From: Dehalococcoidia bacterium
Lineage (GTDB): Bacteria; Chloroflexota; Dehalococcoidia; Lucifugimonadales; UBA3495
Length of the DNA: 64,000 nt
NCBI GenBank assembly: GCA_963667675.1
Contig: OY763929.1
Span: 719,386 to 783,385, forward strand
Reading direction: 5' to 3'
Positions 1-64,000 of this stretch are shown here, piece by piece (position 1 is the stretch's first letter; each line of letters starts with the position of its first letter). The position numbers and the translations under genes were made by a program. The notes beneath the pieces were generated by a model. That model worked only from the letters and a program-made list of their open reading frames with translations. It ran no database searches and had not been told where the DNA came from.

Positions 1-934
1 CGTCCACCCGCTCTGTGTATTCGTCTGGATAGGTGTTGAACGACTCGATGTGCCCCGGAGCGTCCGTTGGCCACCAGGCCGTGCCGGTGTAACCGGCGGC
101 TGCCACCCTTTCGCCGTGGCTGACCGGCACCCGGTCGTCATTTTCGCCGTGAATAACCAACACCGGGTAGTCCAATTTGGTTACCGCCTTTACCGGCGTC
201 AGCGCGCCGATGTCGATGCCGTATATCGTCCCGGCCATAAATTTCACCGTGGGCATAAAGGCAGGCACCGCCCATCCGGGAAAGATGGTCCGGCGGGCCG
301 TCTCCTGCACAATCAGTTCGGATGCTGCCGCGTATGGACTGTCCGCCGCCACTGCTCGAATTCCCGGCTCCTCCACAGCCGCCAGAATCGCTGTTGCCCC
401 GCCCATCGAAAATCCCATTAGTCCAACCTTCCCGGCCACAGCCCCCCGCTTCTCCACTAGGTAGTCGTAGGCTCCCAGCACGTCCCAACGTTCGAAGTAT
501 CCGCCTGAAACCCGGCCGCCCTCCGACGAACCGTGCCCCCGCAGGTCGAACATCAATATGCTATACCCCCGGTCTGCCAAGTGGTCGGCCAGCGCCACCG
601 CTTCATTCCCGGAACGGACGTTGCCCAGCCCGTGCACGAATATCAAGTGCGGCGCATCAACGCCATCGTCCCGTTCTCCTTGGATATACCACCCCTTCAG
701 CCGCAAGTCTCCGTCCCGCGGGTGAAACTCCACGTCCTCGACCGGCAGCCCGTAGTCGCTTGGATGGTCTTCTTGTTCTATCCGTTCCGAAGTGGTGACG
801 CCGCGGGCCATGTAAAACGAGATGAGTCCGTACAGGACCACCAACGCCGTCAGAATCAGGACGAGGGCAATCCTCAGCCGTGGCCGAACCCACAGGGAGC
901 GTATGCTGGCTCTGAGTCCCAAGAGCTTTGCCAT
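1..934 (-). CDS. alpha/beta hydrolase (partial; C-terminal end runs off the window start)
   Basis: Reverse frame opens at ATG (932-934) as MAKLLGLRASIRSL... with an N-terminal TM helix and stays open to base 1. It has the LIFVHGLG oxyanion region and the nucleophile elbow GFSMGG. It is absent from the ORF track only because there is no stop inside the window. Confidence 0.8.
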   Translation of the reverse strand, partial: MAKLLGLRASIRSLWVRPRLRIALVLILTALVVLYGLISFYMARGVTTSERIEQEDHPSDYGLPVEDVEFHPRDGDLRLKGWYIQGERDDGVDAPHLIFVHGLGNVRSGNEAVALADHLADRGYSILMFDLRGHGSSEGGRVSGGYFERWDVLGAYDYLVEKRGAVAGKVGLMGFSMGGATAILAAVEEPGIRAVAADSPYAAASELIVQETARRTIFPGWAVPAFMPTVKFMAGTIYGIDIGALTPVKAVTKLDYPVLVIHGENDDRVPVSHGERVAAAGYTGTAWWPTDAPGHIESFNTYPDEYTERVD

Positions 935-1029
935 AGACTGTCATTATGTTAGAGTACGGCAGTTGCGGCAACACCCAGCGCAACGCTTGCCGCCCCTGCC
1001 CTGGCTCCGTTGTTTAGGAGGACGCGAAT

Positions 1030-1599
1030 ATGGCCAACCCACTCGAACAACCCGGCTCCTCCAGCGTCACCGGCAGCACTTTGCTTGAAGCTCGATTTGA
1101 CGTAAACATCATACCCTACGGCAGATGGTGGGTATCGTTGCTTCTGGTCATCACCGTGGCCGGAATTCCCCTCATCCCCTTCTGGTGGTTGTTCAGCCTC
1201 TGGTACGGGCCGGAATATTACCGGCGGGCCTCGGCCCGGTTGACCACCAACGCCTTGGAGATAAAGAAGGGCGTTTTTACACGTTCAGAGGCCACCATCC
1301 CTCTCAACCGGATTACCGACCTGCGCCTCCACGACGGGCCGCTGATGCGCCGCTACGGGTTGCGCGGATTGAAGGTGGAGACCGCCGGACAGTCCGGAGG
1401 GACCGGCGCCGGCGACAGTGACCTCCTGGGCGTTATTGCCCCCGTCGAGTTCCGCGATGCGGTGCTCCGTCAGCGGCAGAAGCTGCTCGACTCCGATACG
1501 ACCGCAACTGACTCCCCCGCCGCCGGAAGCGTAGCAGGCATCCTCACCGAAATCCGCGATATCCTGGCCCGGATGGAAGCCGGAAAGACCGATGGTTAA
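1030..1599 (+). CDS. bacterial PH-domain (bPH_2/YdbS-like) membrane protein
   Basis: 189-aa ORF with a two-TM hairpin (WWVSLLLVITVAGIPLIPFWWLFSLWY) followed by ...IPLNRITDLRLHDGPLMRRYGLRGLKVETAG, which is typical of the YdbS/YdbT-like PH domain. Confidence 0.7.
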   Translation: MANPLEQPGSSSVTGSTLLEARFDVNIIPYGRWWVSLLLVITVAGIPLIPFWWLFSLWYGPEYYRRASARLTTNALEIKKGVFTRSEATIPLNRITDLRLHDGPLMRRYGLRGLKVETAGQSGGTGAGDSDLLGVIAPVEFRDAVLRQRQKLLDSDTTATDSPAAGSVAGILTEIRDILARMEAGKTDG

Positions 1600-1842
1600 C
1601 CGGCCCTGCTGCCGGAGTTGAAGCGCCGGCTGGGCGGCTATTCTCCCTTGGCCGGCCGCGCTCCTTCCACAGCCCTGCTGCCCGCTTGTGGTAATCCTTC
1701 CGTTGCTCTTGACGTCGCCAAGTCCTATCCCTTTGCCGTTAAGCCGCTCGTTCCCAGGCGTGTTGCCCAGATATCCAGGTGGTAGGATAGAGCGATACCG
1801 GTCAGGGGCCGTTTCGCGCCCGCATGGCCGTTAGGTATCGGA

Positions 1843-2451
1843 GTGACGGACCAGGCAGGAACCCCGAACAGGATACGGAAGCCGACGAGTATCAGGGTTA
1901 TCCGTCGGTTCATGTTCCTCGCGTTGTACCTGCATCGCCACTATGCGCCCAGGGTCCAGCTATTGGATCCCCAGTTCCGACGTTCCCGCAAGAATTACCT
2001 GATACAGGTCGGCCTGGCCACCGCCGCCCTGTTTGCCATCCTACTGCTGGTGGACTCCCTCTCCGATGCCGCTCTCGCCGTGGGCCTGGGGTCCAGCGCC
2101 ATCATCATATTCTTGAGCCCTTCCTACCGGTCCGCGTCGCCCCGGGCCCTGGTCGGCGGCCACTTCCTGGGAGTGATAATCGGCCTGGCATGCTCCCTGC
2201 TCCTCTTTTCTACCCCGCTGGATGACTCTATCACCTCCACCCTGCGGGCGGTTATCCTGGCCGTCTCCCTGGGACTCCTGATGTTGGCCATGTCCACCAC
2301 CGATACCGAACACCCGCCTGCCGCTGGCACGGTGCTGGGGATAGCCATCAAGCCTTGGGACCCGGTCACCCTGTACATCATCATCGGCGCCGTCCTGCTC
2401 CTGGCCTGCATCAAATTCCTGCTCCACCGCTACCTCCACGACCTCATCTAG
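1843..2451 (+). CDS. HPP family membrane protein
   Basis: 202-aa polytopic ORF containing the name-giving motif TDTEHPPAAGT. Confidence 0.8.
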   Translation: MTDQAGTPNRIRKPTSIRVIRRFMFLALYLHRHYAPRVQLLDPQFRRSRKNYLIQVGLATAALFAILLLVDSLSDAALAVGLGSSAIIIFLSPSYRSASPRALVGGHFLGVIIGLACSLLLFSTPLDDSITSTLRAVILAVSLGLLMLAMSTTDTEHPPAAGTVLGIAIKPWDPVTLYIIIGAVLLLACIKFLLHRYLHDLI

Positions 2452-2786
2452 CCCAGCCCTCGACCCCCCATCCGTTCGTCCAGAGTATGGCCCCCTTTCA
2501 TTTCCTATTGTCGGTGAGGGCGGAGGCGGCATGGCTCCCAGCCGGGAAATCCTTGCGATTGGGACATTTCGCGACATTTTGGGACATCCCGCCTTCGTCT
2601 GGCGCTTGGGCCTCACCGCAATGGAGCGTCGGCCGGCGGAACACCGTTGGGATTTGGCCGCCGGTAGATATGTCATACGATTTCAGCTTACCGGCCGGGG
2701 TTGGGGTGCGTCAACGGGGAAATGTCAGTAGGGAGGGCGAGATGGGTTGGGGGTCACTACGGGCGGGATTGGGGCCAGGGATTCCT

Positions 2787-3056
2787 GGATACCGGCTTTC
2801 GCCGGTATGACGGGGTGGAGGCGCTGGTATAGCGGGGCGGCGGCTTTGGGGCATGGGTTTTAGATTTCTCGGCTGCGCTCGAAATGACAGGCTGGGTGGG
2901 GGTGGATACCGGCTTTCGCCGGCATGACGGGGTGGGGGCGCTGGTATAGCGGGGCGGCGGCTTTGGGGCATGGGTTTTAGATTTCTCGGCTGCGCTCGAA
3001 ATGACAGGCTGGGTGGGGGTGGATACCGGCTTTCGCCGGTATGACGGGTGGGGCGT
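2787..3056. repeat. 117-bp tandem repeat, about 2.3 copies
   Basis: The unit starting GGATACCGGCTTTCGCCGGTATGACGG recurs at 2787, 2904 and 3021 (period exactly 117) with only a few substitutions. Each unit contains small hairpins (CCGGCTTTCGCCGG; CTCGGCTGCGCTCGAAATGAC) that are also seen in dispersed intergenic repeats. Confidence 0.9.
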
Positions 3057-3154
3057 GCGTGCTGTGCTGGGGTGAGGACAGGGGCGATGGTTTCCCTTTT
3101 AGGTGTATGTGTGACCCAACGAGAGTCTAGCCGGCCGCTGCTTGGAGTTGCGTA

Positions 3155-3397
3155 TCAGTCGCTTGCTTTAGTCGCAGCAGGCATAGCGACAGGGGCAATC
3201 GGTTCTATTCCAAGCTCGACGCACCCCTGGAGATACACGTCAATTGAGATGCGGAACTCCCGCTTGATGCCCTCCACGTCGGTAGCCTCGGCATTGGCTA
3301 TGGGATATGGACCGCTGTTGATGACTCTGGCATGCAGGACCTCAGCTTCATCGTCATAAACCACCTCCCCAATGTAGCCCTTGTACTCCAGCATCAA
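3155..3397 (-). CDS. hicB: type II antitoxin, HicB family
   Basis: 80 aa. MLEYKGYIGEVVYDDEAEVLHARV...FRISIDVYLQGCVELGIEP matches the HicB N-terminal domain pattern. ATGA overlap with the upstream hicA. Confidence 0.75.
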   Translation of the reverse strand: MMLEYKGYIGEVVYDDEAEVLHARVINSGPYPIANAEATDVEGIKREFRISIDVYLQGCVELGIEPIAPVAMPAATKASD

Positions 3398-3672
3398 TCC
3401 TCCCTGATACGCTCGATAAACTTCACGATGTCGCGGACGGTATCGCGGCTTGTCACCGGCCGCGGATGCGGCCTGTGAACCACTATAGACTGTGCTCCCT
3501 TCACCAACTGCACTCTGGAACCGGCCCGTTCAACCAGATTGACCCCCAGCGCGTTCAGAAGTGATTCAATTTCCTCCCACCTGATGTCCGCCGGCGTTGG
3601 CGTCGCCTGCATTCGTTTCAGCGTCCGTCGGTGTCTCCTCCTCATGGCGCCGATTCCGCGCTTCTCGGCCAT
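3394..3672 (-). CDS. hicA: type II toxin, HicA (YcfA-like mRNA interferase) family
   Basis: 92 aa. ...IRWEEIESLLNALGVNLVERAGSRVQLVKG..VVHRPHP...VRDIVKFIE matches the HicA pattern. 4-nt overlap with hicB. Confidence 0.75.
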   Translation of the reverse strand: MAEKRGIGAMRRRHRRTLKRMQATPTPADIRWEEIESLLNALGVNLVERAGSRVQLVKGAQSIVVHRPHPRPVTSRDTVRDIVKFIERIRED

Positions 3673-3800
3673 CCGCTTGAGGACCGCTCCACCATAGCTG
3701 AAAGTTTACCACAGGGCCGTCGAGCATGAAGGGGATTATGCCATTCCCGGACCTGCCAGGCATCCCCCGCGAACGTCGCTTTGCTCGTTCGCGCCCCTTG

Positions 3801-3862
3801 CACCGCTACCTCCACGACCTCATCTAGCACCACCCCACCGCTACCTCCACGACTTTATCTAG
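3801..3862 (+). repeat. two tandem copies of the last ~27 nt of the HPP gene
   Basis: CACCGCTACCTCCACGACCTCATCTAG at 3801-3827 is identical to 2425-2451. CCACCGCTACCTCCACGACTTTATCTAG at 3835-3862 differs at 2 positions. Confidence 0.85.
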
Positions 3863-3879
3863 GCTCACCTGCTCAACAC

Positions 3880-5022
<1,143 letters not shown>

Positions 5023-5223
5023 CATTCAAGACAGTTGCTGAGCCCGTTGAAGGGCCCCGCGTGCCCGTCATCCCACCACGTAGGGACGAAAAATCTTTCG
5101 CCCTCGCTCCCTCCTCCTCTCCCCACCTGTCAGGCCATGGCTAACCTTGCCCGCACACACCTGTTTGGGGTAAGATTCTCGGTACCCATCCAACGGCCCC
5201 CGCATTCCCCCAAGGAGACCTAT

Positions 5224-7539
5224 ATGCCGGGCGCCCTCGGCGGCATCCGCATCATCGATTTCGGCCATTACATAGCCGGCCCCTTGGCCGGCATGCTCCT
5301 GGCCGACCAGGGCGCCGACGTCATCAAGGTCGACCCGCCGGGAGGTCCCCGCTGGAAGGCTCCAGGAAACGCCACCTGGAACCGGGGCAAGCGCAGCATC
5401 GTCTTGGACCTGAAAGAGCGAGACGACCTGGCTGCCGCCCGCGCTCTTATCCAGACCGCCGATGTGGTGGTAGAAAACTTCCGACCCGGAGTTATGCACC
5501 GCCTGGGCTTGGGCGCAGAAGCGATGACCAGGGCCAACCCCCGGCTGGTGTACTGTTCTCTTCCGGGATTCGCGTCCGACGATCCCCGCGCCGCCGTGCC
5601 AGCCTACGAAGGTGTCGTCGGGGCCGCCACCGCCACCTACCTCGTGAAGTCGGGCAATAAAGACAGCGACCGGCCCGTCTATACCGGCCTGCCTATAGCC
5701 TCTACCTTTGCCGCCTTCCAGGGCGTCATAAGCATCGCCATGGCCCTCAACGCACGGCATCGGGACGGAACAGGGCAGCACGTCGAAGTCCCGTTGTTCG
5801 ACGCCATGTTCACCACCAACGCCTACCGCGCCATGAGCCACCACCACCCCAATGGCGTCACCTATCCCTACAGCAACGGCAGGTTCGGAGAACCCCGGCA
5901 TTACGGGCCCTGGAACGGTTTCTACCGGTGCAAAGACGGCCGCTGGTTCTACTTCAACGGGTCCTCCAACCGGAACTGGCGACAGGTCGTGGAAGCGGTC
6001 GGCATCACCTCCTGGGCCGCCCAGGGACTAACCGATTTCGACCTGTTGACCAATGACCCGGCAGTAGCCGAAGAGGCCATCCGGCAGGCCGGGGAGCTAT
6101 TCAAGACTCGCACGGCCCAGGAGTGGGAGGACCTGGTGGCCGAGGCGGGAGGCGAGGGCGCGCTCTGCCGCACCAGTGAAGAGTGGACCAAGCATCCCCA
6201 CGCCCGGCAGTCCAAGATGTTTGTACAGGTAAATGACCCGCTCTACGGCAGTATGCTGCAACCCAACGTCAACGTCCGCCTGTCCCAAGCGCCGGGTAAG
6301 GTGAGCGGCCCTGCGCCCGTCCTCGACCAGCATCGGGCGGAAATCCTCTCCTGGCTGGCATCCCATCGGCCGGACAACGGCCGCCCGGTAACAGAGACAA
6401 CAATGCGGGCCGCCATGGACGGAGTGCGGGTGCTGGACCTGTGCATCGAGCTGGCCGGCCCCACCCTGGGGCGCACCATGGCCGAGTTCGGCGCCGACGT
6501 AATCAAAATAAACCATCCCAGCCGGGAACCGGTAGTCGTCCTCCATAACGACATCAACCAGGGCAAGCGCAGCATCCTTCTGGACCTTAAGACCGAGCAA
6601 GGCCGGAATGTCTTCTGGAAGATGCTCGAGGACGCCGACGTGGTGGTCGAGAACTACCGGGCAGGCAAGCTGGAAGAACTGGGCCTGGGCTATGAAGACG
6701 TGCGCCGCCGCAAGCCGGGCATCATCTACGCCTCGCTCAAAGCCTACGGCCACGCCGGGCCATGGGCAGGACGCCCGGCCCACGACCCCTTCGTGCAGTC
6801 GGTTACTGGCATGGCCGTCCGTTTCGGTGGCGACGGAGTCCCGGTGCAGCAGCCCAGCCCGATAAACGATTACGGCACCGGCTTCATGGGCGCATACGGC
6901 GTGGCCTTGGCCCTGCTGCATCGGCGGCAGACCGGCGAGGGCCAACTAGTCGATGCTTCCCTCGCCTATACCGCCCTGACCTTCCAGTCTCCCTTCATGC
7001 AGTCGTACCAGGGCAAGACCTGGGACGAGCCCCATGGCCAAGACGCCTTGGGCAGTGGCCCCCTGCACCGCGCCTACCGCGCCCGGGACGGATGGCTATT
7101 CCTGGGCGCCCGGGAGTCGGACCTGCCGCGGATTGTGCGGGCCGATGGGCTGGAGGGCATCGAGCCGCTGCGCGGCAAGGCATTGGCCAAGGCATTGGAG
7201 ACCCGCTTCCCGGCAAAACCAGTGAGCGCGTGGGTAAGTGATCTCAACCACGCTGGCATCGGGGCCCACCGGGTGGTCACCGATTTCGCCGAGTTGATGT
7301 TCGACCCTTGGGTAAAAACCCACGGCCTCAGCCTCACCCGGGAACACGACGAAATCGGCCTGGTCACCACCTGCGGCCCGGCCTTCCGCCTGTCCCGCAC
7401 CCCCGTTCGGCCTGGGTGCCCCGCGCCCAAGCCCGGCAAGCACGCTCGCGAAATTCTGGAAGAACACGGCCTGGGCGACCAATACCAGCGGCTGGTGGAC
7501 GCCGGGGTAATAGTCGTAGACGGCGTCAAAGCCGGCTAG
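5224..7539 (+). CDS. tandem-fused family III (CaiB/BaiF) CoA-transferase, two complete domains in one chain
   Basis: RBS AAGGAG lies before ATG 5224. Two N-terminal signature segments are present: GIRIIDFGHYIAGPLAGMLLADQGADVIKVDPPGG (aa ~8) and GVRVLDLCIELAGPTLGRTMAEFGADVIKINHP (aa ~405). Total length is 771 aa, about twice the usual ~390. Confidence 0.85.
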   Translation: MPGALGGIRIIDFGHYIAGPLAGMLLADQGADVIKVDPPGGPRWKAPGNATWNRGKRSIVLDLKERDDLAAARALIQTADVVVENFRPGVMHRLGLGAEAMTRANPRLVYCSLPGFASDDPRAAVPAYEGVVGAATATYLVKSGNKDSDRPVYTGLPIASTFAAFQGVISIAMALNARHRDGTGQHVEVPLFDAMFTTNAYRAMSHHHPNGVTYPYSNGRFGEPRHYGPWNGFYRCKDGRWFYFNGSSNRNWRQVVEAVGITSWAAQGLTDFDLLTNDPAVAEEAIRQAGELFKTRTAQEWEDLVAEAGGEGALCRTSEEWTKHPHARQSKMFVQVNDPLYGSMLQPNVNVRLSQAPGKVSGPAPVLDQHRAEILSWLASHRPDNGRPVTETTMRAAMDGVRVLDLCIELAGPTLGRTMAEFGADVIKINHPSREPVVVLHNDINQGKRSILLDLKTEQGRNVFWKMLEDADVVVENYRAGKLEELGLGYEDVRRRKPGIIYASLKAYGHAGPWAGRPAHDPFVQSVTGMAVRFGGDGVPVQQPSPINDYGTGFMGAYGVALALLHRRQTGEGQLVDASLAYTALTFQSPFMQSYQGKTWDEPHGQDALGSGPLHRAYRARDGWLFLGARESDLPRIVRADGLEGIEPLRGKALAKALETRFPAKPVSAWVSDLNHAGIGAHRVVTDFAELMFDPWVKTHGLSLTREHDEIGLVTTCGPAFRLSRTPVRPGCPAPKPGKHAREILEEHGLGDQYQRLVDAGVIVVDGVKAG

Positions 7540-7667
7540 ATCCCGCTCGCCCTCCACCACGGCCATTCATCACACGTTCTTCCTGCGCCGGTCGAAGGAA
7601 GCCGCGGGGTTAACAGGGGTCCCTATCGTTGGCGACAGCCGGGACAATGCCGTAATATGATAGATGC

Positions 7668-8819
7668 ATGCACTTGACCCGTCTGGTAGGTCTAGTTTCC
7701 TCCCTTCTAGCGGCAGCCATATTGGCATTCATATTGGGAGCATGTGGCAACGGGGCCAACGGGTCACCGGAGCCTTCCCCCGTAGCAACTCCGTCGCCAA
7801 CGCCGACCCCTTCTCCTGGCCCTTCCCTCGCCCCTATGGAGCACGACGGCGTCGTGCGGCTGCCCCACGACGAAGGGGTACACCTCTCACCACTGGAATG
7901 GTGGTACTTCAACGGCCACTTGGCGACAGTCGATGGCCGGACGTTCAGCTACCATTTCGTCACCTTTCAGTCGGCGCTGAGCTCGGGTCTCGCGCCCAGG
8001 GTGGTCCAGTTAAGCTGGTCCGACCACGGCGAGGACCTGCACTTGACCGCGGAGCAGGCCACCGTGTCCACGACCGAGTCGTCGTCGGGGCATTTCGACC
8101 TCCCCACCAACGATTGGCGTATGAGCGGCGACGGCGACTCCTACGAACTCTCTTTCCAGCTTGAGAACTACGTCGTTGAGCTTGAAGCCAATTCAGAAAA
8201 GCCTGCGGTGCTCCACCACGGCGGCGGACTGGTGGACTTGGGTATTGCCGGCAAGACCTACTACTATTCCCGCACGGACCTCACAACGTCCGGCACCATA
8301 TCCATATCCGGCATTCCCAACAGCGTCGCCGGAACCTCGTGGATGGACCACCAGTGGGGCGATTTCACCATTGCCAACATCGGATGGGACTGGCTCAGCC
8401 TGAACTTGGACGATGGTTCCGACCTCATGGTATCGGTGGTCTGGGAGCAGGAAGACGGCGCGGATATTGCCACCTACGGCACCTACATCCCGCCGGACTC
8501 CAGCCCCGTACACCTGCCAAGCGATGACATTTCGCTGGAACCTACCGGTATCTGGACAAGCCCCAAAACCGGGGGCGTCTATCCCATGGGCTGGACCTTG
8601 GGGATCGACTCCCTGGCACTTGAACTGGCCATGGTCCCGGCAATAGAAGAGTCGGAGTTTGCCATCAGCGAAATCATACCCGTGGTCTACTGGGAAGGTT
8701 CCGTAGCCGCTGCGGGGAGCAAAAATGGCGCGGCTGTGTCTGGAAACGGCTTCGTGGAGATGGTGGGCTACGTACACTTTGACCTCAGCACCCTGCCGAC
8801 CCCGCCTGCCCAACCGTAG
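7668..8819 (+). CDS. AttH / CrtC (hydroxyneurosporene synthase)-like lipocalin-fold lipoprotein, paralog A
   Basis: Signal peptide with lipobox (ILGAC). Motifs DEGVHLSPLEWWYFNGHL, GKTYYYSRT and SWMDHQWGDF are typical of the AttH/CrtC-like family. Confidence 0.8.
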   Translation: MHLTRLVGLVSSLLAAAILAFILGACGNGANGSPEPSPVATPSPTPTPSPGPSLAPMEHDGVVRLPHDEGVHLSPLEWWYFNGHLATVDGRTFSYHFVTFQSALSSGLAPRVVQLSWSDHGEDLHLTAEQATVSTTESSSGHFDLPTNDWRMSGDGDSYELSFQLENYVVELEANSEKPAVLHHGGGLVDLGIAGKTYYYSRTDLTTSGTISISGIPNSVAGTSWMDHQWGDFTIANIGWDWLSLNLDDGSDLMVSVVWEQEDGADIATYGTYIPPDSSPVHLPSDDISLEPTGIWTSPKTGGVYPMGWTLGIDSLALELAMVPAIEESEFAISEIIPVVYWEGSVAAAGSKNGAAVSGNGFVEMVGYVHFDLSTLPTPPAQP

Positions 8820-8881
8820 CCCGATGGCTCCGGGCAACTTCTAACTCCCGGGGTTGGGCTGCCGGGACGCGGTACGAGGAT

Positions 8882-9170
8882 TTACTGAGCTACAAACCGT
8901 TGGGCGTCGCCCGAGTTCACACTAACCGCGTATTCAACCCCCGGCTCGAAGTCCGCACCTAACGGAACAATTGTCTCAACTATGGGGTAGTCCGCCGTGC
9001 AGACCACATCCGGGTCGGAGACCCGATGATGGGTGATGGTCACGTCTATGCGGTTGGGCTCCGGCCGCCGGATTTCGTACCCGTTAAACTGGGAGCAACT
9101 GCTCCCCCTGGACATCCCCGACACAACCCGCAGTTGGTACTGCGGCTGGTGGCTCTCCAGCACCAGCACG
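8882..9170 (-). pseudogene. C-terminal gene fragment (small beta domain, ...LESHQPQYQLRVV...CTADYPIVETIVPLG...YAVSVN)
   Basis: Only the last ~95 codons look protein-like. The upstream part of the 146-aa ORF is antisense to another fragment and has no signal peptide or start context. Confidence 0.4.
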
Positions 9171-9764
9171 ACGGTGACGCTGAGCGCGAACACGTCGTAC
9201 ACGTTCGCGGCGTACAGCGACAGCGGGTGCTCAACGCTGCTGGCGACGGCGTCGGAGTTCACGACGCCGGCCGCGACGGTGTCGGTGAGCAACCTGAGCG
9301 AGGCCGCGGCCAGCCTGTTCACCGTTCAAACAGGCGCCTCCCACGCGCAGGAGTTCACCACTGGGGCCAACACGGGCGGCTACACGCTGGGCAGCGTGAA
9401 GGTGGACTTCACCCTCGTCACCAACGCCAGCGTCGTCACCGTGGCCATCCACGACAGGCAGTCCAACGGTACGCCGTCCGCGACGGCTCGCGCCACGCTC
9501 ACCGGGACCGCCGCCGACGGTCAGGCCGAGTTCACCTGCTCGAGCAACTGCGATCTGGCCGCGAACACGTCGTACTTCGTCCACGTCAGCGTCAACGCCA
9601 GCATCGCCTCCTACCCGAGTAGCACCGCGAGCGACGCGCAGACGCTCACGCCCACCGGCACCGGCTGGAGCATCGCCAACGCGGCGCGCTCCCAGTCGGT
9701 CAATTGGGCCGAACTGGCCAATGGCCAGTCGATGCGGATTAAGGTGACGGCGACGGAGAATTAG
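9171..9764 (+). pseudogene. C-terminal gene fragment of a Thr/Ser-rich beta-sandwich surface-type protein with atypically high GC3
   Basis: The protein-like sequence begins abruptly at TVTLSANTSYTF.... The first ~46 codons of the 243-aa ORF are antisense to the neighbouring fragment. Codon third positions are visibly more GC-rich than in flanking genes. Confidence 0.4.
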
Positions 9765-9928
9765 GGGTCGGCGGCAGCGGAGATTCGGGCATCGGTAGGG
9801 GCGGGTTTCAAACCCGCCCCTACGTGGTTGTGGGGGCGGTCATCTTCTTGGCCGGCGCGCAATGGGCTATAATGGCCCGAAAGCAGGCAAGGCAGCGCGA
9901 TGAAAGCGCCGTGGGCGGAGGAACGCAA

Positions 9929-10204
9929 ATGACCGCAGTGCGAGCAAAGTACGAGAACGGCGTCCTCACGCCGCTGGAGCCCCTCGACTTGGAGGATGGC
10001 GCTGAGGTGATGGTGTCGGTGGAGGGAGCGGCCGCGGAAGCGCCGGGGGGCAAGCCTGCGCCAAAACAGGGGCTTGCCGCCATCGTGGAGAGGGTGAAGG
10101 AACGACAGAAGGATATTCCCCCGGAGGAGTGGGATAATCTCCCTACGGACCTTGCCAAGAACCACAAGCATTACCTTTACGGCCATCCCAAAGAAGACGA
10201 CTGA
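9929..10204 (+). CDS. antitoxin, DUF104 (AF2212-like) family
   Basis: MTAVRAKYENGVLTPLEPLDLEDGAEV is the DUF104 signature. RBS GGAGG lies before ATG 9929. Its stop overlaps the vapC start (TGATG). Confidence 0.75.
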   Translation: MTAVRAKYENGVLTPLEPLDLEDGAEVMVSVEGAAAEAPGGKPAPKQGLAAIVERVKERQKDIPPEEWDNLPTDLAKNHKHYLYGHPKEDD

Positions 10205-10620
10205 TGGCGTCCATATTTGCGGATACCGGTTACTGGATTGCGGTATTGTTCCCCGGAGACCAGATGCACGACAGGGCCTTGGCTGTGGCGGTTGCCCATG
10301 ACGAGGCAAGAGTGGTTACGACACAGATGGTATTGACTGAAGTCCTGAACCACTTTTCGAGAATGGGCCCGGTACTCCGGCTGGATGCCGCTCAATTGCT
10401 TGAAGACCTCGAAAGCAATCCCAACGTGGAGATCATACCGCAGACGGACGCGCAGTTCAGGGCCGCCGTGGAACGTTATGCCTCTCGCAGCGACCAGCGG
10501 TGGAGCCTCACGGACTGCGCCAGCTTCCTGGCTATGGAGGAGCGCGGCATCACCGAGGCGTTGGCATACGACAGGGACTTTGAGCAGGCGGGTTTCGCGG
10601 CGCTGCTGAGGGGAAGCTAG
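10204..10620 (+). CDS. vapC: PIN-domain ribonuclease toxin VapC
   Basis: 138 aa. Acidic PIN residues are in the usual places (IFADTGYW..., ...VLTEVLNH..., ...SLTDCASF..., ...AYDRDF). Confidence 0.85.
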   Translation: MASIFADTGYWIAVLFPGDQMHDRALAVAVAHDEARVVTTQMVLTEVLNHFSRMGPVLRLDAAQLLEDLESNPNVEIIPQTDAQFRAAVERYASRSDQRWSLTDCASFLAMEERGITEALAYDRDFEQAGFAALLRGS

Positions 10621-10635
10621 CCGCGGCGTGGCGCG

Positions 10636-10900
10636 GTGACTTGCACAAGGGGGTCAGGGGGGATGCAGGGGGGCGCGGGGGGAACCTGGCTGCATCGGGG
10701 CGCGGGCGGCATCCCCCGCTCGCTGCGCATCGCGCCCCCTTGCGCTTTGCGAAGGGGGTGGGGGGTGCCCCCCCTTCACGCAGTGCAAGGGGGGTTAGGG
10801 GGGATGCCCGTTTGCAGAGGGCGGTATGACGGGTTTGGGGGCGCATCGCCCCAGGGCGCCCACAAGGGGCGCCCCTACGTGGTTGTGGGGGGGTGGTTCG
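10636..10900. repeat. composite G-rich palindromic intergenic repeat block
   Basis: Segments GGCATCCCCCGCT, CGCGCCCCCTTGCGCT, GCGAAGGGGG, CAAGGGGGGTTAGGGGGGATGCCC and GCAGAGGGCGG recur in the same order at 11512-11650. CCCCTACGTGGTTGTGGGGG (10873-10892) also occurs at 9817-9836. Confidence 0.65.
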
Positions 10901-10924
10901 ACAAGCTCACCACGAGCGGGGGGT

Positions 10925-11167
10925 TCATAGCTCCAACTCGCTGAGGAGTTCATCCACGCTCATTCCGTGATGCCGCGCCACGCTCTTCAAGATGCTCAGC
11001 AGCGTCTTCGCCTTGATAGGGTTGTGTTGAGGAATCACCTCGTGGTGTTCGCCGTTGACCTGTGTTGTGACGCGCAGGTGAGAACCGCGCTGCCGAACAG
11101 CTTCGTATCCCAGCCGTCGAAGCGAGGTCTGTAGAGCAGCGCCGCTGACATCGCGGGGCAGCCTCAC
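10925..11167 (-). CDS. hicA: type II toxin, HicA family
   Basis: 80 aa. ...LRRLGYEAVRQRGSHLRVTT...HEVIPQHNPIKAKTLLSILK matches the HicA pattern. 4-nt overlap with the upstream antitoxin gene. Confidence 0.75.
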   Translation of the reverse strand: MRLPRDVSGAALQTSLRRLGYEAVRQRGSHLRVTTQVNGEHHEVIPQHNPIKAKTLLSILKSVARHHGMSVDELLSELEL

Positions 11168-11382
11168 GCCACCAATACCTCCTCGCGTACGAAGTGCAGC
11201 CGGATAAGCTTGGGCCGTTGCATGGTCTCATCGAAGTAGCAATCGACAGCCTCTTTGACATTGCTGCGCAGTTCTTCCAGGGACTCGCCCTCTGTGTGGA
11301 TGCCGTATCCCAGCGCGCTGGCGGTGTATCCGCCGTCTACCTCGTCCTCACTGACTTCGAAGATGATCTCAGACATAGTCAC
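11164..11382 (-). CDS. hicB: type II antitoxin, HicB-like
   Basis: 72 aa. IIFEVSEDEVDGGYTASALGYGIHTEGESLEELRSNVKEAV matches the HicB-like N-terminal fold pattern. Confidence 0.7.
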   Translation of the reverse strand: MTMSEIIFEVSEDEVDGGYTASALGYGIHTEGESLEELRSNVKEAVDCYFDETMQRPKLIRLHFVREEVLVA

Positions 11383-11473
11383 TTCCTTTCAGGTATGACA
11401 GGTAAGGGGCCGCCGTCCATATTGTCGAGCATGACGCCGTTCTCGTCTAGTGGGCCCGTCCACGTCGCCATCG

Positions 11474-11690
11474 GTAGGGGCGGGTTCCAAACCCGCCCCT
11501 ACGTCGTTTGGCGGGGCGGGCATCCCCCGCTAACGTCGTTTCGCTTGTTCGCGCCCCCTTGCGCTGGAGCGAAGGGGGCGTGGGTCTTTCCCCCTTCGCG
11601 GAGCGCAAGGGGGTTAGGGGGATGCCCCTTTCGCAGAGGGCGGGGAGATGTCGACCTCCAACCCGTCTTTCCGGCGAAAGCCGGAATCCA
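11474..11690. repeat. composite palindromic repeat block (second copy)
   Basis: GTAGGGGCGGGTTCCAAACCCGCCCCTAC (11474-11502) is near-identical to 9795-9823. It is followed by the G-rich block homologous to 10700-10840 and by the hairpin TTCCGGCGAAAGCCGGAA (11669-11686). Confidence 0.65.
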
Positions 11691-11792
11691 GAAAGTCCCA
11701 AATATGGACCAACCCTGCGTATACATCCTCGCAAGCGAACGCAACAGAGTGATGAAACTCTCTCCTCGCTCGCGGGAGATAACCCCCACAGC

Positions 11793-12494
11793 CTACGCCT
11801 TGCAACAGACTGCCCGGCACTGGCGCAGGGCAAAGAGACACCTGGCGCAAAAGCACACCAGCGTTGCATAGACTCCGCCCTCGTCCTCTTCCTCATGCCC
11901 GGAAAGGTTCTCCTTGCCCTCCTTGACCAGGAACGGAATCAGGAACAGGGCGCACACCGGGTCGGCCCACCACCAGGAAAACAAGGCGTTGAACCCCAAC
12001 CCAATCAGGATAGTCAGGTCCTGCAGATCGCAGACCAGGCTCTCCATAGCCTCTGCTCTCAGGGACCGGGACTGCATCCGCACGGCGACGCGCATCTTTG
12101 CCGCGTACAGCCCGGCCATCACCACCGTGCTCGCCGCCACGATACCCACGCCCGCCAAGCTGGGCTCCGGCTCGGGCAGCCACCCAACCAGGCTGGCCCC
12201 GGAATGCAGGGCAATGTATGCCGCCAGCAGGAAGAAGCTGAGCCCCACCAGCCGCCGCGCCCGACGCTCTACAGCCGCGTCCTCCTCCCCGTCCCGCTCC
12301 TGCCGCAGCCGGGCCACTAGGACGCCCCCGGCGAAGAGCTCGACGATGCTGTCCAGGCTGAAAGCCAGCAGCGCCGCGCTCCCTGCCTGCACCCCAGCCC
12401 ACAAGGCAACGCCGGCCTCTACCAGGTTCCAGGCGAGGCCGGCAATCACAAGAACAAGGGCCGTCCGGCGAAGGCTGTCGAGCTTAAACGCCAA
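11793..12494 (-). CDS. cation-efflux (CDF-like transmembrane domain) protein
   Basis: 233 aa with about 6 TM helices. ...AFSLDSIVELFAGGVLV... and ...ESLVCDLQDLTILIG... resemble CDF metal-site helices. The C-terminal tail runs into repeat DNA, so the true stop and tail are uncertain. Confidence 0.55.
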   Translation of the reverse strand: MAFKLDSLRRTALVLVIAGLAWNLVEAGVALWAGVQAGSAALLAFSLDSIVELFAGGVLVARLRQERDGEEDAAVERRARRLVGLSFFLLAAYIALHSGASLVGWLPEPEPSLAGVGIVAASTVVMAGLYAAKMRVAVRMQSRSLRAEAMESLVCDLQDLTILIGLGFNALFSWWWADPVCALFLIPFLVKEGKENLSGHEEEDEGGVYATLVCFCARCLFALRQCRAVCCKA

Positions 12495-12566
12495 GGATAA
12501 CTCCTCTTGCCTCTACGTCATCTCCCCTGTGCTCGCTCGTCCAAGAAACTCAGGCACAACCGCCAA

Positions 12567-13925
12567 TCAGTCTTGCGACAGCAGCCAGTCCAACAGCGCA
12601 TCCACGAAGACGTCTCCATAGCCCGGCGCATGGCCGCTGCCCTCGCCCACCCAAAGCTCCAATGTTAACACCCTCGGCGCATCCGGCTTCCAGACGGTAT
12701 GCCTTGGTCTCGGCCCCAGGCGAGAATTGGTCCAAATCCAGAGCGCCGTAAGGCTCGGGGGTTTCCGGCCAGTCGCACCCGGCCAACCGGCTCCAGCGCA
12801 TCGCGATGTCCCAAGCCCCAAGGTAGAACGCCCGCTGCCCTCCGCTCTCCGCGCTGGGGCCCGCTTTCGTCGCCCGCGAACAGGATAACGCCGTCCGCTG
12901 TGCCATGGATTTGCAACGCTGACACCGGCCCCGGCTCCCTGGCAACTGGCGTCATCCACGTAACTCGTCCCGGCCACGCTCGCCACCGCCCGCAGGCCGG
13001 GCAGTCCCTTGCAGGCCATGTGGTGGGCCATAAACCCGCCGTTTGAATATCCAAACAGGTACACCGGCCCAAACTCCTTTAACTTGTTCGCTTCCGCCAC
13101 CAGGTCGGTCAGATAAGCGGCGTCGTCCTCCCCCGTCTTGCCCCCGTCGCAGCAATGGTCCGTTGGGTTCCAGAATGGGCTGCCCTCGGCGTCCAGGCTC
13201 CCCGTGGGCAGCAGCAGACCGAAGCCGCGGCTGTTCACCTGCCGGTGAAGGGGCGCGTAACTCAAGAGGTCGGCGGAATTCCCTCCGTAGCCGTGCAGCG
13301 AGACGATGAGGGGAGTCTCCCCGTCAACAAATTCCCGGGGCGTCACCAACACCGAGCGGTCTCCTCGACCGGGATGGTCGATGAAGTGGACCGTGCCCCC
13401 GGCCTCCTCCGCCAACGCCGCCGTCCTTTCCAATACGTCACCCCTTGGCAGCGATGGACTATCGGACTTGCTCAATCCCCACTCCTCCTTGTAGGCGTCC
13501 ACCGGCTTTGTTTTGGATTCTGGGGCCTTCTCGGACCCTTGGGGCTGGGCATCCTGTTGTTCGTCCCTGCCCTCGTCCGCGACCCCCATTTCATCCTTCG
13601 CTCCAACGGTCTCCTCGTCCACGGACTCAACCGACCCCTCCAAAGGACTGGCCTTCGCCTCCGGCTCCATCGTCGGTTGCCCCCCGCCGCCGCACGCAAG
13701 CAAACCAACCACCAGCAGCGCGCACACCGCTCCCGCGCCAACCCGCAGCAGGGTCACGATCCCAATAGACGCCGGAGGCCCCGTCACGTCAGTCCCTTCC
13801 GTGGTTGCCCGTCGTGGGCGCGACGGCGTCGGACCGGCGCTCCGTAAATGCATATTCTGCGAATGCATCCTCTCCTCGCGGCTAACGGTTTCTGCCCTGG
13901 CGATACCCAGCCGCCAGGCAAGCAA
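12567..13925 (-). pseudogene. PHB-depolymerase/LpqC-type esterase lipoprotein, disrupted by about three frameshifts
   Basis: Good sequence (lipobox LLACGGG; HGYGGN; GYSNGGFMAHHMAC) runs down to ~12960. Family-like sequence then continues in two other frames (PVSALQIHGTADGVILFAGDES at ~12885-12950; QRAFYLGAWDIAMRWSRLAGCDWPE...ETKAYRLEAGCAEGV at ~12670-12850). It returns to the first frame for ELWVGEGSGHAPGYGDVFVDALLDWL. Confidence 0.6.
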
Positions 13926-14004
13926 TATATCAGCCCCCTCTCACAGCGCAACAAGCCCCCTGCCATCGGCGACAGCCGGGCCGCTGCCGTAATATGATAG
14001 ATGC

Positions 14005-15198
14005 ATGCACCAGCCCTGTCCGGTACGTCCCGTCTCGTTCCTGCTCGCGGCAACGATATTGGCGTTCATCCTGGGAGCGTGCAGCGGCGGCGCCAATGAC
14101 TCGCCCAAACCCACCGCCGCCGTTACGCCCCAACCCTCGCCGACACCCACCGCTGCCGTCACGCTGCAACCGTCGCCTACTCCGGCTCCCACTATGTCCC
14201 CTGAACCCACCCTCACCCATTCCGCGCCCGATGGCGTCGTGCGCCTGCCCCACGACGAAGGCGTTCACCTCTCGCCCTTGGAGTGGTGGTACTTCAACGG
14301 CCGCCTGGCAACGGACGACGGCCGGATATTCAGCTACCATTTCGTGACCTTCCAGTCGCTGCTGGACTCGGGTCTCACGCCCAGGGTGGTCCAGTTAAGC
14401 TGGGCCGACCACAGCGAGGATCTGCACTTGACCGCGGAGCAGGCCGCCGTGTCCACAACCGAGTCGTCATCGGGCCGCTTCGACCTCACCGCCAACGCTT
14501 GGCGCATGAGCGGCGACGGTGAAACTTACGCTCTCTCTTTCCAGATTGAGGACTACGCCGTGGAGCTTGAAGCTACATCAGAAAAACCGGCGGTGCTCCA
14601 CCATGGCGCGGGGCTGGTGGACCTGGGCATAGCCGGCAAGACCTACTACTATTCCCGCACGGATTTGAACACGTCGGGCGCTGTATCCATATCCGGCGTT
14701 GCTCACCCCGTGGCCGGGGCCTCTTGGATGGACCACCAGTGGGGCGATTTCACCATCGCCAACATCGGCTGGGACTGGCTCAGCCTGAACCTCGACGACG
14801 GTTCCGACCTCATGGTGTCGGTGGTCTGGGAGCAGGACGGCGGCAAACCTATTATGACCTACGCCACCTACGTCCCGCCGGACTCCAGCCCCGTACATTT
14901 GCCCGGCGATGGCATTTCTCTGGAACCCGCGGGGACATGGACCAGCGCCGGCACCGGCGGCGTCTATCCCATGGGCTGGACCTTGGCCATAGACTCCCTG
15001 GCCCTCGATCTGGCTCTAGTTCCGGCAATAGAAGAATCGGAGTATGCCATCAGCGAAATTATCCCGGTGGTCTACTGGGAAGGAGCCGTCGCCGCCGCTG
15101 GTAGCAAAGACGGCGCGGCCGTGTCCGGCAACGGCTTCGTGGAGATGGTCGGTTACGTACCCTCGGACCTTAGCACCCTCCCGACCCCGTCGGCCTAG
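14005..15198 (+). CDS. AttH / CrtC-like lipocalin-fold lipoprotein, paralog B
   Basis: Same motifs as 7668-8819, roughly 80-85% identical by eye over ~330 aa. The upstream ~35 nt (CCGTAATATGATAGATGCATGCAC) is also shared. Confidence 0.8.
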   Translation: MHQPCPVRPVSFLLAATILAFILGACSGGANDSPKPTAAVTPQPSPTPTAAVTLQPSPTPAPTMSPEPTLTHSAPDGVVRLPHDEGVHLSPLEWWYFNGRLATDDGRIFSYHFVTFQSLLDSGLTPRVVQLSWADHSEDLHLTAEQAAVSTTESSSGRFDLTANAWRMSGDGETYALSFQIEDYAVELEATSEKPAVLHHGAGLVDLGIAGKTYYYSRTDLNTSGAVSISGVAHPVAGASWMDHQWGDFTIANIGWDWLSLNLDDGSDLMVSVVWEQDGGKPIMTYATYVPPDSSPVHLPGDGISLEPAGTWTSAGTGGVYPMGWTLAIDSLALDLALVPAIEESEYAISEIIPVVYWEGAVAAAGSKDGAAVSGNGFVEMVGYVPSDLSTLPTPSA

Positions 15199-15230
15199 CC
15201 CTAGCCGGGCCTCTCTCGCCCGCGGCTCGA

Positions 15231-16394
15231 TTACCTGGGATGCACCTCCAGGTAGCCAACGTCATACTCAGCTTCCGAGGCCGGAGTTTCGGCGCTGGCT
15301 CCATTCCCTTGTTCCGCCGCGTCGTGGTCGTGCGACCCGCCCGATGTCTCCTCTACTCCGGCGTGGACCATAACCGATGCCTCCACCGGGCTGCCTTCCC
15401 ACTGGTGGGGGTGTCCCTCGTTGCCGACCAGGGACACGCTAATTTCGTGCATCCCCTGGTCCAGACCGGGCAGCTTCAGCCAGGGAGTATAGAGCCTGGC
15501 GTGGAACTCGCCGTCGATGTACACGTATCCGAACCCTTCCCCGGAAACGTGTTCACCGCCCGCGTTCCGGGGCGTGAACTCGAACCCGGTCGTCATGACC
15601 TGCAGGTTGTATCCCCCCAGGGAGTCGGGATGGGCCATGGCTTCCGCCGACATGGGAGCGTCGGCGTCCACGGCCGGCAAATTGCCGAAGCCCGGCCTCT
15701 CGCCCTCGCCTACCTCAACCACGATTGTGTCCTCCAGCGGCTGCCCGCCAAACGTCAATTCATTATGGCTGTTGGTGTTCAGGGCAACCCGGATTTCCCG
15801 CGTCCCCGGCTCCAGGTCAGCCAGGTGGTAGTAGGGACCGTAGACCCGGTTGATTTTCACGCCGTCCACGTAAACGTGGGCGTGACCCGCTCCCGGAGCA
15901 TCGGCCTTGTTGACCTCTTCCGGTGCCCATCGCCAGCCTTCGGTGGCAATACGCACGTTTACTCCGCCCGCATCTTCTTGTTCGGCCATGATTGAAATGC
16001 TGACAGGTGTTTCAGACTCCATGGCATCGTGGCTGCCGCCCGCATGAGACCCCCCGGAGGCCGCAGGGTGGAAGGCGATACGGTAACGCCCGGTGGCGTC
16101 GGCAACGAAGATGAAATCCGCAACCGCTCCTGGCGTCACTTCTTGTTCTATGTCGTACCCGTGCAGGTGCAAAGACCCCGGCGCGTCGCTGTCGACTTTC
16201 AGAGTAACCGTGTCATGCTGGCTCACTCTGACTGTGTCGGGCGTCATCTGCTTGTCTCGCAACGAAACGCTAATCTCCACCTCCTCTGGATCGGTGGAGC
16301 CGCACGCCGCGGCCAACGCAGTAATCAAAATCATCAACCCGGCCCCAAAAGCCGGCGTCTCGAGATACAAGAACAACCTCAATCTAGGCATCAA
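15231..16394 (-). CDS. lipoprotein with an N-terminal cupredoxin-like domain, two internal His-containing repeats and a His/Asp-rich tail (metal binding likely)
   Basis: Lipobox LAAAC. VRVSQHDTVTLKVDSDAPGSLHLHGYD resembles an EfeO-type cupredoxin. Repeated GAGHAHVYVDGVKINRVYGPYY... and GEGFGYVYIDGEFHARLYTPW... modules are present, and the C-terminus carries GGSHDHD. Confidence 0.55.
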   Translation of the reverse strand: MMPRLRLFLYLETPAFGAGLMILITALAAACGSTDPEEVEISVSLRDKQMTPDTVRVSQHDTVTLKVDSDAPGSLHLHGYDIEQEVTPGAVADFIFVADATGRYRIAFHPAASGGSHAGGSHDAMESETPVSISIMAEQEDAGGVNVRIATEGWRWAPEEVNKADAPGAGHAHVYVDGVKINRVYGPYYHLADLEPGTREIRVALNTNSHNELTFGGQPLEDTIVVEVGEGERPGFGNLPAVDADAPMSAEAMAHPDSLGGYNLQVMTTGFEFTPRNAGGEHVSGEGFGYVYIDGEFHARLYTPWLKLPGLDQGMHEISVSLVGNEGHPHQWEGSPVEASVMVHAGVEETSGGSHDHDAAEQGNGASAETPASEAEYDVGYLEVHPR

Positions 16395-16444
16395 TTCCCA
16401 ATCCCCTCACGGCACCCCTCCGTTCGTCCACCGGCGTCAACGCG

Positions 16445-16942
16445 TCACGCCTGAGCAACCTCGTTGAGCCTGCCGGTGGCGCAGTCATACACGAACCCCC
16501 GCACCAGGTCCTTGTTGGGGATGAACGGGCTGGCCTGAATGCGGGCTATGGACTGCCTGACATCCTGTTCCAGGTTCCTGAAAGCCTCCAATGCAAACGC
16601 CGGACGGATGCCGGTGTCCGCTTCGATGGCGTCTTTCACCTCGTCGTCGCGGAAGGTCGCCATGCCGCAGCCCGTGTGGTGGACCAGCACGATCTCGCGG
16701 GTGCCCAGCAAGCGCTGAGAAATGACCAGCGACCGGATAACGTCCTCCGTGACCACCCCTCCCGCGTTGCGGATCACGTGGGCGTCGCCTTCCTGCAGGC
16801 CCAGGAGCTTGTGGGTATCCAGGCGGGCGTCCATGCAGGCCACCACTGCCAGATTCCGGGCCGGCGGCGGCGGCAAATCGCCCTTGTCAAAGCTCTCGGC
16901 GTAGCGAGCATTGTTGCTTAGAAGCTCGTCTACGACTGTCAT
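16445..16942 (-). CDS. beta-class carbonic anhydrase
   Basis: VVACMDARLD ... HVIRNAGG ... LVHHTGCGM (CxDxR / HxxC zinc ligands). RBS AAGGAG lies before ATG 16942. The longer ORF-track start at 17104 is unlikely. Confidence 0.85.
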   Translation of the reverse strand: MTVVDELLSNNARYAESFDKGDLPPPPARNLAVVACMDARLDTHKLLGLQEGDAHVIRNAGGVVTEDVIRSLVISQRLLGTREIVLVHHTGCGMATFRDDEVKDAIEADTGIRPAFALEAFRNLEQDVRQSIARIQASPFIPNKDLVRGFVYDCATGRLNEVAQA

Positions 16943-17175
16943 CGGAAGCTCCTTATCGGGAATGGAATGGACGCTGTAGCTAGTATCCAACAGGGTTGAC
17001 CCCTTTTCAAGCATACTTGGCTTTACGTCTAACATCGCCGGGGGCATCTTGTCGGCGGCGGCGGTTGACCTTAATCCGGGTAACGAGTACGATATCTCTA
17101 CCATTGAAGGATTACCGGACTGTCATCCGCATAAGGTGCGGCGGTCCTGAACAAATATAGACTTCTGGAGGGTGT

Positions 17176-18345
17176 ATGCTGCTATCCAAGTCCTGGAAAA
17201 TAGTGGTCCTGCTTGGCCTGCTGACTTTTGCCGCGCTGGCTTGCGGCGGCGAGGACGAGCCCTACGTCATCGGCGCCATGGACGCTCTTACCGGCGTTGC
17301 CGAGTCCTACGGCAACCCGCTGCACCAGGCCAAGTTGCTGGCCGTGGAGGAAATCAACGCCGCCGGCGGCATCAACGGCCGCATGCTCGAACTCAAAGTA
17401 GAAGACTCCAAGTGTGCCGCCCAGGACGCCATCACCGCCTACAACAAGTTGACCGACGTTGACGGCGTCAAGATTATCCTGGGCGCCACCTGTAGCGGCG
17501 CGACCCTCGGCGCGGCTCCCCTGGCCGAAAAGGACGGTGTTGTCCTCCTGTCTGCATCCGCCACCAGTCCTGACATCGCCTTCGCCGGTGACTACATCTT
17601 CCGAACGGCAATTAACGACCTCAATCTGGGCATAGACATCGGCAACACCCTCTGGGTCGATGGGGTACGGACTCTCGCCACCATCAACGAGACCACCGAC
17701 TATGCCGAAGGGGCTCGCAGCACCGCCGTAGCCCGGTTCGAGGAACTGGGAGGCTCAGTAGTGGGGTCGGAACGCTACTCGTCCGATGCCACCGACTTCC
17801 GCAGCCACTTGACCAAGCTGTTCGCCGAGGAACCCGACGCCCTTCTCCTGGCGGCTCAAGGCGAGGTCTCCGGAGGGACCGTCATCAAGCAGGCCCGGGA
17901 GTTGGGGTTCGACGGCCCGATTTACTCGGAAATCGTCCCCACTGGCCAGGAGGCCCTCAACATATCCGGTGAAGCTGCCACTGGCCTGAAGGCAGTCATT
18001 CCCAATCCCGACCTGACCACTGCCGCCGGCAAGGAGTTCTTGGCCAATTTCCAAGAGCGCTACGGCTCCGTTGCCACCTTGCCTTGGTTCCAAGGCTCAG
18101 CTTACGACGACGTCTACATCGCCGCCGAGTGCTTGGAGCAGACCGGAGACGACCAGGACGCCGACGGCTTCCGGGACTGCCTGAACGACCTCACCTATAG
18201 CGGGGCCATCGGCGACAACTACAGTTTCGACGAAAACGGCGACGTGGTGGGACTGGCCAACGTGGTCGTCCAGGTGCTGCCGGTCGCCGAGCGGACCGAC
18301 GACAATCTGGGCTACCAGGTCTTGGGATCGGCTCCCACGCCCTAG
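17176..18345 (+). CDS. ABC transporter substrate-binding lipoprotein, LivK/branched-chain amino-acid type
   Basis: Lipobox LACGG. Type-I periplasmic binding fold pattern (IGAMDALTGVAESYGNP..., AVEEINAAGGINGRMLEL...D). Confidence 0.85.
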   Translation: MLLSKSWKIVVLLGLLTFAALACGGEDEPYVIGAMDALTGVAESYGNPLHQAKLLAVEEINAAGGINGRMLELKVEDSKCAAQDAITAYNKLTDVDGVKIILGATCSGATLGAAPLAEKDGVVLLSASATSPDIAFAGDYIFRTAINDLNLGIDIGNTLWVDGVRTLATINETTDYAEGARSTAVARFEELGGSVVGSERYSSDATDFRSHLTKLFAEEPDALLLAAQGEVSGGTVIKQARELGFDGPIYSEIVPTGQEALNISGEAATGLKAVIPNPDLTTAAGKEFLANFQERYGSVATLPWFQGSAYDDVYIAAECLEQTGDDQDADGFRDCLNDLTYSGAIGDNYSFDENGDVVGLANVVVQVLPVAERTDDNLGYQVLGSAPTP

Positions 18346-18382
18346 CCCGGCCAACCCGCTGCAACCCCGAAGCGGAGTTGAT

Positions 18383-18420
18383 GTTGCTCCCAGTCCCTTC
18401 ATTCAAGGACTGGGAGCAAC
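18383..18420. terminator. perfect 14-bp hairpin between convergent genes (possible bidirectional terminator)
   Basis: GTTGCTCCCAGTCC, a 10-nt loop, then GGACTGGGAGCAAC. There is no clear U-tract on either strand. Confidence 0.45.
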
Positions 18421-18436
18421 GGCGTAGTTGTTTAGC

Positions 18437-18892
18437 CTAGCCGCTGGAGGCCTTGCGCCACAGCCGGTAGCCGGTGGCCCACATAATCAACGGCAGTGCC
18501 GTGTCCACCACCGCCCAGATTACCCAGGCCTGATGGTTGCCCTCCAGGCTGTCATTGCCTAGGGCCAGCAAAGAAAACCAGTTGTGCAGGAACAGGATTG
18601 TGACGCCTGCCGTCAGGTAGAATGCCGTTTTGGCTTCCAACAGCGAGAGTGCGGAGGCCCCCTCCGCGGCCCGTTCCGCCTCCAGCTTGCGGGAAAAGTT
18701 GAAGACCAGGGCCAACGCCAACGCAATGGCCATCAGCACGTCCAGCACGTGCCAGACGGCTGGCGCGTCGAAGGACTCGAAAGCCTCGCTGATGAACGGG
18801 TTGACGATGAAGTACGCCGCCACCGCCGTTCCTACGCCTACCAGGTAAACCGCTGTCAGTTTGTTCAGCATTGTCGCCATGCCGCCCCCCAT
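18437..18892 (-). CDS. hypothetical 4-TM membrane protein
   Basis: 151-aa ORF with four clear hydrophobic helices. No motif recognised. Confidence 0.6.
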   Translation of the reverse strand: MGGGMATMLNKLTAVYLVGVGTAVAAYFIVNPFISEAFESFDAPAVWHVLDVLMAIALALALVFNFSRKLEAERAAEGASALSLLEAKTAFYLTAGVTILFLHNWFSLLALGNDSLEGNHQAWVIWAVVDTALPLIMWATGYRLWRKASSG

Positions 18893-18899
18893 GCTTGTG

Positions 18900-20555
18900 T
18901 TAGTCTGCTAGTAGCCTGATTGCCGTTTTCCTCGCCTCGTCCCAGGTGCCGACGATTTGGCTCGAGGGGACCCGCTTAAGGATGTCCAGCGCTTCCAGGC
19001 TGCGGGCGGGCATCCCCGTCAGTCCCATCACTATGCAATGGGTGTCCTCGGCTGCGGCGGTTTCCACGAGCCGCTCCACCACCAAGGCCGCGCTGTCGTC
19101 TATGTAGACTGTGTCCGAAAAGTCCATAATCACCACTTCATGCTCCTGGATGTCGGCCCCGATGGTGTCGATTAACTTGCTGGAGGATGCAACGGTGAAT
19201 GTCCCCTGGAGAGCCACCAGGCCGACCCTGGCCGAAAGCGGATCAGTCTCCTTCCCGTGTACCACCGAACCTAGGAAAGTCTGGTCCAGCAAGGGCGTGG
19301 AGATTACGCTGTCCATCTCCAGGCGCTCGAACTGCCGCGCGCTGGTCACCGCCGCGGCTATCATGCCCACTGCCACCGCGGCCACCAGGTCCAGGAACAC
19401 CGTCAGCCCAAGGGTCAGCAGCATCACCACCATGTGCTCCCGTTGAACGTGGTGAATGCGTGTCAGGAACCGCCAGTCTATTGTGTCTATGGCCACCTTC
19501 ACTAGGACGCCGGCCAGCACGGCGTTGGGTATTTTCGCCACGAAATCCCCCAGGGCCAGCACCATGACCGCCAATATGGCTACGGAAATCACCCCTGCAA
19601 CCATGGTGCTGGCGCCTGCCCGGATGTTGGCCACGGTGCTGGGAGTGGCCCCGGAGCCGGGCAGGCCCTGGATGAACCCGGTGAACACATTGCCTATGCC
19701 TTGGGCCAGCAGTTCTCTGCTGGGGTCGTGACGCGCCCGGGTCATCGAGTCCCCCACCAGCGCGGTTAGCAAGGTGTCTACCGAGCCCACGAGAGCGATG
19801 ATCATGGCTGGCTCGATGGACCGCACTAGTACGTTGGGAGAGAGTTCTGGCAGGTGAAAGGACGGCAGGTCCGTGGGCACCACGCCGATGGCCGGCGCGT
19901 CGGTGAGCCACAGCAGTCCTATCAGGGTCCCCACGGCCAGGGCGACCAAGGTCGAGGGCAGGTACTTGTCGATTTTTGTAGGCCAGAGCAGGGCTGCTGC
20001 CAGGGTCATCGCGGCGATGATCAAGGCGTTGGTCTCGAAGTGCTCGACCACGTCCGAAAAGTTGCGTATGGTGCCTATCGGCCCGCCGGCGGCGACGTCT
20101 GCCCCCAAAAAGGGCAGAATCTGCACCAGTATGATTATCACCCCTACCCCGGACATAAACCCGGATATGACCGAGTAGGGGGTGTAGGTAACGTAACGCC
20201 CGATTTTCAGCAGGCCGAATAGCAATTGGATTAGCCCGGCCATGATGACGATGGTAAATGCTTCGGCTATGTTTTCCGGGTTGCTGGCGGCGACAATTAC
20301 CGCCATAGCTACCGTCATCGAACCGGTAGGACCCGAAATAAGAGCGCGGGTGCCGCCGAACACCGCGGCAAAGAACCCCACGGAGATTGCGCCGTACATT
20401 CCCGCTGCCGGCCCTTCCTCCGCGCCGAAGACTGCCAGGCCGAAAGCCAGCGCCACCGGCAGGCTCACCACCGCCGCCGTTATGCCGCCGAGAACGTCCC
20501 CGCGCAGGGTTTGCAGGTTGTATTCCAGTTCCGAAAGAGAGAAGCGGCTCAGCAA
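18900..20555 (-). CDS. SulP family inorganic anion transporter with a C-terminal STAS domain
   Basis: 551 aa. The N-terminal region LRGDVLGGITAAVVSLPVALAFG and the polytopic core are followed by a STAS-like tail (VVIMDFSDTVYIDDSAALVVERLV). Confidence 0.9.
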   Translation of the reverse strand: MLSRFSLSELEYNLQTLRGDVLGGITAAVVSLPVALAFGLAVFGAEEGPAAGMYGAISVGFFAAVFGGTRALISGPTGSMTVAMAVIVAASNPENIAEAFTIVIMAGLIQLLFGLLKIGRYVTYTPYSVISGFMSGVGVIIILVQILPFLGADVAAGGPIGTIRNFSDVVEHFETNALIIAAMTLAAALLWPTKIDKYLPSTLVALAVGTLIGLLWLTDAPAIGVVPTDLPSFHLPELSPNVLVRSIEPAMIIALVGSVDTLLTALVGDSMTRARHDPSRELLAQGIGNVFTGFIQGLPGSGATPSTVANIRAGASTMVAGVISVAILAVMVLALGDFVAKIPNAVLAGVLVKVAIDTIDWRFLTRIHHVQREHMVVMLLTLGLTVFLDLVAAVAVGMIAAAVTSARQFERLEMDSVISTPLLDQTFLGSVVHGKETDPLSARVGLVALQGTFTVASSSKLIDTIGADIQEHEVVIMDFSDTVYIDDSAALVVERLVETAAAEDTHCIVMGLTGMPARSLEALDILKRVPSSQIVGTWDEARKTAIRLLAD

Positions 20556-21031
20556 ATAAGACTCCGCTGTTGGTATCGGCTGCTCTTACCGAAGAACATG
20601 TCCCTATGGAGCGACTAACGAAAGCCGTCGGCCTGCGGTCCGCTCCAAACCGGCGCGTCGCTCACCCGGGAAAGCCCAAGGCTTTCTTCGACAACTTACG
20701 GGGGCCATTGTATCCCTTGCAGGCCCTTGTGTAACCGTCACCGCCCACCAAGCCGGAACCTGCCTAACCGTCATTACGACCCTCAAGCCGGAACCTGCAC
20801 ATCTACAATTCCGGCCTCCGAGCCGGAATCCAGGGTGGGGCGCCAAGCCCGAAAGAGCCATCCCCATCCCTCCAAGTCGAGGCCCTTTGGGCAACTGTTC
20901 AAAGGTCTCCGCTTGCAAGAGGAATAGCGCCTGTTGTAGGGGAATTGATTCCCCGTCTCAGGACCCATCCACAACCCATGAGGAGATGGGGAAATGTGGA
21001 CCTCGCCCCAGTATGCGGCGCACGATGGCGA

Positions 21032-21102
21032 TGGTGGGCCCGGATAGACTCGAACTATCGACCTCGGTCTTATCAGGACCGCGCTCTAACCACCTGAGCT
21101 AC
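21032..21102 (-). repeat. 71-nt 3' fragment of tRNA-Ile(GAU), a perfect direct repeat of 22256-22326
   Basis: Identical to the 3' 71 nt of the intact tRNA (including the encoded CCA). The 5' acceptor strand is replaced by unrelated sequence (GTCCCAA instead of GGGCCCG), so it cannot fold as a tRNA. Confidence 0.85.
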
Positions 21103-21215
21103 TTGGGACGAAGACGCAACCTAACCCCATGCAAGTTGGTGGGGCGTTTGTAGTACGGCATCCCGCTGAGTTTTTGCTTGCGAGGTTAGAGGTTATTAGC
21201 CGCGCAGTCAAGTGG

Positions 21216-22127
21216 TCAGTACCAGTCGTAGGGGGTGCCGGGGCGCTGGGCCCAGGTGGAACGGCCCAAGTCCCGCATCGCCGGTCCGAGCGCTGACATC
21301 AAACGAGTCCACTCCTCTGTGTTGGTGTTCCGCCACATTCCGTGACCGGGAAACACCCAATCCACCGGCAGCGCGGCGATCCTGTCCATGGTGGCGGCCA
21401 ACTCCGTCCAAGAGTGGAACGTCTGGTTAGGAGTCACGTCGAACTCTCCCCGCCGTTGATTCCAAAGCAGAGTGTCACCAGTGAACAAGCACCTGTCATC
21501 GACGTGATACAGAACGTGCCCCCGAGTATGTCCCGGGGCGGGGATGCCGCTAACGCCAGGCGATATGAGAACTGTAGTGGCGCCGTCCAGCCAATCAGTC
21601 GCGTATGGCGCGGCGTCCGCGTCGGCCTCGCCTATCCACACTCTGGCTCCATACCACGCCGCCCACCGGTCGGCGTCGGCCACGTCGTCCCGGTGGCTCA
21701 ACAGCACGTGGGCAATACCCCCCAGCCGACTAATGCTGGCAGCCAGTGCTCTGCTGAACCGGGGAGAATCGACCATCAGGTTGCCCTCCGGTCGCAATAC
21801 GAGGTATGAGTGGCAGCCGAAGGAAGATAGAGCGTTGTTACCCAGGGCCAAGACCCCATCGGTCATCCGATGTGGAAATACCCCTTCCGGCTCCTTGGGC
21901 TGTTCCCGATTGCCTATCGACTTGGTCGGGCAAGCTCCTGCAGCGCGCCACAGTGCAGCTTCCTGATCCTCTCCCACGGGCTGGCGAGCGACAAAGGAGC
22001 GCCCTGCGTCATCCATCTCAATCAGGCCTGGTGCCCAGTGCCGGGCAGCGTCGCACCTCACACAGCGGGTGTCTACGTACCAGGGGCCAGCGGCATCGCG
22101 GACATTGGCTTGGTCTGATCTCGGCAT
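21216..22127 (-). CDS. ferredoxin-like N-terminal domain fused to an MBL-fold metallo-hydrolase
   Basis: N-terminus is YVDTRCVRCDAARHWAP...AAGACPTKSI (Cys cluster). The MBL core has LLSHRDDVAD, GHTRGH and PGHG. Confidence 0.7.
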   Translation of the reverse strand: MPRSDQANVRDAAGPWYVDTRCVRCDAARHWAPGLIEMDDAGRSFVARQPVGEDQEAALWRAAGACPTKSIGNREQPKEPEGVFPHRMTDGVLALGNNALSSFGCHSYLVLRPEGNLMVDSPRFSRALAASISRLGGIAHVLLSHRDDVADADRWAAWYGARVWIGEADADAAPYATDWLDGATTVLISPGVSGIPAPGHTRGHVLYHVDDRCLFTGDTLLWNQRRGEFDVTPNQTFHSWTELAATMDRIAALPVDWVFPGHGMWRNTNTEEWTRLMSALGPAMRDLGRSTWAQRPGTPYDWY

Positions 22128-22255
22128 TGGTGCGACCCTCCAAGTTATCTATACCGAGTCTATCATGCAGATCTCGTGTCGCACCAAGCGCTGGAAACTC
22201 GTCACTATAGCGTCGTTGAAAACTTTGACGTGAAGGTTCTTGACTCTATCAAGTT

Positions 22256-22332
22256 TGGTGGGCCCGGATAGACTCGAACTATCGACCTCGGTCTTATCAG
22301 GACCGCGCTCTAACCACCTGAGCTACGGGCCC
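22256..22332 (-). tRNA. tRNA-Ile (anticodon GAU), CCA encoded
   Basis: The reverse strand reads GGGCCCGTAGCTCAGGTGGTTAGAGCGCGGTCCTGATAAGACCGAGGTCGATAGTTCGAGTCTATCCGGGCCCACCA. It has a full cloverleaf and the anticodon loop CTGATAA. Confidence 0.9.
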
Positions 22333-22964
22333 ACGCTGTTGACCACGAGATTATATCAACGCCCCCCAACCCCCACAAGTCGGATGGGACCCCAGCCTCC
22401 AACGCGTCATTCCGAGCGAAGCCGAGGAATCTAGAACTCTCAATCGGTAGCCACCGTAGCTGTTGGGGGTTACCCACTACCCTCCCCTCCGTCCGCTGTG
22501 ACAAGAAATACCAAGCCGGCAATCTCCCGCCCGGCCCAAACCGTGTAGGGGCGAAAAATCTTTCGCCCTGCCCGTCCCCACCCAAGTCCTGCCTTCCCCT
22601 GCCTCCCCCAAAATTACTGACAACTTGCCCCTTGCCTACTCCCCTGGCTGCCTATACCCTGTTGTCAGGCAGAGCAACCCCGCCGCGGCTGGTGGTGCGC
22701 CCAAATGGGACTCACTGGGACGACGCTGAAATTTCGGCCCCAGGCCCGTGGCTCTAAATGGCTCAGAATGTCTCTACAAAAAATAGTCCCGCAGGCGTCA
22801 CTGCCGGTATTCCAGCTTCCAAAGCTCATGACGGAATGGCCGCTTTTCTCATTGGGCATAGGCGCTTATTCCCGCCGCCTACCTGCAATTGACAAAGCCA
22901 ACCGTCAACTGTTACGATTGCAAGGTTAAAAATTTCACTATATCCGCTACGAAAGGGAGTAGTA

Positions 22965-23204
22965 GGAGCGCTCCGTCCCAGAGAGCCGGCGGTTGGTGCA
23001 AGCCGGTGACGGAAAGGCCCCGAACTCGCCCCCGAGCGGCCCGCCTGAACCAACCAGTAGGGCGCGGCGGTGGACACCGTTAAACGTCACCAAGCCGTTC
23101 CGGCAACATAACCCTCGGCCATGAGCCGGCAGACAAGTTACCGGAAAAGAGGGGTGGTACCGCGGGAACCATAAGCCCGTCCCTTCGAGGGGACGGGTTT
23201 TTTG
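22965..23204 (+). promoter_or_regulatory. T-box riboswitch leader (candidate Leu specifier CUC) with intrinsic terminator
   Basis: Stem I elements AGTAGTAGGAG, AGAGAG and GGTGCAA. Specifier context GAA-CTC-G at 23022-23028. T-box sequence GGGTGGTACCGCGGGA at 23152-23167. Terminator CCCGTCCCT/GGGGACGGG plus T6 at 23176-23203. Confidence 0.8.
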
Positions 23205-23226
23205 TATTCCTGAATACGGAGTCGAC

Positions 23227-24921
23227 ATGGAGATTACCGGCGCAGAAATCGTATGTGAAAGCCTCCTCAAAGAGGGCGTAGACGTGATGTTCGGCCTTCC
23301 CGGAGGGGCGGTCTTGCCCCTCTATGGCGTCTTGTCCGGCTACCCCGGCATTCGTCACGTCTTGGTCAGGCACGAGCAGGCCGCCGTCATGGCCGCCGAC
23401 GGCTATGCCCGCGCCACCGGCAGGGTGGGAGTATGCACCGCCACCTCCGGCCCCGGCGCCACCAACCTGGTTACCGGCATCGCCGGCGCCATGATGGACT
23501 CCATTCCGGTGGTGATCATCACCGGACAGGTGCCCCGGGCTGCCATCGGCCGCGACGCCTTCCAGGAGACCGATGTCACCGGCATAACCTTGCCCATCAC
23601 CAAGCACAGCTACCTGGTGATGCATGCTTCAGACATCGCTCCGGCCATCAAAGAAGCCTTCTACATCGCCCGCACCGGCAGGCCCGGGCCGGTCTTGGTG
23701 GACATACCCAAGGACGTGCTGTTGGACGAGCGCGCCGAATTCGTCTGGCCGGACACTGTCAACCTGCCCGGCTACAATCCCCCCGGAGAGGCCGACCCCG
23801 GGCGAATCGCCAAGGCCGCCGAGTTGATTAACCAGGCCGAGCGCCCGGTGATATTCGCCGGCCATGGTGTCCTCATATCTCACGCCTATGAAGAGCTGGC
23901 CCAGCTCGCCGAGAAGGCCCAGATTCCGGTGGCCCCCACCCTGCTGGGCATCGGTTCATTCCCCACCGACCACTACCTGAACATGGGAATGTCCGGCATG
24001 CACGGCTGGGCCCACTCCAGCCTTGCCATCGACGAAGCCGACCTGCTCATTTCCCTGGGCATGAGGTTCGACGACCGGATTACCGGCCGGCTCAAGGACT
24101 TCGCCCCCAACGCCAAGATAGTCCATGTCGACGTCGACCCTTCCGAAATAGACAAGAACGTCAGGGCCACCGCCCCCGTTGTCGGCAACGTCAAGCAGGT
24201 TCTCCGGCAGTTGCTCCCGTTGGTCGAGTCCAACGTCCACATGGACTGGCTGCGGCGCGTCGACGCCCTCCGCAGCGAGCATCCGCCCATGTTGATTCGG
24301 CAGACCGACGGCCTGCTGCCCCAGTACGTGCTCAGGTCCCTCACCGAGGCCACCCAGGGACGGGCCATCATCGTCACCGGCGTCGGTCAGCACCAGATGT
24401 GGGCCGCCCAGTTCTGCGCCTTTGCCGAGCCGAACACGTTGATTACCTCCGGCGGCCTGGGATCCATGGGCTACGAGGTCCCAGGCGCTCTCGGCGCCAA
24501 GATGGGCCGCCCCGACAAGACCGTCTGGTCCATCGCCGGTGACGGCGGCTTCCAGATGACCATGTGCGACCTCGCCACGGCCGTCGAGAACAACATCGAC
24601 GTCAAGTTCGCCATCTTCAACAACGGCAGCCTGGGCATGGTCCACCAGTGGCAGGACCTCTTCTACGACAAGGACTATTTCGCCACCGTCTACTCCGGCA
24701 ACCCCGACTTCGTCAAGCTGGCCGAAGCCTACGGCATCCCCGGCGTCAGGGTCACCGCCAAGGAACAGGTGGCCGGCGCCATCCAGCAAGCCATGGAGAC
24801 CCCGGGACCAGCGGTCATCGACTTCGTGGTCGTCCCGGAGGAGAATGTCTATCCCATGATCCCGGCCGGGGAATCGGTTAAGGAAATGATGGAAGAGCCC
24901 ATCCCCGAGAGCATCGAATAG
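23227..24921 (+). CDS. ilvB: acetolactate synthase large subunit
   Basis: 564 aa. MEITGAEIVCESLLKEGVDVMFGLPGG and the ThDP motif GGLGSMGYEVPGALGA...IAGDGGFQM.... Confidence 0.95.
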   Translation: MEITGAEIVCESLLKEGVDVMFGLPGGAVLPLYGVLSGYPGIRHVLVRHEQAAVMAADGYARATGRVGVCTATSGPGATNLVTGIAGAMMDSIPVVIITGQVPRAAIGRDAFQETDVTGITLPITKHSYLVMHASDIAPAIKEAFYIARTGRPGPVLVDIPKDVLLDERAEFVWPDTVNLPGYNPPGEADPGRIAKAAELINQAERPVIFAGHGVLISHAYEELAQLAEKAQIPVAPTLLGIGSFPTDHYLNMGMSGMHGWAHSSLAIDEADLLISLGMRFDDRITGRLKDFAPNAKIVHVDVDPSEIDKNVRATAPVVGNVKQVLRQLLPLVESNVHMDWLRRVDALRSEHPPMLIRQTDGLLPQYVLRSLTEATQGRAIIVTGVGQHQMWAAQFCAFAEPNTLITSGGLGSMGYEVPGALGAKMGRPDKTVWSIAGDGGFQMTMCDLATAVENNIDVKFAIFNNGSLGMVHQWQDLFYDKDYFATVYSGNPDFVKLAEAYGIPGVRVTAKEQVAGAIQQAMETPGPAVIDFVVVPEENVYPMIPAGESVKEMMEEPIPESIE

Positions 24922-24969
24922 GACCCTGCATAGAGTCCTGCATAGAGTCCTGAATAGAGTATTGAACAG

Positions 24970-25536
24970 ATGAACCCCAGCGAACAGCACCACACTTTAG
25001 TGGCCCTGGTGGAGGACCGCCCCGGCGTCCTCACCCGGATAGCCAGCATGTTCCGCCGCCGCGGCTTCAACATCGCCAGCCTCGCTGTTGGAAAGAGTGA
25101 GCAGCCCGGCCTTTCCCGCATGACCTTCGTCGTCACCGGCGACGAGGATACCGTCTCCCAGGTTACCAAGCAGCTCGACAAGCTCATCGAGGTAATCCGG
25201 GTGTCCAACATCAGCAGCGAAGAAATGGTCGCCAGGGAACTGGCCCTGGTCAAGGTCAAGGCCACCGCCGAATCCCGGGCTGAAATCATCCAGATAGTCA
25301 ACCTGTTCCGCGCTGGCATAGTCGACGTGGGCGCACAGTCCATGGTCATAGAGGTCACCGGAGAGGAAGACAAGATCAGCGCCTTGCACGACCTTCTGGA
25401 GCCCTTCGGAATCGTCGAGATGCTCCGCACCGGCGTGGTGGCCATGGTCCGGGGACAGTCCAACGGCCGCGGCAACGACGACGTAGGTTCAGTCGCGCAT
25501 CTCAACCAACTCAAAACTATCGGGGAAAAGCGTTAG
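24970..25536 (+). CDS. ilvN: acetolactate synthase small (regulatory, ACT) subunit
   Basis: [34 protein letters not shown] is the typical IlvN ACT domain. Confidence 0.9.
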
Positions 25537-25540
25537 CAAT

Positions 25541-26536
25541 ATGGTAAATGTGTATTACGACAGCGACGTAGACATGGGCGTCCTCGAAGGCAAGACAATA
25601 GCCGTCATCGGCTACGGCAGCCAGGGACACGCCCACTCCCTCAACCTCAAGGACAACGGCCTCGACGTGATCGTCGGCCTCTACCAGGGCAGCCGCAGCC
25701 GCGCCGCGGCCGAGGAAGCCGGGCTCAAAGTTGCCGACGTGGCCCAGGCCGCCGCCGCCGCCGACGTGGTGATGGTGGTGATTCCCGACCACGTCCAGGG
25801 CCGCACCTACCGGGACGAGATAGAACCCAACCTCCAGTCGGGCAACGCCCTCATGGTCGCCCACGGCTTCAGCATCCACTACCGGGAAATAGTCCCCCCG
25901 GACAACGTGGACGTGATGATGGTTGCCCCCAAGGCCCCCGGCCACCGCATGCGGGAGCTGTTCGTCGACGGCATCGGCGTCCCCTCCCTCGTCGCCGTGC
26001 ACCAGGACGCCACCGGCAACGCCAAGCAGGTGGCCTTGGCCTACGCCAAGGGCATCGGCTGTACCGGCGCCGGCGTGCTGGAGACCACCATCAAGGACGA
26101 GACCGAAAGCGACCTGTTCGGCGAGCAGTCCATCCTCTGCGGCGGGGTCACCGCCTTGGTCAACGCCGCCTTCGAGACCCTGGTCGAAGCCGGCTATCCC
26201 AGGGAGATCGCCTACTTCGAGTGCCTCCACGAGCTCAAGATGATTGTCGACCTGATGTACCAGGGCGGCCACAACTACATGCACTACTCCGTCAGCGACA
26301 CCGCCGAGTACGGCTCCCTCAGCCGCCGCGACCGCATCATTGACGAGCACGTTCGCGAGAACATGCGGGCCGTCTTGAAGGAAATCCAGGACGGCACCTT
26401 CGCCCGTGAGTGGATAGCCGAGAACGACGAGGGCCGCCCCCGCTTCGCGCCCATGCGTGAAGCCGCCCAGACCGCTCCCATCGAGTCCGTCGGCAAACAG
26501 CTCCGGGCCATGATGCCCTGGCTGGACCCCAAATAG
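25541..26536 (+). CDS. ilvC: ketol-acid reductoisomerase
   Basis: [23 protein letters not shown]... and the class I KARI length (331 aa). Confidence 0.95.
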
Positions 26537-26792
26537 ATAACCGGTTCGCTTAAGAAAACAGCGGTTTAGAGGAACGAATACACATGACTCAGGAGACGTT
26601 GAGAGTAGTTCACCGTCGCACCACGGTCTTGGCAGGGCTGGGTGTGGTGGACTACGTGACCCTGCTGCATCCTTCCCGGGACCAATAGACCCAGGGGCCC
26701 TCGCCGGGAGACTCTTGTACCGTCATTCCGGCCCCCGAGCCGGAATCTGGGTGGGGCCCAAGAATCCAAGCAAATTAGGGAAGGGAATAGAA

Positions 26793-28352
26793 ATGGCTGA
26801 CAATAAAGTCCTCTTTTTGGACACCACTCTCCGGGATGGAGAACAGTCCGCTGGCATCGGCATGACCGGCGATGAGAAAATGGAAATCGCCCGCCAACTG
26901 CAAAAGATGCGGGTGGACATCATCGAGGCCGGCTTCGCCGCCAGTTCCCCCGGCGACTTCGAGGCCGTCTCCAACATCGCAAGAGAAGTCCAGGGGCCCA
27001 TCATCGCCTCCCTGGCCCGCGCCGTGCCCAACGACGTCGACCAGGCTTGGCAGGCGGTGAAGCACGCCGAAAAGCCCCGCATCCACGTCTTCCTCTCCTC
27101 CTCCGAGATTCACCAGCTGCACCAGTTGCGCAAGAACCGGGAGGAGGTCATGGACATGGCCGTGGCCATGGTCGAACGGGCCAGGAGCTATTGCCCCGAC
27201 GTGGAATTCTCACCCATGGACGCCACCCGCACCAACCCCGATTACCTGTTCCACATGCTGGAAGAGGTAATCCGGGCCGGCGCCACCACCATCAACATCG
27301 CCGACACCGTGGGCTACGCCATACCCTCCGACTTTGCCGGCCTGCTCCGGCAAATCAAGGCCAACGTGCGCGGCATGGACAAGGTGAACCTCAGCGTTCA
27401 TTGCCACAACGACCTGGGCTTGGCCGTTTCCAACAGCCTTGCGGCAATCGAGGCCGGCGCAACCCAGGTCGAGGGCTGCATCAACGGCATCGGCGAACGG
27501 GCCGGCAACGCCTCATTGGAAGAGATAATCATGGCCGTGGACACCCGCAAAGACCTCTTCCAGGCCGATATCGGCATCGACACCACCCAGATTTATCCGT
27601 CCAGCCGCCTGGTCAGCCGCATTACCGGCATGTCCGTCCAGGCCAACAAGGCTGTGGTCGGAGAAAACGCCTTCCGCCACGCCTCCGGCATTCACCAGGA
27701 CGGGGTGCTGAAAGACCGCTCCACCTACGAGGTGATGCAGCCGGAGCGGGTGGGTGTGCCCGGCAGTTCTCTCGTCTTGGGCAAGCTCAGCGGCCGCGCC
27801 GGCTTGCAGGCCCGCTTGGAGTCCCTGGGCTACCAGCTCTCCCGCGAGGAAATATCCAACGTCTTCGAGTCCTTCAAAGTCCTGGCCGACAAGAAGCGTG
27901 AGGTCACCGACCGCGACCTGGAAATTCTCATGGACGAGGAGAAGCGCATCTCCAGCGAGCCCGTGAGCTACACCCTCGACCAAGTGCAGTTCAGCGGCGG
28001 CGACCACGGAATCGCCACCGCCACCGTGCGGCTGTTCGATGCCGAGGGCGTGCCTACCACCGACGCCGCCACCGGCAACGGCCCGGTCAACGCCATCTGC
28101 AACGCCATCGACCGCGCCATCGGTGTGGTCAACAAGCTGGTCGACTTCAACGTGCAGGCGGCCACCGAAGGCCGCGACTCGCTGGGCACCGTCACCATCC
28201 GCATCGAAAACGCCGGCAAGACCTACACCGGCCGCGGCGCCGACACCGACATCGTAGTAGCCAGCGCCAAGGCTTACCTGAGCGCAGTCAACCGCCAGTT
28301 GGCCTCCGACGAGGCCTCCGCCATGCCCCAGGCCGGCGCCACCCCGGACTGA
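26793..28352 (+). CDS. leuA: 2-isopropylmalate synthase (LeuA/CimA family)
   Basis: MADNKVLFLDTTLRDGEQS..., HCHNDLGLAVSNSLAA, and a C-terminal LeuA-dimer regulatory domain. The start at ATG 26793 is preferred over the track start 26715, which lies in repeat DNA. LeuA and CimA cannot be separated by eye. Confidence 0.85.
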   Translation: MADNKVLFLDTTLRDGEQSAGIGMTGDEKMEIARQLQKMRVDIIEAGFAASSPGDFEAVSNIAREVQGPIIASLARAVPNDVDQAWQAVKHAEKPRIHVFLSSSEIHQLHQLRKNREEVMDMAVAMVERARSYCPDVEFSPMDATRTNPDYLFHMLEEVIRAGATTINIADTVGYAIPSDFAGLLRQIKANVRGMDKVNLSVHCHNDLGLAVSNSLAAIEAGATQVEGCINGIGERAGNASLEEIIMAVDTRKDLFQADIGIDTTQIYPSSRLVSRITGMSVQANKAVVGENAFRHASGIHQDGVLKDRSTYEVMQPERVGVPGSSLVLGKLSGRAGLQARLESLGYQLSREEISNVFESFKVLADKKREVTDRDLEILMDEEKRISSEPVSYTLDQVQFSGGDHGIATATVRLFDAEGVPTTDAATGNGPVNAICNAIDRAIGVVNKLVDFNVQAATEGRDSLGTVTIRIENAGKTYTGRGADTDIVVASAKAYLSAVNRQLASDEASAMPQAGATPD

Positions 28353-28361
28353 GTAACTACG

Positions 28362-28396
28362 CTGCCCCCGGAGGTCTACGCCGCCTCCGGGGGCAG
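28362..28396 (+). terminator. 13-bp GC-rich hairpin just after leuA
   Basis: CTGCCCCCGGAGG, a 9-nt loop, then CCTCCGGGGGCAG. No U-tract. Confidence 0.45.
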
Positions 28397-28438
28397 CCGG
28401 CTCGCTCGCTAAGACCATAGCATCCCATGGGGCCGGGG

Positions 28439-28585
28439 CCCGTTCGTCCTGAGGCTCTCGAAGGGGGAACGGGTGTGGGGGGAGCCGCTCTCGCCCTTGC
28501 CAAGTGGGATATCCAGGATGGGTCTAGTGGTGAGCCCTGAGCCCCGGCTGTCCGTTCGTCCTGAGGGAAATCGAAGGGCGAACGG
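28439..28585. repeat. two copies of the dispersed palindromic element CCGTTCG-YCCTGAGG...TCGAAGGG-GAACGG
   Basis: Copies at 28439-28472 and 28552-28585. Related copies lie at 29699-29731, 48108-48142 and 49294-49324, and in inverted orientation at 51796-51825 and 56635-56655. Confidence 0.7.
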
Positions 28586-28606
28586 GCCCGCCCCGAAACG
28601 AAAACC

Positions 28607-29599
28607 TCAAACCAACTTCATCTGAAACCCGCCGTCATCCGGCCGTCCCGCGCCGTCCAAATGCACCGCCGGGTACCCCAGTCCCCGCAGGTGCGCCGCC
28701 AACTCGGGAAACCCGTTGACCGTGTACACCTCCTTGGCCCCTACCGCACCCACATAGTCCACCAGTTCCTGGAAGTCGGCGTGGTCGCTGTAAGGCAGGT
28801 CCGCGTCGCCCGGACGGCCCCAGCGGCTTCGGCCGTCCGCGGCCCAACCCGTCAGGTTCATGACCCGCAGCCCGCGTACGCCATTCAGCACGTCCCGGCC
28901 CGCCTTCCCGGGAGGGCATATCACCACCCTCCCCTCGGGCCACCGGCCATCGAACGCCTTGAGCGGACCCGGAAAAGCCACTCCACCTTCTTCGTATGCC
29001 CTGGCCACCCGGTAAACGCTCTCTTCCACAGCCACGTCGAAGCCCATGCCCTGCAGTAGGTGCAGCAACTCCTGGGCCTTCCCCAATCGCCAGGCGTGAA
29101 TCACCGGACTCTCCCCGCGCTCTATCCACGAGCCCAGGATCCGGCAGGCGGTGTCCAGCGTCTGCTCTTCCGGCGGGAACGCGTATTCCGGCCTGCCGTA
29201 GGTGGCTTCCATCACCAAAATGTCGCAAGACACCGGCTCCAGCGGTTCGTTGGTGGGGCTGGGCCGGGGCTTGAAGTCCCCCGTATAGAGCAGCCTCTCA
29301 CCGGTGTTCTTGTCCGTCACCAACACCTGCGCCGATCCCAGGCAGTGGCCGGCGGGATGCAGTGTAATGGTGTACTCCTCGGCATCCAGCGGCTCGCCGT
29401 AGTCCAGTAGCATGGGACTGGACCCGTTCAAATACTCGGCCAGCAACAGCCCCGTGTTCCGGGTCATCACCGGCCGTTGGTGCTTTGCGGTGTGGTCCGA
29501 GTGGGCGTGGGAGATAAGCCCGAACTCCCGCCGTCGGCGGGAGTCCAGCCACAGGTCCAGCTTGGGAAGATGCACTCCCCGTTGAAACCCTACTTCCAA
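28607..29599 (-). CDS. MBL-fold, beta-CASP-like exonuclease (ligase-associated DNA-damage-response exonuclease type)
   Basis: ISHAHSDHT, HPAGHCLGSA, YTGDF..., and a C-terminal ...YSDHADFQELVDYV... pattern. 330 aa. Confidence 0.65.
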   Translation of the reverse strand: MEVGFQRGVHLPKLDLWLDSRRRREFGLISHAHSDHTAKHQRPVMTRNTGLLLAEYLNGSSPMLLDYGEPLDAEEYTITLHPAGHCLGSAQVLVTDKNTGERLLYTGDFKPRPSPTNEPLEPVSCDILVMEATYGRPEYAFPPEEQTLDTACRILGSWIERGESPVIHAWRLGKAQELLHLLQGMGFDVAVEESVYRVARAYEEGGVAFPGPLKAFDGRWPEGRVVICPPGKAGRDVLNGVRGLRVMNLTGWAADGRSRWGRPGDADLPYSDHADFQELVDYVGAVGAKEVYTVNGFPELAAHLRGLGYPAVHLDGAGRPDDGGFQMKLV

Positions 29600-29838
29600 C
29601 CCTTCCCTCCCCGCACGAATTCACTCACCGCAATAGATTCCTGCGCCACCCTTTATTCCAGGCGCGTCCACCATCGCATGGCCTGAGCCGCGGCTGTTCC
29701 GTTCGCCCTGAGGCCCTCGAAGGGGGAACGGAACAGCCGCCGTTGTGCCATCGAATCTCGTCTCGCCGTGGAGTATAATACCCCCCGGGCCCGTTTCCAA
29801 CGTAGCACGGCCCACACGTCACCTAACCTGGAGGAACC

Positions 29839-30303
29839 ATGCCCGCAGAAGTCGGCGACGCTGCGCCCGATTTTACCCTACCCGCCACCGGACAACAGGA
29901 CATCTCCCTCGGCCAGTACCGGGGACAAAAGCACGTGGTCCTGTCCTTCCACGTGCTCGACTTCACCGGCGGTTGAACCACGCAAGCCATCTCCTTCCGG
30001 TCGGCCAACGGCCGGTTCGAGGAGAGCGATGCCCAGGTTCTGGGCATTAGCTGCGACCACGTTTACGCCCACCAGGCTTGGGCCACGTCCATGGGTGGAC
30101 TGCCCTACCCCTGCCTGGGCGACTGGCATCCCAAGGGCAAAATGTCCGCCGACTACGGCGTGTGGAACGAAGAGCGCGGCGCCCCCAACCGGGCCGTGAT
30201 CGTCGTAGATAAGCAGGGCGTCGTCCGATTCCGGCGCATCTACGAGGCTGGCGTTCTGCCCGACCCCGATGAGATACTGCAGGTCATCCGGGGGCTGGGC
30301 TAG
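29839..30303 (+). CDS. peroxiredoxin (BCP/PrxQ-like) with in-frame TGA at the peroxidatic Cys codon; candidate selenoprotein, alternatively a pseudogene
   Basis: RBS GGAGG lies before ATG 29839. The translation is MPAEVGDAAPDFTLPATGQQDISLGQYRGQKHVVLSFHVLDFTGG-[TGA 29974-29976]-TTQAISFRSANGRFEESDAQVLGISCDH...VIVVDKQGVVRF. The TGA sits exactly where the family has DFTPGCTTE. Confidence 0.6.
29991..30024 (+). promoter_or_regulatory. SECIS-like hairpin 15 nt downstream of the in-frame UGA
   Basis: CTCCTT-CCGGTCG-(GCCAA)-CGGCCGG-TTC-GAGGAG gives about 13 bp in two helices with a 3-nt bulge and a 5-nt apical loop (hand-folded). Confidence 0.35.
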
Positions 30304-30373
30304 GGGACCGGAAAGGAAACGGGCGGGCCAACGCCCGCCCAATCCATGTGCGGTTCGCTCAGGAAAGTCCCGG

Positions 30374-31198
30374 TCAGGCCTTGATTGACTTGATTACGTA
30401 GTGCAATGTGCCCTTGGGTACGTTGACCGTAACCTCGTCGCCTACCGTCCGGTCCATCAGCGCCTGGCCCACCGGCGACACCGTGGAAATCTTGCCCGAC
30501 GCCGCATCCGCTTCCCTGACGTCTACTAGGGTGTAATTGGCCTTCTTGCCCGTGTCCGCGTGCTCCAGGGTCACCCGCGCCCCAACCACCACCCGCTGGC
30601 TGGCCCGCCGCGAGGACTCGTTACGCAGGATCTGGGCGTTGTTGATGGCCGATTCCAACTCCCGGATGCGGGATTCGGTCAGGGCCTGCCGTTCCTTGGC
30701 CGCGTCCAAGGGAGCGTTTTCCCGGAAGTCCTTGTCCGCCATCGCCAGGCGAATGTCTTCTATCACGTTGATCCGGTCCACCTTCAGGACCTCTAATTGT
30801 GCCACCAGCCTGTCGTACCCTTCTTGCGTCAACTGGCTGCCCTGCTCCTCCCGGTTGGCCGGGGCGCTCTTCTTCCCGCTGCCCTTGCGTCCCCTGGGAA
30901 TTCGCAGATGCGACGCCAGGCCGTTCTGGATCCACCCCTCATCCTTCCAAAACCCCAGGAAGGCTTTCACCGAACTCAGCCGCTGGGCCGCTTCCTGGCC
31001 TCCCTGCCCCGCTTTCTCGGCATAGCTGGCTACTTCGGCTGGCGTCACCTCCACCACGTTCCTTTCCCGCCCGCAGTTATCGACGAACCGCGTCAGCGCC
31101 CGGTGGTCCAACTTCGCCCCCGCCCCGTTCTTCTTTGATGCCAGGAACATGGTTAAAGCTTGCGAAATGGATGGCTTGGCGTCAGTGGTCACCTTCAA
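30374..31198 (-). CDS. GreA/GreB-family transcript cleavage factor with a ~115-aa N-terminal extension
   Basis: The C-terminal ~155 aa has a coiled coil plus ...VVVGARVTLEH..TGKKANYTLV...ISTVSPVGQALMDRTVGDEVTVNVPKG, the GreA pattern. The N-terminal part is not GreA-like. Confidence 0.7.
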   Translation of the reverse strand: MKVTTDAKPSISQALTMFLASKKNGAGAKLDHRALTRFVDNCGRERNVVEVTPAEVASYAEKAGQGGQEAAQRLSSVKAFLGFWKDEGWIQNGLASHLRIPRGRKGSGKKSAPANREEQGSQLTQEGYDRLVAQLEVLKVDRINVIEDIRLAMADKDFRENAPLDAAKERQALTESRIRELESAINNAQILRNESSRRASQRVVVGARVTLEHADTGKKANYTLVDVREADAASGKISTVSPVGQALMDRTVGDEVTVNVPKGTLHYVIKSIKA

Positions 31199-31476
31199 TA
31201 CCTCCAGCGATTTGCCAGGTTGCTAACCTAAGCTAAGCCTTTGCGAAACCCAGCACAATCGCCTTTGCCGCATATTAAATCCACCATATATTGTCGACGC
31301 AATGACTGCTTTTCGGTGCGACATGCTGAACCTACGTATCACTCGTGAGAAGCCATCCGATATGATATCAGGTTCCAAATGGGATGGCAAACAGCCAACC
31401 ACGCCGGCAAGTTGTATACTACCGCCCGTAATACAATCCGCATCAGATGCCCTGTATCCCTTATAGGAGGACCACC

Positions 31477-32448
31477 ATGAAGGCAGTGCAGATAGACGAA
31501 TACGGCGGCCCAGAGGTCCTGAAATACCGGGATGTCGCCGACCCGACTCCCGGCCCCGGCGAGGCCGTGGTCGACGTTCAGGCCATAGGTGTCAACTTCA
31601 CCGATACCTATAGCCGGGCCGGTGTCAACCCGGTCCCCAGCTTGCCTTGGACCGTCGGCGTAGAGGCGGCCGGCGTGGTCAGCGCCGTCGGCCCCGAAGT
31701 ATCCGAGGTTGCCGAGGGCGACAACGTGGCTTTCTGTTCCTTTCCACCCGGTTGCTACGCAGAAAAGGTCGCAGTCCAGTCATGGCGGCTGGTCAAGCGG
31801 CCTGAGGGAGTCGACGCCCGGACGGGAGCCGCCGCCATACTCCAGGGCATGACCGCCCATTACCTGTGCCACTCCACCTATGCGGTGCAGGAGGGCGACC
31901 GCGTACTGGTCCACGCCGGCGCAGGCGGTACCGGCCTGCTCCTCACCCAGATGGTCAAGCGTCTCGGCGGCTACGTCTTCTCCACCGTGTCCACCGAGGA
32001 AAAGGCCGAGCTTTCCAGGGCCGCCGGAGCAGACCACGTGATTCTGTACACTCAGCAGGACTTCGCCGAGGAGGTCAAGAGCGCCACCAACGGCCAGGGC
32101 GTCCAGGCAGTCTACGACGCAGTCGGCCAGACCACCTTCGACCAGAGCGTCAGTTGCCTGGCCCGCCGCGGCTACATGGTGCTGTACGGACAGGCCAGCG
32201 GGGCCCCGGACCCCGTCGACCCTCGCCGCCTGGGACCAGGCTCCCTCTACCTCACCCGCCCGGGGCTGGCCGATTACATGGCCGACAGGGATGAACTGGA
32301 GAAACGCTCCACCGACGTCCTCGATTGGGTCCAGTCCGGCGAACTCAAGCTCAGGGTCGAGCACGTGTTTTCCCTTGGCGATGCCGCGGAAGCCCATCGC
32401 CAGTTGGAGGGACGGGCCACTACCGGCAAACTCCTCCTCATTCCCTGA
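31477..32448 (+). CDS. qor: NADPH:quinone oxidoreductase (zeta-crystallin/MDR family)
   Basis: MKAVQIDEYGGPEVLKY..., VHAGAGGTGLLLTQ, and it ends ...EAHRQLEGRATTGKLLLIP. RBS AGGAGG lies before ATG 31477. Confidence 0.85.
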   Translation: MKAVQIDEYGGPEVLKYRDVADPTPGPGEAVVDVQAIGVNFTDTYSRAGVNPVPSLPWTVGVEAAGVVSAVGPEVSEVAEGDNVAFCSFPPGCYAEKVAVQSWRLVKRPEGVDARTGAAAILQGMTAHYLCHSTYAVQEGDRVLVHAGAGGTGLLLTQMVKRLGGYVFSTVSTEEKAELSRAAGADHVILYTQQDFAEEVKSATNGQGVQAVYDAVGQTTFDQSVSCLARRGYMVLYGQASGAPDPVDPRRLGPGSLYLTRPGLADYMADRDELEKRSTDVLDWVQSGELKLRVEHVFSLGDAAEAHRQLEGRATTGKLLLIP

Positions 32449-32475
32449 TAGCCGGGCCCTGTTCCTACTCTCCAA

Positions 32476-35298
32476 ATGCCCAACATAGTCTCGGAACGGC
32501 CCGGCAAAGACAACGCCTCTCTTCGGATAAGCGGCTTCCTGGAACGGCGCGCCGGCATCGTCATCGCGGCCGCCCTAGCCCTGACGCTGCTGCTTATCAT
32601 CCCCCTCCTGGCCATGGATCCCGACGACGAGGCATCGAGCGACCCCGAGGGTCAGGTGTTTTATCTCTAAGACACCCTCGATCAGCGATTCCAGGCCGTG
32701 GTGCACGGCTCAGCCTACATCCTTGAAGCCCGGGACGGTGATGTCCTGACCCAGTCCGTCCTTTGGGAGTTGTACCGGAACACCCAGGAGTTGCGTGACG
32801 TGGACGCCCAGGGGCAGCTTGCTCCCGATTCTCTGCCCCGCCAGCCGTATCTATACTCTAGCTTCCAGACCTACACGCAACGCCCCTTCACCGGCGTGTC
32901 CACCATCGCCGACCACGTCCAGCAGGCGCTCCTGCAGGACCCCTCGCTAAAGGCCTCCTTGGAAACGGCAACCGACCAACAGGTTAAGCTGGCGGTCCAC
33001 CGGCTGCTGTCCAACCCCCTCACCGGCGGTCTGCAGAACACCCTTTCCGTAAAGGCCTCCAGCGTGAGCAGGGAAATAGCTGGCGAGACCATCGACTACT
33101 GGACCTCGCCGGGGTTGGTATTCACCGTGCTGGCCGACAACGACAAGCTGGGAGGACAGTCCGCCGTCCGCGGCGGGCTCGGCGCCGGCGACGCCGCCCT
33201 GGACAAGGAGAAGTTCAACCGCAACGTCCAGGACGTGCTGCGAGGGGACCAGCGCAGCTTCGAGCTTTGGGGCATCGCACTGGACCAGAACCTGGAAGCC
33301 GAAGACGAGGGCCGCATAGCCGGGATTTTCATCATGTTGACCGTCGTCACCGTGGTGATAGTGGTGGGTCTCAGCCTCCGGTCTTACTGGGCCATGGCGC
33401 TGACCGGGACGGGCCTGGGCGCAATGATGATTTGGCTGGGCGGCATCTCCAACCTGGTCGGCCTGAAGGACGGACTGGTCATAGATTTCATCGTCCCCAT
33501 CGCCATGGTGGCCCTGGGAGTGGACTTTGTCGTTCACGCCGTCCGCCGTTACCAGGAGGAGAAGAGCGCCGGCTACGCCCCCGGACCCGCCCTCCGGATA
33601 GGCCTCGCCGGGGTGATGGGCGCCCTGGTGCTGGCCATGCTCAGCGACGGCATCGCCTTCCTGGCCAACACCGCGTCGGGCATCGAGGCCGTGGTCCACT
33701 TCGGCCTCGCCGCCGGAATCGCCGTCGGGTCGTCGTTTCTCATCCTTGGCGTAGTTGCCCCCCTTGCCCTGGCCAAGATTGACCGGCTTAAGGCCGGCGA
33801 CAATCCACCGCCGGGGATCCTCGGCCACACAGCCAGGGCCTTCGGTGGGTTGGGCGTCGCGTCGATGTCCGCCAACGGCGTTCTGCTGCTTGTCGTCGGC
33901 ATCACCGTCCCCGGCGTCGGCCTCATCCTGGGGTCCATATTCATGTTCCTGCTGGTGCCCGCATTTTGGCTCCGCTTCCGCAACCGGGGCGCGCCGGAAC
34001 CGCCGGCCCAGGAAACCGTTGCCCCTCAGGAGGGGACCCTGGAGGCATGGCTCTCTTCCCTGGTCGTCCGCTTGGCCTGCTTCCGGCTGGCGGTGTTGTT
34101 GACCGCGGCGGGCATCACCGCCGGCGCCGTCGTGTTCGCCCTTCAACTGGAAGCCGAATTCGACGTCAAAGACTTCTTCGACAGCCAGTCCGACTTCGTT
34201 GTCGGCCTCGACAAGCTGGACGAGCACGTGGGCCAGCGGCGCGGCGAGCAGGCCCTCATATATCTGGAGGGCGACCTGGCCTCACCCCAGGCGCTGGCTT
34301 CCATACAGTTGCTAATTCAAAGGTTCGCGGCCAATCCCCACATTGCCAGGGACGCCGACGGGACCCCGTTCATCCAGGAACCCAACGTCGTCGACGTGCT
34401 AACCAGGGTAACCGCCTCTCCCTACGCCAGGGATCGGGTCCAGGAGATGACCGGCGTCCAGATCGATGACGGAAACGGCGACGGGTTGCCCGACACCCGC
34501 GAACAGGTTTCGGCGGTCATGGGCTACGCGGTCGCCTATGGGGTCCCCCTGGACGACGCCACTCTCGTCTACGACGCCGGAAGGGTCAGGGAAGTCCTGT
34601 CTTATCAACCGGCGGCCGGCCAAGACGCCGCCGCCTTGCTAACCCTCGGCATTCCCGATTCCAGGGAGCAAACGACAGTCAGGGTCGCCAGGGAAGCCCT
34701 CACCCAAGACCTTGCCTTCCTAGCCGATTCCCCAGTCATAACCGATTTCGGCATTACCGGCTCGCCCTTCGTACGCGAGGGCCAGCTTGCCGCCGTCACC
34801 AGCACGCTGCAGACCTCGCTGCCCATCGCGGTGGTCGCCACCCTCGCGCTGCTGCTGGTTGCCCTGCGCTCCGTCAGGTACGCGCTGGTGACCGTAGTCC
34901 CGGTGGTGCTCGTCGCCGCCTGGCTCTATGGCATCATGTACCTGGTGGGATTCAACCTCAACTTTGTGACCGCCACCATCGGCGCGGTTTCCATCGGCGT
35001 GGGCATCGACTATTCCGTCCACATGACCGTGCGCTTCAGGGAGGAACTGGGCAGGTCCGCCGACCGCATGAACGCCTTGCGCCGGGCGGCCAACGGCACG
35101 GGCATGGCCCTCGCGGTTTCGGCGATCTCATCGATTCTGGGGTTCGCCATCCTGGGATTCGCCCCCATGCCCATGTTTTCCGCCTTCGGCATCCTTACCG
35201 CAATTATGGTCTTCCTGGCCCTCGCCGCCTCGATAGTTGTGCTGCCCTCGTTGTTGCTCCTGGCCGCGCCCGACAAGGCCAAGGTCCCAGCCGCCTGA
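32476..35298 (+). pseudogene. MMPL/RND-superfamily transporter interrupted by an in-frame TAA (32668-32670)
   Basis: ORFs 32476-32670 (carrying TM1: GIVIAAALALTLLLIIPLLAM) and 32698-35298 (periplasmic loop then TM2-12) are in the same frame, separated by a single TAA. The downstream ORF alone lacks TM1. Confidence 0.65.
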
Positions 35299-35326
35299 CC
35301 CTCCGTCAACGCGTCCCTGTCCGTCC

Positions 35327-35833
35327 CTACACGTCCAATGACCGCCGTATGTCCCACTCATGGTGCACCGCATCGTGACAATTCGACTGCACCAGGTCCG
35401 TTAGGGAGATAAGCCCCCGCTCGGGATGGCTGAAAGTAGGCTCTCGCCGGACCGCGGCCTCAAACGCCTCTTGCCACGCCGCCGCCGCATGGGAGAGCGC
35501 CCAAAGCGCAGTACCCAGGGGGATGGACTCGTACCTCCGCACCGAAGCCAATTCGTCCTGGTCATAGGCTTCTATTTCTACGTGCCCGGCCTCCACCGAA
35601 CTCCACATCCGCTCGGCCCAAATCCGCAGATTATCGCCAACGTGACACACGTAGGCCCCCACCGACCAACGCAGCCCCGGATGCCGCACCGACCCGTCCC
35701 GACCCTCCAGCAGCCCAGCATACCGCCCCGGAATTTCAGCCACTATCGCCGCCGCTGCCTTTACCGAAATAGACCAATCAAACCCGCACTCTCTACAGGG
35801 GTTTCCGTATACCCTGATCCCCCAGGCATTCAC
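35327..35833 (-). CDS. DinB-superfamily (DinB_2-like) protein
   Basis: 168 aa with a GTG start. Four-helix-bundle His pattern (...YVCHVGDNL..., ...NCHDAVHHEWDI...). Confidence 0.6.
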   Translation of the reverse strand: MNAWGIRVYGNPCRECGFDWSISVKAAAAIVAEIPGRYAGLLEGRDGSVRHPGLRWSVGAYVCHVGDNLRIWAERMWSSVEAGHVEIEAYDQDELASVRRYESIPLGTALWALSHAAAAWQEAFEAAVRREPTFSHPERGLISLTDLVQSNCHDAVHHEWDIRRSLDV

Positions 35834-35872
35834 AGGCGCGCCTCCACCGGCAAGCTGCTGCTGATCCCCTGA
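35834..35872 (+). repeat. remnant B of a qor-type 3' end (...HRRASTGKLLLIP*)
   Basis: ACCGGCAAGCTGCTGCTGATCCCCTGA parallels the end of qor (ACCGGCAAACTCCTCCTCATTCCCTGA), mostly with synonymous-type differences. Confidence 0.6.
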
Positions 35873-36154
35873 TAGTGGTATATTTGACTCTAAACGACTC
35901 TATCGTTCCATCGTCCCAGGATTTACGTCCCAGCACTCAGGGCACATGCTATTCGCAAACCGACAGTTAGGCCGAACAAAATTGGAATCACCTTGACGGT
36001 CATTCACTGGGCCGTCGGTCGGTAACTCAGGCCCATCTCAAGTACTGTCGACGGTCACGTAGTAAACGGCGCGTGACGGGATAGCAGAAACGATGCTAGT
36101 GGACAGGTGGTTCTGCTATTATAAAGTCACAAAAACAACATTCAGTAGAGAGCG

Positions 36155-37846
36155 ATGACACTGCAAGAACCGCCATTAAAGTCTGAACTTAATCCCTTGG
36201 AAGATCGAGGAGCAAGATGCATCGACTCCTGGGTCTCCGAGGCTCCTCTAAAACTAGTGGCGTGGGCCTTGGAGTCCACTGGCCGGACCGCAAAAACCGT
36301 GGCTATCAGGGAAAAGATAACAAGCAACGTGGTGCAGGACTTTAATTGGAAGACCTGGTGGCGCAGGGTACTGCCGGCTGTGAAGGAATCACGCCATTTC
36401 AGTGTCCGCAGCAACAATTCCATCCGACTCATGGCAAAATTGGACGACATACCGGCTCGTCGTTGGGAACACCTTCCATCACCAGCCAAGAAGCCAAGGC
36501 AGAAATCGCCCTCGGTGGGCGATTGGCGGGCGTGGTTCCTAAACCCGACTCCGGAACCGCCCCCAGCGCGTTGGCCGACCAAGGCTGCGTATAACGCTCT
36601 CACCAAGCTTCCCACAAAGGACATAACACCCGCATTAGAGCGGACAATGTGGGGGGCTGGAGAATTCTTGGCATCGGACAGCCTTTCAGGCCAAGCTGCC
36701 ACGGCATGGATGGAGTCCGTGAGCCGCGCATTTGTGAGATTTAGAGACTTGGAAGACCTCGAGTCCGTCAGTTCTGGAGCCCGGTCTGTCGCTGAACTTT
36801 TAGCGCGGCTGGTAATAGTGGCCAGATTTACCACCCAAGCGGTTGAGTGTCTGGTCTCGACCGGTTCCTTCTCTAATCGACCATGTGTGTGGCAGCAAGG
36901 ATTTGCAGCAGGAATGTGGCGGGCTATGCAAGGTGCCGAGAACCACACTTCAGAGTTGCCGAGAGCCCTATTAGCCCATGTTGAGCCTCCAAGCCGCACC
37001 GAGCTTGCCAGGGACCTAATTCTAGGAGCATTGTTAGGACCCGACCCAACACGCGAGCATTTCAAACTAGACCGGTTGTTGGACCAGTTATCAGTACGCG
37101 ACCGAGCCAAGCTCATCTTGGAACTGATGGTTCGAGCTGGAACAGAAGATTCGTCTGCGGACAGGCTTCGAGACTACATTGCAAACAGCCGCTACGTTGG
37201 CCGGCTATCAGCTTCAGACGGACAACGCCTAGACGTGTTGGTCATAGCGTCTCTGCTTCTAACTGATGGCTCAGGGCCGATCGTCAGACAGGCATCACAG
37301 GAGATTAGAGAAGTGCTAGCTAGCCCTTCTGGACGCAAGCAACGCCCGATTTGGCGTGGTTTGTTAACCGAGGCCGAGCAACACATCGATGATCTACGGC
37401 GGGAACACCGTATTGCAGTACGGGATCTGCAATCGCACTATGAGAGCCAGTTGGAAGATAGCCGACGGCAGAAAGAAGAGCTAACCAAACAGGTGCAAAG
37501 TCTCAGATCTCAAATTGCCGCTGGTCGCGAGGAATCCAAGTTGGACATCCGCCAAGATATGTTGACTGTAATTGCAGACACTCTGCAATCCCTTCGCCGA
37601 TGGCAGGACAGTGAGGACCGAGTAGCTCACCACGTTGAGGCGAGGCTTATCCTAGCACTCCGGGCTGGTGGAGCCGAGGAATTTGGAGTCGTGGGGGAAA
37701 AATCCCCGTACAATCCCGCGCACCACCAAGCGTCGACGGAAATCACCGTCGACTCACCGGTGCGTGTATCCGCTCCAGGCGCAATTGTCCGTGGCTCATT
37801 GACAGGTGACCGCATCCTTGTAAAGGCACTTGTAGAAGAGGTATAG
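36155..37846 (+). CDS. 563-aa protein: unknown helical N-terminal ~400 aa, a coiled coil, and a GrpE-like C-terminal domain
   Basis: Long ORF in ~50% GC DNA. The C-terminus ...MLTVIADTLQSLRR...VEARLILALRAGGAEEFGVVGEKSPYNPAHHQASTEITVDSPVRVSAPGAIVRGSLTGDRILVKALVEEV aligns by eye with the GrpE C-terminal half (LLPVIDSLDRAL...GVEVI...G..FDPNVHQA...RAAMVTV). Confidence 0.6.
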   Translation: MTLQEPPLKSELNPLEDRGARCIDSWVSEAPLKLVAWALESTGRTAKTVAIREKITSNVVQDFNWKTWWRRVLPAVKESRHFSVRSNNSIRLMAKLDDIPARRWEHLPSPAKKPRQKSPSVGDWRAWFLNPTPEPPPARWPTKAAYNALTKLPTKDITPALERTMWGAGEFLASDSLSGQAATAWMESVSRAFVRFRDLEDLESVSSGARSVAELLARLVIVARFTTQAVECLVSTGSFSNRPCVWQQGFAAGMWRAMQGAENHTSELPRALLAHVEPPSRTELARDLILGALLGPDPTREHFKLDRLLDQLSVRDRAKLILELMVRAGTEDSSADRLRDYIANSRYVGRLSASDGQRLDVLVIASLLLTDGSGPIVRQASQEIREVLASPSGRKQRPIWRGLLTEAEQHIDDLRREHRIAVRDLQSHYESQLEDSRRQKEELTKQVQSLRSQIAAGREESKLDIRQDMLTVIADTLQSLRRWQDSEDRVAHHVEARLILALRAGGAEEFGVVGEKSPYNPAHHQASTEITVDSPVRVSAPGAIVRGSLTGDRILVKALVEEV

Positions 37847-37856
37847 GAGTTCATTT

Positions 37857-39524
37857 GTGAAAGTAGTGGGTGTGGATTTCGGCACAACCAACATTCGTAT
37901 TGCAACCTGGGATCCCAGTCAGACCGATATACCACCTAAATCTAGTCTGATTGGGCAAGGTGACGCTACTACTATGCCAGCGGTAGTTGCATTCCAGCGG
38001 CGACGGGGACGCACCGTATCGACTATAGTGGGAGAGGATGCGGATAATCTAGTGGATAGCGCCGACACAGTAGTGCTGCGCAACATCAAACGCTGGGCTC
38101 TTGCTAATGACCCCTTCGTATGTTGGAATCTGGAATCCAGAAGTATTCCACGTCCGACTTGGTGGAACCAAGAAACCCGATGTGTTGAGGTTTGGGGAGA
38201 GCAGATTCCTGTTGAGAAAATTATGCATGAAATCTTGGCTGAGGCCTTTCGACGGGCTAACTTAAGCGGGGACTTTGAATGGCGGGCTGGGTGCCCGGTT
38301 CACGCCGGTCTTGACTACCGTTCCGAGTTGGCCCGCACAATTTCCAATTTCGGCGGCGTCAACAGCGTTTCATCGGTGATTGAGGAACCGATCCTATTCC
38401 TTGCGTTGGCTCAGGAATTTGGCGTCCTTTCTCCAGGTGGTTCCTACATGATATTTGATCTGGGTGGAGGCTCCTTTGACTGCGCCTTGAGTGAAGTGGA
38501 TTCGAAAGGGCGCATAGTAGTGTACGCGTCTCATGGAGACCCATTGCTAGGGGGATCTGAGGTAGACCGGCACCTCAAGGAGAAATTGGATTATGCTGGG
38601 CCAGACAACTTGCTACGAATTGCCAAAGAACAACTTTCACTTTCGAACCCCACCCAAGCAGTGGATGCCGGATTGAGTCTTTCCAGTGCAGACGTAGATT
38701 GTGTCCTGAGAAAGAAGCGTTTTGTGGAACGGACTCGGCTTCCGATGCGGGAAGCATATATTTGGGCGAAGGTCATCTGGAAACGGGAAGAGGATGCGTC
38801 CCCAATCGGCAACATTCCTCCATGCAGGCTAGAGATGTTACCAACTGCTTTTGAGAAAGATCTGGATGGCATCATTCTGTCTGGTGGCCCCACCAAGTCC
38901 TCATTTTTCCGCGAGAAACTCTCGGAAATCTTCGGGGCCGACATGGTGATTCCTGCTGAACAGCTGGTGCCCCAAGATATTGCTGACCCGGAATTGACCG
39001 GCCTAAGCATGGGGGCATGTTACATTTCGGGAGAGCAAACCCAACCCCTTTATGTCAGCCGCCTGCCATTTAAAGTCACGCTGCATCACGTACCTTCTGG
39101 GGACAAAGTAGAATACGAACCTTACAGGCATTTTGTTTACAACTTCAGTCCGGCCAAACCGTTTGAGTCTGAATGTCTACCCCCAAGGCCGCAAGCTGAT
39201 ACTAAATACGTTCTGACAATCTCCGATGCTAATGGCGAACTCCTCGAGAGCAAGCCAATAGATTTCAGCAAAGGCGGAGGCCCCCAGTCAGCCGTGCGGT
39301 CTCCTCAATTGGTGATTGACATTTTTGGTCGCATTGGTGTCGCCAACGACAAAACTAGTAAACCCTGGATTGAAATCGAGAATCCGCCCTGGCAAACTGG
39401 CCGACAGAAGGAACTGCGTCACGACCTTTTCAAGAGACAGCGGGCCTACGAACAAAGCGAAGGGGCTCGGGTACACAAGCTGATAACAGAGAATCCCTTC
39501 GGCTGGCAGACAGGCCACGGCTAA
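37857..39524 (+). CDS. divergent Hsp70/actin-fold ATPase with a non-canonical ~150-aa C-terminal beta-rich domain
   Basis: GTG start, 7 nt after the RBS AGGAG that overlaps the upstream stop. Motifs VGVDFGTTNIRIA (phosphate 1), MIFDLGGGSFDCAL (phosphate 2) and IILSGGPTKSSFFREKL (adenosine). No DnaK-like substrate-binding or lid sequence is recognisable. Confidence 0.75.
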   Translation: MKVVGVDFGTTNIRIATWDPSQTDIPPKSSLIGQGDATTMPAVVAFQRRRGRTVSTIVGEDADNLVDSADTVVLRNIKRWALANDPFVCWNLESRSIPRPTWWNQETRCVEVWGEQIPVEKIMHEILAEAFRRANLSGDFEWRAGCPVHAGLDYRSELARTISNFGGVNSVSSVIEEPILFLALAQEFGVLSPGGSYMIFDLGGGSFDCALSEVDSKGRIVVYASHGDPLLGGSEVDRHLKEKLDYAGPDNLLRIAKEQLSLSNPTQAVDAGLSLSSADVDCVLRKKRFVERTRLPMREAYIWAKVIWKREEDASPIGNIPPCRLEMLPTAFEKDLDGIILSGGPTKSSFFREKLSEIFGADMVIPAEQLVPQDIADPELTGLSMGACYISGEQTQPLYVSRLPFKVTLHHVPSGDKVEYEPYRHFVYNFSPAKPFESECLPPRPQADTKYVLTISDANGELLESKPIDFSKGGGPQSAVRSPQLVIDIFGRIGVANDKTSKPWIEIENPPWQTGRQKELRHDLFKRQRAYEQSEGARVHKLITENPFGWQTGHG

Positions 39525-39571
39525 GCAGACTCCTCCCACTACACCGCTCCCTGTAAAAGGTTCCGTCGCGT

Positions 39572-39650
39572 GCTTGGCCAAGGGGCGACGGAAGTCCACC
39601 GGCAGTTGGAGGGACTGGCGACCACCGGCAAGCTGCTGCTTATCCCCTAA
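39572..39650 (+). repeat. remnant C of a qor-type 3' end (...LGQGATEVHRQLEGLATTGKLLLIP*)
   Basis: About 75 nt paralleling qor 32375-32448 (SLGDAAEAHRQLEGRATTGKLLLIP*) with scattered substitutions and one codon indel. Confidence 0.7.
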
Positions 39651-39739
39651 CAGTTGACCGCTTCACTAGACTATTCCTATAATGAGCCCAGGTTCAATCG
39701 ACGGGGAATAGGCCCAGGTCCGACCTAGAGGAGACAAAA

Positions 39740-40051
39740 ATGGCGGAAGCAACGCTGACCACAGACTCAGTCACCGAGGCGCTCAAGACCGTCTACGACC
39801 CGGAGATTCCCGTGAACGTGGTGGACTTGGGGCTGATTTACGACGTGCAAGTCAACGACGGCGGCAACGTCTACGTCCAGATGACCCTTACCTTCCCCGG
39901 CTGCGGCATGGGGCCCTTCATCGCCCAGCAGGCCGAATGGGCCATCCAGGACCTGGACGGCGTCGAGGAAGTCGAAATAGAGTTGGTCTTCGATCCCCCC
40001 TGGTCGCCGGAACTGATTAGCGAAGAGGCCAAGGCCCAGTTGGGCATCTAG
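39740..40051 (+). CDS. DUF59 (SufT/PaaD-like) Fe-S cluster assembly protein
   Basis: VTEALKTVYDPEIPVNVVDLGLIYDV...MTLTFPGCGM is the signature. Confidence 0.8.
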   Translation: MAEATLTTDSVTEALKTVYDPEIPVNVVDLGLIYDVQVNDGGNVYVQMTLTFPGCGMGPFIAQQAEWAIQDLDGVEEVEIELVFDPPWSPELISEEAKAQLGI

Positions 40052-40056
40052 CTGCG

Positions 40057-40866
40057 ATGCCGACCCCCCAGGAGACCGCCCGCCTCGAGCAAATCAAGCG
40101 TAGCTGGCAACAGAAGCGCCAGATAACCGACCGGCTGTCCAAGATACGCACCACCCTGGGCATCTACAGCGGCAAGGGCGGCGTCGGCAAGACCACTGTG
40201 GCCGTCAACCTCGCCGTGACTTTGGCCAAAGAGGGGTGCAAGGTCGGGCTGCTCGACGTGGACATCGACTGCCCCAACGTAAACAAAGTCCTGGGTATAA
40301 CCGACAAGCCGGGATACGCCGACGGCCAGATAACCCCCGCCGAAAAATGGGGCGTCAAGGTCGTGTCGATGGGCTTTTTCCAGGAGCGTGAAGAAGAGGC
40401 CATAATCTGGCGGGGACCGATGATTCACAACGCCATCAACCAGTTCCTCCAGGCAACCGATTGGGGCGACCTGGACTATCTGCTGGTGGACCTGCCCCCC
40501 GGCACCTCCGACTCCCCCCTCACCGTTATGCAGACCATCCCGTTAGATGGGTTCGTGGTTGTCAGCACACCTCAGGAGTTAGCCACTATCGACGCCAAGC
40601 GTTGCATCAACATGATTCGCAAGCTCAACCTCAATGTCCTGGGAATAGTGGAAAACTACACCGGAGAAGTTTTCGGCGAAGGAGCGGGCAAAAGGCTGGC
40701 CCAGGACGTAGACGCCCCCTTCCTGGGATCCCTGGCCCTCCGCTCCAGCTACCGCGACACTTCGAGTCCCACAGCACTGGCCGACCCCGACGTGGGCCAG
40801 GAATACGCCGCTCTGGCCTCCGGCGTCCGCACCAGCCTCCAGGAACTAGGCCGCGAAGCCGCCTGA
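40057..40866 (+). CDS. Mrp/NBP35 (ApbC) family Fe-S cluster carrier ATPase
   Basis: Deviant Walker A SGKGGVGKTT and the DLPPGTSD motif. Confidence 0.85.
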   Translation: MPTPQETARLEQIKRSWQQKRQITDRLSKIRTTLGIYSGKGGVGKTTVAVNLAVTLAKEGCKVGLLDVDIDCPNVNKVLGITDKPGYADGQITPAEKWGVKVVSMGFFQEREEEAIIWRGPMIHNAINQFLQATDWGDLDYLLVDLPPGTSDSPLTVMQTIPLDGFVVVSTPQELATIDAKRCINMIRKLNLNVLGIVENYTGEVFGEGAGKRLAQDVDAPFLGSLALRSSYRDTSSPTALADPDVGQEYAALASGVRTSLQELGREAA

Positions 40867-40869
40867 CCC

Positions 40870-42771
40870 CTACTTCTTCCCGTTCTTCCCCACCTTGACC
40901 TTGACCTTCTTCTCTTTCTTGGCCTTGGCGGGTTTCTCTTCCTTGCCCCTGCGCCGCTGAGATCTCACCAGGCGGCCGCTGCGCGCCCCGTCGGCCGTGA
41001 TGTTCATCAACAGTTCCACTTCCAGGTTCATCGCTTCCTGGGAATAGGCGCTCTGCTCGCCCATCCTGCGGAACTTCTGGTAGCGCCGCTTCAGCAGCTT
41101 GCCCGTGGACATCCTGGACAACTCAGCCAGTTGTTTGCCCGCCGCCAGCCCCACCTCGTTGGCCGCTTCTCGGGGACTGGTATGGGCCCCGCCCTCTGGC
41201 TCGCATACCACCTGGTCGGCAATGCTTAGCTCCAGGCAGTCCTGCGCCGTCAACATCAACGCTTCCGCAGCCTCTCGGTCCAGCATGTGGTCCGGGTACG
41301 GCCCCCCCAGATGCCGGTTCAGCGATATGGGAGAATAAATCGAGTATTGCTGCATCAGGATGCGGTCCGACAATCCCAGAGCCAACGCTCCCTCGCTGCC
41401 GCCCTCTCCAATGATGACGGAAACGATGGGCACCGGCGCCTCTGCCATTTGCGACAGCGTAGTCGCCACCGCGTTCCCTATTCCCTGCTCTTCCGCCTCC
41501 AGGCCGGGGTCCGCTCCGTTGGTGTCGATAAGCGTAACCAAGGGGAGCTTGAACCGTGACGCCAGCGAGATCAGCCGCTGCGCTTTTCTCAGCCCGTCCG
41601 GGTAGACGTGGTACCGCTCGCCCTCCAGCAGGTGAGTCCGCTGCTGGCCGATGACCACCACCGGCTCCCCGTGCAGCACTCCGACCCCTCCTACTATCGA
41701 CCGGTCGTCGCTGTTCAGCCGGTCCCCCCTTAACTCCACGAAGGGGTCTAGCATCGAGTGAATATATGTCATTGCCAGGGGACGCTCCGGATGGCGCGCA
41801 ATGGTCACCGACTCCCATACCTCGGCGCCGGGCGGTGTGTCCAACTCTGTTTTGAGCAGCGCCTTGTGATTGCCCTTGCCCTGCCCCTGGGAGGTAAACA
41901 GTTGCAGCAGCGTCGCCAGCCGCGATTGGAGCACCTCCCGGTCCACCACGTTGTCCAGCAGCCCGTGGCTCAGGTGGGCCTCCGCAGTGTGGGCGTCCAA
42001 CGGCAATGGCGTGTTGGACGCCGCCCGCAGGGCCCGCAGCGGCGCCAGGCCTATCATCGACCCTGGCTCGGCAAGTATTACGTCCGCCAGGTTGGCGAAA
42101 CTGGCATAGGCCTGGCCCGTCGATGGATTCGACAGCACCACGATGAAGGGTGTCCCCTCCTCCCTCAAGCGGTTGGCCGCCGTCACCGTCTTGGCCATCT
42201 GCATCAGGGAAAGCACCCCTTCCTGCATCCGGCTCCCGCCGCCCGATACCATCGCCACCACAGGCAGGCTCTTCCGGGCCGCCGTCTCGAAGGCTCTGGC
42301 CACTTTTTCTCCCACCACGATGCCCATGCTGCCGCCCATAAACCCGAAGTCCAGCGCCGCCACCATAACCTCAATGTCGTCGATTCGACACCGTCCGGTC
42401 ACCGCGGCTTCAGTCAGCCCGGTGGAGCTCTGGTCCTGGCTCAGCAGGTTGCGGTACTTGCCCCTTTGGGAAAAGGACAGCGGCTCCGTAGAACTCAGGT
42501 ATTTGTGGGACTCTTTGAACGACCCCTTGTCCGCCAGCAACTCGATGCGTTCCCTGGCGGTCAGGGTATAGTGGAACCGGCAGTAGGGGCACACCCGGTA
42601 GGTCAGGTATGCCGAAGACTCCCGTATATCCTCCTCGCACAGCAGGCAACGGTCATGAACGGTGGAGAGGCGCGCCGCCTCAGCGTCACCGTTCCGCCCG
42701 AACAGGTGTACCAGAAAGCTCGCCAGGTTTCTCAGTTTCGCGCCTCCGCCGTTTGCTTCCTTGCGCCCCAT
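40870..42771 (-). CDS. accD/accA: acetyl-CoA carboxylase carboxyltransferase, fused beta (AccD) and alpha (AccA) subunits, with a Lys-rich tail
   Basis: N-terminal zinc ribbon CLLCEE...CPYCRFHY, followed by two crotonase-like CT halves. The C-terminal tail is KEEKPAKAKKEKKVKVKVGKNGKK. The start at ATG 42771 (MGRKEANGG) is preferred because the track start 42996 overlaps the divergent gene. Confidence 0.85.
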   Translation of the reverse strand: MGRKEANGGGAKLRNLASFLVHLFGRNGDAEAARLSTVHDRCLLCEEDIRESSAYLTYRVCPYCRFHYTLTARERIELLADKGSFKESHKYLSSTEPLSFSQRGKYRNLLSQDQSSTGLTEAAVTGRCRIDDIEVMVAALDFGFMGGSMGIVVGEKVARAFETAARKSLPVVAMVSGGGSRMQEGVLSLMQMAKTVTAANRLREEGTPFIVVLSNPSTGQAYASFANLADVILAEPGSMIGLAPLRALRAASNTPLPLDAHTAEAHLSHGLLDNVVDREVLQSRLATLLQLFTSQGQGKGNHKALLKTELDTPPGAEVWESVTIARHPERPLAMTYIHSMLDPFVELRGDRLNSDDRSIVGGVGVLHGEPVVVIGQQRTHLLEGERYHVYPDGLRKAQRLISLASRFKLPLVTLIDTNGADPGLEAEEQGIGNAVATTLSQMAEAPVPIVSVIIGEGGSEGALALGLSDRILMQQYSIYSPISLNRHLGGPYPDHMLDREAAEALMLTAQDCLELSIADQVVCEPEGGAHTSPREAANEVGLAAGKQLAELSRMSTGKLLKRRYQKFRRMGEQSAYSQEAMNLEVELLMNITADGARSGRLVRSQRRRGKEEKPAKAKKEKKVKVKVGKNGKK

Positions 42772-42952
42772 CCCGCAGATCGCCTCCTCACCCGCACACC
42801 GGTCTGTTCTTATCATACAGTGTGCTGCCCCAAAATAAAACGACGTGACCGCATACCGTGATAGAATGTCGCCATCCGGCGGTTTAAGTCGTCGGACTCC
42901 GCATCCCCATATCCGCACGTTTGGGGGTAATTCAGCCTGAGGAGGAACGCCC

Positions 42953-43681
42953 ATGCCCGCTAGCTGGGTAGACATCGACGTCAACGGACAGACCATGGAG
43001 GGCTATCTGGCCCAGCCCGAAGACGAGGGCAGCCGCCCGGCCGTTGTTGTGATTCAAGAGATTTGGGGTGTCAACTCCCACATCCAGTCCGTCACCGACA
43101 AGCTCCCTGCACAAGGATACGTGGGGCTCGCCCCCGCGATGTTCCACCGCCAGGGACGCATGACCATGGGTCTCCACGAGGAAATGGACACCGCCATCGC
43201 CAACATGTTCAAGTGCAGCGACGCTGAAATCGTCGCCGACGTGCAGGCCGCGGTCGACTACCTCAAGGCCCAGCCCTTCGTTCAGGCCGACCGCATTGGC
43301 ATCGTGGGCTTCTGTTTCGGCGGCAGGGTCTCCTACCTGGCGGCCTGCAACGTCTCGGACTTGAAGGCCTCCGTCGTGTACTACGGCGGCATGATTACGG
43401 ACCCCCTCGGCGGCGACGGCCCCTCTCCCTTCGACCAGACCGCCAACATCAACGCCCCCATGCTGGGACTGTTCGGCGAGGATGACTCCAGTCCCAGTCC
43501 TGCCGACGTGGCCGCCATACAAGCCGTGCTTCAAAAGCACGGCAAGACCCACGAGTTTCACTTGTATCCCGGCTGCGGCCACGGCTTCAACTGCGAGTCC
43601 AGGGACAGCTACCGCCCCGAAGCCGCTGCCGACGCCTGGTCCAAGGCCATAGCCTGGTTCGACCAGCACCTGAAGGCCTAG
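42953..43681 (+). CDS. dienelactone hydrolase family protein
   Basis: ...PAVVVIQEIWGVN..., the nucleophile region IGIVGFCFGG, and ...YPGCGHGF. Confidence 0.8.
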   Translation: MPASWVDIDVNGQTMEGYLAQPEDEGSRPAVVVIQEIWGVNSHIQSVTDKLPAQGYVGLAPAMFHRQGRMTMGLHEEMDTAIANMFKCSDAEIVADVQAAVDYLKAQPFVQADRIGIVGFCFGGRVSYLAACNVSDLKASVVYYGGMITDPLGGDGPSPFDQTANINAPMLGLFGEDDSSPSPADVAAIQAVLQKHGKTHEFHLYPGCGHGFNCESRDSYRPEAAADAWSKAIAWFDQHLKA

Positions 43682-43743
43682 TGGTGCCCCTGAGCCGTCA
43701 TCGGACGACGGCGTTGCATTGAATCCGGATCGCAGGAGACACC

Positions 43744-44586
43744 GTGAGTAACGCAGACCTCCTACTGGAAGGCGCCCTGGACATCCACGTCCACATCGCT
43801 CCCGACGCCAAGGTTGCCAGGCGGGGCAGCGCCATCGACGTGGCCCGGCAGGCCCAGCAAATGGGCATGGGCGGCATGGTGCTGAAAAGCCACGAATACC
43901 CCACCCACCCCGTGGCCTACACCGCCATCCAAGCGGTTCCCGGAATCACCCTCATCGGCGGCGTAACCCTGAACATGGAGGTCGGCGGCTTGAACCCCAT
44001 GGCCGTGGAAAACACAGCTTTGATGGGTGGCAGGGTCGTCTGGATGCCCACCTTCTCCGCCAGGTCCGACCGCCAACGCCGGGGACTCAACGGCGGCATC
44101 TATATTCTCGACGACCAGGGCCGCCTGGCGCCCGAGGTCTACGCCATATTGGAGTTGGTCAGGTCCCACGATATGGTCCTGGCCACCGGCCACCTTTCCA
44201 CCGAAGAGAGCCTTGCCCTGGTCTCCGAGGCCCAGGACCTGGGAATTCGCCGCGTCCTGGTCACCCATGCCACCACCATGGCTAGCTGGAACGGGATGAC
44301 CATCGAGGACATGAAGAACCTCGCCGCCATGGGCGCCTACATCGAGCACTGCTTTCACGCCATCATGCCCCTGTCCAACCTCCTGGCTCCAAAGGACCTG
44401 GTGGAAGCCATCCTCGCCGTAGGCCCTGAGAACTGCATCGTCAGCACCGACTTCGGGCAGGACTTCCACCCCATGCCCGCCGAGGGACTGCGCATGGGCA
44501 TCGCCACCCTGCTCCAAGCCGGCATGGACGAGGTCGAAGTAGGCATGCTCGTCAAAGACAACCCCTCCAGGCTCATGGGCCTCTAA
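43744..44586 (+). CDS. TIM-barrel metal-dependent hydrolase-like protein (DUF6282/amidohydrolase-like)
   Basis: GTG start. ALDIHVHIAPD near the N-terminus and ...VLVTHAT... later. The family assignment is tentative. Confidence 0.5.
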   Translation: MSNADLLLEGALDIHVHIAPDAKVARRGSAIDVARQAQQMGMGGMVLKSHEYPTHPVAYTAIQAVPGITLIGGVTLNMEVGGLNPMAVENTALMGGRVVWMPTFSARSDRQRRGLNGGIYILDDQGRLAPEVYAILELVRSHDMVLATGHLSTEESLALVSEAQDLGIRRVLVTHATTMASWNGMTIEDMKNLAAMGAYIEHCFHAIMPLSNLLAPKDLVEAILAVGPENCIVSTDFGQDFHPMPAEGLRMGIATLLQAGMDEVEVGMLVKDNPSRLMGL

Positions 44587-46057
44587 CGCCCTCTTCAGCT
44601 GTCTCAAGAGTAACCCGCACCGCGACCCCGCCAGCCTTCACCCGCGCCCACTCCGCGATCCGGTAACCCACAACCCACGCAATGCCCCGCCGGGCGACCA
44701 GCAACGGTACGCGGTCCCGCCACTCCCGCAGGACCCGCGCGTCGCTGAAGAAGTCCTGTAGCTTCTTCTCCCCGCTCATGCCCAAAGGCTGGATGCGGTC
44801 GCCCGGCCGCCTAGTGCGCACCTCCAAAGGCTGTTCCAAAGCCCCTGGGTCGAAATAAGCCGTCCACGTGCCTGGGCCTGGCTCTCCAACTGCCTCAGGA
44901 ACAAACGACGTGACCCGCCGCAGCGTCACCCGCCACGGGCCCGCCCGATACGCCGTCGGACCCGCGTCCAATGAAGGAATGGCCAGGGAGTACGCGCCTT
45001 GCAACGCAGGAAACGGACTCGCCCCGCTGGGGAGCCGGGACAGGCGCAGGGAGTCGTACGACCTCTGGAACACCAAACCGTTGGGCAGGTCCACGCTGCG
45101 GCCGCTCTTGGGCGATTGGGCTAACTCCGCCATCGCTTCCAAGTGACGCTCCCCCAGCCGCCGAGTGTCTCCCGCCAGGCAGGCGTAGGCCTTGCGAAAC
45201 ACCAGCTTCTGCATAGCCGGGTGCAGCAGGGCCAGCGCAGCCCGGTCGAAAACCACCGCATCTTCCACTTCCGCCGCCGCCTGGGGCCACACTCGTTCCA
45301 CTTCCGCCGCCAGGTACTCCGACTCCAGGGTTGCCGTGCGGGACAGCCTGACCAGCGACCCCCGCACCTGGGGGTTGTATTCCGACGCCAGCAGGGGCAT
45401 TAAATTCCGGCGCACCCTGTTGCGCGTAAACCGGTGCAACAAATTCCCGGTGTCTTCCCGGTATGCCTGGCCCAGCTCCCGGCAATAGCCCGCGGTGTCC
45501 GCCTTGGTTACACTGAGCAGGGGCCGCAACAGCCGCAACCCGCTGTTGTTGCCGGAAAAAGGCCACGGCGACGACTCCGACATGCCCCTCAAGCCCTGGA
45601 TTCCCGAGCCCCGGAGAATGTGCAGCAAGACCGTCTCGGCCAAATCGTCCGAGGTGTGGCCCACCGCCACGGCGGATGCGCCCGTTTCTTCCGCAACCTG
45701 GGCCAGGAAAGAGTAGCGCAACTCCCTGGCAGCCTGTTCGAAAGACGAGATTCGGCGTTGCTTCTGGTGTTCCGCCACGTCCCGCTGTTCCACCGTCGCC
45801 GAGATGCCCAGGCCTGCGGCCAGCGCCGCGGCAAATCGCGCGTCCTCCTCCGCCTCCTCGCCTCGAAAGTCGTGGTTCAAGTGCGCGGCGTGGAGCCTCA
45901 GGCCGTGCCGTTGGCTCAGACGGGACAAGCAATGGAGCAGGGCCGAGGAGTCGGGCCCACCGGAAATGCCCACCACCAAGAGCGCCCCGTTGCCGGAAAA
46001 CCCGGCCCGCGCCAAAGCCTTCGCCGCAAGGCCCTCCAATCGGCCGGTAACGGGCAC
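44573..46057 (-). CDS. tilS: tRNA(Ile)-lysidine synthetase
   Basis: PP-loop VGISGGPDSSALLH. HTSDDLAETVLLHILRGSG. 494 aa with a C-terminal TilS substrate domain. Confidence 0.85.
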   Translation of the reverse strand: MPVTGRLEGLAAKALARAGFSGNGALLVVGISGGPDSSALLHCLSRLSQRHGLRLHAAHLNHDFRGEEAEEDARFAAALAAGLGISATVEQRDVAEHQKQRRISSFEQAARELRYSFLAQVAEETGASAVAVGHTSDDLAETVLLHILRGSGIQGLRGMSESSPWPFSGNNSGLRLLRPLLSVTKADTAGYCRELGQAYREDTGNLLHRFTRNRVRRNLMPLLASEYNPQVRGSLVRLSRTATLESEYLAAEVERVWPQAAAEVEDAVVFDRAALALLHPAMQKLVFRKAYACLAGDTRRLGERHLEAMAELAQSPKSGRSVDLPNGLVFQRSYDSLRLSRLPSGASPFPALQGAYSLAIPSLDAGPTAYRAGPWRVTLRRVTSFVPEAVGEPGPGTWTAYFDPGALEQPLEVRTRRPGDRIQPLGMSGEKKLQDFFSDARVLREWRDRVPLLVARRGIAWVVGYRIAEWARVKAGGVAVRVTLETAEEGVRGP

Positions 46058-46066
46058 GGGCTGCCT

Positions 46067-46684
46067 CTATCTGTTTTCGGGGGACAGGTGTGAGGTGGAG
46101 TTGTAGGACACCAGCCGGTGCTCCTGCCGGTCTCTCTCTACGACGGAAATAGATCCCAGGCTCAGCGTCATGCGGTGGAAGTTGTCCAGGGGCATCCCCA
46201 GCACCTTGCAGACCAGGGCCCGGATGGCGAAATTATGGGAGACGATGATCAAGGTGTCTTCTTGCCCATGGGCCTTCTCCACTTCGACCAGGGCGTTCCA
46301 AACCCGCTCTTGAAGTTGGCCCAGGGACTCTCCGTTGGGCATTGAGACCCCCGCCGGGTCCTCGCGCCAGGTGGCAAGGACTCCGGGCCAGTTGGCCCGC
46401 ATCTCCTCTCCCGTAGCCCCGTCCAGGTCCCCCAGGTCCAACTCCTGGAAATCTGGGACTCCCACCACGGGCTTGCCGCTGACCTGAGAAATCTCCTGGG
46501 CCACTTGCATGGTGCGGGGCAGCGGGCTGGAGTAAATCGCCGAGTGCTCGTATTCCGCGACTGCCCTCGCCGTTTCCTTGGCCTGGGCCATTCCCATTGC
46601 ATTCAGGCCAATCTCAGACTGGCCCTGAAACCTGCCCAGTTTGTTCCAGTCCGTTTCCCCGTGCCGCACTAGGACCAGGTTCAT
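46067..46684 (-). CDS. histidine phosphatase (phosphoglycerate mutase-like) family protein
   Basis: LVLVRHGETDWN and a later ...IVSHNFAIRAL histidine motif. Confidence 0.8.
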   Translation of the reverse strand: MNLVLVRHGETDWNKLGRFQGQSEIGLNAMGMAQAKETARAVAEYEHSAIYSSPLPRTMQVAQEISQVSGKPVVGVPDFQELDLGDLDGATGEEMRANWPGVLATWREDPAGVSMPNGESLGQLQERVWNALVEVEKAHGQEDTLIIVSHNFAIRALVCKVLGMPLDNFHRMTLSLGSISVVERDRQEHRLVSYNSTSHLSPENR

Positions 46685-47952
46685 TGGCCGACGTCCTGGG
46701 GCCTGCTCAATTCCACCTTCTCTATCCTCACACCGTCCATCTCCTTGACCGTGAACCTGAACTCCCTGTGCTCCACCACGTCGCCCTCCTCTGGGATACG
46801 GCCCAGGTTGTCCAGGATAAACCCTGCCACCGTCTGGTAGTCGCCCGACGGCAGGTCCACGTTAAGCTCCTCGTTGATGTCCAATATGCTGACTCCGGCG
46901 TCCAGCAGATAGGTGTGGTCGTCCAGGGACACGTAGACTTCCTCCTGGGAACCCTCCTCTTCTTCCACCTGGCCGACTATGACCTCCAGCAACTGCTTCA
47001 GGGTGACCAGCCCGGCGATGCCGCCGAATTCATCCACCGCCAGCGTCAGGCCGTAGCTGCCGCTTTGCATCTCGCTGAACGTCCCGCTGATGGTCTTGGT
47101 CTCTGGAACGAAGTAAACGGGACGCAAATTCTCGGTGACCGAGTCCCCCATCCGCAATCGCTCCCTCCCCATGTTCTGGAGCACGTCCTTGATGGCCATA
47201 ACCCCCACCACGTTCTCCGTGGTGCCTTCGTAGACCGGGAATCGGGTGTGCAGGTTCTCCAGGTAAATGGGCAGGAATTTCTCCAGCGTCGTACCCCGCT
47301 CCACCCACACGATTTCCGGCCGGGGCGTCATGATTTCCCGCACCCGCCGGTCGCCGAAATGGAACACCTGCTCCAGCAGGGCGGCTTCCCGGGCCTCTAC
47401 TGCGCCGGTCTGGGCGCCGGCCGCGATAAGGCTGCGGATTTCCTCCTCGTCGATCTCTGGCAGTTTGCCCGAAATCCCCACACCTTTGCTGACCACCGAC
47501 GTTACCCCTTGCAGCACCCGTACTGCCGGGGCCAGCGCCACCCCCGCCGCCTCTACGGGGACGGAAGCGGCAAATGCCACTTTCTCCGAGCGGTGCCAGG
47601 CAATGGTCTTGGGTATAGCCTCGCCGAAGACAACCAGTATCAGGGTTATGCCGAATGTCGCTGCCAGCGCGGCCCTGTAGTCGTTGCCAATCCAACTCAC
47701 CAAGAGGGCTGTGCCCAGCACTGCCGCCCCGGTATTTACCAGGTTGTTGCTCAACAGCACCGTGGCCAGCAGCTTGTTGGGAACTTGAATCAGCCGGCTA
47801 ACCCGTTCGGCTCCGGGTTGGCCGATGCGTATCAGGTGCATCAAGCGCGCCCGGGGCAGGGCAATGAATGCCGTCTCCGAGGAGGAAAAAAGGGCCGACA
47901 GCATCAGGCACAGGACCAGTAATATCAACCTCGATAAGTCAGGAATATCCAT
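46681..47952 (-). CDS. CNNM/hemolysin-family protein (DUF21 + CBS pair + CorC_HlyC)
   Basis: 423 aa with an N-terminal 4-TM DUF21, a CBS region and a C-terminal CorC/HlyC-like domain (...GFILDNLGRIPEEGDVVEHREFRFTVKEMDGVRIEKV). Confidence 0.85.
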   Translation of the reverse strand: MDIPDLSRLILLVLCLMLSALFSSSETAFIALPRARLMHLIRIGQPGAERVSRLIQVPNKLLATVLLSNNLVNTGAAVLGTALLVSWIGNDYRAALAATFGITLILVVFGEAIPKTIAWHRSEKVAFAASVPVEAAGVALAPAVRVLQGVTSVVSKGVGISGKLPEIDEEEIRSLIAAGAQTGAVEAREAALLEQVFHFGDRRVREIMTPRPEIVWVERGTTLEKFLPIYLENLHTRFPVYEGTTENVVGVMAIKDVLQNMGRERLRMGDSVTENLRPVYFVPETKTISGTFSEMQSGSYGLTLAVDEFGGIAGLVTLKQLLEVIVGQVEEEEGSQEEVYVSLDDHTYLLDAGVSILDINEELNVDLPSGDYQTVAGFILDNLGRIPEEGDVVEHREFRFTVKEMDGVRIEKVELSRPQDVGQ

Positions 47953-48227
47953 CGTGGGGCGTCACCTCCGCAATCCGAGGGTGGCATAGTTTCTAGACGT
48001 GGAGTTTAACAGTAGTTTCTAGCTGTCACGATAATAGCACATCGCCCAGCCCGCCCGTAAAGCTCACCCCGTCAGCCCCTCCCGTTCGTAGTGCGCAAAA
48101 TATCCCCCCGTTCGTGGTGAGCTTGTCGAACCAAACGAACGGGCCGCGGCGATAGCCCCTTGCTCGACGACGTGGACTCCAATTTGCCTCGCAGTTTTGC
48201 TATCCTATCCGGACGCGTGAAAGAGAC

Positions 48228-49265
<1,038 letters not shown>

Positions 49266-49358
49266 ACCGAGCCTCCCGTTCTGCCCCCAGCCCCACGTTC
49301 GTGGTGAGCTTGTCGGACCACCCCTACGCAAGGCAAAGGACCGGCCAAACACTCCGCG

Positions 49359-49967
49359 TCAGTCCTCCCACAGTGCGGCCCGGCCGTTGCTGGGCTGGCG
49401 GGCTGCAAAAAGGCTGTTCACCACCTGGTATATTTCCCTGCTGGCACGCCCGCTCCGGTACGGGAACGCCAATCGCCAGTTGCTTCCCTGGAACAGCGCC
49501 GAGCCGTCCTCGCTCACCAAGTAGTGACGGCTCACCAGCATTGCCGCCCCCAGGAGGCCCAACAAGAGCGCCAGCGGCCCCAGGTCGATTTTGATCAACG
49601 GCACGCTGGGCCCGTCCAAGACCCCGGTCAGCCAGTAGGCGGCCACCAGGTAGAACACAACCCCCGCAACCGCCAGGACTGCTCCCTGGAGCAACCTGCC
49701 CAAACGACGGGGAGCGGGCCTCACCGACGCGCTCTGGACCTCTTCCACCATGGTCAAAAAGGTCTCCTCGCGCCCATTGGTGCGGCAGAAAGCCAGAAGC
49801 CGCCGGTTGGTTGCAACCAGCATCCGGCCGGACCTCGGCGGTTCCTGGACCAGGCCTCGCTCCGGGGAGAACACACAGGTTATAGCTTCCCCCGGCAGCA
49901 ACTCCACCTCTCGCACTTGGCCTGCTTCGCGTTCCAACCCAGGGGAACTATCTATCAATCTATTCAT
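49359..49967 (-). CDS. hypothetical membrane protein (PH-like N-terminal region plus 2 TM)
   Basis: 202-aa ORF with host-like composition and two hydrophobic helices. No firm motif. Confidence 0.5.
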   Translation of the reverse strand: MNRLIDSSPGLEREAGQVREVELLPGEAITCVFSPERGLVQEPPRSGRMLVATNRRLLAFCRTNGREETFLTMVEEVQSASVRPAPRRLGRLLQGAVLAVAGVVFYLVAAYWLTGVLDGPSVPLIKIDLGPLALLLGLLGAAMLVSRHYLVSEDGSALFQGSNWRLAFPYRSGRASREIYQVVNSLFAARQPSNGRAALWED

Positions 49968-50057
49968 CCCCTAATCCGCAAATACTATCACTGTTAATGA
50001 AGGCGGCGGCCGGCCGTGCTTGTACGACCAGAAACGCGGCCTAGAGGAGCTATCACG

Positions 50058-50512
50058 CTAGGGCACCACCCGGTCATAACTGTGTGGACGGCACTCTAGG
50101 AGCGAACGCTGCATATCGTAGCGAATATCCCACTGATTCAAAATATCCCTTCCCAGCAATGACGGAAGAACCGCATTCTCCTCGGTGGGTAGGGCGACGG
50201 CCAAGTCAATGTTATAGCCTATCAATCGAAATCGTGACCTGAGTCCATGTGGTTCCTGAAAATAGATTTGAGCCGACGCCGAGGCATATTCTGCTCTTCC
50301 GCCGATTCCTCGTGACGACAACGATGCCTGAAGTCCGTCGATGGGAAACCCAGCCGCCTGGCATCGGCTGGGTGCAGGCAAGTACCCGATGCGCCGGTGT
50401 CAACGAGGAACCGAACTATGCTACTTCCGTGGAGGTGGAGGTCAAATTCGGGGATTACCAAGCCCGCAAGAATGACAGGATTTCCGGCGGTGTCAAAGGA
50501 GCCTTTGATCAC
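50058..50512 (-). pseudogene. retropepsin-like aspartic protease split by a -1 frame change at G_GGU_UUC
   Basis: The N-terminal half (GTG 50512; ...FLVDTGASGTCLHPADARRLGF) and the C-terminal half (...PIDGLQASLSSRGIGGRAEY...LPSLLGRDILNQWDIRY) are in frames offset by -1. The switch must lie at GGGTTTC (50345-50351, minus strand). Confidence 0.65.
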
Positions 50513-50790
50513 AGCAGCAGGTGAGTCCCCTCGGGGTCAAGGTATCCCAAGGCATACTCCCAGTTGTCGATGCCGCGTTTCTCCAAAGAGGCGACCAATG
50601 CGCTGGGAGAGTCTGAGTGATCAATCACACCATCCTGCCCCACTGCAACCCAGCGGTTCGGGTACTGCTCCAATAATTCGGCATAATCGTTATCCATCCT
50701 CAGCCGGACAGCTTCAAAGACCTGCAAATTGCGCGACAGCTTTCCAGCACTGGTCGAGGACTTGTCTGATTTTCTGTTGAGCAGCCTCAT
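50509..50790 (-). CDS. small DUF5678-like protein, upstream partner of the retropepsin-like gene
   Basis: ...DYAELLEQYPNRWVAVGQDGVIDHSDSPSALVASLEKRG. GTGA overlap with the protease gene. The true start may be an internal Met. Confidence 0.55.
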   Translation of the reverse strand: MRLLNRKSDKSSTSAGKLSRNLQVFEAVRLRMDNDYAELLEQYPNRWVAVGQDGVIDHSDSPSALVASLEKRGIDNWEYALGYLDPEGTHLLL

Positions 50791-50912
50791 AGTTGCCTTC
50801 CTTGGTGACCTGGCCTCATTACTGTTTCTACCATATCACAATACATCATGTTGGCATATCGCACCGCTCACGTGACTTGTGCGGCAATGGGAATGCAGGG
50901 CAAGGGCTGTGG

Positions 50913-51227
50913 TCAGTCCACGGCGTGGCTGTAGGAGGCCCAGGGGAGGAGGAGGCGCAGGAGGTGGTCCGGATAGGGCTGGTTTCGACGCTCGTTGCAG
51001 GCTTCAAGGTAACCTACCGCACTGGTGAAGGTGGGGAGCCGGAAGCCTGCTTTGGCGACCTTGCGCACGAATTCCCAGGGGCTAGGGAGGGTGCGTTTGA
51101 GGGCGCGAGCGACAGCCCACTGGTCGCAGACTTCGTTGGACATGCGCTGAATCATGAGTTGGGCATAGGGCAGGGCCATTTGGCGGCGAAGAGAGCGGAC
51201 GCGCGCTTGCAGAGAGCTGATATTCAT
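50913..51227 (-). CDS. hypothetical protein (104 aa)
   Basis: ATGA overlap with the upstream HTH gene when started at MNISSLQARV.... No motif recognised. Confidence 0.45.
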   Translation of the reverse strand: MNISSLQARVRSLRRQMALPYAQLMIQRMSNEVCDQWAVARALKRTLPSPWEFVRKVAKAGFRLPTFTSAVGYLEACNERRNQPYPDHLLRLLLPWASYSHAVD

Positions 51228-51634
51228 CTGGCTTTCTCCTGAGCCTTCCATAGTGGGGTGGAGTCCTCGAGGGCCTGAACCTGGGCCTGGATTTCCTGGA
51301 TATCGTTAAACCTGGCGGAGTAGCTGAGGATGGTGCGGGCAGCACGGAGGCGGATTTCCGGCTTGGGGTCGTCCAGGAATTCGCCAAGTTGAAGAACAGC
51401 CTGGAGGGCCAGACTTCGCAGGTGACCCTTGGCAAGCTCGGCGGACTCGCGTTGCTGCTGGGCGTACTGCTCCCGGAACTCGGGGTCTTGGAGCCAACGG
51501 TGCAGGGTGCGTCGGCCCACCTTAGAAAGGCGGGCAGCCTGGGCGATGGTGGGGGCGGAGGCGAGTACGGGGAGGGCGGCTTCTTGGCGCGGGGAGAGAC
51601 CAGGATTCTTTTTTGCGGAGCCATTGTGAGACAT
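51224..51634 (-). CDS. HTH protein resembling phage/plasmid small-terminase-type or homeodomain-like DNA-binding proteins
   Basis: LSPRQEAALPVLASAPTIAQAARLSKVGRRTLHRWLQDPEFREQY is the pattern seen in mobile-element HTH proteins. Confidence 0.5.
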   Translation of the reverse strand: MSHNGSAKKNPGLSPRQEAALPVLASAPTIAQAARLSKVGRRTLHRWLQDPEFREQYAQQQRESAELAKGHLRSLALQAVLQLGEFLDDPKPEIRLRAARTILSYSARFNDIQEIQAQVQALEDSTPLWKAQEKAR

Positions 51635-52175
51635 TTAGAGCCATGGGGCCTCAGTGGCCGGTTTTTAGATTCGGCGGGGGTAAAACCCGCCTGATGACAG
51701 CATAGACATGGAGTGTGGGGGTGCGCAAGCGCGAAATGTCAGTAGGTTGGGGTGGGGATTGGCTGGGAGCAGAGGGGTGATGGGGCGCGGGTTTGTTCAC
51801 CCTTCGAGAGCCTCAGGGCGAACGGGTGGGGAGGGATGAAGATCGAGGCGGTGGTGTAGGGGGTAGCCATTTGTAGCGGCTATGCTGGGAATGGCTTAAG
51901 GGCTTGCCTGACGCCCTGAGGGAAAGGCAAAATGCTCTTGGTGTCGGTATTCTCTAATCTAACGGGACCTTCTCCGCCTCATGTGTAGCCTTGGCCCTGT
52001 CTAATCGGTGATTATATTTCCTGTCCTTCTTCTCGCGGTTACTGAATTCTTTGTTGCAAAAACACCGTCGGTTAACTATCCAATATCCAGTACGCTGCAC
52101 CATATCAACATCATTCATACGCTCCTCCTGTCCAAGAGATCTGCCGTGGTGAACGCAGGAGTAGTCCTAGCATGC

Positions 52176-52532
52176 TCAGTACCACTCGTACTCGAACTCC
52201 CCAATGATGCGCTTTCCCCTCTGTAGGCCATGAGCTTCTATTCGCTCACCTGTTTCTGGATGGTAGACATACCCAGAGTAGCCGAAGCCGCCTTCTCCGC
52301 CCAGCTTGGCGTCCTTGGAAATGGCGCAGAACACGAGGTCCTGCCCCAGCATGGTCAACCCCGTGTCGTGCTTTGATACCGAGAACAAGTCTCCGTTGGC
52401 GTCCCGGACCTGTTTCAGTTCTTCGCCAGTAGCGCCGTGGTAGCAACTGCCGCCAAGTCCAACGGTATCGCAGGCGGCCGCGGCAAGAGTTAACAGGCTC
52501 AACGTGAATACAGTGAACTTGAGAAACATCAA
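52176..52532 (-). CDS. small secreted protein or lipoprotein, unknown function
   Basis: Signal peptide MMFLKFTVFTLSLLTLAAAAC. 118 aa in low-GC context. Confidence 0.5.
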   Translation of the reverse strand: MMFLKFTVFTLSLLTLAAAACDTVGLGGSCYHGATGEELKQVRDANGDLFSVSKHDTGLTMLGQDLVFCAISKDAKLGGEGGFGYSGYVYHPETGERIEAHGLQRGKRIIGEFEYEWY

Positions 52533-53133
52533 GGTGCCCCCTTTGCGGCTAGGATTCGGTAGCTGTCACACCGCCGTCCCCAATAGGCCAGCCAAGGGGG
52601 CGAAAAGCTGAACCCTGGCGACTTCTGGCCTTACTGGGGTGGGGCGATTCGCCCCGCGGTGTGACAGGGGGCAGTCTAAGTGGCGGTTGACACGCTGTCA
52701 ACCAAAGGACTATGTTCCCGGCATAGCGTCACCGTGATAGCGCAGTTACTGAGCGAAAGGGCACATTATGATTGTGAGTACAAATCGGGCCTACCGGACA
52801 GAGGGGAAGGCCAGGAGTTTAAGATACAAACTTGAAATCGATATTCGCATGGCGACCGTGGGTGTAACAGTTTCAAGCTACTCCCCCCATGTCTTCCCCT
52901 GCGGCTTCACATCGCCTGGGGTCAAGGTCAAATACAAGAAGGTCTTGACCTGGGGGACACTGAACGGTGCTTCCTACCGGTCCAACACCACCAGCGAATC
53001 CGGGGCCTGTGCGTGGCTGCTGCCGAAGAAGTATATGCTCTATGACTAGGTGGACTTGGCTGCCGGGGTTGGCTCTTCCGCTTATCCTCACGGTCTGCAG
53101 GGTCGATCCAACGGTAAGTCCCAACCGGGATGC

Positions 53134-53168
53134 AGAGGTAGCCTGCCTGCAAACGGCAGGCTACCTCT
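53134..53168. other. perfect 14-bp hairpin
   Basis: AGAGGTAGCCTGCC, a 7-nt loop, then GGCAGGCTACCTCT. No U-tract. Confidence 0.5.
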
Positions 53169-53294
53169 CTTAAAGCGGAGACGGGGTGACGTTTCCATCT
53201 AGGGGAAAACCTTGGGCGAGTGCTGGGGTGAAAAAGTCAACATAGCCCAGTAAACGAGCGGGCGAACTTCAAGGTATAATAGTGGCTCGCGCAT

Positions 53295-53744
53295 TTGGCT
53301 CTAAGCCGGAGGTATCAAATGGAAAACAAGTGCGAATGTGGCCCTGAGCAGCGCCTAGCCGCTTTGGAAGAACGTACAAGGAACGTCGAACTCACCGTAA
53401 ACCCTAAACGGGATAGGGAAGTTGAACGGCAATTGGCTACGCTGCAAGAGCGAACCCAAACGCACGCGGCGAACTTAGGCGACCACAATGGTCAGATCAA
53501 CCGCTTGGAACAATCGATTTCCCGAAATGAAGCAGAAAGCGTAAAACACTACGAGGGTATTGAAAAACTCAACGGCGAAATAGACTACCAGATTAATCGC
53601 ATCACCGACGCACACGACAAGATTTCAGCGTTGCAGGCGGAGGCCAAGACGTTCGTGACTTACGAGAAGGCGTTGGTGACTGGTGTGGCTTTTGGAGGCG
53701 TACTTGTGGGCGTCACAGCTGTGCTTGTACGCTTGATCGACTGA
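53295..53744 (+). CDS. coiled-coil protein with a C-terminal TM anchor
   Basis: Heptad-rich sequence (LAALEERTRNVE..., LQERTQTHAANL..., INRLEQSISRNE...) ending in VTGVAFGGVLVGVTAVLV. The start is uncertain (an alternative Met lies 8 codons in). Confidence 0.5.
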   Translation: MALSRRYQMENKCECGPEQRLAALEERTRNVELTVNPKRDREVERQLATLQERTQTHAANLGDHNGQINRLEQSISRNEAESVKHYEGIEKLNGEIDYQINRITDAHDKISALQAEAKTFVTYEKALVTGVAFGGVLVGVTAVLVRLID

Positions 53745-55113
53745 CCTCTTTTGTGTGCTGCATTCCATCGTGGCAAACCCGCTCAACTTGTGCGGACTCA
53801 AGGGGTCTGGTGGTTGACCACGGGTTCAACCCGACTCTTAAAGAGGACACCACCCCGGCAGCTTCAAGGTAATTTTCAACTTGGAACAATTGGTTTGCTT
53901 TCCAAGGCAGGATACTCAGGTCGTTACGCATTTGGTTGGTGTTGCCTCGAACAGCAATCACTGGAATGCCGTTGGCAAGGGCCGCAAGCGTCGGCAGACC
54001 AATGCACCCATCGGGAATAACCAGGCAGGACACGTTCTCTGATTGAATATCGGATGCGGGGCTTACCTCACTCCACAGGGAAACCCCCGGACTCCGCTGA
54101 AGCCCGCGCAGGACGCATTGAAGGAAGGCAACTGATATGACCTCGGCAGCCATCCGGGGGTCAACTACACCGAGGTCCATCTCAGAAATCTCACGTGACT
54201 CAAACATTGGTGCATGGGCAGAGGGCAACCCATACCTGAGGGACAGAGCGTGGGTAAGCATCGCCTCGACGCCACCCCAAGGATTCACCAGTTCGTCTAC
54301 TAGCCGATAGTAATTCTGGTGGAGTTCACGTGGTAATTCTATGACGCTCGTAACCGCTATAGCGCCGTATTCCCCTGCCTTAGTATCTAGGATGTCGAAT
54401 ACGTGCTCAATTCCGTCTATCCTACCCGCCGCGCCGCCGCTTGGTGTGTATTCGGATATCATTCGAAATTTGGGATTGATTTCTACCACGTCGGCATTGA
54501 GACCATAGGATGCGCGGGCAGCATTGACGCTGTTGATGGCAGCGTTCGGGAACATACTTTCCTCGTGGGATTGGACAAGGACCAGCAGCCTGTTGTTCCG
54601 CGCTCGGCGCAATCCAATAGACCCCATCATCAGTTGGGTAATCAGACTCCCCTCTACGTACAGAGCATTTGGCGGGATTTGGATTATGTCCGAGGCGTTA
54701 AGGACGTTGGGGTGAGTGATGAGAGTATCGCAGACGGACGCCATCAGAGTTGCGGCGGGGGTGGCATCCCCAGCATGGCCACCAACCATCGCACCTATCC
54801 CAGTTGGTACCAACATCACAACATTGAAGCTGCTGGCGTCCTCGTGAGCACATGGCCTGAATTTGAAAATCTCTGGCCCTTGGTTGAGACTCTCTGCGGT
54901 GGATACACCCAACTCGCAGGTCCAACGTCTTGAGTCGGACTTGGTCACAGCCAGACGAATGGGCACTGAGGGCCAAGATATATCCAACTCGTGCTTGAGA
55001 TAGGATTCTATTTGCCTGATTAGGTCTGGACGCTCAAGGTTTATGGGTATTTCAATTATTCGCTGGTTAATATAAACAGACATCAGACACCCAATATCCG
55101 AGATAGTCTTCAT
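53713..55113 (-). CDS. DUF3326-like protein with a ~95-aa N-terminal extension
   Basis: The core motif VPTGIGAMVGGHAGDATPAATLMASVCDTLITHPNVLNAS matches what I recall of DUF3326 (cyanobacterial/plastid-lineage family of unknown function). It overlaps the upstream decarboxylase gene by 17-47 nt depending on the start. Confidence 0.65.
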   Translation of the reverse strand: MKTISDIGCLMSVYINQRIIEIPINLERPDLIRQIESYLKHELDISWPSVPIRLAVTKSDSRRWTCELGVSTAESLNQGPEIFKFRPCAHEDASSFNVVMLVPTGIGAMVGGHAGDATPAATLMASVCDTLITHPNVLNASDIIQIPPNALYVEGSLITQLMMGSIGLRRARNNRLLVLVQSHEESMFPNAAINSVNAARASYGLNADVVEINPKFRMISEYTPSGGAAGRIDGIEHVFDILDTKAGEYGAIAVTSVIELPRELHQNYYRLVDELVNPWGGVEAMLTHALSLRYGLPSAHAPMFESREISEMDLGVVDPRMAAEVISVAFLQCVLRGLQRSPGVSLWSEVSPASDIQSENVSCLVIPDGCIGLPTLAALANGIPVIAVRGNTNQMRNDLSILPWKANQLFQVENYLEAAGVVSSLRVGLNPWSTTRPLESAQVERVCHDGMQHTKEVSRSSVQAQL

Positions 55114-56233
55114 AAGTGTGAGATTGACGCCTTTCTAAGACACCGCCAGGGGACTTGACCCATACTGACGGCAAATTGATTCCGTTGAACCGGTTCGATT
55201 TTACCTGCGCGTACGCTCCCGCCTCCAAGAAGGTAATTGCCGTCCCCACCACCAAGGGCGAATTAAAACGGTACCGACCGAATACGTCCCCCGCTAGGCA
55301 ACTACTACCCACTAGGAGACATTCAACGTCGCCATCCTCGATCGCCTCTAGCACCTCCGGTTGCCAGTCGAACTCAAGGACTTCTGGCAGGTGGTTAACT
55401 GAAGCATCTAGCACAGCGATCCGGACACCATCTCTCTGGAATGAGTCAATTACCCTAGTTGCCAGGGTCCCTGCCGAGCGCACCAATCCTGACCCCGGTT
55501 CGAGAAACACATCGTTTGCAAGGCGGCGCTTCGCAAGCTTTACCGAGCGTTTGAGCGGCGCAAGTGTGGGGGTGCTGTCGAATAGGTATCCGCCGCCAAA
55601 GTTTATCCAGTCAAAGCTGCCACCTAAGCCGTCGTCAACCAGCGCGGTTACGTTATCTTCGAGTTCCCCCAAGTCTTCGGAATCGCAGTTGGTATGGAAG
55701 TGTAATCCCTTAACCTCAACCGGAGACGATGCCAAGGTCTCGGCTAGTGACTCCAGTGGCACACCGAGTTTCGATAATCGTCTGGCCGGATCATATCGGG
55801 GGTCTTGCGTGTAAGAAATCCTTGTGTTGACCCTTATCCCTACGCTGATGCGCTGATCGACCCTCAACCCGAACCGATGCAGTTGAGTCTCTGAATTGAA
55901 GGCTATGAAGTCGCATAGGTCGGCTAGTTCGTCGATTTCGTCCTCACGCAGTCCAGGCGTGGTGAGATGTAGTGAATGATTAGGGTGCAGCTTCTTGACC
56001 AATCGGGCTTCAAATAGTGAACTAACGGCAAACCCGGTTAGAGAACCGGCGAGTGCGTCCAAGACATCTGGAAACACACACGCTTTTACAGCGTATAGAA
56101 CTTTGGCACCGCATGAATCCTGGACACTGGCCGCCACCTTCGCAAGCGAGGCCAATCTGTCGCAATCATAAATCAGTGATGGAGTGGAGAACCGTTGCTC
56201 TGAAAGCTGTCTGATCGCCTGGTGGTCATTCAT
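55067..56233 (-). CDS. PLP-dependent fold-type III decarboxylase, carboxynorspermidine decarboxylase (NspC/CANSDC)-like
   Basis: Collinear with the CANSDC pattern: LYAVKAC (PLP Lys), SSLFEA, CDFIAFNS..QLHRF, DPRYDP...SKLG, HFHTNC, NFGGGY, LEPGS, VGSSCLAGDVFG, RFNGINLPSV. Confidence 0.8.
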   Translation of the reverse strand: MNDHQAIRQLSEQRFSTPSLIYDCDRLASLAKVAASVQDSCGAKVLYAVKACVFPDVLDALAGSLTGFAVSSLFEARLVKKLHPNHSLHLTTPGLREDEIDELADLCDFIAFNSETQLHRFGLRVDQRISVGIRVNTRISYTQDPRYDPARRLSKLGVPLESLAETLASSPVEVKGLHFHTNCDSEDLGELEDNVTALVDDGLGGSFDWINFGGGYLFDSTPTLAPLKRSVKLAKRRLANDVFLEPGSGLVRSAGTLATRVIDSFQRDGVRIAVLDASVNHLPEVLEFDWQPEVLEAIEDGDVECLLVGSSCLAGDVFGRYRFNSPLVVGTAITFLEAGAYAQVKSNRFNGINLPSVWVKSPGGVLERRQSHTYEDYLGYWVSDVCLY

Positions 56234-56759
56234 TTCAGAGTTCTAATGGGCAAAACAATCCACCTGCCACGGGCCATTGAATCACACAGGAATCGTTACG
56301 CGCAAGTACCGCTCATTACAGAGTCCGGATAGTCCTTCCGCCTTACGGCAATCATAAAACGCTGGCGGCAGAGTGCACAATTATCAACATTGACGCCTGT
56401 GGTGACCACAAGCACTCCCTTAGGGACTTATCCGGCCTTAGTGAGAAGGCAGCACTCGGCGAGGGTGAAGAAGGCGCAAGGGCTATCTTACCACAGGCGG
56501 GGGAGGCGAATGTTGGGGCCTACCTGATGCCTCGATGTAGCGCGTCTCCGTATGATGGCTCTACAGCCCTTGCACAGCTTAGTGGTTCGCTCCCGGGTTT
56601 GTTCGACTATACCCCAGGCGTCTCCCATGGCCCAGGACAGGCTCACCACGAACGGAGGGGACGGGGGGCGGGGGGACTCCTGTGTGCGCGAGGATGACGG
56701 GTTGGGCGCTGAGGGGCGGGGTGGTGGCTAGCGGGGAGATTGAGTAGATATGGTGGGGT

Positions 56760-57176
56760 TTAGTTGCTCAAGATGATTCTGTTTCGATAGATAGTTATAT
56801 GAAAGATGCCGATGAAATCCATGCCTAAGATCACATCATAGCCCCTAGGCTGATATGGAAGACCTGCAACGAAGAGTTGGTTGCCCATCAGGAAACGCTG
56901 AGTCCCTGGGGGATGAGTCGCGGTGTAAGCTATCGGGATATCTATTCTGGCTCGGTATTGGACCGTGTTTACCGGTTCACCAGAAGCTACTGTCAGTCCG
57001 AGAGGCGCTACCGGCACAAGCTGTAGGCCCTGCACGACCTTCGGGGATATGGCTGTTACCTGAGCGCCTGTGTCCAAGAGTGCGGCAACGGAAAGTGTTG
57101 GTCCTCCCGGCGCAGGCGAAACATCAACAGCAACGATTATCTGGTTATTGACAACCTGTTGCTCAAAAGAAGGCAC
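56760..57176 (-). CDS. retropepsin-like aspartic protease (intact)
   Basis: ALLDTGAQVTAISP (DTG active site) and DVILGMDFIG, the pepsin-retropepsin half-domain pattern. 138 aa. Confidence 0.75.
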   Translation of the reverse strand: MPSFEQQVVNNQIIVAVDVSPAPGGPTLSVAALLDTGAQVTAISPKVVQGLQLVPVAPLGLTVASGEPVNTVQYRARIDIPIAYTATHPPGTQRFLMGNQLFVAGLPYQPRGYDVILGMDFIGIFHITIYRNRIILSN

Positions 57177-57177
57177 T

Positions 57178-57453
57178 CTAGTCTCTGGGACTCAAAGACA
57201 GGGCATGGAATCCGAGGTCTACGGGCTGCCTTCCAACGTAATGGAGACTGAAGCGTCCCAAGCCGAATTTTTCACAGCCAATATCGTAGGCATCCCCTTC
57301 GTCGTTGTAGATGGCCACCACGTTGCCGTCATGGAGCAAGACTGTCCGACCCCAATGCTCTGCCTCCATTTGGTCCTTGACAGCGTCATAGGCTTCTTGA
57401 TTCTTTTCCAGTTCGGCAATTACTTCGGGCGGATGCATGATAAGCACCTCCAT
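57178..57453 (-). CDS. small DUF5678-like partner protein
   Basis: ...HWGRTVLLHDGNVVAIYNDEGDAYDIGCEKFG.... It ends 1 nt before the protease gene start. Confidence 0.55.
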   Translation of the reverse strand: MEVLIMHPPEVIAELEKNQEAYDAVKDQMEAEHWGRTVLLHDGNVVAIYNDEGDAYDIGCEKFGLGRFSLHYVGRQPVDLGFHALSLSPRD

Positions 57454-57913
57454 CTATTAAAGAACATATCAAGCCGATTATACGTTGTCAATCGTGGCTA
57501 AGTCTGGATAGAAGCAAAACGCACCGGAGGTTCCGCCCAGACCGGAGCAGGTGAATTCGCACTGCAACGGGCGCCTGGGTGTCGACGCGCTTGCCAAGGT
57601 GATTGGAGAGCAGAGCGACCTTGCGTAGGCCTCTATTCTTCCAACATGTCGGCGATGAACTGGATGGCGTCCGGGTTGGCCTTGTGCAACCTGAGCAACT
57701 CAGCTATTTCTTTTTGGGAATATAGTCCGGGGGTTATGTCCCCGGGATAGGACTCGCCTGGTCCGACTTCTGGAATCAGCAACTCCACGTGAATTGCCAC
57801 CGACAACGCAGCTTTCCCTGAAGTATGATTTCGCGTCTGTATGAGGGTTTAGGAGTCGAATTACTGACAACGACCGCTGGCCTGGGGCATCGGCTTATAC
57901 TACACTAGCCAAG

Positions 57914-58168
57914 GTGAGTATGGACGTCGTGCAAGTGGTCGTAACCCCTACGTTCGATTGGCTGGCTGAGCGCGCTTTGGCTTGCAGTTCCCGAATGCTT
58001 ATCGGAAGCCCGTACGTCAACAACGGCATCGTCAAGCTGACGGATATGGCGGCGAACAACGTTTCTCGCACCCTCGTCACCCGAACCGACCTGCGCGACT
58101 TTGCTATCGGCGCATCCAACTTGGATACCCTGTGCCATCTGGCAAATCATGCCCCGCGTTTCTGTTGA
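57914..58168 (+). CDS. hypothetical 84-aa ORF, possibly an N-terminal fragment of a larger (PLD-nuclease-like?) protein
   Basis: ...ALACSSRMLIGSPYVNNGIVKL.... It ends abruptly just before the T-box promoter region. Weak evidence. Confidence 0.3.
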   Translation: MSMDVVQVVVTPTFDWLAERALACSSRMLIGSPYVNNGIVKLTDMAANNVSRTLVTRTDLRDFAIGASNLDTLCHLANHAPRFC

Positions 58169-58224
58169 CACGCAATCACCCGTGTGGTAGGTTTGTCGCC
58201 AAAGGCTGTGATGGAGACGAGTAG

Positions 58225-58470
58225 GTAAGGGTAGGCGGAGAGCGAGCCTGGGTTGGTGTGAGCAGGCGCGCCGAACTTGTCCGAAAATCCCTCCGGAGCC
58301 GCCGGCTGAAGTCCTTCTAACGAAGGCTGGGTAGGCCGAGACGGGGTCGTCGCCCGTTAGCAACGACGGGGCATGTTGGTGTCCTGCTAGAGAGGCCCGC
58401 CTGAGGCGGGCAAATAGGGTGGTACCGCGGGAATCATTGAGTCCCGTCCCTATAAAGGGCGGGATTTTTC
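58225..58470 (+). promoter_or_regulatory. T-box riboswitch leader (candidate Leu specifier CUU) with intrinsic terminator
   Basis: GAGTAGGTAAGG, GGAGAGCGAGCC and GGTTGGTGTGAGC are Stem I elements. Specifier context GAA-CTT-G at 58273-58279. T-box sequence AGGGTGGTACCGCGGGA at 58416-58432. Terminator TCCCGTCC/GGGCGGGA plus T5 at 58442-58469. Confidence 0.8.
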
Positions 58471-58637
58471 TTTGTCCAAGTAGCGGCCCTCCCGACGCTC
58501 TTCTCAGCAGGTTGAGCATCAGGGTGAGGCATCGTCGTCGGGACGATGGGACATTCACAATTGATGGGGCCACTCTCCCGGCCCTGGGAGGGAAAAGCCC
58601 TGCGGAGGCCGCCGTGAAATCCAGCGTGGAACCCAAG

Positions 58638-60317
58638 GTGAAACTAAAGGGCGCCGAGATAATGTGCGAGAGCCTGCTGCGGGAGGGCGTCGACGTTATC
58701 TTCGGCTATCCCGGCGGGGCAATATTGCCCTTCTACGACGCTCTGTGGAGCTATCCGCAACTGCGCCACATCCTGGTGCGGCACGAACAGGCGTCGGCCC
58801 ACGCCGCCGACGCATACGCCAGGGTTACCGGCAGGCCCGGAGTCTGCGTGGCCACCTCCGGCCCCGGCGCCACCAACCTGGTCACCGGCATCATGGGAGC
58901 CAAGTCCGACTCGGTGCCCATGATCGCCATCACGGGCCAGGTCGCCAGGCCGGTAATGGGTACGGAAGCGTTCCAGGAATGCGACATCTGCTCCATCGCC
59001 GCCGCCTTCACCAAGAAGACCTACCTGGTCATGTCGCCCGGCGACCTGGCAACAATATTCCGGGAAGCCTTCTTCACGGCCCTGGACGGTCGGCCGGGGC
59101 CCGTTCTGATCGACGTGCCGCGAGACGTGCAGTTGGAGGAGACGGAGGTCGAATTCCCCGAAATCCCTGAGCCCTGCGCCATCCCGGTGTCCGATGAGAC
59201 CATGGCGGCGGTGCACGACGCGGCCCGGCTGATCGGCGAGGCCAAGCGGCCGGTGATAATAAGCGGGCACGGAGTGCTCAGTTCGGGGGCTTCGGCCGAG
59301 GTCAAAGCCCTGGCCGAGACCACCGGCATCCCGGTGATCAGCACCCTGCTGGGGCTCAGCGGTTTTCCGGCCAACCATCCCCTGAACCTGGGCATGATGG
59401 GGATGCACGGCATGTACTGGTCCAACATGGCGGTGGACCAGGCGGACGTGATAATCGGCCTGGGGATGCGGTTCGACGACCGGGTGACCGGCAAGGCGTC
59501 CACCTTCGCTCCCCACGCCCGGATAATCCACCTGGACATCGAGCCTTCACAGGTGGGGCGGAACGTGCCGGTGGAGGTGCCTTTAGTCGGCGACGCCAAG
59601 GCGGTGCTGCAGGCCCTGCTGCCCCTGGTGAGCTACGTGGACCGCCCGGAGTGGATGGGCTTCATCCGGGACCAGCGGCGGGACCATCCGTCGTTGGAGA
59701 TACCCAAGTCGGAAATCCTGCAGGCCCAGCAGGTCATGACTGCGCTGAACGGGCTGATCCAGGAAGACCCGGAGACGGTCGTAGTTACGGGGGTCGGTCA
59801 GCACCAGATGTGGGCCGCCCAATTTCTGGACTTCAACCGGACCAACAGCTTCGTCTCCTCGGGCGGACTGGGGGCCATGGGCTTCGAGCTGCCCGGCGCC
59901 TTGGGCGCCCAGGCGGCCCGTCCCGATGCAACGGTGTGGAGCATCGCCGGCGACGGCGGCTTCCAGATGACCCTGCAGGAACTGGCCACGGCCATGGAAG
60001 CCAAGCTGCCGGTGAAAGTGGCCCTGTTCAACAACGGCTACCTGGGGATGGTACGGCAGTGGCAGGAGCTGTTCTTCGAGCAGCATCTTAAAGAAGTCCC
60101 GATCCCGGGCCCCGACTACGTCAAGCTGGCCAACGCCTACGACGTACCGGCCCTGCGGGTAACCGACCCGGAGGACGTGCTTCCGGCCCTGCGCCAGGCC
60201 CAACAGTACGACGGGCCGTTCCTGATCGAGTTCGTGGTCGAGCCGGTGGGCAACGTCTATCCCATGGTGCCCCCCGGCGGCTCCCTGGCCGACACGGTGG
60301 AAGACCCGTCGTTGTAG
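58638..60317 (+). CDS. acetolactate synthase large-subunit paralog (no adjacent small subunit)
   Basis: VKLKGAEIMCESLLREGVDVIFGYPGG..., and the ThDP motif GGLGAMGFELPGALGA...IAGDGGFQM. A GTG 58638 or ATG 58662 start is likely. The track start 58419 lies inside the T-box leader. Confidence 0.9.
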   Translation: MKLKGAEIMCESLLREGVDVIFGYPGGAILPFYDALWSYPQLRHILVRHEQASAHAADAYARVTGRPGVCVATSGPGATNLVTGIMGAKSDSVPMIAITGQVARPVMGTEAFQECDICSIAAAFTKKTYLVMSPGDLATIFREAFFTALDGRPGPVLIDVPRDVQLEETEVEFPEIPEPCAIPVSDETMAAVHDAARLIGEAKRPVIISGHGVLSSGASAEVKALAETTGIPVISTLLGLSGFPANHPLNLGMMGMHGMYWSNMAVDQADVIIGLGMRFDDRVTGKASTFAPHARIIHLDIEPSQVGRNVPVEVPLVGDAKAVLQALLPLVSYVDRPEWMGFIRDQRRDHPSLEIPKSEILQAQQVMTALNGLIQEDPETVVVTGVGQHQMWAAQFLDFNRTNSFVSSGGLGAMGFELPGALGAQAARPDATVWSIAGDGGFQMTLQELATAMEAKLPVKVALFNNGYLGMVRQWQELFFEQHLKEVPIPGPDYVKLANAYDVPALRVTDPEDVLPALRQAQQYDGPFLIEFVVEPVGNVYPMVPPGGSLADTVEDPSL

Positions 60318-60412
60318 TCAGGCCGCTGAGGCGGCCGAGCCCGGAATCTCCTAACGTCACCGATGGCGGCTAGCGGATTCGCCGCCGGTAGCTGCAGCCC
60401 CAGGAGGCTGAC

Positions 60413-60817
60413 GTGGTTAGGGTCAGAATCCAAGAGGCGTCCCGCCGGCTGAACGTCTCCCAGCGGACCATCAGGGAGTCGATACGCAGCGGCGAGTTGA
60501 AGGCCTTCCGGGAGCGCGGCCCCCAGGGCGAGTACTGGGTCGTGGAGCTGCCCGAAGAGGGGTGGCTGGACCGGCACAAGAAGTCCTACTTGGAGTTGGA
60601 CAGCCAACTGCCCCACTGGTGGTGGAACAACGAGGAAAAGACGGGCGAGGTCCACTACATCCAAGACCTGGGCATCGAGGAGATAGAGCCGGTATACCTG
60701 TGCGGCCTGCGGGGCGAGAACATCTGGAGCGCGGCAGGCCACTCGCCGGACGACAGGTGCGCCGAGTGCATGGAGGCGGCCCTGGCCATGGGGCTGCCGC
60801 TGGACCCGCGGGCCTAA
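60413..60817 (+). CDS. excisionase/MerR-type HTH protein with a Cys-containing C-terminal region
   Basis: IQEASRRLNVSQRTIRESIRSGELKAF matches the HTH_17-like pattern. The C-terminus has CGL...CAEC. Confidence 0.5.
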   Translation: MVRVRIQEASRRLNVSQRTIRESIRSGELKAFRERGPQGEYWVVELPEEGWLDRHKKSYLELDSQLPHWWWNNEEKTGEVHYIQDLGIEEIEPVYLCGLRGENIWSAAGHSPDDRCAECMEAALAMGLPLDPRA

Positions 60818-60820
60818 GGA

Positions 60821-62224
60821 CTAGCCCACGCCCGGCTGAGTCATAGCCTCGGGCTTCAGCAGGCGGTCGAGTTCTTCGTCGGACAGGTCGGTCTTCAGCT
60901 TGGCCACTTCCCGGATGGTCTTGCCGGTTGCAGCGGCTTCCTTGGCGATGGCCGCGGCGGCGTCGTATCCGATGGCCGGCGACAGGGCGGTCCCCAGCAT
61001 CAAGCCACGTTCCACCATGTCCGGCCCCGCGGAGGTTGCCTGGATTCCGCTGACGCACTGGCGGGAGAAGTTGCTCGCCGAGGCCGCGAGCAGGGAGACG
61101 GACTGGAGCAAATTGTAGGCGGCGACGGGCATCATGGTGTTCAACTCGAAGTAGCTTCCCTGGCCCGCCAGGGCCACCGCGGCGTCGTTGCCCACCACGT
61201 GGGCCACCACCTGGACCACCGACTCGGATATGACCGGATTGACCTTGCCGGGCATTATGGAACTGCCCGGCTGCACCTCGGGCAGGGTTATCTCGCCCAG
61301 TCCCGCCCTGGGGCCGGAGGCGATGAAGCGGATGTCGTTGGCGACCTTGTGCAGGCTGACGGCGACGGTCTTGAGGATGCCGCTGGCCTCGACCACGGCG
61401 TCCAGCGTGGATTGCGCCTGGAAGTGATTCCCCGTCTCCCTGACGCTGACGCCGGCTATCTCGCAAAGGGTCCGGCAGGTCTTGGAGGCGAACTCGGGGT
61501 GGGTGTTCACGCCGGTGCCCACGGCGGTGCCGCCCAGGGCCACCTCGGACAAGGCCTCCTGGAGCCGCTCCAGTCGCAGCAGGCTGTACTCCACCTGCCC
61601 GGCGTAGCCCAGGAATTCCTGACCCAAGCGGACGGGGGTTGCGTCCTGCAGGTGGGTGCGGCCGGTCTTGACTATGGGCCAGAACTCCTGAGACTTGCGT
61701 TCGAGTTCGGCCTTGAGGTCCTGCAACGCCGGGACCAGGTCTTCGCGGACGGCCATCAACGCCGCCAGGTGTATGGCGGTGGGAATGACGTCGTTGGACG
61801 ACTGGCCCATGTTCACGTGGTCGTTGGGGTGCACCAGCCGGGAGCCCGGCTCGGCCCCCAGAATCTGCGAGGCCCGGTTGGCGATGACCTCGTTGGCGTT
61901 GGTGTTGGTGGAGGTGCCGGAACCGGTCTGGAAGATATCTAGGACGAAGTGCTGGTCGAGGCGGCCTTCGGCGACCTCTCCGGCGGCTGACACAATGGCT
62001 TCGGCTATGTTCTGGTCCAGCAGTCCCAGGGAGGCGTTGGCCCTGGCGGCGGCCAGCTTTATCAGTCCCAGGGCGCGGAGAAAGGTCCTGGGAAACCGGA
62101 GATCGCTGATGGGGAAGTTGAGCACGGCCCGCATGGTGGAGGCGCCGTACAAGGCGTCTTGAGGGACCTCCATGGGCCCCATGGAATCGCGCTCAATTCT
62201 AACGTTGCTCTTGGAATCGGACAT
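60821..62224 (-). CDS. fumC: class II fumarate hydratase
   Basis: RIERDSMGPMEVP, FQTGSGTSTNTNANEV, GRTHLQDATP, GGTAVGTGVNTHPE and GSSIMPGKVNP. It is closer to the FumC pattern than to AspA. Start at ATG 62224 (MSDSKSNVRIE). Confidence 0.8.
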   Translation of the reverse strand: MSDSKSNVRIERDSMGPMEVPQDALYGASTMRAVLNFPISDLRFPRTFLRALGLIKLAAARANASLGLLDQNIAEAIVSAAGEVAEGRLDQHFVLDIFQTGSGTSTNTNANEVIANRASQILGAEPGSRLVHPNDHVNMGQSSNDVIPTAIHLAALMAVREDLVPALQDLKAELERKSQEFWPIVKTGRTHLQDATPVRLGQEFLGYAGQVEYSLLRLERLQEALSEVALGGTAVGTGVNTHPEFASKTCRTLCEIAGVSVRETGNHFQAQSTLDAVVEASGILKTVAVSLHKVANDIRFIASGPRAGLGEITLPEVQPGSSIMPGKVNPVISESVVQVVAHVVGNDAAVALAGQGSYFELNTMMPVAAYNLLQSVSLLAASASNFSRQCVSGIQATSAGPDMVERGLMLGTALSPAIGYDAAAAIAKEAAATGKTIREVAKLKTDLSDEELDRLLKPEAMTQPGVG

Positions 62225-62447
62225 CGAATCACTATCCTGGCAATGGATTGGCCCCGTGTCGCGCCCGTAGCCTAGGCACGTGGGCCGAAAGGGCCGGGAA
62301 CCTATGTTGCCACCGTCGTTGGTTTTTGGCAACCGGCGGGCCTATGCCGGACTGAGAGAGCCGCTCTTTCCACGGCCCGCATTATTCTTGGAACAGTTTT
62401 GGGGGGGTAGGTCAAGGATACTCTCACTTCACTCTCCCTTGCATGCC

Positions 62448-62476
62448 TTGACAACCCTGCAGGGCGCTGGTAATAT
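62448..62476 (+). promoter_or_regulatory. sigma70-type promoter (TTGACA, 17 nt, TAATAT)
   Basis: Consensus -35 at 62448-62453, a 17-nt spacer, and a near-consensus -10 at 62471-62476. The predicted transcription start at ~62483 is 0-3 nt before ATG 62485. Confidence 0.5.
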
Positions 62477-62484
62477 CCGCCTTG

Positions 62485-62568
62485 ATGTTCGCAGTTATGT
62501 GCTTGTGTTGTTGTCCATGGGAGGCCAGAGAGCCTTCTGCTCGGACACGCGCGGCGGCGAACACCTAG
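62485..62568 (+). CDS. candidate leader peptide MFAVMCLCCCPWEAREPSARTRAAANT (4 Cys in 5 codons)
   Basis: 27-codon ORF between the promoter and the terminator, upstream of cysH-cysD. Cys codons lie at 62500-62502 and 62506-62514. Confidence 0.4.
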   Translation: MFAVMCLCCCPWEAREPSARTRAAANT

Positions 62569-62598
62569 CGCAGACAGAACAGAAGCAAAGAACTCTGG

Positions 62599-62627
62599 CC
62601 CCCTCCAAGTGCGGAGGGGGTTTTTTT
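62599..62627 (+). terminator. intrinsic terminator in the cysHD leader
   Basis: CCCCCTCC, loop AAGTGC, GGAGGGGG, followed by T7. It lies 30 nt upstream of the cysH start. Confidence 0.75.
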
Positions 62628-62656
62628 GTGCCCGGATAGCCTGAGACGGAGCAAGG

Positions 62657-63406
62657 ATGCCGGTACTAGAGACAAATAGATTGGGTATAGAAGAGCTTGC
62701 CGACTTGAACGAGCGGTTCGAGTCGGCCCAGCCGGGCGAGGTTCTTGCGTGGGTCGATGCGCGTTTCGGCGCCGCGGCGGCCCAGATGTCCAGTTTCGGC
62801 CTGGAAGACGTGGCGCTGTTCGAGATGTTCTGGCGAGTGAACCCGCAGGCGCGGTTGATGACGCTGGACACCTGGCGGCTGCCTACTGAAACCTACACGG
62901 TGATGGACCAGACCCGGCTTCGCTACAACGCGCACATCGAGGTGTACCAGCCCGACCCTGAGGCTGTGGCGAGAATGGTCGGGGAGCACGGGTTCAATCT
63001 GTTCTACCGGGGCCGGGAGCATCGCCTGGCCTGCTGTCACGTGCGTAAGGTGGAGCCCTTGGAGCGCGCCCTGGCGGGCGTCGACGCATGGATTACGGGC
63101 CTGCGGCGCGACCAGGGGATGGAGAGGGGCAACATAGGAATCGTCGAGTGGGATGCACCCCACGGCAACTACAAGGTCAACCCGCTGGCAAACTGGACTT
63201 TCGAGGAGGTACGACAGTACGTGGACGAGCACGCTGTTCCCTACAACGAACTACACGACATGCACTACCCATCGATCGGGTGCGCGCCATGTACGCGGGC
63301 CGTAGAGCCGGGAGAGGACCCACGGGCCGGGCGATGGTGGTGGGAGTCGGACCCCAACGCCAAGGAATGCGGGCTGCACCTGGTGGCGGCGGAGGCTCGT
63401 TCATGA
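62657..63406 (+). CDS. cysH: assimilatory APS/PAPS reductase (Fe-S type: CC...CxxC present)
   Basis: ...LACCHVRKVEPL..., ...IGCAPCTRAV..., and the C-terminal KECGLH motif. Confidence 0.9.
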   Translation: MPVLETNRLGIEELADLNERFESAQPGEVLAWVDARFGAAAAQMSSFGLEDVALFEMFWRVNPQARLMTLDTWRLPTETYTVMDQTRLRYNAHIEVYQPDPEAVARMVGEHGFNLFYRGREHRLACCHVRKVEPLERALAGVDAWITGLRRDQGMERGNIGIVEWDAPHGNYKVNPLANWTFEEVRQYVDEHAVPYNELHDMHYPSIGCAPCTRAVEPGEDPRAGRWWWESDPNAKECGLHLVAAEARS

Positions 63407-64000
63407 TTGCAACCAGTACACTGGCGATGCCGCCTGGGGCCAACGGGCATGACACGCAATCCGAGTCCAGGCATTTGCATGCCCTGGAGTCGGAAGCGGT
63501 ACACATCATCCGGGAAGTGGTGGCGGAATTTGACCGGCCGGGGCTGCTGTTCTCCGGCGGCAAAGACTCGGCGGTGCTGCTTCATCTAGCGGCCAAGGCG
63601 CTGCGGCCGGCCCACCTGCCGTTCCCCGTGATTCACATCGACACCGGCCACAACTTTCCAGAGGTCCTTGCTTTCCGCGACCGGGTGGTCGAGAGGCTTG
63701 GCGTGGATCTGGTCGTGGGCTCGGTTGACGAGGCAATTGCTTCAGGGCTCATTCCGGTTCCACCTTCACCTGATTACTCCCGCAACCGCATGCAGACGCC
63801 GGTGCTGCTGGAAACCCTCAACCGCGGCAAGTTCACTGCGGTTTTCGGCGGCGCGCGACGGGATGAGGAACGTTCACGAGCCAAAGAACGGGTGTATTCG
63901 GTGCGCGACGAATTCGGCCAGTGGGACCCGAGGAACCAGCGGCCGGAAGTGTGGGACATTTACAATGGCAGCATCGGGCTGGGCCAGCACATGCGGGTCT
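63403..64000 (+). CDS. cysD: sulfate adenylyltransferase subunit 2 (partial; continues past the window end)
   Basis: ATGA overlap with the cysH stop. LHALESEAVHIIREVVAEF..PGLLFSGGKDSAVLLHLA..., IDTGHNFPE, FGGARRDEERSRAKER. The frame is open to base 64000. Confidence 0.9.
   Translation, partial: MIATSTLAMPPGANGHDTQSESRHLHALESEAVHIIREVVAEFDRPGLLFSGGKDSAVLLHLAAKALRPAHLPFPVIHIDTGHNFPEVLAFRDRVVERLGVDLVVGSVDEAIASGLIPVPPSPDYSRNRMQTPVLLETLNRGKFTAVFGGARRDEERSRAKERVYSVRDEFGQWDPRNQRPEVWDIYNGSIGLGQHMRV

Follow-up and report, generated by a model that had tools for sequence, protein, structure and literature searches.

What does a low-GC, two-gene island in the genome of a Dehalococcoidia bacterium encode, and at what is its product directed? 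The window (the whole 64,000-nt stretch analysed, from contig OY763929.1) contains a 3.8-kb low-GC segment that holds two coupled open reading frames (ORFs) and is framed by 33-nt direct repeats. An original prediction described it as a GrpE-like protein paired with a divergent Hsp70-type ATPase. It is best explained as a stand-alone operon whose two genes code for a specialised Hsp70-type machine.

A two-gene operon between direct repeats

35844-35876, + strand: left 33-nt imperfect direct repeat, cassette boundary, 30/33 identical to the right copy
36114-36122, + strand: extended -10-like element TGCTATTAT, about 35 nt 5' of the ORF1 start
36155-37846, + strand: ORF1, 563 aa, ATG start
37845-37849, + strand: AGGAG ribosome-binding site of ORF2, overlapping the ORF1 TAG stop
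37857-39524, + strand: ORF2, 555 aa, GTG start
39622-39654, + strand: right 33-nt imperfect direct repeat, cassette boundary, 30/33 identical to the left copy

These coordinates confirm the predicted pair of co-directional ORFs 10 nt apart, and all six peptide motifs quoted for them are found in the translations. In 500-nt windows, GC is 0.50-0.58 across 35750-39500 and 0.62-0.68 in the flanks. The drop had been estimated by eye as about 50% against flanks above 60%; the drop itself is real, but the value lies nearer 53% (mean GC of ORF1 and ORF2 0.533; 5-kb flanks 0.637 and 0.629). Third-position GC (GC3) is 0.52-0.55 in the pair and 0.79-0.84 in the adjoining genes.

The limits first proposed for the segment, 35873-39650, coincide with the direct repeats, and none of 100 shuffles held two matches to the repeat pattern. 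The sister genome L001 has a diverged copy of the repeat on the left side of its pair as well, despite different left-flank genes. In the metagenomic contig L214, which has 93% nucleotide identity downstream, homology to the window ends at 39652, with no ORF2 3' end upstream of the point where it stops. The element TGCTATTAT is a putative promoter of the operon, judged by consensus; the block GTT(C/T)TG(C/T)TATnATA that aligns 5' of ORF1 is kept in L001, L007, L049 and L072.

Translational coupling of the two genes, as predicted, is borne out by the AGGAG site, which overlaps the ORF1 stop 7 nt 5' of the GTG start, and by overlap of the ORF1 stop and ORF2 start (gap -1 or -4) in most related loci. 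The genes are also co-conserved: in 72 of 73 loci, the distant L073 included, the gene directly 5' of ORF2 is an ORF1 homologue. The pairwise divergences of ORF1 and ORF2 are correlated (r=0.88, Mantel p=0.001), and only these two genes, with no third, are universal in the neighbourhoods.

ORF2 as an Hsp70-family ATPase

37857-39026, + strand: nucleotide-binding domain (NBD) of ORF2, Hsp70/actin fold, aa 1-390 (Pfam, PDB profile, Foldseek)
39027-39524, + strand: C-terminal region of ORF2, aa 391-555 (AlphaFold2 model, conserved columns)

ORF2 is a predicted catalytically intact Hsp70-family ATPase that keeps every catalytic residue. It matches Pfam HSP70 at 42.5 bits (cut-off 20.6), its aa 2-362 match the DnaK NBD in the PDB (E=1e-13), and its AlphaFold2 model (pLDDT 88.5, pTM 0.88) matches DnaK in Foldseek (E=1e-25). 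D7, K78, E177, D201, G203-205, S206, D208, G343 and G344 are invariant across 54 homologues. The Hsp70-fold assignment of the original prediction thus holds.

The C-terminal region opens with a conserved PLYVxRLP linker, followed by an eight-stranded beta domain (aa 406-507), a long helix (aa 515-544) and a low-confidence tail (pLDDT <70) whose NPxGWQ motif is conserved in ORF2's clade. PDB and Pfam searches with this region gave no match. It had been called a beta-rich tail without a DnaK-like substrate-binding domain (SBD), a description that stands by sequence (hhalign of the last 165 aa against the DnaK SBD, 0.4%) but not by the model, where the strands and helix match SBD-beta and a truncated lid in size and order. 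Foldseek alignments to full-length DnaK extend over about 600 columns. The client-binding region of ORF2 has been replaced, or remodelled past sequence recognition.

The predicted lack of a J-protein also holds, with one exception among about 70 loci. DnaK residues R167, N170 and T173 correspond to S, E and I in ORF2. With these J-contact residues substituted and a linked J-protein lacking, the ORF2 cycle is probably J-independent. HscA/HscB and HscC(YbeW)/DjlC are pairs of an Hsp70 and a J-protein that need no exchange factor. They resemble the present pair in encoding a narrow-task Hsp70-family ATPase beside its own co-chaperone; ORF2, however, has a homologue of an exchange factor as its dedicated partner, and a J-protein is absent. 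Against the HscA models ORF2 scores weakly (44 bits; cut-offs 620-743).

ORF1, a GrpE homologue with added modules

aa 1-19: disordered tail (AlphaFold2 model)
36212-36430, + strand: winged helix-turn-helix (wHTH), aa 20-92, model order H-H-E-H-H-E-E
aa 120-395: alpha-solenoid (AlphaFold2 model; Foldseek)
37430-37843, + strand: GrpE-homologous region, about aa 426-563 (hhalign, Foldseek)
aa 398-482: 85-residue helix (AlphaFold2 model)
aa 487-504: short helix (AlphaFold2 model)
aa 507-562: beta domain (AlphaFold2 model)

The C-terminus of ORF1 is a true, very divergent GrpE homologue, seen only by profile-profile and fold comparison. It comprises the end of the long helix, a bundle helix and the beta domain, with the motifs NPAHHQA and DRILVKALV. 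Against 13 real GrpEs, hhalign gave 95.7% (P=1e-8, 130 columns), and aa 484-563 alone, without the coiled coil, still gave 93.7% (P=2e-7), aligned to residues 116-191 of E. coli GrpE; negative controls reached 0.2-0.4%. The ORF1 model (mean pLDDT 84.1) matches T. thermophilus GrpE 3a6m_A in Foldseek (prob 1.00, TMt 0.45, 190 columns), with a weak E-value (0.078, rank 23) because the model is multi-domain. These comparisons uphold the GrpE-like C-terminus that had been proposed, although HMM searches with ORF1 found no GrpE match. The Pfam GrpE model is touched by 3 of 57 family members, and two homologues are named GrpE in JGI. The GrpE-like region is the best-conserved part of ORF1: its DPxxHQA motif is retained, and the near-invariant R553 aligns to E. 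coli GrpE R183. The assignment of ORF2 to the Hsp70 family and of this region to GrpE is made with very high confidence.

Among the closest known systems is bacterial DnaK-GrpE (PDB 1DKG, 4ANI). The ORF2 NBD has the same ATPase fold and retains each catalytic residue. Homology of ORF1 to GrpE covers the long helix, the bundle helix and the beta domain, DPxxHQA included, and both genes adjoin in one operon. Unlike GrpE, however, the module in ORF1 makes up the C-terminal quarter of 563 aa that also include a wHTH and an alpha-solenoid; it has diverged too far for HMMs to detect, and in relatives it is joined by a Tudor domain. ORF2 differs from DnaK in lacking a sequence-recognisable SBD and lid and the J-contact residues. 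The cassette carries neither dnaJ nor hrcA; it is an accessory pair, seldom found and restricted to one lineage.

On homology and gene linkage, ORF1 and ORF2 probably form a GrpE/Hsp70-like complex. Only some of the GrpE residues that contact DnaK are retained in ORF1, and its GrpE-like domain could serve as a static tether instead of an exchange factor.

The original prediction had overlooked the N-terminal wHTH and the alpha-solenoid nature of the "unknown" middle of ORF1. The wHTH carries invariant W65/W68/W69-type tryptophans and is kept by all family members; the precomputed Pfam assignment of ORF1 homologues is PF27167 (HTH_GRAD), and a sequence-profile search of the PDB gave no significant relative of the wHTH. 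DNA binding by this domain is putative; its ligand might instead be RNA or a protein, or its role might be no more than autoregulation of the operon. Foldseek matches of the middle part are TPR- and HEAT-like repeat proteins.

Of about 70 ORF1 homologues, 30 (about 40%) have an N-terminal Tudor domain, which no other neighbouring ORF shows. It too had been overlooked; neither the window's ORF1 nor the nearest relatives of that protein in the homologue survey carry it. A 28-sequence profile of this domain matched UvrD/PcrA Tudor domains in the PDB (E=1.7e-6, 5.6e-5 and 2e-4) and, more weakly, the RNA-polymerase-interaction domain (RID) of Mfd (0.015) and CarD (0.39). The relatives' domain keeps the GxG motif and a near-invariant His, and the residue before its first conserved Gly is often aromatic. 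The Tudor class of UvrD/PcrA/Mfd is an RNA-polymerase-interaction domain, and PcrA requires His681 and Trp684 of its Tudor domain for RNA polymerase binding (PMC5397179). In ORF1 relatives the domain is fused to a GrpE-like adaptor, not to a helicase, translocase or transcription factor as in UvrD/PcrA, Mfd and CarD. Since the window's ORF1 lacks it, the RNA-polymerase link is transferred from paralogous architectures.

These modules bear on whether the pair is instead a client- or stress-specific chaperone system unconnected to the transcription machinery. The wHTH would then only autoregulate the operon, much as HspR employs DnaK as co-repressor, and the solenoid would bind a dedicated client that is passed to the Hsp70-like ATPase. 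The predicted extended -10 promoter, the Tudor-less ORF1 of the window and the solenoid's resemblance to TPR- and HEAT-like protein-binding scaffolds are consistent with this, as is the NPxGWQ tail of ORF2, which recalls the EEVD tails by which Hsp70s bind TPR co-chaperones. However, co-conservation singles out no candidate client gene, the upstream regions of the loci share no conserved inverted-repeat operator, and the Tudor domain is hard to square with autoregulation. A client chaperone is rather improbable.

Distribution, evolution and likely targets

Among 185,579 species genomes, 69 loci were found, all in Chloroflexota and the majority in Dehalococcoidia, within which the distribution is patchy; the original prediction did not remark this restriction. 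The ORF1 family has 326 representatives among 1.84 billion. These figures, with an ORF2 score of 53 bits where the DnaK equivalog cut-offs are 648 and 822, agree with the predicted distinctness from the housekeeping dnaK-grpE set. Although ORF1 and ORF2 do belong to the GrpE and Hsp70 superfamilies, it is exceedingly improbable that they are the organism's housekeeping pair with odd composition, or decaying pseudogenes. Housekeeping GrpE is near-universal in bacteria; ORF1 has three extra modules, and ORF2 lacks a recognisable SBD. A dN/dS of 0.18-0.23 and the invariant catalytic residues argue against decay.

The cassette is accessory, Chloroflexota-confined and fast-evolving, and it bears signs of having moved horizontally within Chloroflexota. 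The pair is only 70-78% identical to that of the sister genome, whereas flanking proteins are 97-99% identical, and its dN is 10-20x that of the flanks in this two-genome comparison. GC3 is about 0.52 in the pair and about 0.82 in neighbouring genes of both genomes. Contexts vary, the hotspot is variable, and direct repeats flank the pair in several loci, all in keeping with the proposed horizontal acquisition at an insertion hotspot.

The suggested defence-island or att-site setting fares less well. About 30 loci lie within one conserved housekeeping synteny block. Among 126 immediate neighbours at 36 non-syntenic loci, the defence-type genes are scattered singletons (one pVip, one methyltransferase and one UvrD-like) and the remainder are metabolic. 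The listed neighbour families include no integrase domain, and no tRNA lies near the pair. PADLOC v2 models matched neither ORF1 nor ORF2, and viral contigs held no copy of the pair. Given the housekeeping neighbours and these two null results, a defence-island setting is unsupported.

That the pair is an anti-phage or conflict module is unlikely. Here the Tudor, wHTH and solenoid modules of the ORF1 adaptor would let it sense an invader, cued for instance by foreign DNA or by a phage taking over RNA polymerase; in response, the Hsp70-like ATPase would disassemble, unfold or sequester its target, whether from phage or host. The divergence of the pair, its GC3 contrast, its patchy, repeat-flanked occurrence, the two copies in one genome (L009 and L072) and apparent frameshifts at some loci all speak for such a role. 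The neighbourhood and PADLOC results speak against it, as do a dN/dS far under 1, the lack of a recognisable effector domain (nuclease, TIR, pore or protease) and a literature search that turned up no paper tying such an Hsp70-like/GrpE-like pair to a defence role. A conflict system would account for the rapid evolution, low GC and patchy spread no worse than a transcription accessory would.

The reading preferred here, held with about even confidence, is that a dedicated Hsp70-like ATPase, served by an adaptor for nucleotide exchange, is aimed at DNA or transcription complexes. The long helix of ORF1 would mediate dimerisation in GrpE fashion, and the GrpE-like domain would dock on the ORF2 NBD and control ADP/ATP exchange, making ORF1 both exchange factor and targeting subunit. 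Its N-terminal modules would bring the ATPase to its place of action. With Tudor in about 40% of the family and the wHTH in all, the likeliest targets are DNA-bound or transcription-associated complexes, which ORF2 may remodel or release. Targeting of nucleic acid or RNA polymerase by the family is a serious possibility, though short of an even chance; for the window's Tudor-less member, which would rely on the wHTH alone, it is tentative.

Multidomain Hsp70 exchange factors with targeting modules are known in eukaryotes. The alpha-solenoid fold is seen in HspBP1 and Sil1. DNA binding and an effect on transcription are known for BAG-1M (PMC2672009). The likeness of BAG-1M/Hap46 and HspBP1/Fes1/Sil1 to ORF1 is one of architecture only, without homology, as their exchange domains are of the BAG or armadillo type and not GrpE. 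If the preferred reading is true, these Chloroflexota carry a chaperone-like machine directed at DNA or the transcription apparatus, not at general protein folding.

Relationship of ORF1 and ORF2 to GrpE and Hsp70

The cassette is a pair of co-directional genes. ORF1 encodes a protein with a GrpE-like C-terminus and ORF2 an Hsp70-type ATPase.

36155-37846, + strand: ORF1, 563 aa, ATG start
37857-39524, + strand: ORF2, 555 aa, GTG start

The ORFs are separated by 10 nt, and an AGGAG sequence overlaps the stop of ORF1, as the original prediction had described; that stop is TAG, and the AGGAG lies 7 nt ahead of the ORF2 GTG.

ORF2 is a homolog of Hsp70. It scores 42.5 bits with the Pfam HSP70 model (PF00012), whose cut-off is 20.6, and aa 2-362 align with the DnaK nucleotide-binding domain (NBD; E=1e-13). 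Its AlphaFold2 model is confident (pLDDT 88.5, pTM 0.88) and is matched to DnaK and BiP by Foldseek with E ~1e-25. In an alignment of 54 homologs, the equivalents of DnaK D8, K70, E171, D194, and D201 are invariant, as are the GGG loop, a second GG loop, and a Ser at the position of DnaK T199. Because the equivalents of the DnaK catalytic residues are invariant, ORF2 is predicted to be ATPase-competent, and each of these analyses agrees with the Hsp70/actin-fold ATPase motifs first recognized by eye.

Judged by its sequence, ORF2 is nevertheless no DnaK ortholog and departs from DnaK in equivalog score, substrate-binding domain (SBD), and J-contact residues. With the NCBIfam DnaK equivalogs TIGR02350 and NF001413, whose cut-offs are 822 and 648, it reaches 52-53 bits, and the alignment places S/E/I at R167/N170/T173, the J-domain contact residues of DnaK. 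Its last 164 aa, searched as a family profile, match nothing in the PDB or Pfam and reach 0.4% against a DnaK SBD profile in hhalign; assignment of the tail as a DnaK SBD finds no support in the sequence. A greedy full-length hhalign of ORF2 passes through the DnaK SBD, where its register is unreliable. In the model, a conserved PLYVxRLP linker precedes eight strands and then one 30-residue helix, an arrangement that matches SBD-beta plus a truncated lid in size and order. The expectation of a tail free of DnaK-like SBD or lid thus holds for sequence and is qualified at the level of the modeled fold. The extreme C-terminus (window 39480-39521, aa 542-555) is modeled with pLDDT below 70 and carries a TxNPxGWQ motif conserved in its clade, while the large syntenic clade ends differently, in DRPAxLEV(N/F). 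By analogy with the EEVD tails of Hsp70, this C-terminal tail could be the peptide by which ORF2 docks on the ORF1 solenoid.

ORF1 is a multi-domain protein whose AlphaFold2 model has a pLDDT of 84.

Modules of ORF1 in the AlphaFold2 model
aa 20-92: winged HTH
aa 120-395: alpha-helical repeat region
aa 398-482: 85-residue helix
aa 487-504: short helix
aa 507-562: beta domain, six strands

The long helix, short helix, and compact beta-sheet domain together form a GrpE-type fold modeled with pLDDT 80-95, and Foldseek relates the middle of the protein to TPR- and HEAT-like solenoids. Foldseek also aligns the model with Thermus thermophilus GrpE (3a6m_A; prob 1.00, 190 columns, TMt 0.45), with a weak E of 0.078 because the query is multi-domain.

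Standard profile searches pass over this relationship. No GrpE appears in ORF1 at E<=1 in Pfam or NCBIfam, and searches of these databases and the PDB, whether by single sequence or by HMM, return coiled-coil noise alone. An HMM of the ORF1 family reaches no GrpE among PDB entries and retrieves no canonical GrpEs from 1.84 billion representatives. ORF1 stays below the threshold of the Pfam GrpE HMM (PF01025), which is touched by 3 of 57 homologs with a best E of 0.0063. When the family is aligned by hhalign to the single E. coli GrpE sequence, the DPxxHQA motif alone is aligned (3.5%). Against a profile of 13 genuine GrpEs, comprising E. coli and diverse plasmid-borne copies, the family C-terminus aligns over 130 columns at 95.7% (P=1e-8). 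Removal of the coiled coil leaves aa 484-563 at 93.7% (P=2e-7), mapping to E. coli GrpE 116-191; negative cross-controls give 0.2-0.4%. The family consensus retains the GrpE motif (Y/F)DPxxHQA and an Arg aligned to GrpE R183, and the GrpE-like part is the best-conserved region of ORF1. The collinearity with GrpE originally seen by eye is therefore correct by profile-profile comparison, though the family misses the Pfam threshold. The searches that had been proposed as a check divide accordingly: PF00012 and the Foldseek match to DnaK are positive, PF01025 is negative, and Foldseek reaches GrpE with prob 1.00 at a weak E.

The pair is an example of remote homology missed by routine annotation, and no paper describing it was found in the literature. 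Two ORF1 homologs are labeled 'molecular chaperone GrpE' by JGI's automated pipeline, and the remainder are mostly nameless or 'hypothetical protein'. Part of ORF1 falls within a recent Pfam entry, PF27167 'HTH_GRAD'; curators have therefore seen the family. No explanation of the name 'HTH_GRAD' turned up in the literature searched. 'GreA-associated' was considered and rejected, as the extended GreA near the pair in the sister genome L001 has no similarity to ORF1. A profile of the ORF1 winged HTH finds nothing significant in the PDB.

Distribution and linkage of the pair

Scanning a single genome for each of 185,579 species finds the pair at 69 loci, all in Chloroflexota and nearly all in Dehalococcoidia MAGs; the scan used two family-specific peptide patterns, which makes this a lower bound on its spread. 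Of 1.84 billion representatives searched exhaustively by HMM, 326 are ORF1 relatives (137 at E<=1e-30), and the family is rare.

Gene-neighborhood conservation, which the original prediction named as a check, bears the pair out, and linkage of the two genes is obligate. An ORF1 homolog lies immediately 5' of ORF2 in 72 of 73 loci. The remaining locus, L073, holds a 30%-identical pair whose ORF1 homolog was missed by tblastn and recovered by ORF clustering and ORF listing. The ORF1 stop and ORF2 start overlap in most loci, clustering of all neighboring ORFs leaves ORF1 and ORF2 as the sole universal genes, and their pairwise identities correlate (r=0.88, Mantel p=0.001).

No J-protein accompanies the pair in the window, in keeping with the original prediction, and a J-domain protein adjoins it in a single locus, L071. 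There (L071:3334-6083), a DNA N6/N4 methyltransferase and then a 220-aa DnaJ-like protein with a J domain and partial DnaJ_C lie directly upstream and co-directional. In one Dehalococcoidia genome the pair occurs twice on a single contig (L009 and L072, contig CBDDED010000003.1), at sites 1.3 Mb apart, with ORF2 proteins 55% and 54% identical to that of the window. Several long-read MAGs (L004/L006, L005, L008, L054, L063) have ORF1 or ORF2 broken into two ORFs, in L004 beside a DDE_3 transposase; the breaks may reflect true pseudogenes or sequencing errors at homopolymers.

Boundaries, mobility, and divergence of the cassette

The cassette is a compositionally distinct segment bounded by direct repeats, with two genes only between them. 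Its GC is 0.50-0.58 within 35.75-39.5 kb versus 0.62-0.68 outside (500-nt windows). The pair averages 0.533 versus 0.63-0.64 in the 5-kb flanks (~0.10 lower), which confirms the low-GC segment first noted by eye, and its GC3 is 0.52-0.55 versus 0.79-0.84 for neighboring genes. A second, smaller dip (0.536) lies ~5 kb to the left, at 31000-31500, within a stretch collinear with L001 5667-8103.

35844-35876 and 39622-39654: imperfect 33-nt direct repeat, 30/33 identical, its ends matching the limits of the segment originally predicted
39654-39683: near-consensus sigma-70 promoter, TTGACC, 18 nt, TATAAT (11/12), beginning at the last base of the right repeat
40870-42996, - strand: acetyl-CoA carboxylase carboxyltransferase, 708 aa
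32437-35843: MMPL transporter and DinB_2 genes
21036-21109 and 22256-22332, - strand: two tRNA-Ile(GAT) genes, 1.2 kb apart, unrelated to the pair

Two matches to the 33-nt repeat pattern occur in 0 of 100 shuffles. Both copies read TGKLLLIP-stop; a duplicated gene 3' end was considered, found to lack a supporting ORF, and taken as coincidence. The promoter is conserved in L001 and in the related metagenomic contig L214 and presumably drives the FeS_assembly_P-Mrp operon. An inverted repeat upstream of ORF1 occurs in the window and L001, weakly in L044, and in no other locus; it was rejected as an operator, and the broadly conserved element there is an extended -10 promoter.

The genes flanking the cassette in the window encode the MMPL transporter, DinB_2, an FeS-assembly protein, Mrp/NBP35, and the carboxyltransferase. 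The last appears to be a beta-alpha fusion because the single protein matches both Carboxyl_trans and ACCA. The MMPL and DinB_2 genes are missing from the otherwise collinear L001, where a GreA/ADH block abuts the left repeat, so the ADH-to-FeS-assembly interval varies on more than one scale.

Horizontal movement of the cassette is supported because direct repeats also surround the pair in other genomes and because homology between L214 and the window ends at 39652, at the right end of the repeat, where L214 has unrelated DNA instead. L001 carries a diverged copy of the window's repeat on both sides of the pair, though its left neighbor differs. L064 has a 104-nt repeat (88% identical) at 5862-5965 and 9803-9906; its left copy forms the 3' end of an OGG (8-oxoguanine glycosylase) gene, which fits integration duplicating a gene end. 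This repeat and those of L034 and L013 (34 nt and 23 nt) all exceed the null distribution. The cassette thus has the flanking repeats, compositional shift, and variable site occupancy of a genomic islet. It contains no recombinase of its own, and no tRNA or Rfam element lies near the pair. Of the proposal that it is acquired DNA at an insertion hotspot, horizontal movement stands by the repeats, GC shift, and L214 break, and an att-site context is not supported. A metagenome scan for empty sites with the direct-repeat motif gave at least 120 matches, unrelated among the matches listed.

The pair diverges far faster than the genes around it.

Divergence between the window and the sister genome L001
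Flanks (FeS-assembly protein, Mrp, ACC): aa identity 97-99%, dS 0.16-0.44, dN 0.008-0.016, dN/dS 0.02-0.05
ORF1: aa identity 70%, dS 0.78, dN 0.18, dN/dS 0.23
ORF2: aa identity 78%, dS 0.72, dN 0.13, dN/dS 0.18

Both ORFs are under purifying selection. Given the contrast with the flanks in identity, dN, and dS, the cassette either evolves under selection at ~10 times the rate of the DNA around it or undergoes allele exchange at the locus. That the genes are a housekeeping dnaK/grpE, or pseudogenes, is highly improbable beside this selection and the departure of ORF2 from DnaK.

Non-synonymous divergence 10-20 times that of the neighbors makes the pair an obvious place to look for new conflict systems within the under-studied Chloroflexota. 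These evolutionary dynamics favor a conflict or defense module, which genomic context and the lack of an effector nevertheless render improbable. A housekeeping synteny block (GFO/IDH/MocA oxidoreductases, S26 signal peptidase, MaoC-like dehydratase, PfkB) recurs at about 30 loci, which indicates vertical inheritance in one clade. At the other 36, neighbors are varied and overwhelmingly metabolic, with isolated defense-type genes and DDE transposases adjoining the pair in 2. PADLOC-DB v2.0 gives no match to ORF2 and coiled-coil noise alone for ORF1 (ZorA 0.0047, LeoBC 0.05), and no relative of the pair was found in IMG/VR viral contigs. The defense-island setting originally suggested is not borne out by these results.

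Putative targeting modules and proposed mechanism

Many ORF1 relatives have an N-terminal extension of ~50 aa. A profile built from 28 such extensions matches the C-terminal Tudor domain of UvrD/PcrA in the PDB (9dqs, E=1.7e-6; 6yi2 and 7egs, 5.6e-5; UvrD1, 2e-4; PcrA, 2.5e-3), as well as the Mfd RID (0.015) and, weakly, CarD (0.39). The extension is present in 30 of ~70 ORF1 homologs and in 0 other neighboring ORFs. Tudor domains of this class are the RNA-polymerase-interaction domain of PcrA/UvrD and Mfd, in which His681 and Trp684 are required for binding (PMC5397179). The His is near-invariant in the ORF1 family, and an aromatic residue often lies just before the first conserved Gly. ORF1 of the window and its nearest relatives begin straight at the winged HTH, and no degenerate Tudor remnant was found upstream of the window's ORF1.

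It is proposed, from homology and strict gene linkage, that ORF1 dimerizes via its long helix and that its GrpE-like domain binds the NBD of ORF2 and thereby regulates nucleotide exchange; formation of such a GrpE/Hsp70-like complex is probable. The ORF2 cycle would be J-independent. The winged HTH, solenoid, and, in relatives, the Tudor domain may direct the ATPase to complexes bound to DNA or associated with RNA polymerase, which it would remodel. Targeting to nucleic acid or transcription is a tentative, not quite even prospect for the family and a more doubtful one for the Tudor-less member in the window. A client-specific chaperone whose winged HTH is purely autoregulatory would leave the Tudor domain of relatives aside and is a rather remote prospect.

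The core of the pair would work as DnaK-GrpE does, and the pair is best called a variant of the Hsp70/exchange-factor kind. Its architecture resembles that of eukaryotic multidomain exchange factors such as the DNA-binding BAG-1M, with which it shares no homology. Bacterial Hsp70 systems usually comprise DnaK/DnaJ/GrpE and a few J-protein-driven specialists, and GrpE is usually regarded as a small exchange factor with one task. Here, the active end of a large targeting protein would be its GrpE module, the J-protein is absent, and related ORF1s share the RNA-polymerase-binding Tudor of UvrD, Mfd, and CarD. It is conceivable, if on balance unlikely, that the family is a hitherto undescribed class of Hsp70 machine, in which a GrpE-derived adaptor brings a J-independent Hsp70-like ATPase to DNA or RNA polymerase and either serves the remodeling or eviction of transcription complexes or provides a chaperone-based immune sensor for phages that take over transcription; in both cases the Hsp70 cycle would be put to a novel use in bacteria. 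If the proposed mechanism is correct, bacteria would have evolved exchange factors of an adaptor type, like BAG, HspBP1, and Sil1 of eukaryotes, and an Hsp70 cycle could be directed to the transcription apparatus or DNA.

Follow-up and report, generated by a model that had tools for sequence, protein, structure and literature searches.

The window, by which we mean the whole stretch of 64,000 nucleotides that was analysed, ends in two sulfate-assimilation genes on the forward strand, cysH and cysD, and a short leader precedes them (Table 1). The identity of both genes, proposed in a first-pass annotation of this DNA, held in profile searches, with matches above the cut-offs for cysH and at 260 bits for cysD. 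The cysD start overlaps the cysH stop (ATGA), and at locus L001 the operon goes on with a CysN-like GTPase.

Table 1. Features of the cysH leader and the genes behind it, in window coordinates
Feature	Positions	Strand	Basis
-35 hexamer TTGACA	62448–62453	+	promoter search; kept in 17/17 close relatives
Extended -10 element TG-n-TAATAT	62468–62476	+	TAnnnT box 16–18 nt past the -35 in 17/17 relatives
Leader ORF, 27 codons + TAG	62485–62568	+	translation of sequence; ATG 62485, TAG 62566–62568
Putative regulatory Cys codons TGC, (TTG), TGT, TGT, TGT (Cys6, Cys8–10)	62500–62514	+	sequence
P1, last Cys codons 62509–62513 paired with 62543–62547, closing P2	62509–62547	+	RNAalifold consensus
Antiterminator 5' strand GGG-A-GGCCAGAG..CCUUCUG	62519–62539	+	constrained folds
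P2 hairpin GGAGGCC / loop / AGCCUUC	62520–62537	+	folding; RNAalifold consensus
P3 hairpin holding the leader stop TAG 62566–62568	62549–62571	+	RNAalifold consensus
Antiterminator 3' strand CAGAAG...CUCUGGCC-CCC	62580–62603	+	constrained folds
Intrinsic terminator: CCCCCUCC, 6-nt loop, GGAGGGGG, U7	62599–62627	+	terminator search; folding, -17.7 kcal/mol
cysH Shine-Dalgarno sequence GGAG	62647–62650	+	sequence
cysH, thioredoxin-dependent APS/PAPS reductase, putative first regulated gene	62657–63406	+	NCBIfam NF002537 267 bits, TIGR02055 240 bits, both above cut-offs
cysD, sulfate adenylyltransferase small subunit	63403–64000, cut by window end	+	NF003587 260 bits

Promoter, leader ORF and terminator

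Three elements had been proposed upstream of cysH, namely a TTGACA-17 nt-TAATAT promoter, an ORF of 27 codons in which four of five successive codons encode Cys, and a strong intrinsic terminator, and all three lie where they had been placed. The -10 hexamer (62471–62476) stands 17 nt from TTGACA, with the TG of the extended element at 62468–62469, and this promoter is the sole sigma-70-like match within positions 61500–64000. The ATG of the leader ORF comes 8 nt past the -10 box and is not preceded by a Shine-Dalgarno sequence, so the ORF appears to be leaderless or nearly so. Transcription would thus start at the ATG or 1–3 nt from it, a gap of 8 nt being near the maximum for a start that is strictly leaderless. 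There is also an in-frame TTG at 62482. The runs that contain the locus are assembled contigs of flat depth, which carry no strand or end information, and a search for the locus restricted to RNA libraries returned 0 records.

The ORF encodes the peptide MFAVMCLCCCPWEAREPSARTRAAANT. Its Cys codons occupy 62500–62502, 62506–62508, 62509–62511 and 62512–62514, so that Cys8 to Cys10 are consecutive, with cysH-cysD downstream. No other short ORF in the 64-kb window has four Cys within six codons behind a promoter-like site. A 119-codon ORF in another frame (62280–62639) spans both the promoter and the terminator; it was dismissed because the sequence upstream of the -35 hexamer is not conserved among relatives. 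The terminator consists of CCCCCTCC (62599–62606), the loop AAGTGC, GGAGGGGG (62613–62620) and T7 (62621–62627), giving an 8-bp G+C stem whose U-tract ends 29 nt from the cysH ATG at 62657.

Alternative helices and ribosome position

Two complementarities had been noted by eye, GGCCAGAG (62523–62530) with CUCUGGCC (62593–62600) and CUUCUG (62534–62539) with CAGAAG (62580–62585). Both are present, and in constrained folds they belong to one predicted antiterminator helix between 62519–62539 and 62580–62603. Its 5' strand lies inside the leader ORF, 4 nt past the last Cys codon, and the last 5 nt of its 3' strand are the base of the terminator 5' arm (62599–62603). Since GGG 62519–62521 pairs with CCC 62601–62603, 5 of the 8 nt of that arm are taken; the overlap with the terminator had been recognized, but at 2 nt its extent had been put too low. 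Upstream of the 3' strand are three hairpin elements, P1 to P3. P1 and P2 together would form a conserved anti-antiterminator, P2 being the part predicted to sequester the antiterminator 5' strand. The leader as a whole is more stably folded than its shuffles (z = -2.25).

In the alignment of relatives, P1 is paired in 92% of cells, with U-G to U-A changes, and P2 in 97%, with C-G to U-A in three sequences and G.U to A-U in L007 and L014. P3 is paired in 92–98% of cells and shows one C-G to U-A swap that retains the stop (TAA, in L007); two frames have conserved stops within it. The antiterminator pairing is kept in 86–87% of cells, compared with 40–47% in slid registers. Compensatory changes in the alternative helices had been proposed as a test. 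The helices are indeed kept, and the covariation is real for P2 and P3, but that of the antiterminator is weak: most of its positions either do not vary or vary on one strand only, L039 provides the one G-C to C-G swap, and the observed score was reached by 37 of 500 shuffles.

We then folded the RNA under a ribosome footprint, varying the position of the ribosome and using either the full-length RNA or RNA cut before the terminator 3' arm. In the window leader the predicted antiterminator stands with the A site on Cys6 or Cys8, and partly on Cys9, in keeping with the proposal that a stalled ribosome leaves it intact; it is lost once the ribosome moves onto 62519–62539. In RNA cut before the terminator 3' arm, it holds up to the first two to three Cys codons and collapses just past them. 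When the full-length RNA is folded to equilibrium, 12 of 17 leaders show a dip in the probability of the bottom terminator pairs (to 0.3–0.7 in nine and ~0.8 in three), confined to ribosomes whose A site is on the Cys run or one to two codons before it. The equilibrium probability of the whole terminator stem is uninformative, at 0.8–1.0 for all ribosome positions, because the stem is very stable; only the bottom pairs, or RNA cut before the 3' arm, are informative.

For comparison, we used leaders in which the stretch from the Cys run to the terminator had been shuffled. Of 34 leaders, 33 show a positive stall-minus-pass difference; it averages ~0.3, as against ~0.05 in shuffles, and is consistently above the shuffles, though individual leaders reach only p values of ~0.0–0.3. 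The absolute probability that the arm is paired does not discriminate, since shuffles rich in G find partners in the C-rich arm as well. Several other leader types give unclear ribosome-position profiles.

These predictions suggest the following mechanism. Transcription would start at, or within 1–3 nt of, ATG 62485, and, with no Shine-Dalgarno sequence to guide it, a ribosome would load on the 5' end. When Cys-tRNA is scarce, the ribosome would stall with one of the early Cys codons (62500–62511) in its A site, covering the 5' strand of P1 and leaving 62519–62539 free to pair with 62580–62603 once the latter has been transcribed. The resulting antiterminator helix would hold the bottom 5 nt of the terminator 5' arm; the terminator could then not close beside the U-tract, and RNA polymerase would read into cysH. 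When Cys-tRNA is plentiful, the ribosome would pass the Cys codons, run over 62519–62539 and end at the stop inside P3, between both antiterminator strands, while P1 and P2 could re-form behind it. With the ribosome there and P1 and P2 re-formed, the antiterminator would be unavailable while 62599–62627 is transcribed, so that the terminator would form and transcription would stop 29 nt before cysH.

The replete half of this scheme refines the proposal that full translation of the ORF melts the helix. The helix is predicted to be lost with the ribosome on 62519–62539, but in equilibrium folding it can re-form with the ribosome on the stop codon. In the free whole-leader RNA, moreover, even the best antiterminator state is 9.5 kcal/mol less favourable than the terminator state. 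The model thus relies on kinetics and sterics: termination in replete cells would need a ribosome physically on or between the antiterminator strands, which we treat as a kinetic assumption.

Could a Cys-codon ORF that senses Cys-tRNA act instead through cysH translation, mRNA stability or Rho rather than the intrinsic terminator? Mycobacteria offer a precedent in which a ribosome-binding site is sequestered (bioRxiv 10.1101/834739), and part of the cysH Shine-Dalgarno sequence is engaged in pairing in the predicted structures. However, that pairing is local (62646–62651 with 62660–62664) and identical in the antiterminator and terminator states, on which ground we rejected translational control through the cysH Shine-Dalgarno sequence, and the 8-bp G+C stem and U7 between the ORF and cysH are conserved in all relatives. 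We consider such a route quite unlikely.

Conservation in relatives and in other cysH leaders

All 17 close relatives among the Dehalococcoidia keep the promoter, the position of the start codon, the Cys run, the helices and the terminator. Their start codon lies 7–8 nt past the -10 box (7–10 nt in other leader types), and their Cys run, whose conservation had been expected, comprises three to six codons, variable in number and interchanging TGT with TGC but always in frame. Past the run, the nucleotides of the antiterminator 5' strand are conserved, whereas the reading frame across them varies between relatives: GGAGGCC is read as G-GAG-GCC in six sequences and as GG-AGG-CC in eleven. In L012, a 1-nt insertion relative to its nearest relatives yields an entirely different downstream peptide, which ends at another stop codon. 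Given this variation of frame in the peptide past the Cys run, selection for coding acts on the Cys codons alone.

The architecture extends well beyond this family. Of 61 informative cysH loci, 45 have a Cys-rich leader (at least two Cys) with a terminator. In other Chloroflexota, the same architecture recurs upstream of cysH in about 12 leader types whose sequences resemble that of the window little or not at all (for example, MVNVTMCCCCCC.., MSFQNACCC.., ..NCACTCC.., ..GLCLCIC.. and ..TCCCTGVP), with at least two Cys codons and mostly at least three; terminators are present in these types too, and distant leaders have -10 boxes of the TGnTATACT type. Cys is the commonest residue in 19 representative leaders (14.4%; the two remaining frames give 6.9% and 2.9%). 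Some lineages have one Cys codon only, and L017 (Thermoflexus) has a Cys-codon run and a terminator with no canonical start codon in that frame. In L059 the corresponding place upstream of cysH is instead taken by a T-box, with a specifier read as UGC (Cys).

We also carried out a blind scan of 793 kb on both strands (71 loci and the window) for a -10 box, 5–10 nt, a start codon, and 8–45 codons with at least three Cys in six, followed by a terminator. All 35 matches were on the cysH strand and upstream of a cysH operon, tauE-cysH included. In metagenome contigs, a DNA-pattern scan for the window-type leader (GGAGRCYRGRRRGYCTTC..CTARCGCMGAC) gave 0 matches, and a second scan, with CysH, gave 34 loci. 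The megabase-scale homologue contigs P0053, P0057 and P0091 are metagenomic and provided three further leaders; no cultivable model organism was identified among them.

The absence of a T-box or SAM-I-like sequence from the leader, judged by eye in the first-pass annotation, agrees with searches of Rfam 15. With permissive filters, cmscan returned no significant family for the leader and none below E = 1, and the whole window gave no leader match at gathering thresholds, so no known riboswitch was found there. The best match, full length at 19 bits against a cut-off of 55, was Phe_leader, itself a leader-peptide attenuator. No T-box (RF00230) was detected in 62200–62720 even at E <= 10, while the same search found two elsewhere in the window and the one upstream of cysH in L059, and no covariance model of SAM-I/II/III/IV/V/VI, SAM-SAH or other sulfur/methionine riboswitches matched the leader. 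The two T-boxes in the window's genome end in hairpin and U-tract terminators, indicating that attenuation at intrinsic terminators is used in this genome.

These data also bear on the idea of an RNA switch binding a metabolite or protein (SAM, O-acetylserine, cysteine or a regulatory protein), with the short ORF incidental. The greater conservation of nucleotides than of peptide past the Cys run, and the conserved hairpins P2 and P3, would fit such a switch. Yet no Rfam family matched, the dissimilar leader types share only a promoter-proximal start, in-frame Cys codons and a terminator, the distance from the start codon to the -10 box is fixed, and the Cys codons stay in the frame of the start despite indels, all of which make a ligand-binding switch very unlikely.

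It is also highly unlikely that the ORF stands alone as a gene encoding a small Cys-rich peptide (a metal- or redox-active one, for example), with cysH expressed separately. It does have its own promoter and terminator, and small Cys-rich proteins exist. Nonetheless, the peptide outside the Cys run is unconserved and shifts frame among close relatives, only 29 nt separate the U-tract from cysH and contain no promoter-like site, the linkage to cysH operons is strict (35/35 in the blind scan), and the conserved antiterminator would be left without a role. Chance could produce single elements, such as a promoter-like match or an 8-bp complement, in any one sequence, but a fortuitous likeness to an attenuator, with a terminator and ORF devoid of regulatory role, is extremely unlikely, given that the whole arrangement is kept in 17 close relatives and 28 other cysH loci and nothing comparable occurs elsewhere in 793 kb.

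We conclude that the cysH-cysD(-cysN) leader is probably a ribosome-mediated (leader-peptide) transcription attenuator, one that would report the supply of charged tRNA-Cys.

Relation to known attenuators

The nearest mechanistic parallels are the trp, his, leu, thr, pheA and ilv leaders of E. coli and Salmonella. Like the window leader, these have a leader ORF with codons for the amino acid of the pathway and mutually exclusive terminator and antiterminator helices (Rfam Trp_, His_, Leu_, Thr_ and Phe_leader), the position of the ribosome deciding between them, as predicted here. The window leader differs in that it has no sequence homology to them, would sense Cys, has an apparently leaderless ORF rather than a Shine-Dalgarno-led one, and comes from a Chloroflexota host. 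In trpL the stop codon precedes region 2. The window ORF runs 17 codons beyond its Cys codons, through the antiterminator 5' strand, and stops between both strands.

Polycysteine leaderless (5'-RUG) small ORFs have been described upstream of cysteine and sulfur operons in mycobacteria (Canestrari et al., 2020, bioRxiv 10.1101/834739 / Mol Microbiol 114:93). One of them, Ms5788A, works at the level of translation, where it frees a sequestered Shine-Dalgarno sequence, and involves no intrinsic terminator (bioRxiv 10.1101/834739). Consecutive Cys codons, and a stalled ribosome that remodels downstream pairing (predicted for our leader), are common to both, an arrangement that appears to have arisen repeatedly, at many loci. 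In contrast to the mycobacterial ORFs, the output of the window leader would be a conserved intrinsic terminator, no state-dependent pairing of a Shine-Dalgarno sequence is predicted, and the leader belongs to another phylum with no sequence similarity.

A further candidate ribosome-mediated attenuator, uORFC-8-2, lies upstream of cysS in Rhodobacterales and carries tandem Cys codons in its uORF (Brewer et al., 2021, PMC8632094). There, too, the first stem holds the Cys codons and an intrinsic terminator lies at the end. However, it controls a cysteinyl-tRNA synthetase, has two Cys codons, at positions 14–15, is found in alpha-proteobacteria, and no leaderless start has been described for it. 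It has no sequence similarity to the window leader, and our Rfam searches returned no such match, although the presence of this motif in Rfam 15 is unconfirmed. Candidate Cys leader peptides, with runs of Cys codons, have also been reported upstream of actinobacterial cys/cbs operons (Seliverstov et al., 2005, PMC1262725). These have no recognisable terminator, and the authors left their mechanism open while suggesting Rho; the window leader has a canonical terminator and a predicted antiterminator. With Cys T-boxes, the window leader would share both the signal (charged vs. uncharged tRNA-Cys) and the output (intrinsic terminator vs. antiterminator). It has neither T-box sequence nor Stem I, and we propose that charging is read by the translating ribosome rather than by direct binding of tRNA.

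Across the Dehalococcoidia and SAR202-type Chloroflexota (largely uncultured, marine or sponge-associated), a diversified superfamily of leaderless Cys-codon attenuators might govern sulfate assimilation, with exchanges between its members and Cys T-boxes, in either direction, at the same gene, and with the window type as a variant built on wedge logic. We offer this broader picture tentatively and hold it to be possible rather than probable. In that variant, the antiterminator 5' strand would itself be translated, and the two-frame stops in the hairpin would park the terminating ribosome as a steric wedge between the strands; the stop in the second frame might serve to catch ribosomes that have slipped out of frame at hungry UGU/UGC codons.

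The principle of Cys-responsive attenuation is textbook knowledge; for cysH and for the Chloroflexota it was previously undescribed, and in the searchable literature we found no leader-peptide attenuator for assimilatory sulfate reduction (cysH-cysDN). If our reading is correct, this would be the first one described for that pathway and the first leader-peptide attenuator described in Chloroflexota. The cysH leader would join two separate observations, the leaderless polycysteine sensor ORFs of mycobacteria and classical terminator/antiterminator attenuation. It may also serve as a compact, sequence-defined marker for Cys-regulated operons in SAR202/Dehalococcoidia metagenome-assembled genomes, and is a candidate Cys-responsive part for synthetic biology. 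With cysH apparently under a ribosome-read tRNA-Cys signal in some lineages and a T-box-read one in their sisters, the system would offer a tidy case for studying the exchange of regulatory devices. In the sponge-associated Chloroflexota bacterium itself, the sulfate-assimilation genes are most likely switched on only when charged tRNA-Cys runs short.

The leader upstream of cysH

A TTGACA/TAATAT pair, the sole sigma-70-like site in 61500-64000, precedes a leader ORF whose ATG lacks a Shine-Dalgarno sequence. Nowhere else in the 64-kb window does a short ORF occur with a promoter-like site and four Cys in six codons, and the leader fold is more stable than shuffled sequences (z = -2.25). Two complementary segment pairs proposed here by the first-pass annotation are exact in sequence.

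Features of the cysH leader and of the T-boxes in the window
Feature	Position	Strand	Remarks
-35 TTGACA	62448-62453	+	direct reading
-10 TAATAT	62471-76	+	17-nt spacer from -35; preceded by TG at 62468-69
Leader ORF MFAVMCLCCCPWEAREPSARTRAAANT	ATG 62485, stop TAG 62566-68	+	start 8 nt past -10 box
Cys codons	62500-02 and 62506-14	+	direct reading of leader ORF
P1	Cys codons 62509-13 with 62543-47		predicted fold
P2 hairpin	62520-37		C-G to U-A in 3 sequences, G.U to A-U in 2
P3 hairpin	62549-71		contains stop codon
Antiterminator	GGG 62519-21 with CCC 62601-03; 62523-30 with 62593-600; 62533-39 with 62580-86		
Terminator	CCCCCTCC 62599-606, loop AAGTGC, GGAGGGGG 62613-620, T7 62621-27	+	
cysH	start 62657	+	NCBIfam score above cut-off
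cysD	start 63403	+	overlaps cysH stop; NCBIfam score above cut-off
T-box leader (RF00230)	22940-23187, terminator to about 23205	+	111 bits; specifier read as CUC (Leu)
Second T-box leader	58199-58454, terminator to about 58470	+	109 bits; specifier read as AUC (Ile)

Rfam had been suggested as a means of excluding a known riboswitch, and a permissive search of 62200-62720 returned chance-level matches only, with no known RNA family. The top match was Phe_leader (19 bits vs. a gathering score of 55), likewise a leader-peptide attenuator family. The same library detected two T-boxes elsewhere in the window, one upstream of an acetolactate synthase large-subunit gene (23227-24921; terminator CCCGTCCC..GGGACGGG-T6) and the other upstream of a second paralogue (about 58650-60317). 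Given their Leu and Ile specifiers, the T-boxes of the two ilvB paralogues respond to different branched-chain amino acids, as read from sequence. Both T-boxes terminate in a hairpin and U-tract, so this genome employs intrinsic-terminator attenuation elsewhere. The window also holds two tRNA-Ile(GAT) genes about 1.1 kb apart on the minus strand, at 21036-21109 (45 bits in Rfam, model positions 7-64) and 22256-22332 (68 bits). Between ilvB and a divergent aspartase/fumarase-family gene (60821-62224, minus strand) lies a small plus-strand ORF (60413-60817) with a weak excisionase-family helix-turn-helix match (27.2 bits, just below the cut-off of 28.8).

Conservation and alternative folds in the close family

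CysH homologues and genome loci assign the window to uncultured Dehalococcoidia (Chloroflexota), and sequencing runs containing the window sequence were for the most part sponge metagenomes. We collected cysH loci from a genome scan (37), a metagenome scan (34) and look-ups (3). The window and 16 of these loci form a close family of 17 sequences, all of which keep both promoter boxes (-35 and -10), start with GTG or ATG 7-8 nt past the -10 box, and carry 3-6 Cys codons in a run, the block GGAGGCCRGAG..CUUCUG, the stop-codon region, and CUCUGGCC followed by the terminator. The Cys-codon run and alternative helices, whose conservation the first-pass annotation proposed to test, are conserved in these relatives. 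Sequences 5' of the -35 box are unrelated, indicating that conservation begins at the promoter.

The number of Cys codons and the choice between TGT and TGC differ among leaders, yet these codons always lie in the frame set by the start codon. Six sequences read the conserved block that follows in one frame (..EAR..) and 11 in another (..RRPEG..), and a 1-nt insertion in one relative (L012) alters the whole downstream peptide and the stop used, compared with its nearest relatives. Selection thus acts on the Cys run at the codon level and on the remaining sequence as RNA. Stops are kept in two frames (alignment columns 83-85 and 91-93, window 62558-62568), TGA in 15/17 sequences and TAG/TAA in all 17, and each leader uses one. 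This fits a positional constraint, and may be a mere consequence of P3; in L007, another family member, a TAG to TAA change is accompanied by a compensating C to U in P3.

RNAalifold and single-sequence folds predict a terminator state comprising P1, P2, P3 and the terminator. Placing a ribosome footprint on the first Cys codon switches the predicted fold of all 17 leaders to a long antiterminator. In the window leader it encloses P3 and ties up 5 nt from the 5' arm of the terminator. Antiterminator cells are paired in 86-87% of cases across relatives vs. 40-47% in slid registers. Covariation is thin, with one G-C to C-G swap (L039) and a score reached by 37 of 500 shuffles.

Ribosome position and competing explanations

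In RNA cut just before the terminator 3' arm, the base of the 5' arm stays paired while the A site lies no further than Cys6 or Cys8, and partly so at Cys9, and is freed once the ribosome covers 62519-39. Folding thus agrees with the first-pass proposal of stalled and translating states: the antiterminator is predicted with the ribosome at the first Cys codons and lost over 62519-39. In full-length free RNA at equilibrium, the terminator dominates (MFE -57.7 vs. -48.2 kcal/mol for the best antiterminator state). When the A site is placed on Cys8-10, the full-length MFE structure retains the antiterminator, and the terminator stem that remains has just 6-7 bp and is detached from the U-tract. 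In 12/17 leaders the bottom three terminator pairs become less probable (0.3-0.7 in nine and about 0.8 in three), and they do so only with the A site on the Cys run or 1-2 codons upstream of it. The antiterminator signal with the ribosome at the Cys codons minus that with the ribosome past them exceeds zero in 33 of 34 leaders, averaging about 0.3 vs. about 0.05 in shuffles, with individual tests weak. Profiles of several other leader types are ambiguous.

In silico, the antiterminator can form again once the ribosome has reached the stop codon, so termination in replete cells would need one of two conditions. Translation of 62519-62568 might still be under way as RNA polymerase synthesises 62580-62627; otherwise, a ribosome halted at the stop codon, lying between the two strands, might impede the long-range helix during formation of local P2 and the terminator.

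In Actinobacteria, the predicted Cys leader peptides lack terminators (Seliverstov 2005, PMC1262725). In Rhodobacterales, a candidate uORF with Cys codons lies 5' of cysS together with a terminator (Brewer 2021, PMC8632094). Some Chloroflexi are predicted to have leaderless genes (Zheng 2011, PMC3160421). In the literature searched, which did not cover subscription journals, we found no leader-peptide attenuator for cysH or in Chloroflexi.

A riboswitch with an incidental ORF would leave unexplained both the in-frame Cys codons common to otherwise differing leaders and the fixed distance from -10 box to start. Leaderless polycysteine sORFs act translationally in mycobacteria (Canestrari 2020, 10.1101/834739), but such a mode is not supported here, as the cysH Shine-Dalgarno sequence is predicted to pair locally, whatever the state of the leader. 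The frame changes among leaders, the 29-nt promoterless gap to cysH and the strict linkage to cysH contradict a separate gene for a Cys-rich peptide. Leader folding, relatives and the Rfam outcome all support the first-pass interpretation, and the window leader is very probably a Cys-responsive, ribosome-mediated transcription attenuator.

Cys-rich leaders across cysH loci

Leaders at other cysH loci follow the layout of the window leader, with little or no similarity to it in sequence. Their -10 box, often TGnTATACT, is separated by 7-10 nt from a start codon; the ORF runs for 16-31 codons and includes a Cys cluster, and the terminator lies 3-38 nt beyond the stop. Their peptides include MVNVTMCCCCCCREAAG.., MSFQNACCC(C).., MTLLCLCTACCC.., ..NCACTCC.., ..GLCLCICGR.., ..YACACCG.. 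and ..AKCSCCK... MMFVRSLT.TCCCTGVP, or CTC/CFC variants, with a terminator (L024 1966-2125; also L023, L025, L027, L028 and L031) lies upstream of a TauE/SafE sulfite-exporter-family gene followed by cysH, so the attenuator would control a tauE-cysH operon in those loci. L074 retains both a terminator and a Cys leader (..RVCLCCNPS..); a PUA_2 and ATP-sulfurylase (sat-type) gene (1997-3145) follows cysH there, replacing cysD-cysN.

Among 61 informative cysH loci, 35 have at least three Cys in six codons, 10 a CxC pair, seven a single Cys codon and one a Cys T-box; one is ambiguous, and the remaining seven show no recognisable element or have a different gene immediately 5'. The single-Cys leaders (L030, L035, L063, L071 and L049-L051; e.g. 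MDVKLFSMFCNNINK), found in the SAR202-type lineage and in one more, retain the -10 box, short ORF and terminator 5' of cysH and may or may not still sense Cys. A blind scan with a strict pattern over both strands of all fetched sequence (793 kb) gave 35 matches, every one on the cysH strand and upstream of the operon. Cys is the commonest residue in 19 representative leaders (14.4%; the remaining frames give 6.9% and 2.9%). Within Dehalococcoidia-type Chloroflexota, this element is widespread.

In L059, a metagenomic relative whose CysH is 61% identical, a T-box at 207-461 with specifier loop GAAG-UGC-A, read as UGC (Cys), precedes cysH at about 656. A second GGUGGAACCACGAG-plus-terminator repeat follows at about 470-600, possibly a tandem T-box. 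A Cys T-box before cysH points to tRNA-Cys charging as the relevant signal for cysH in this phylum.
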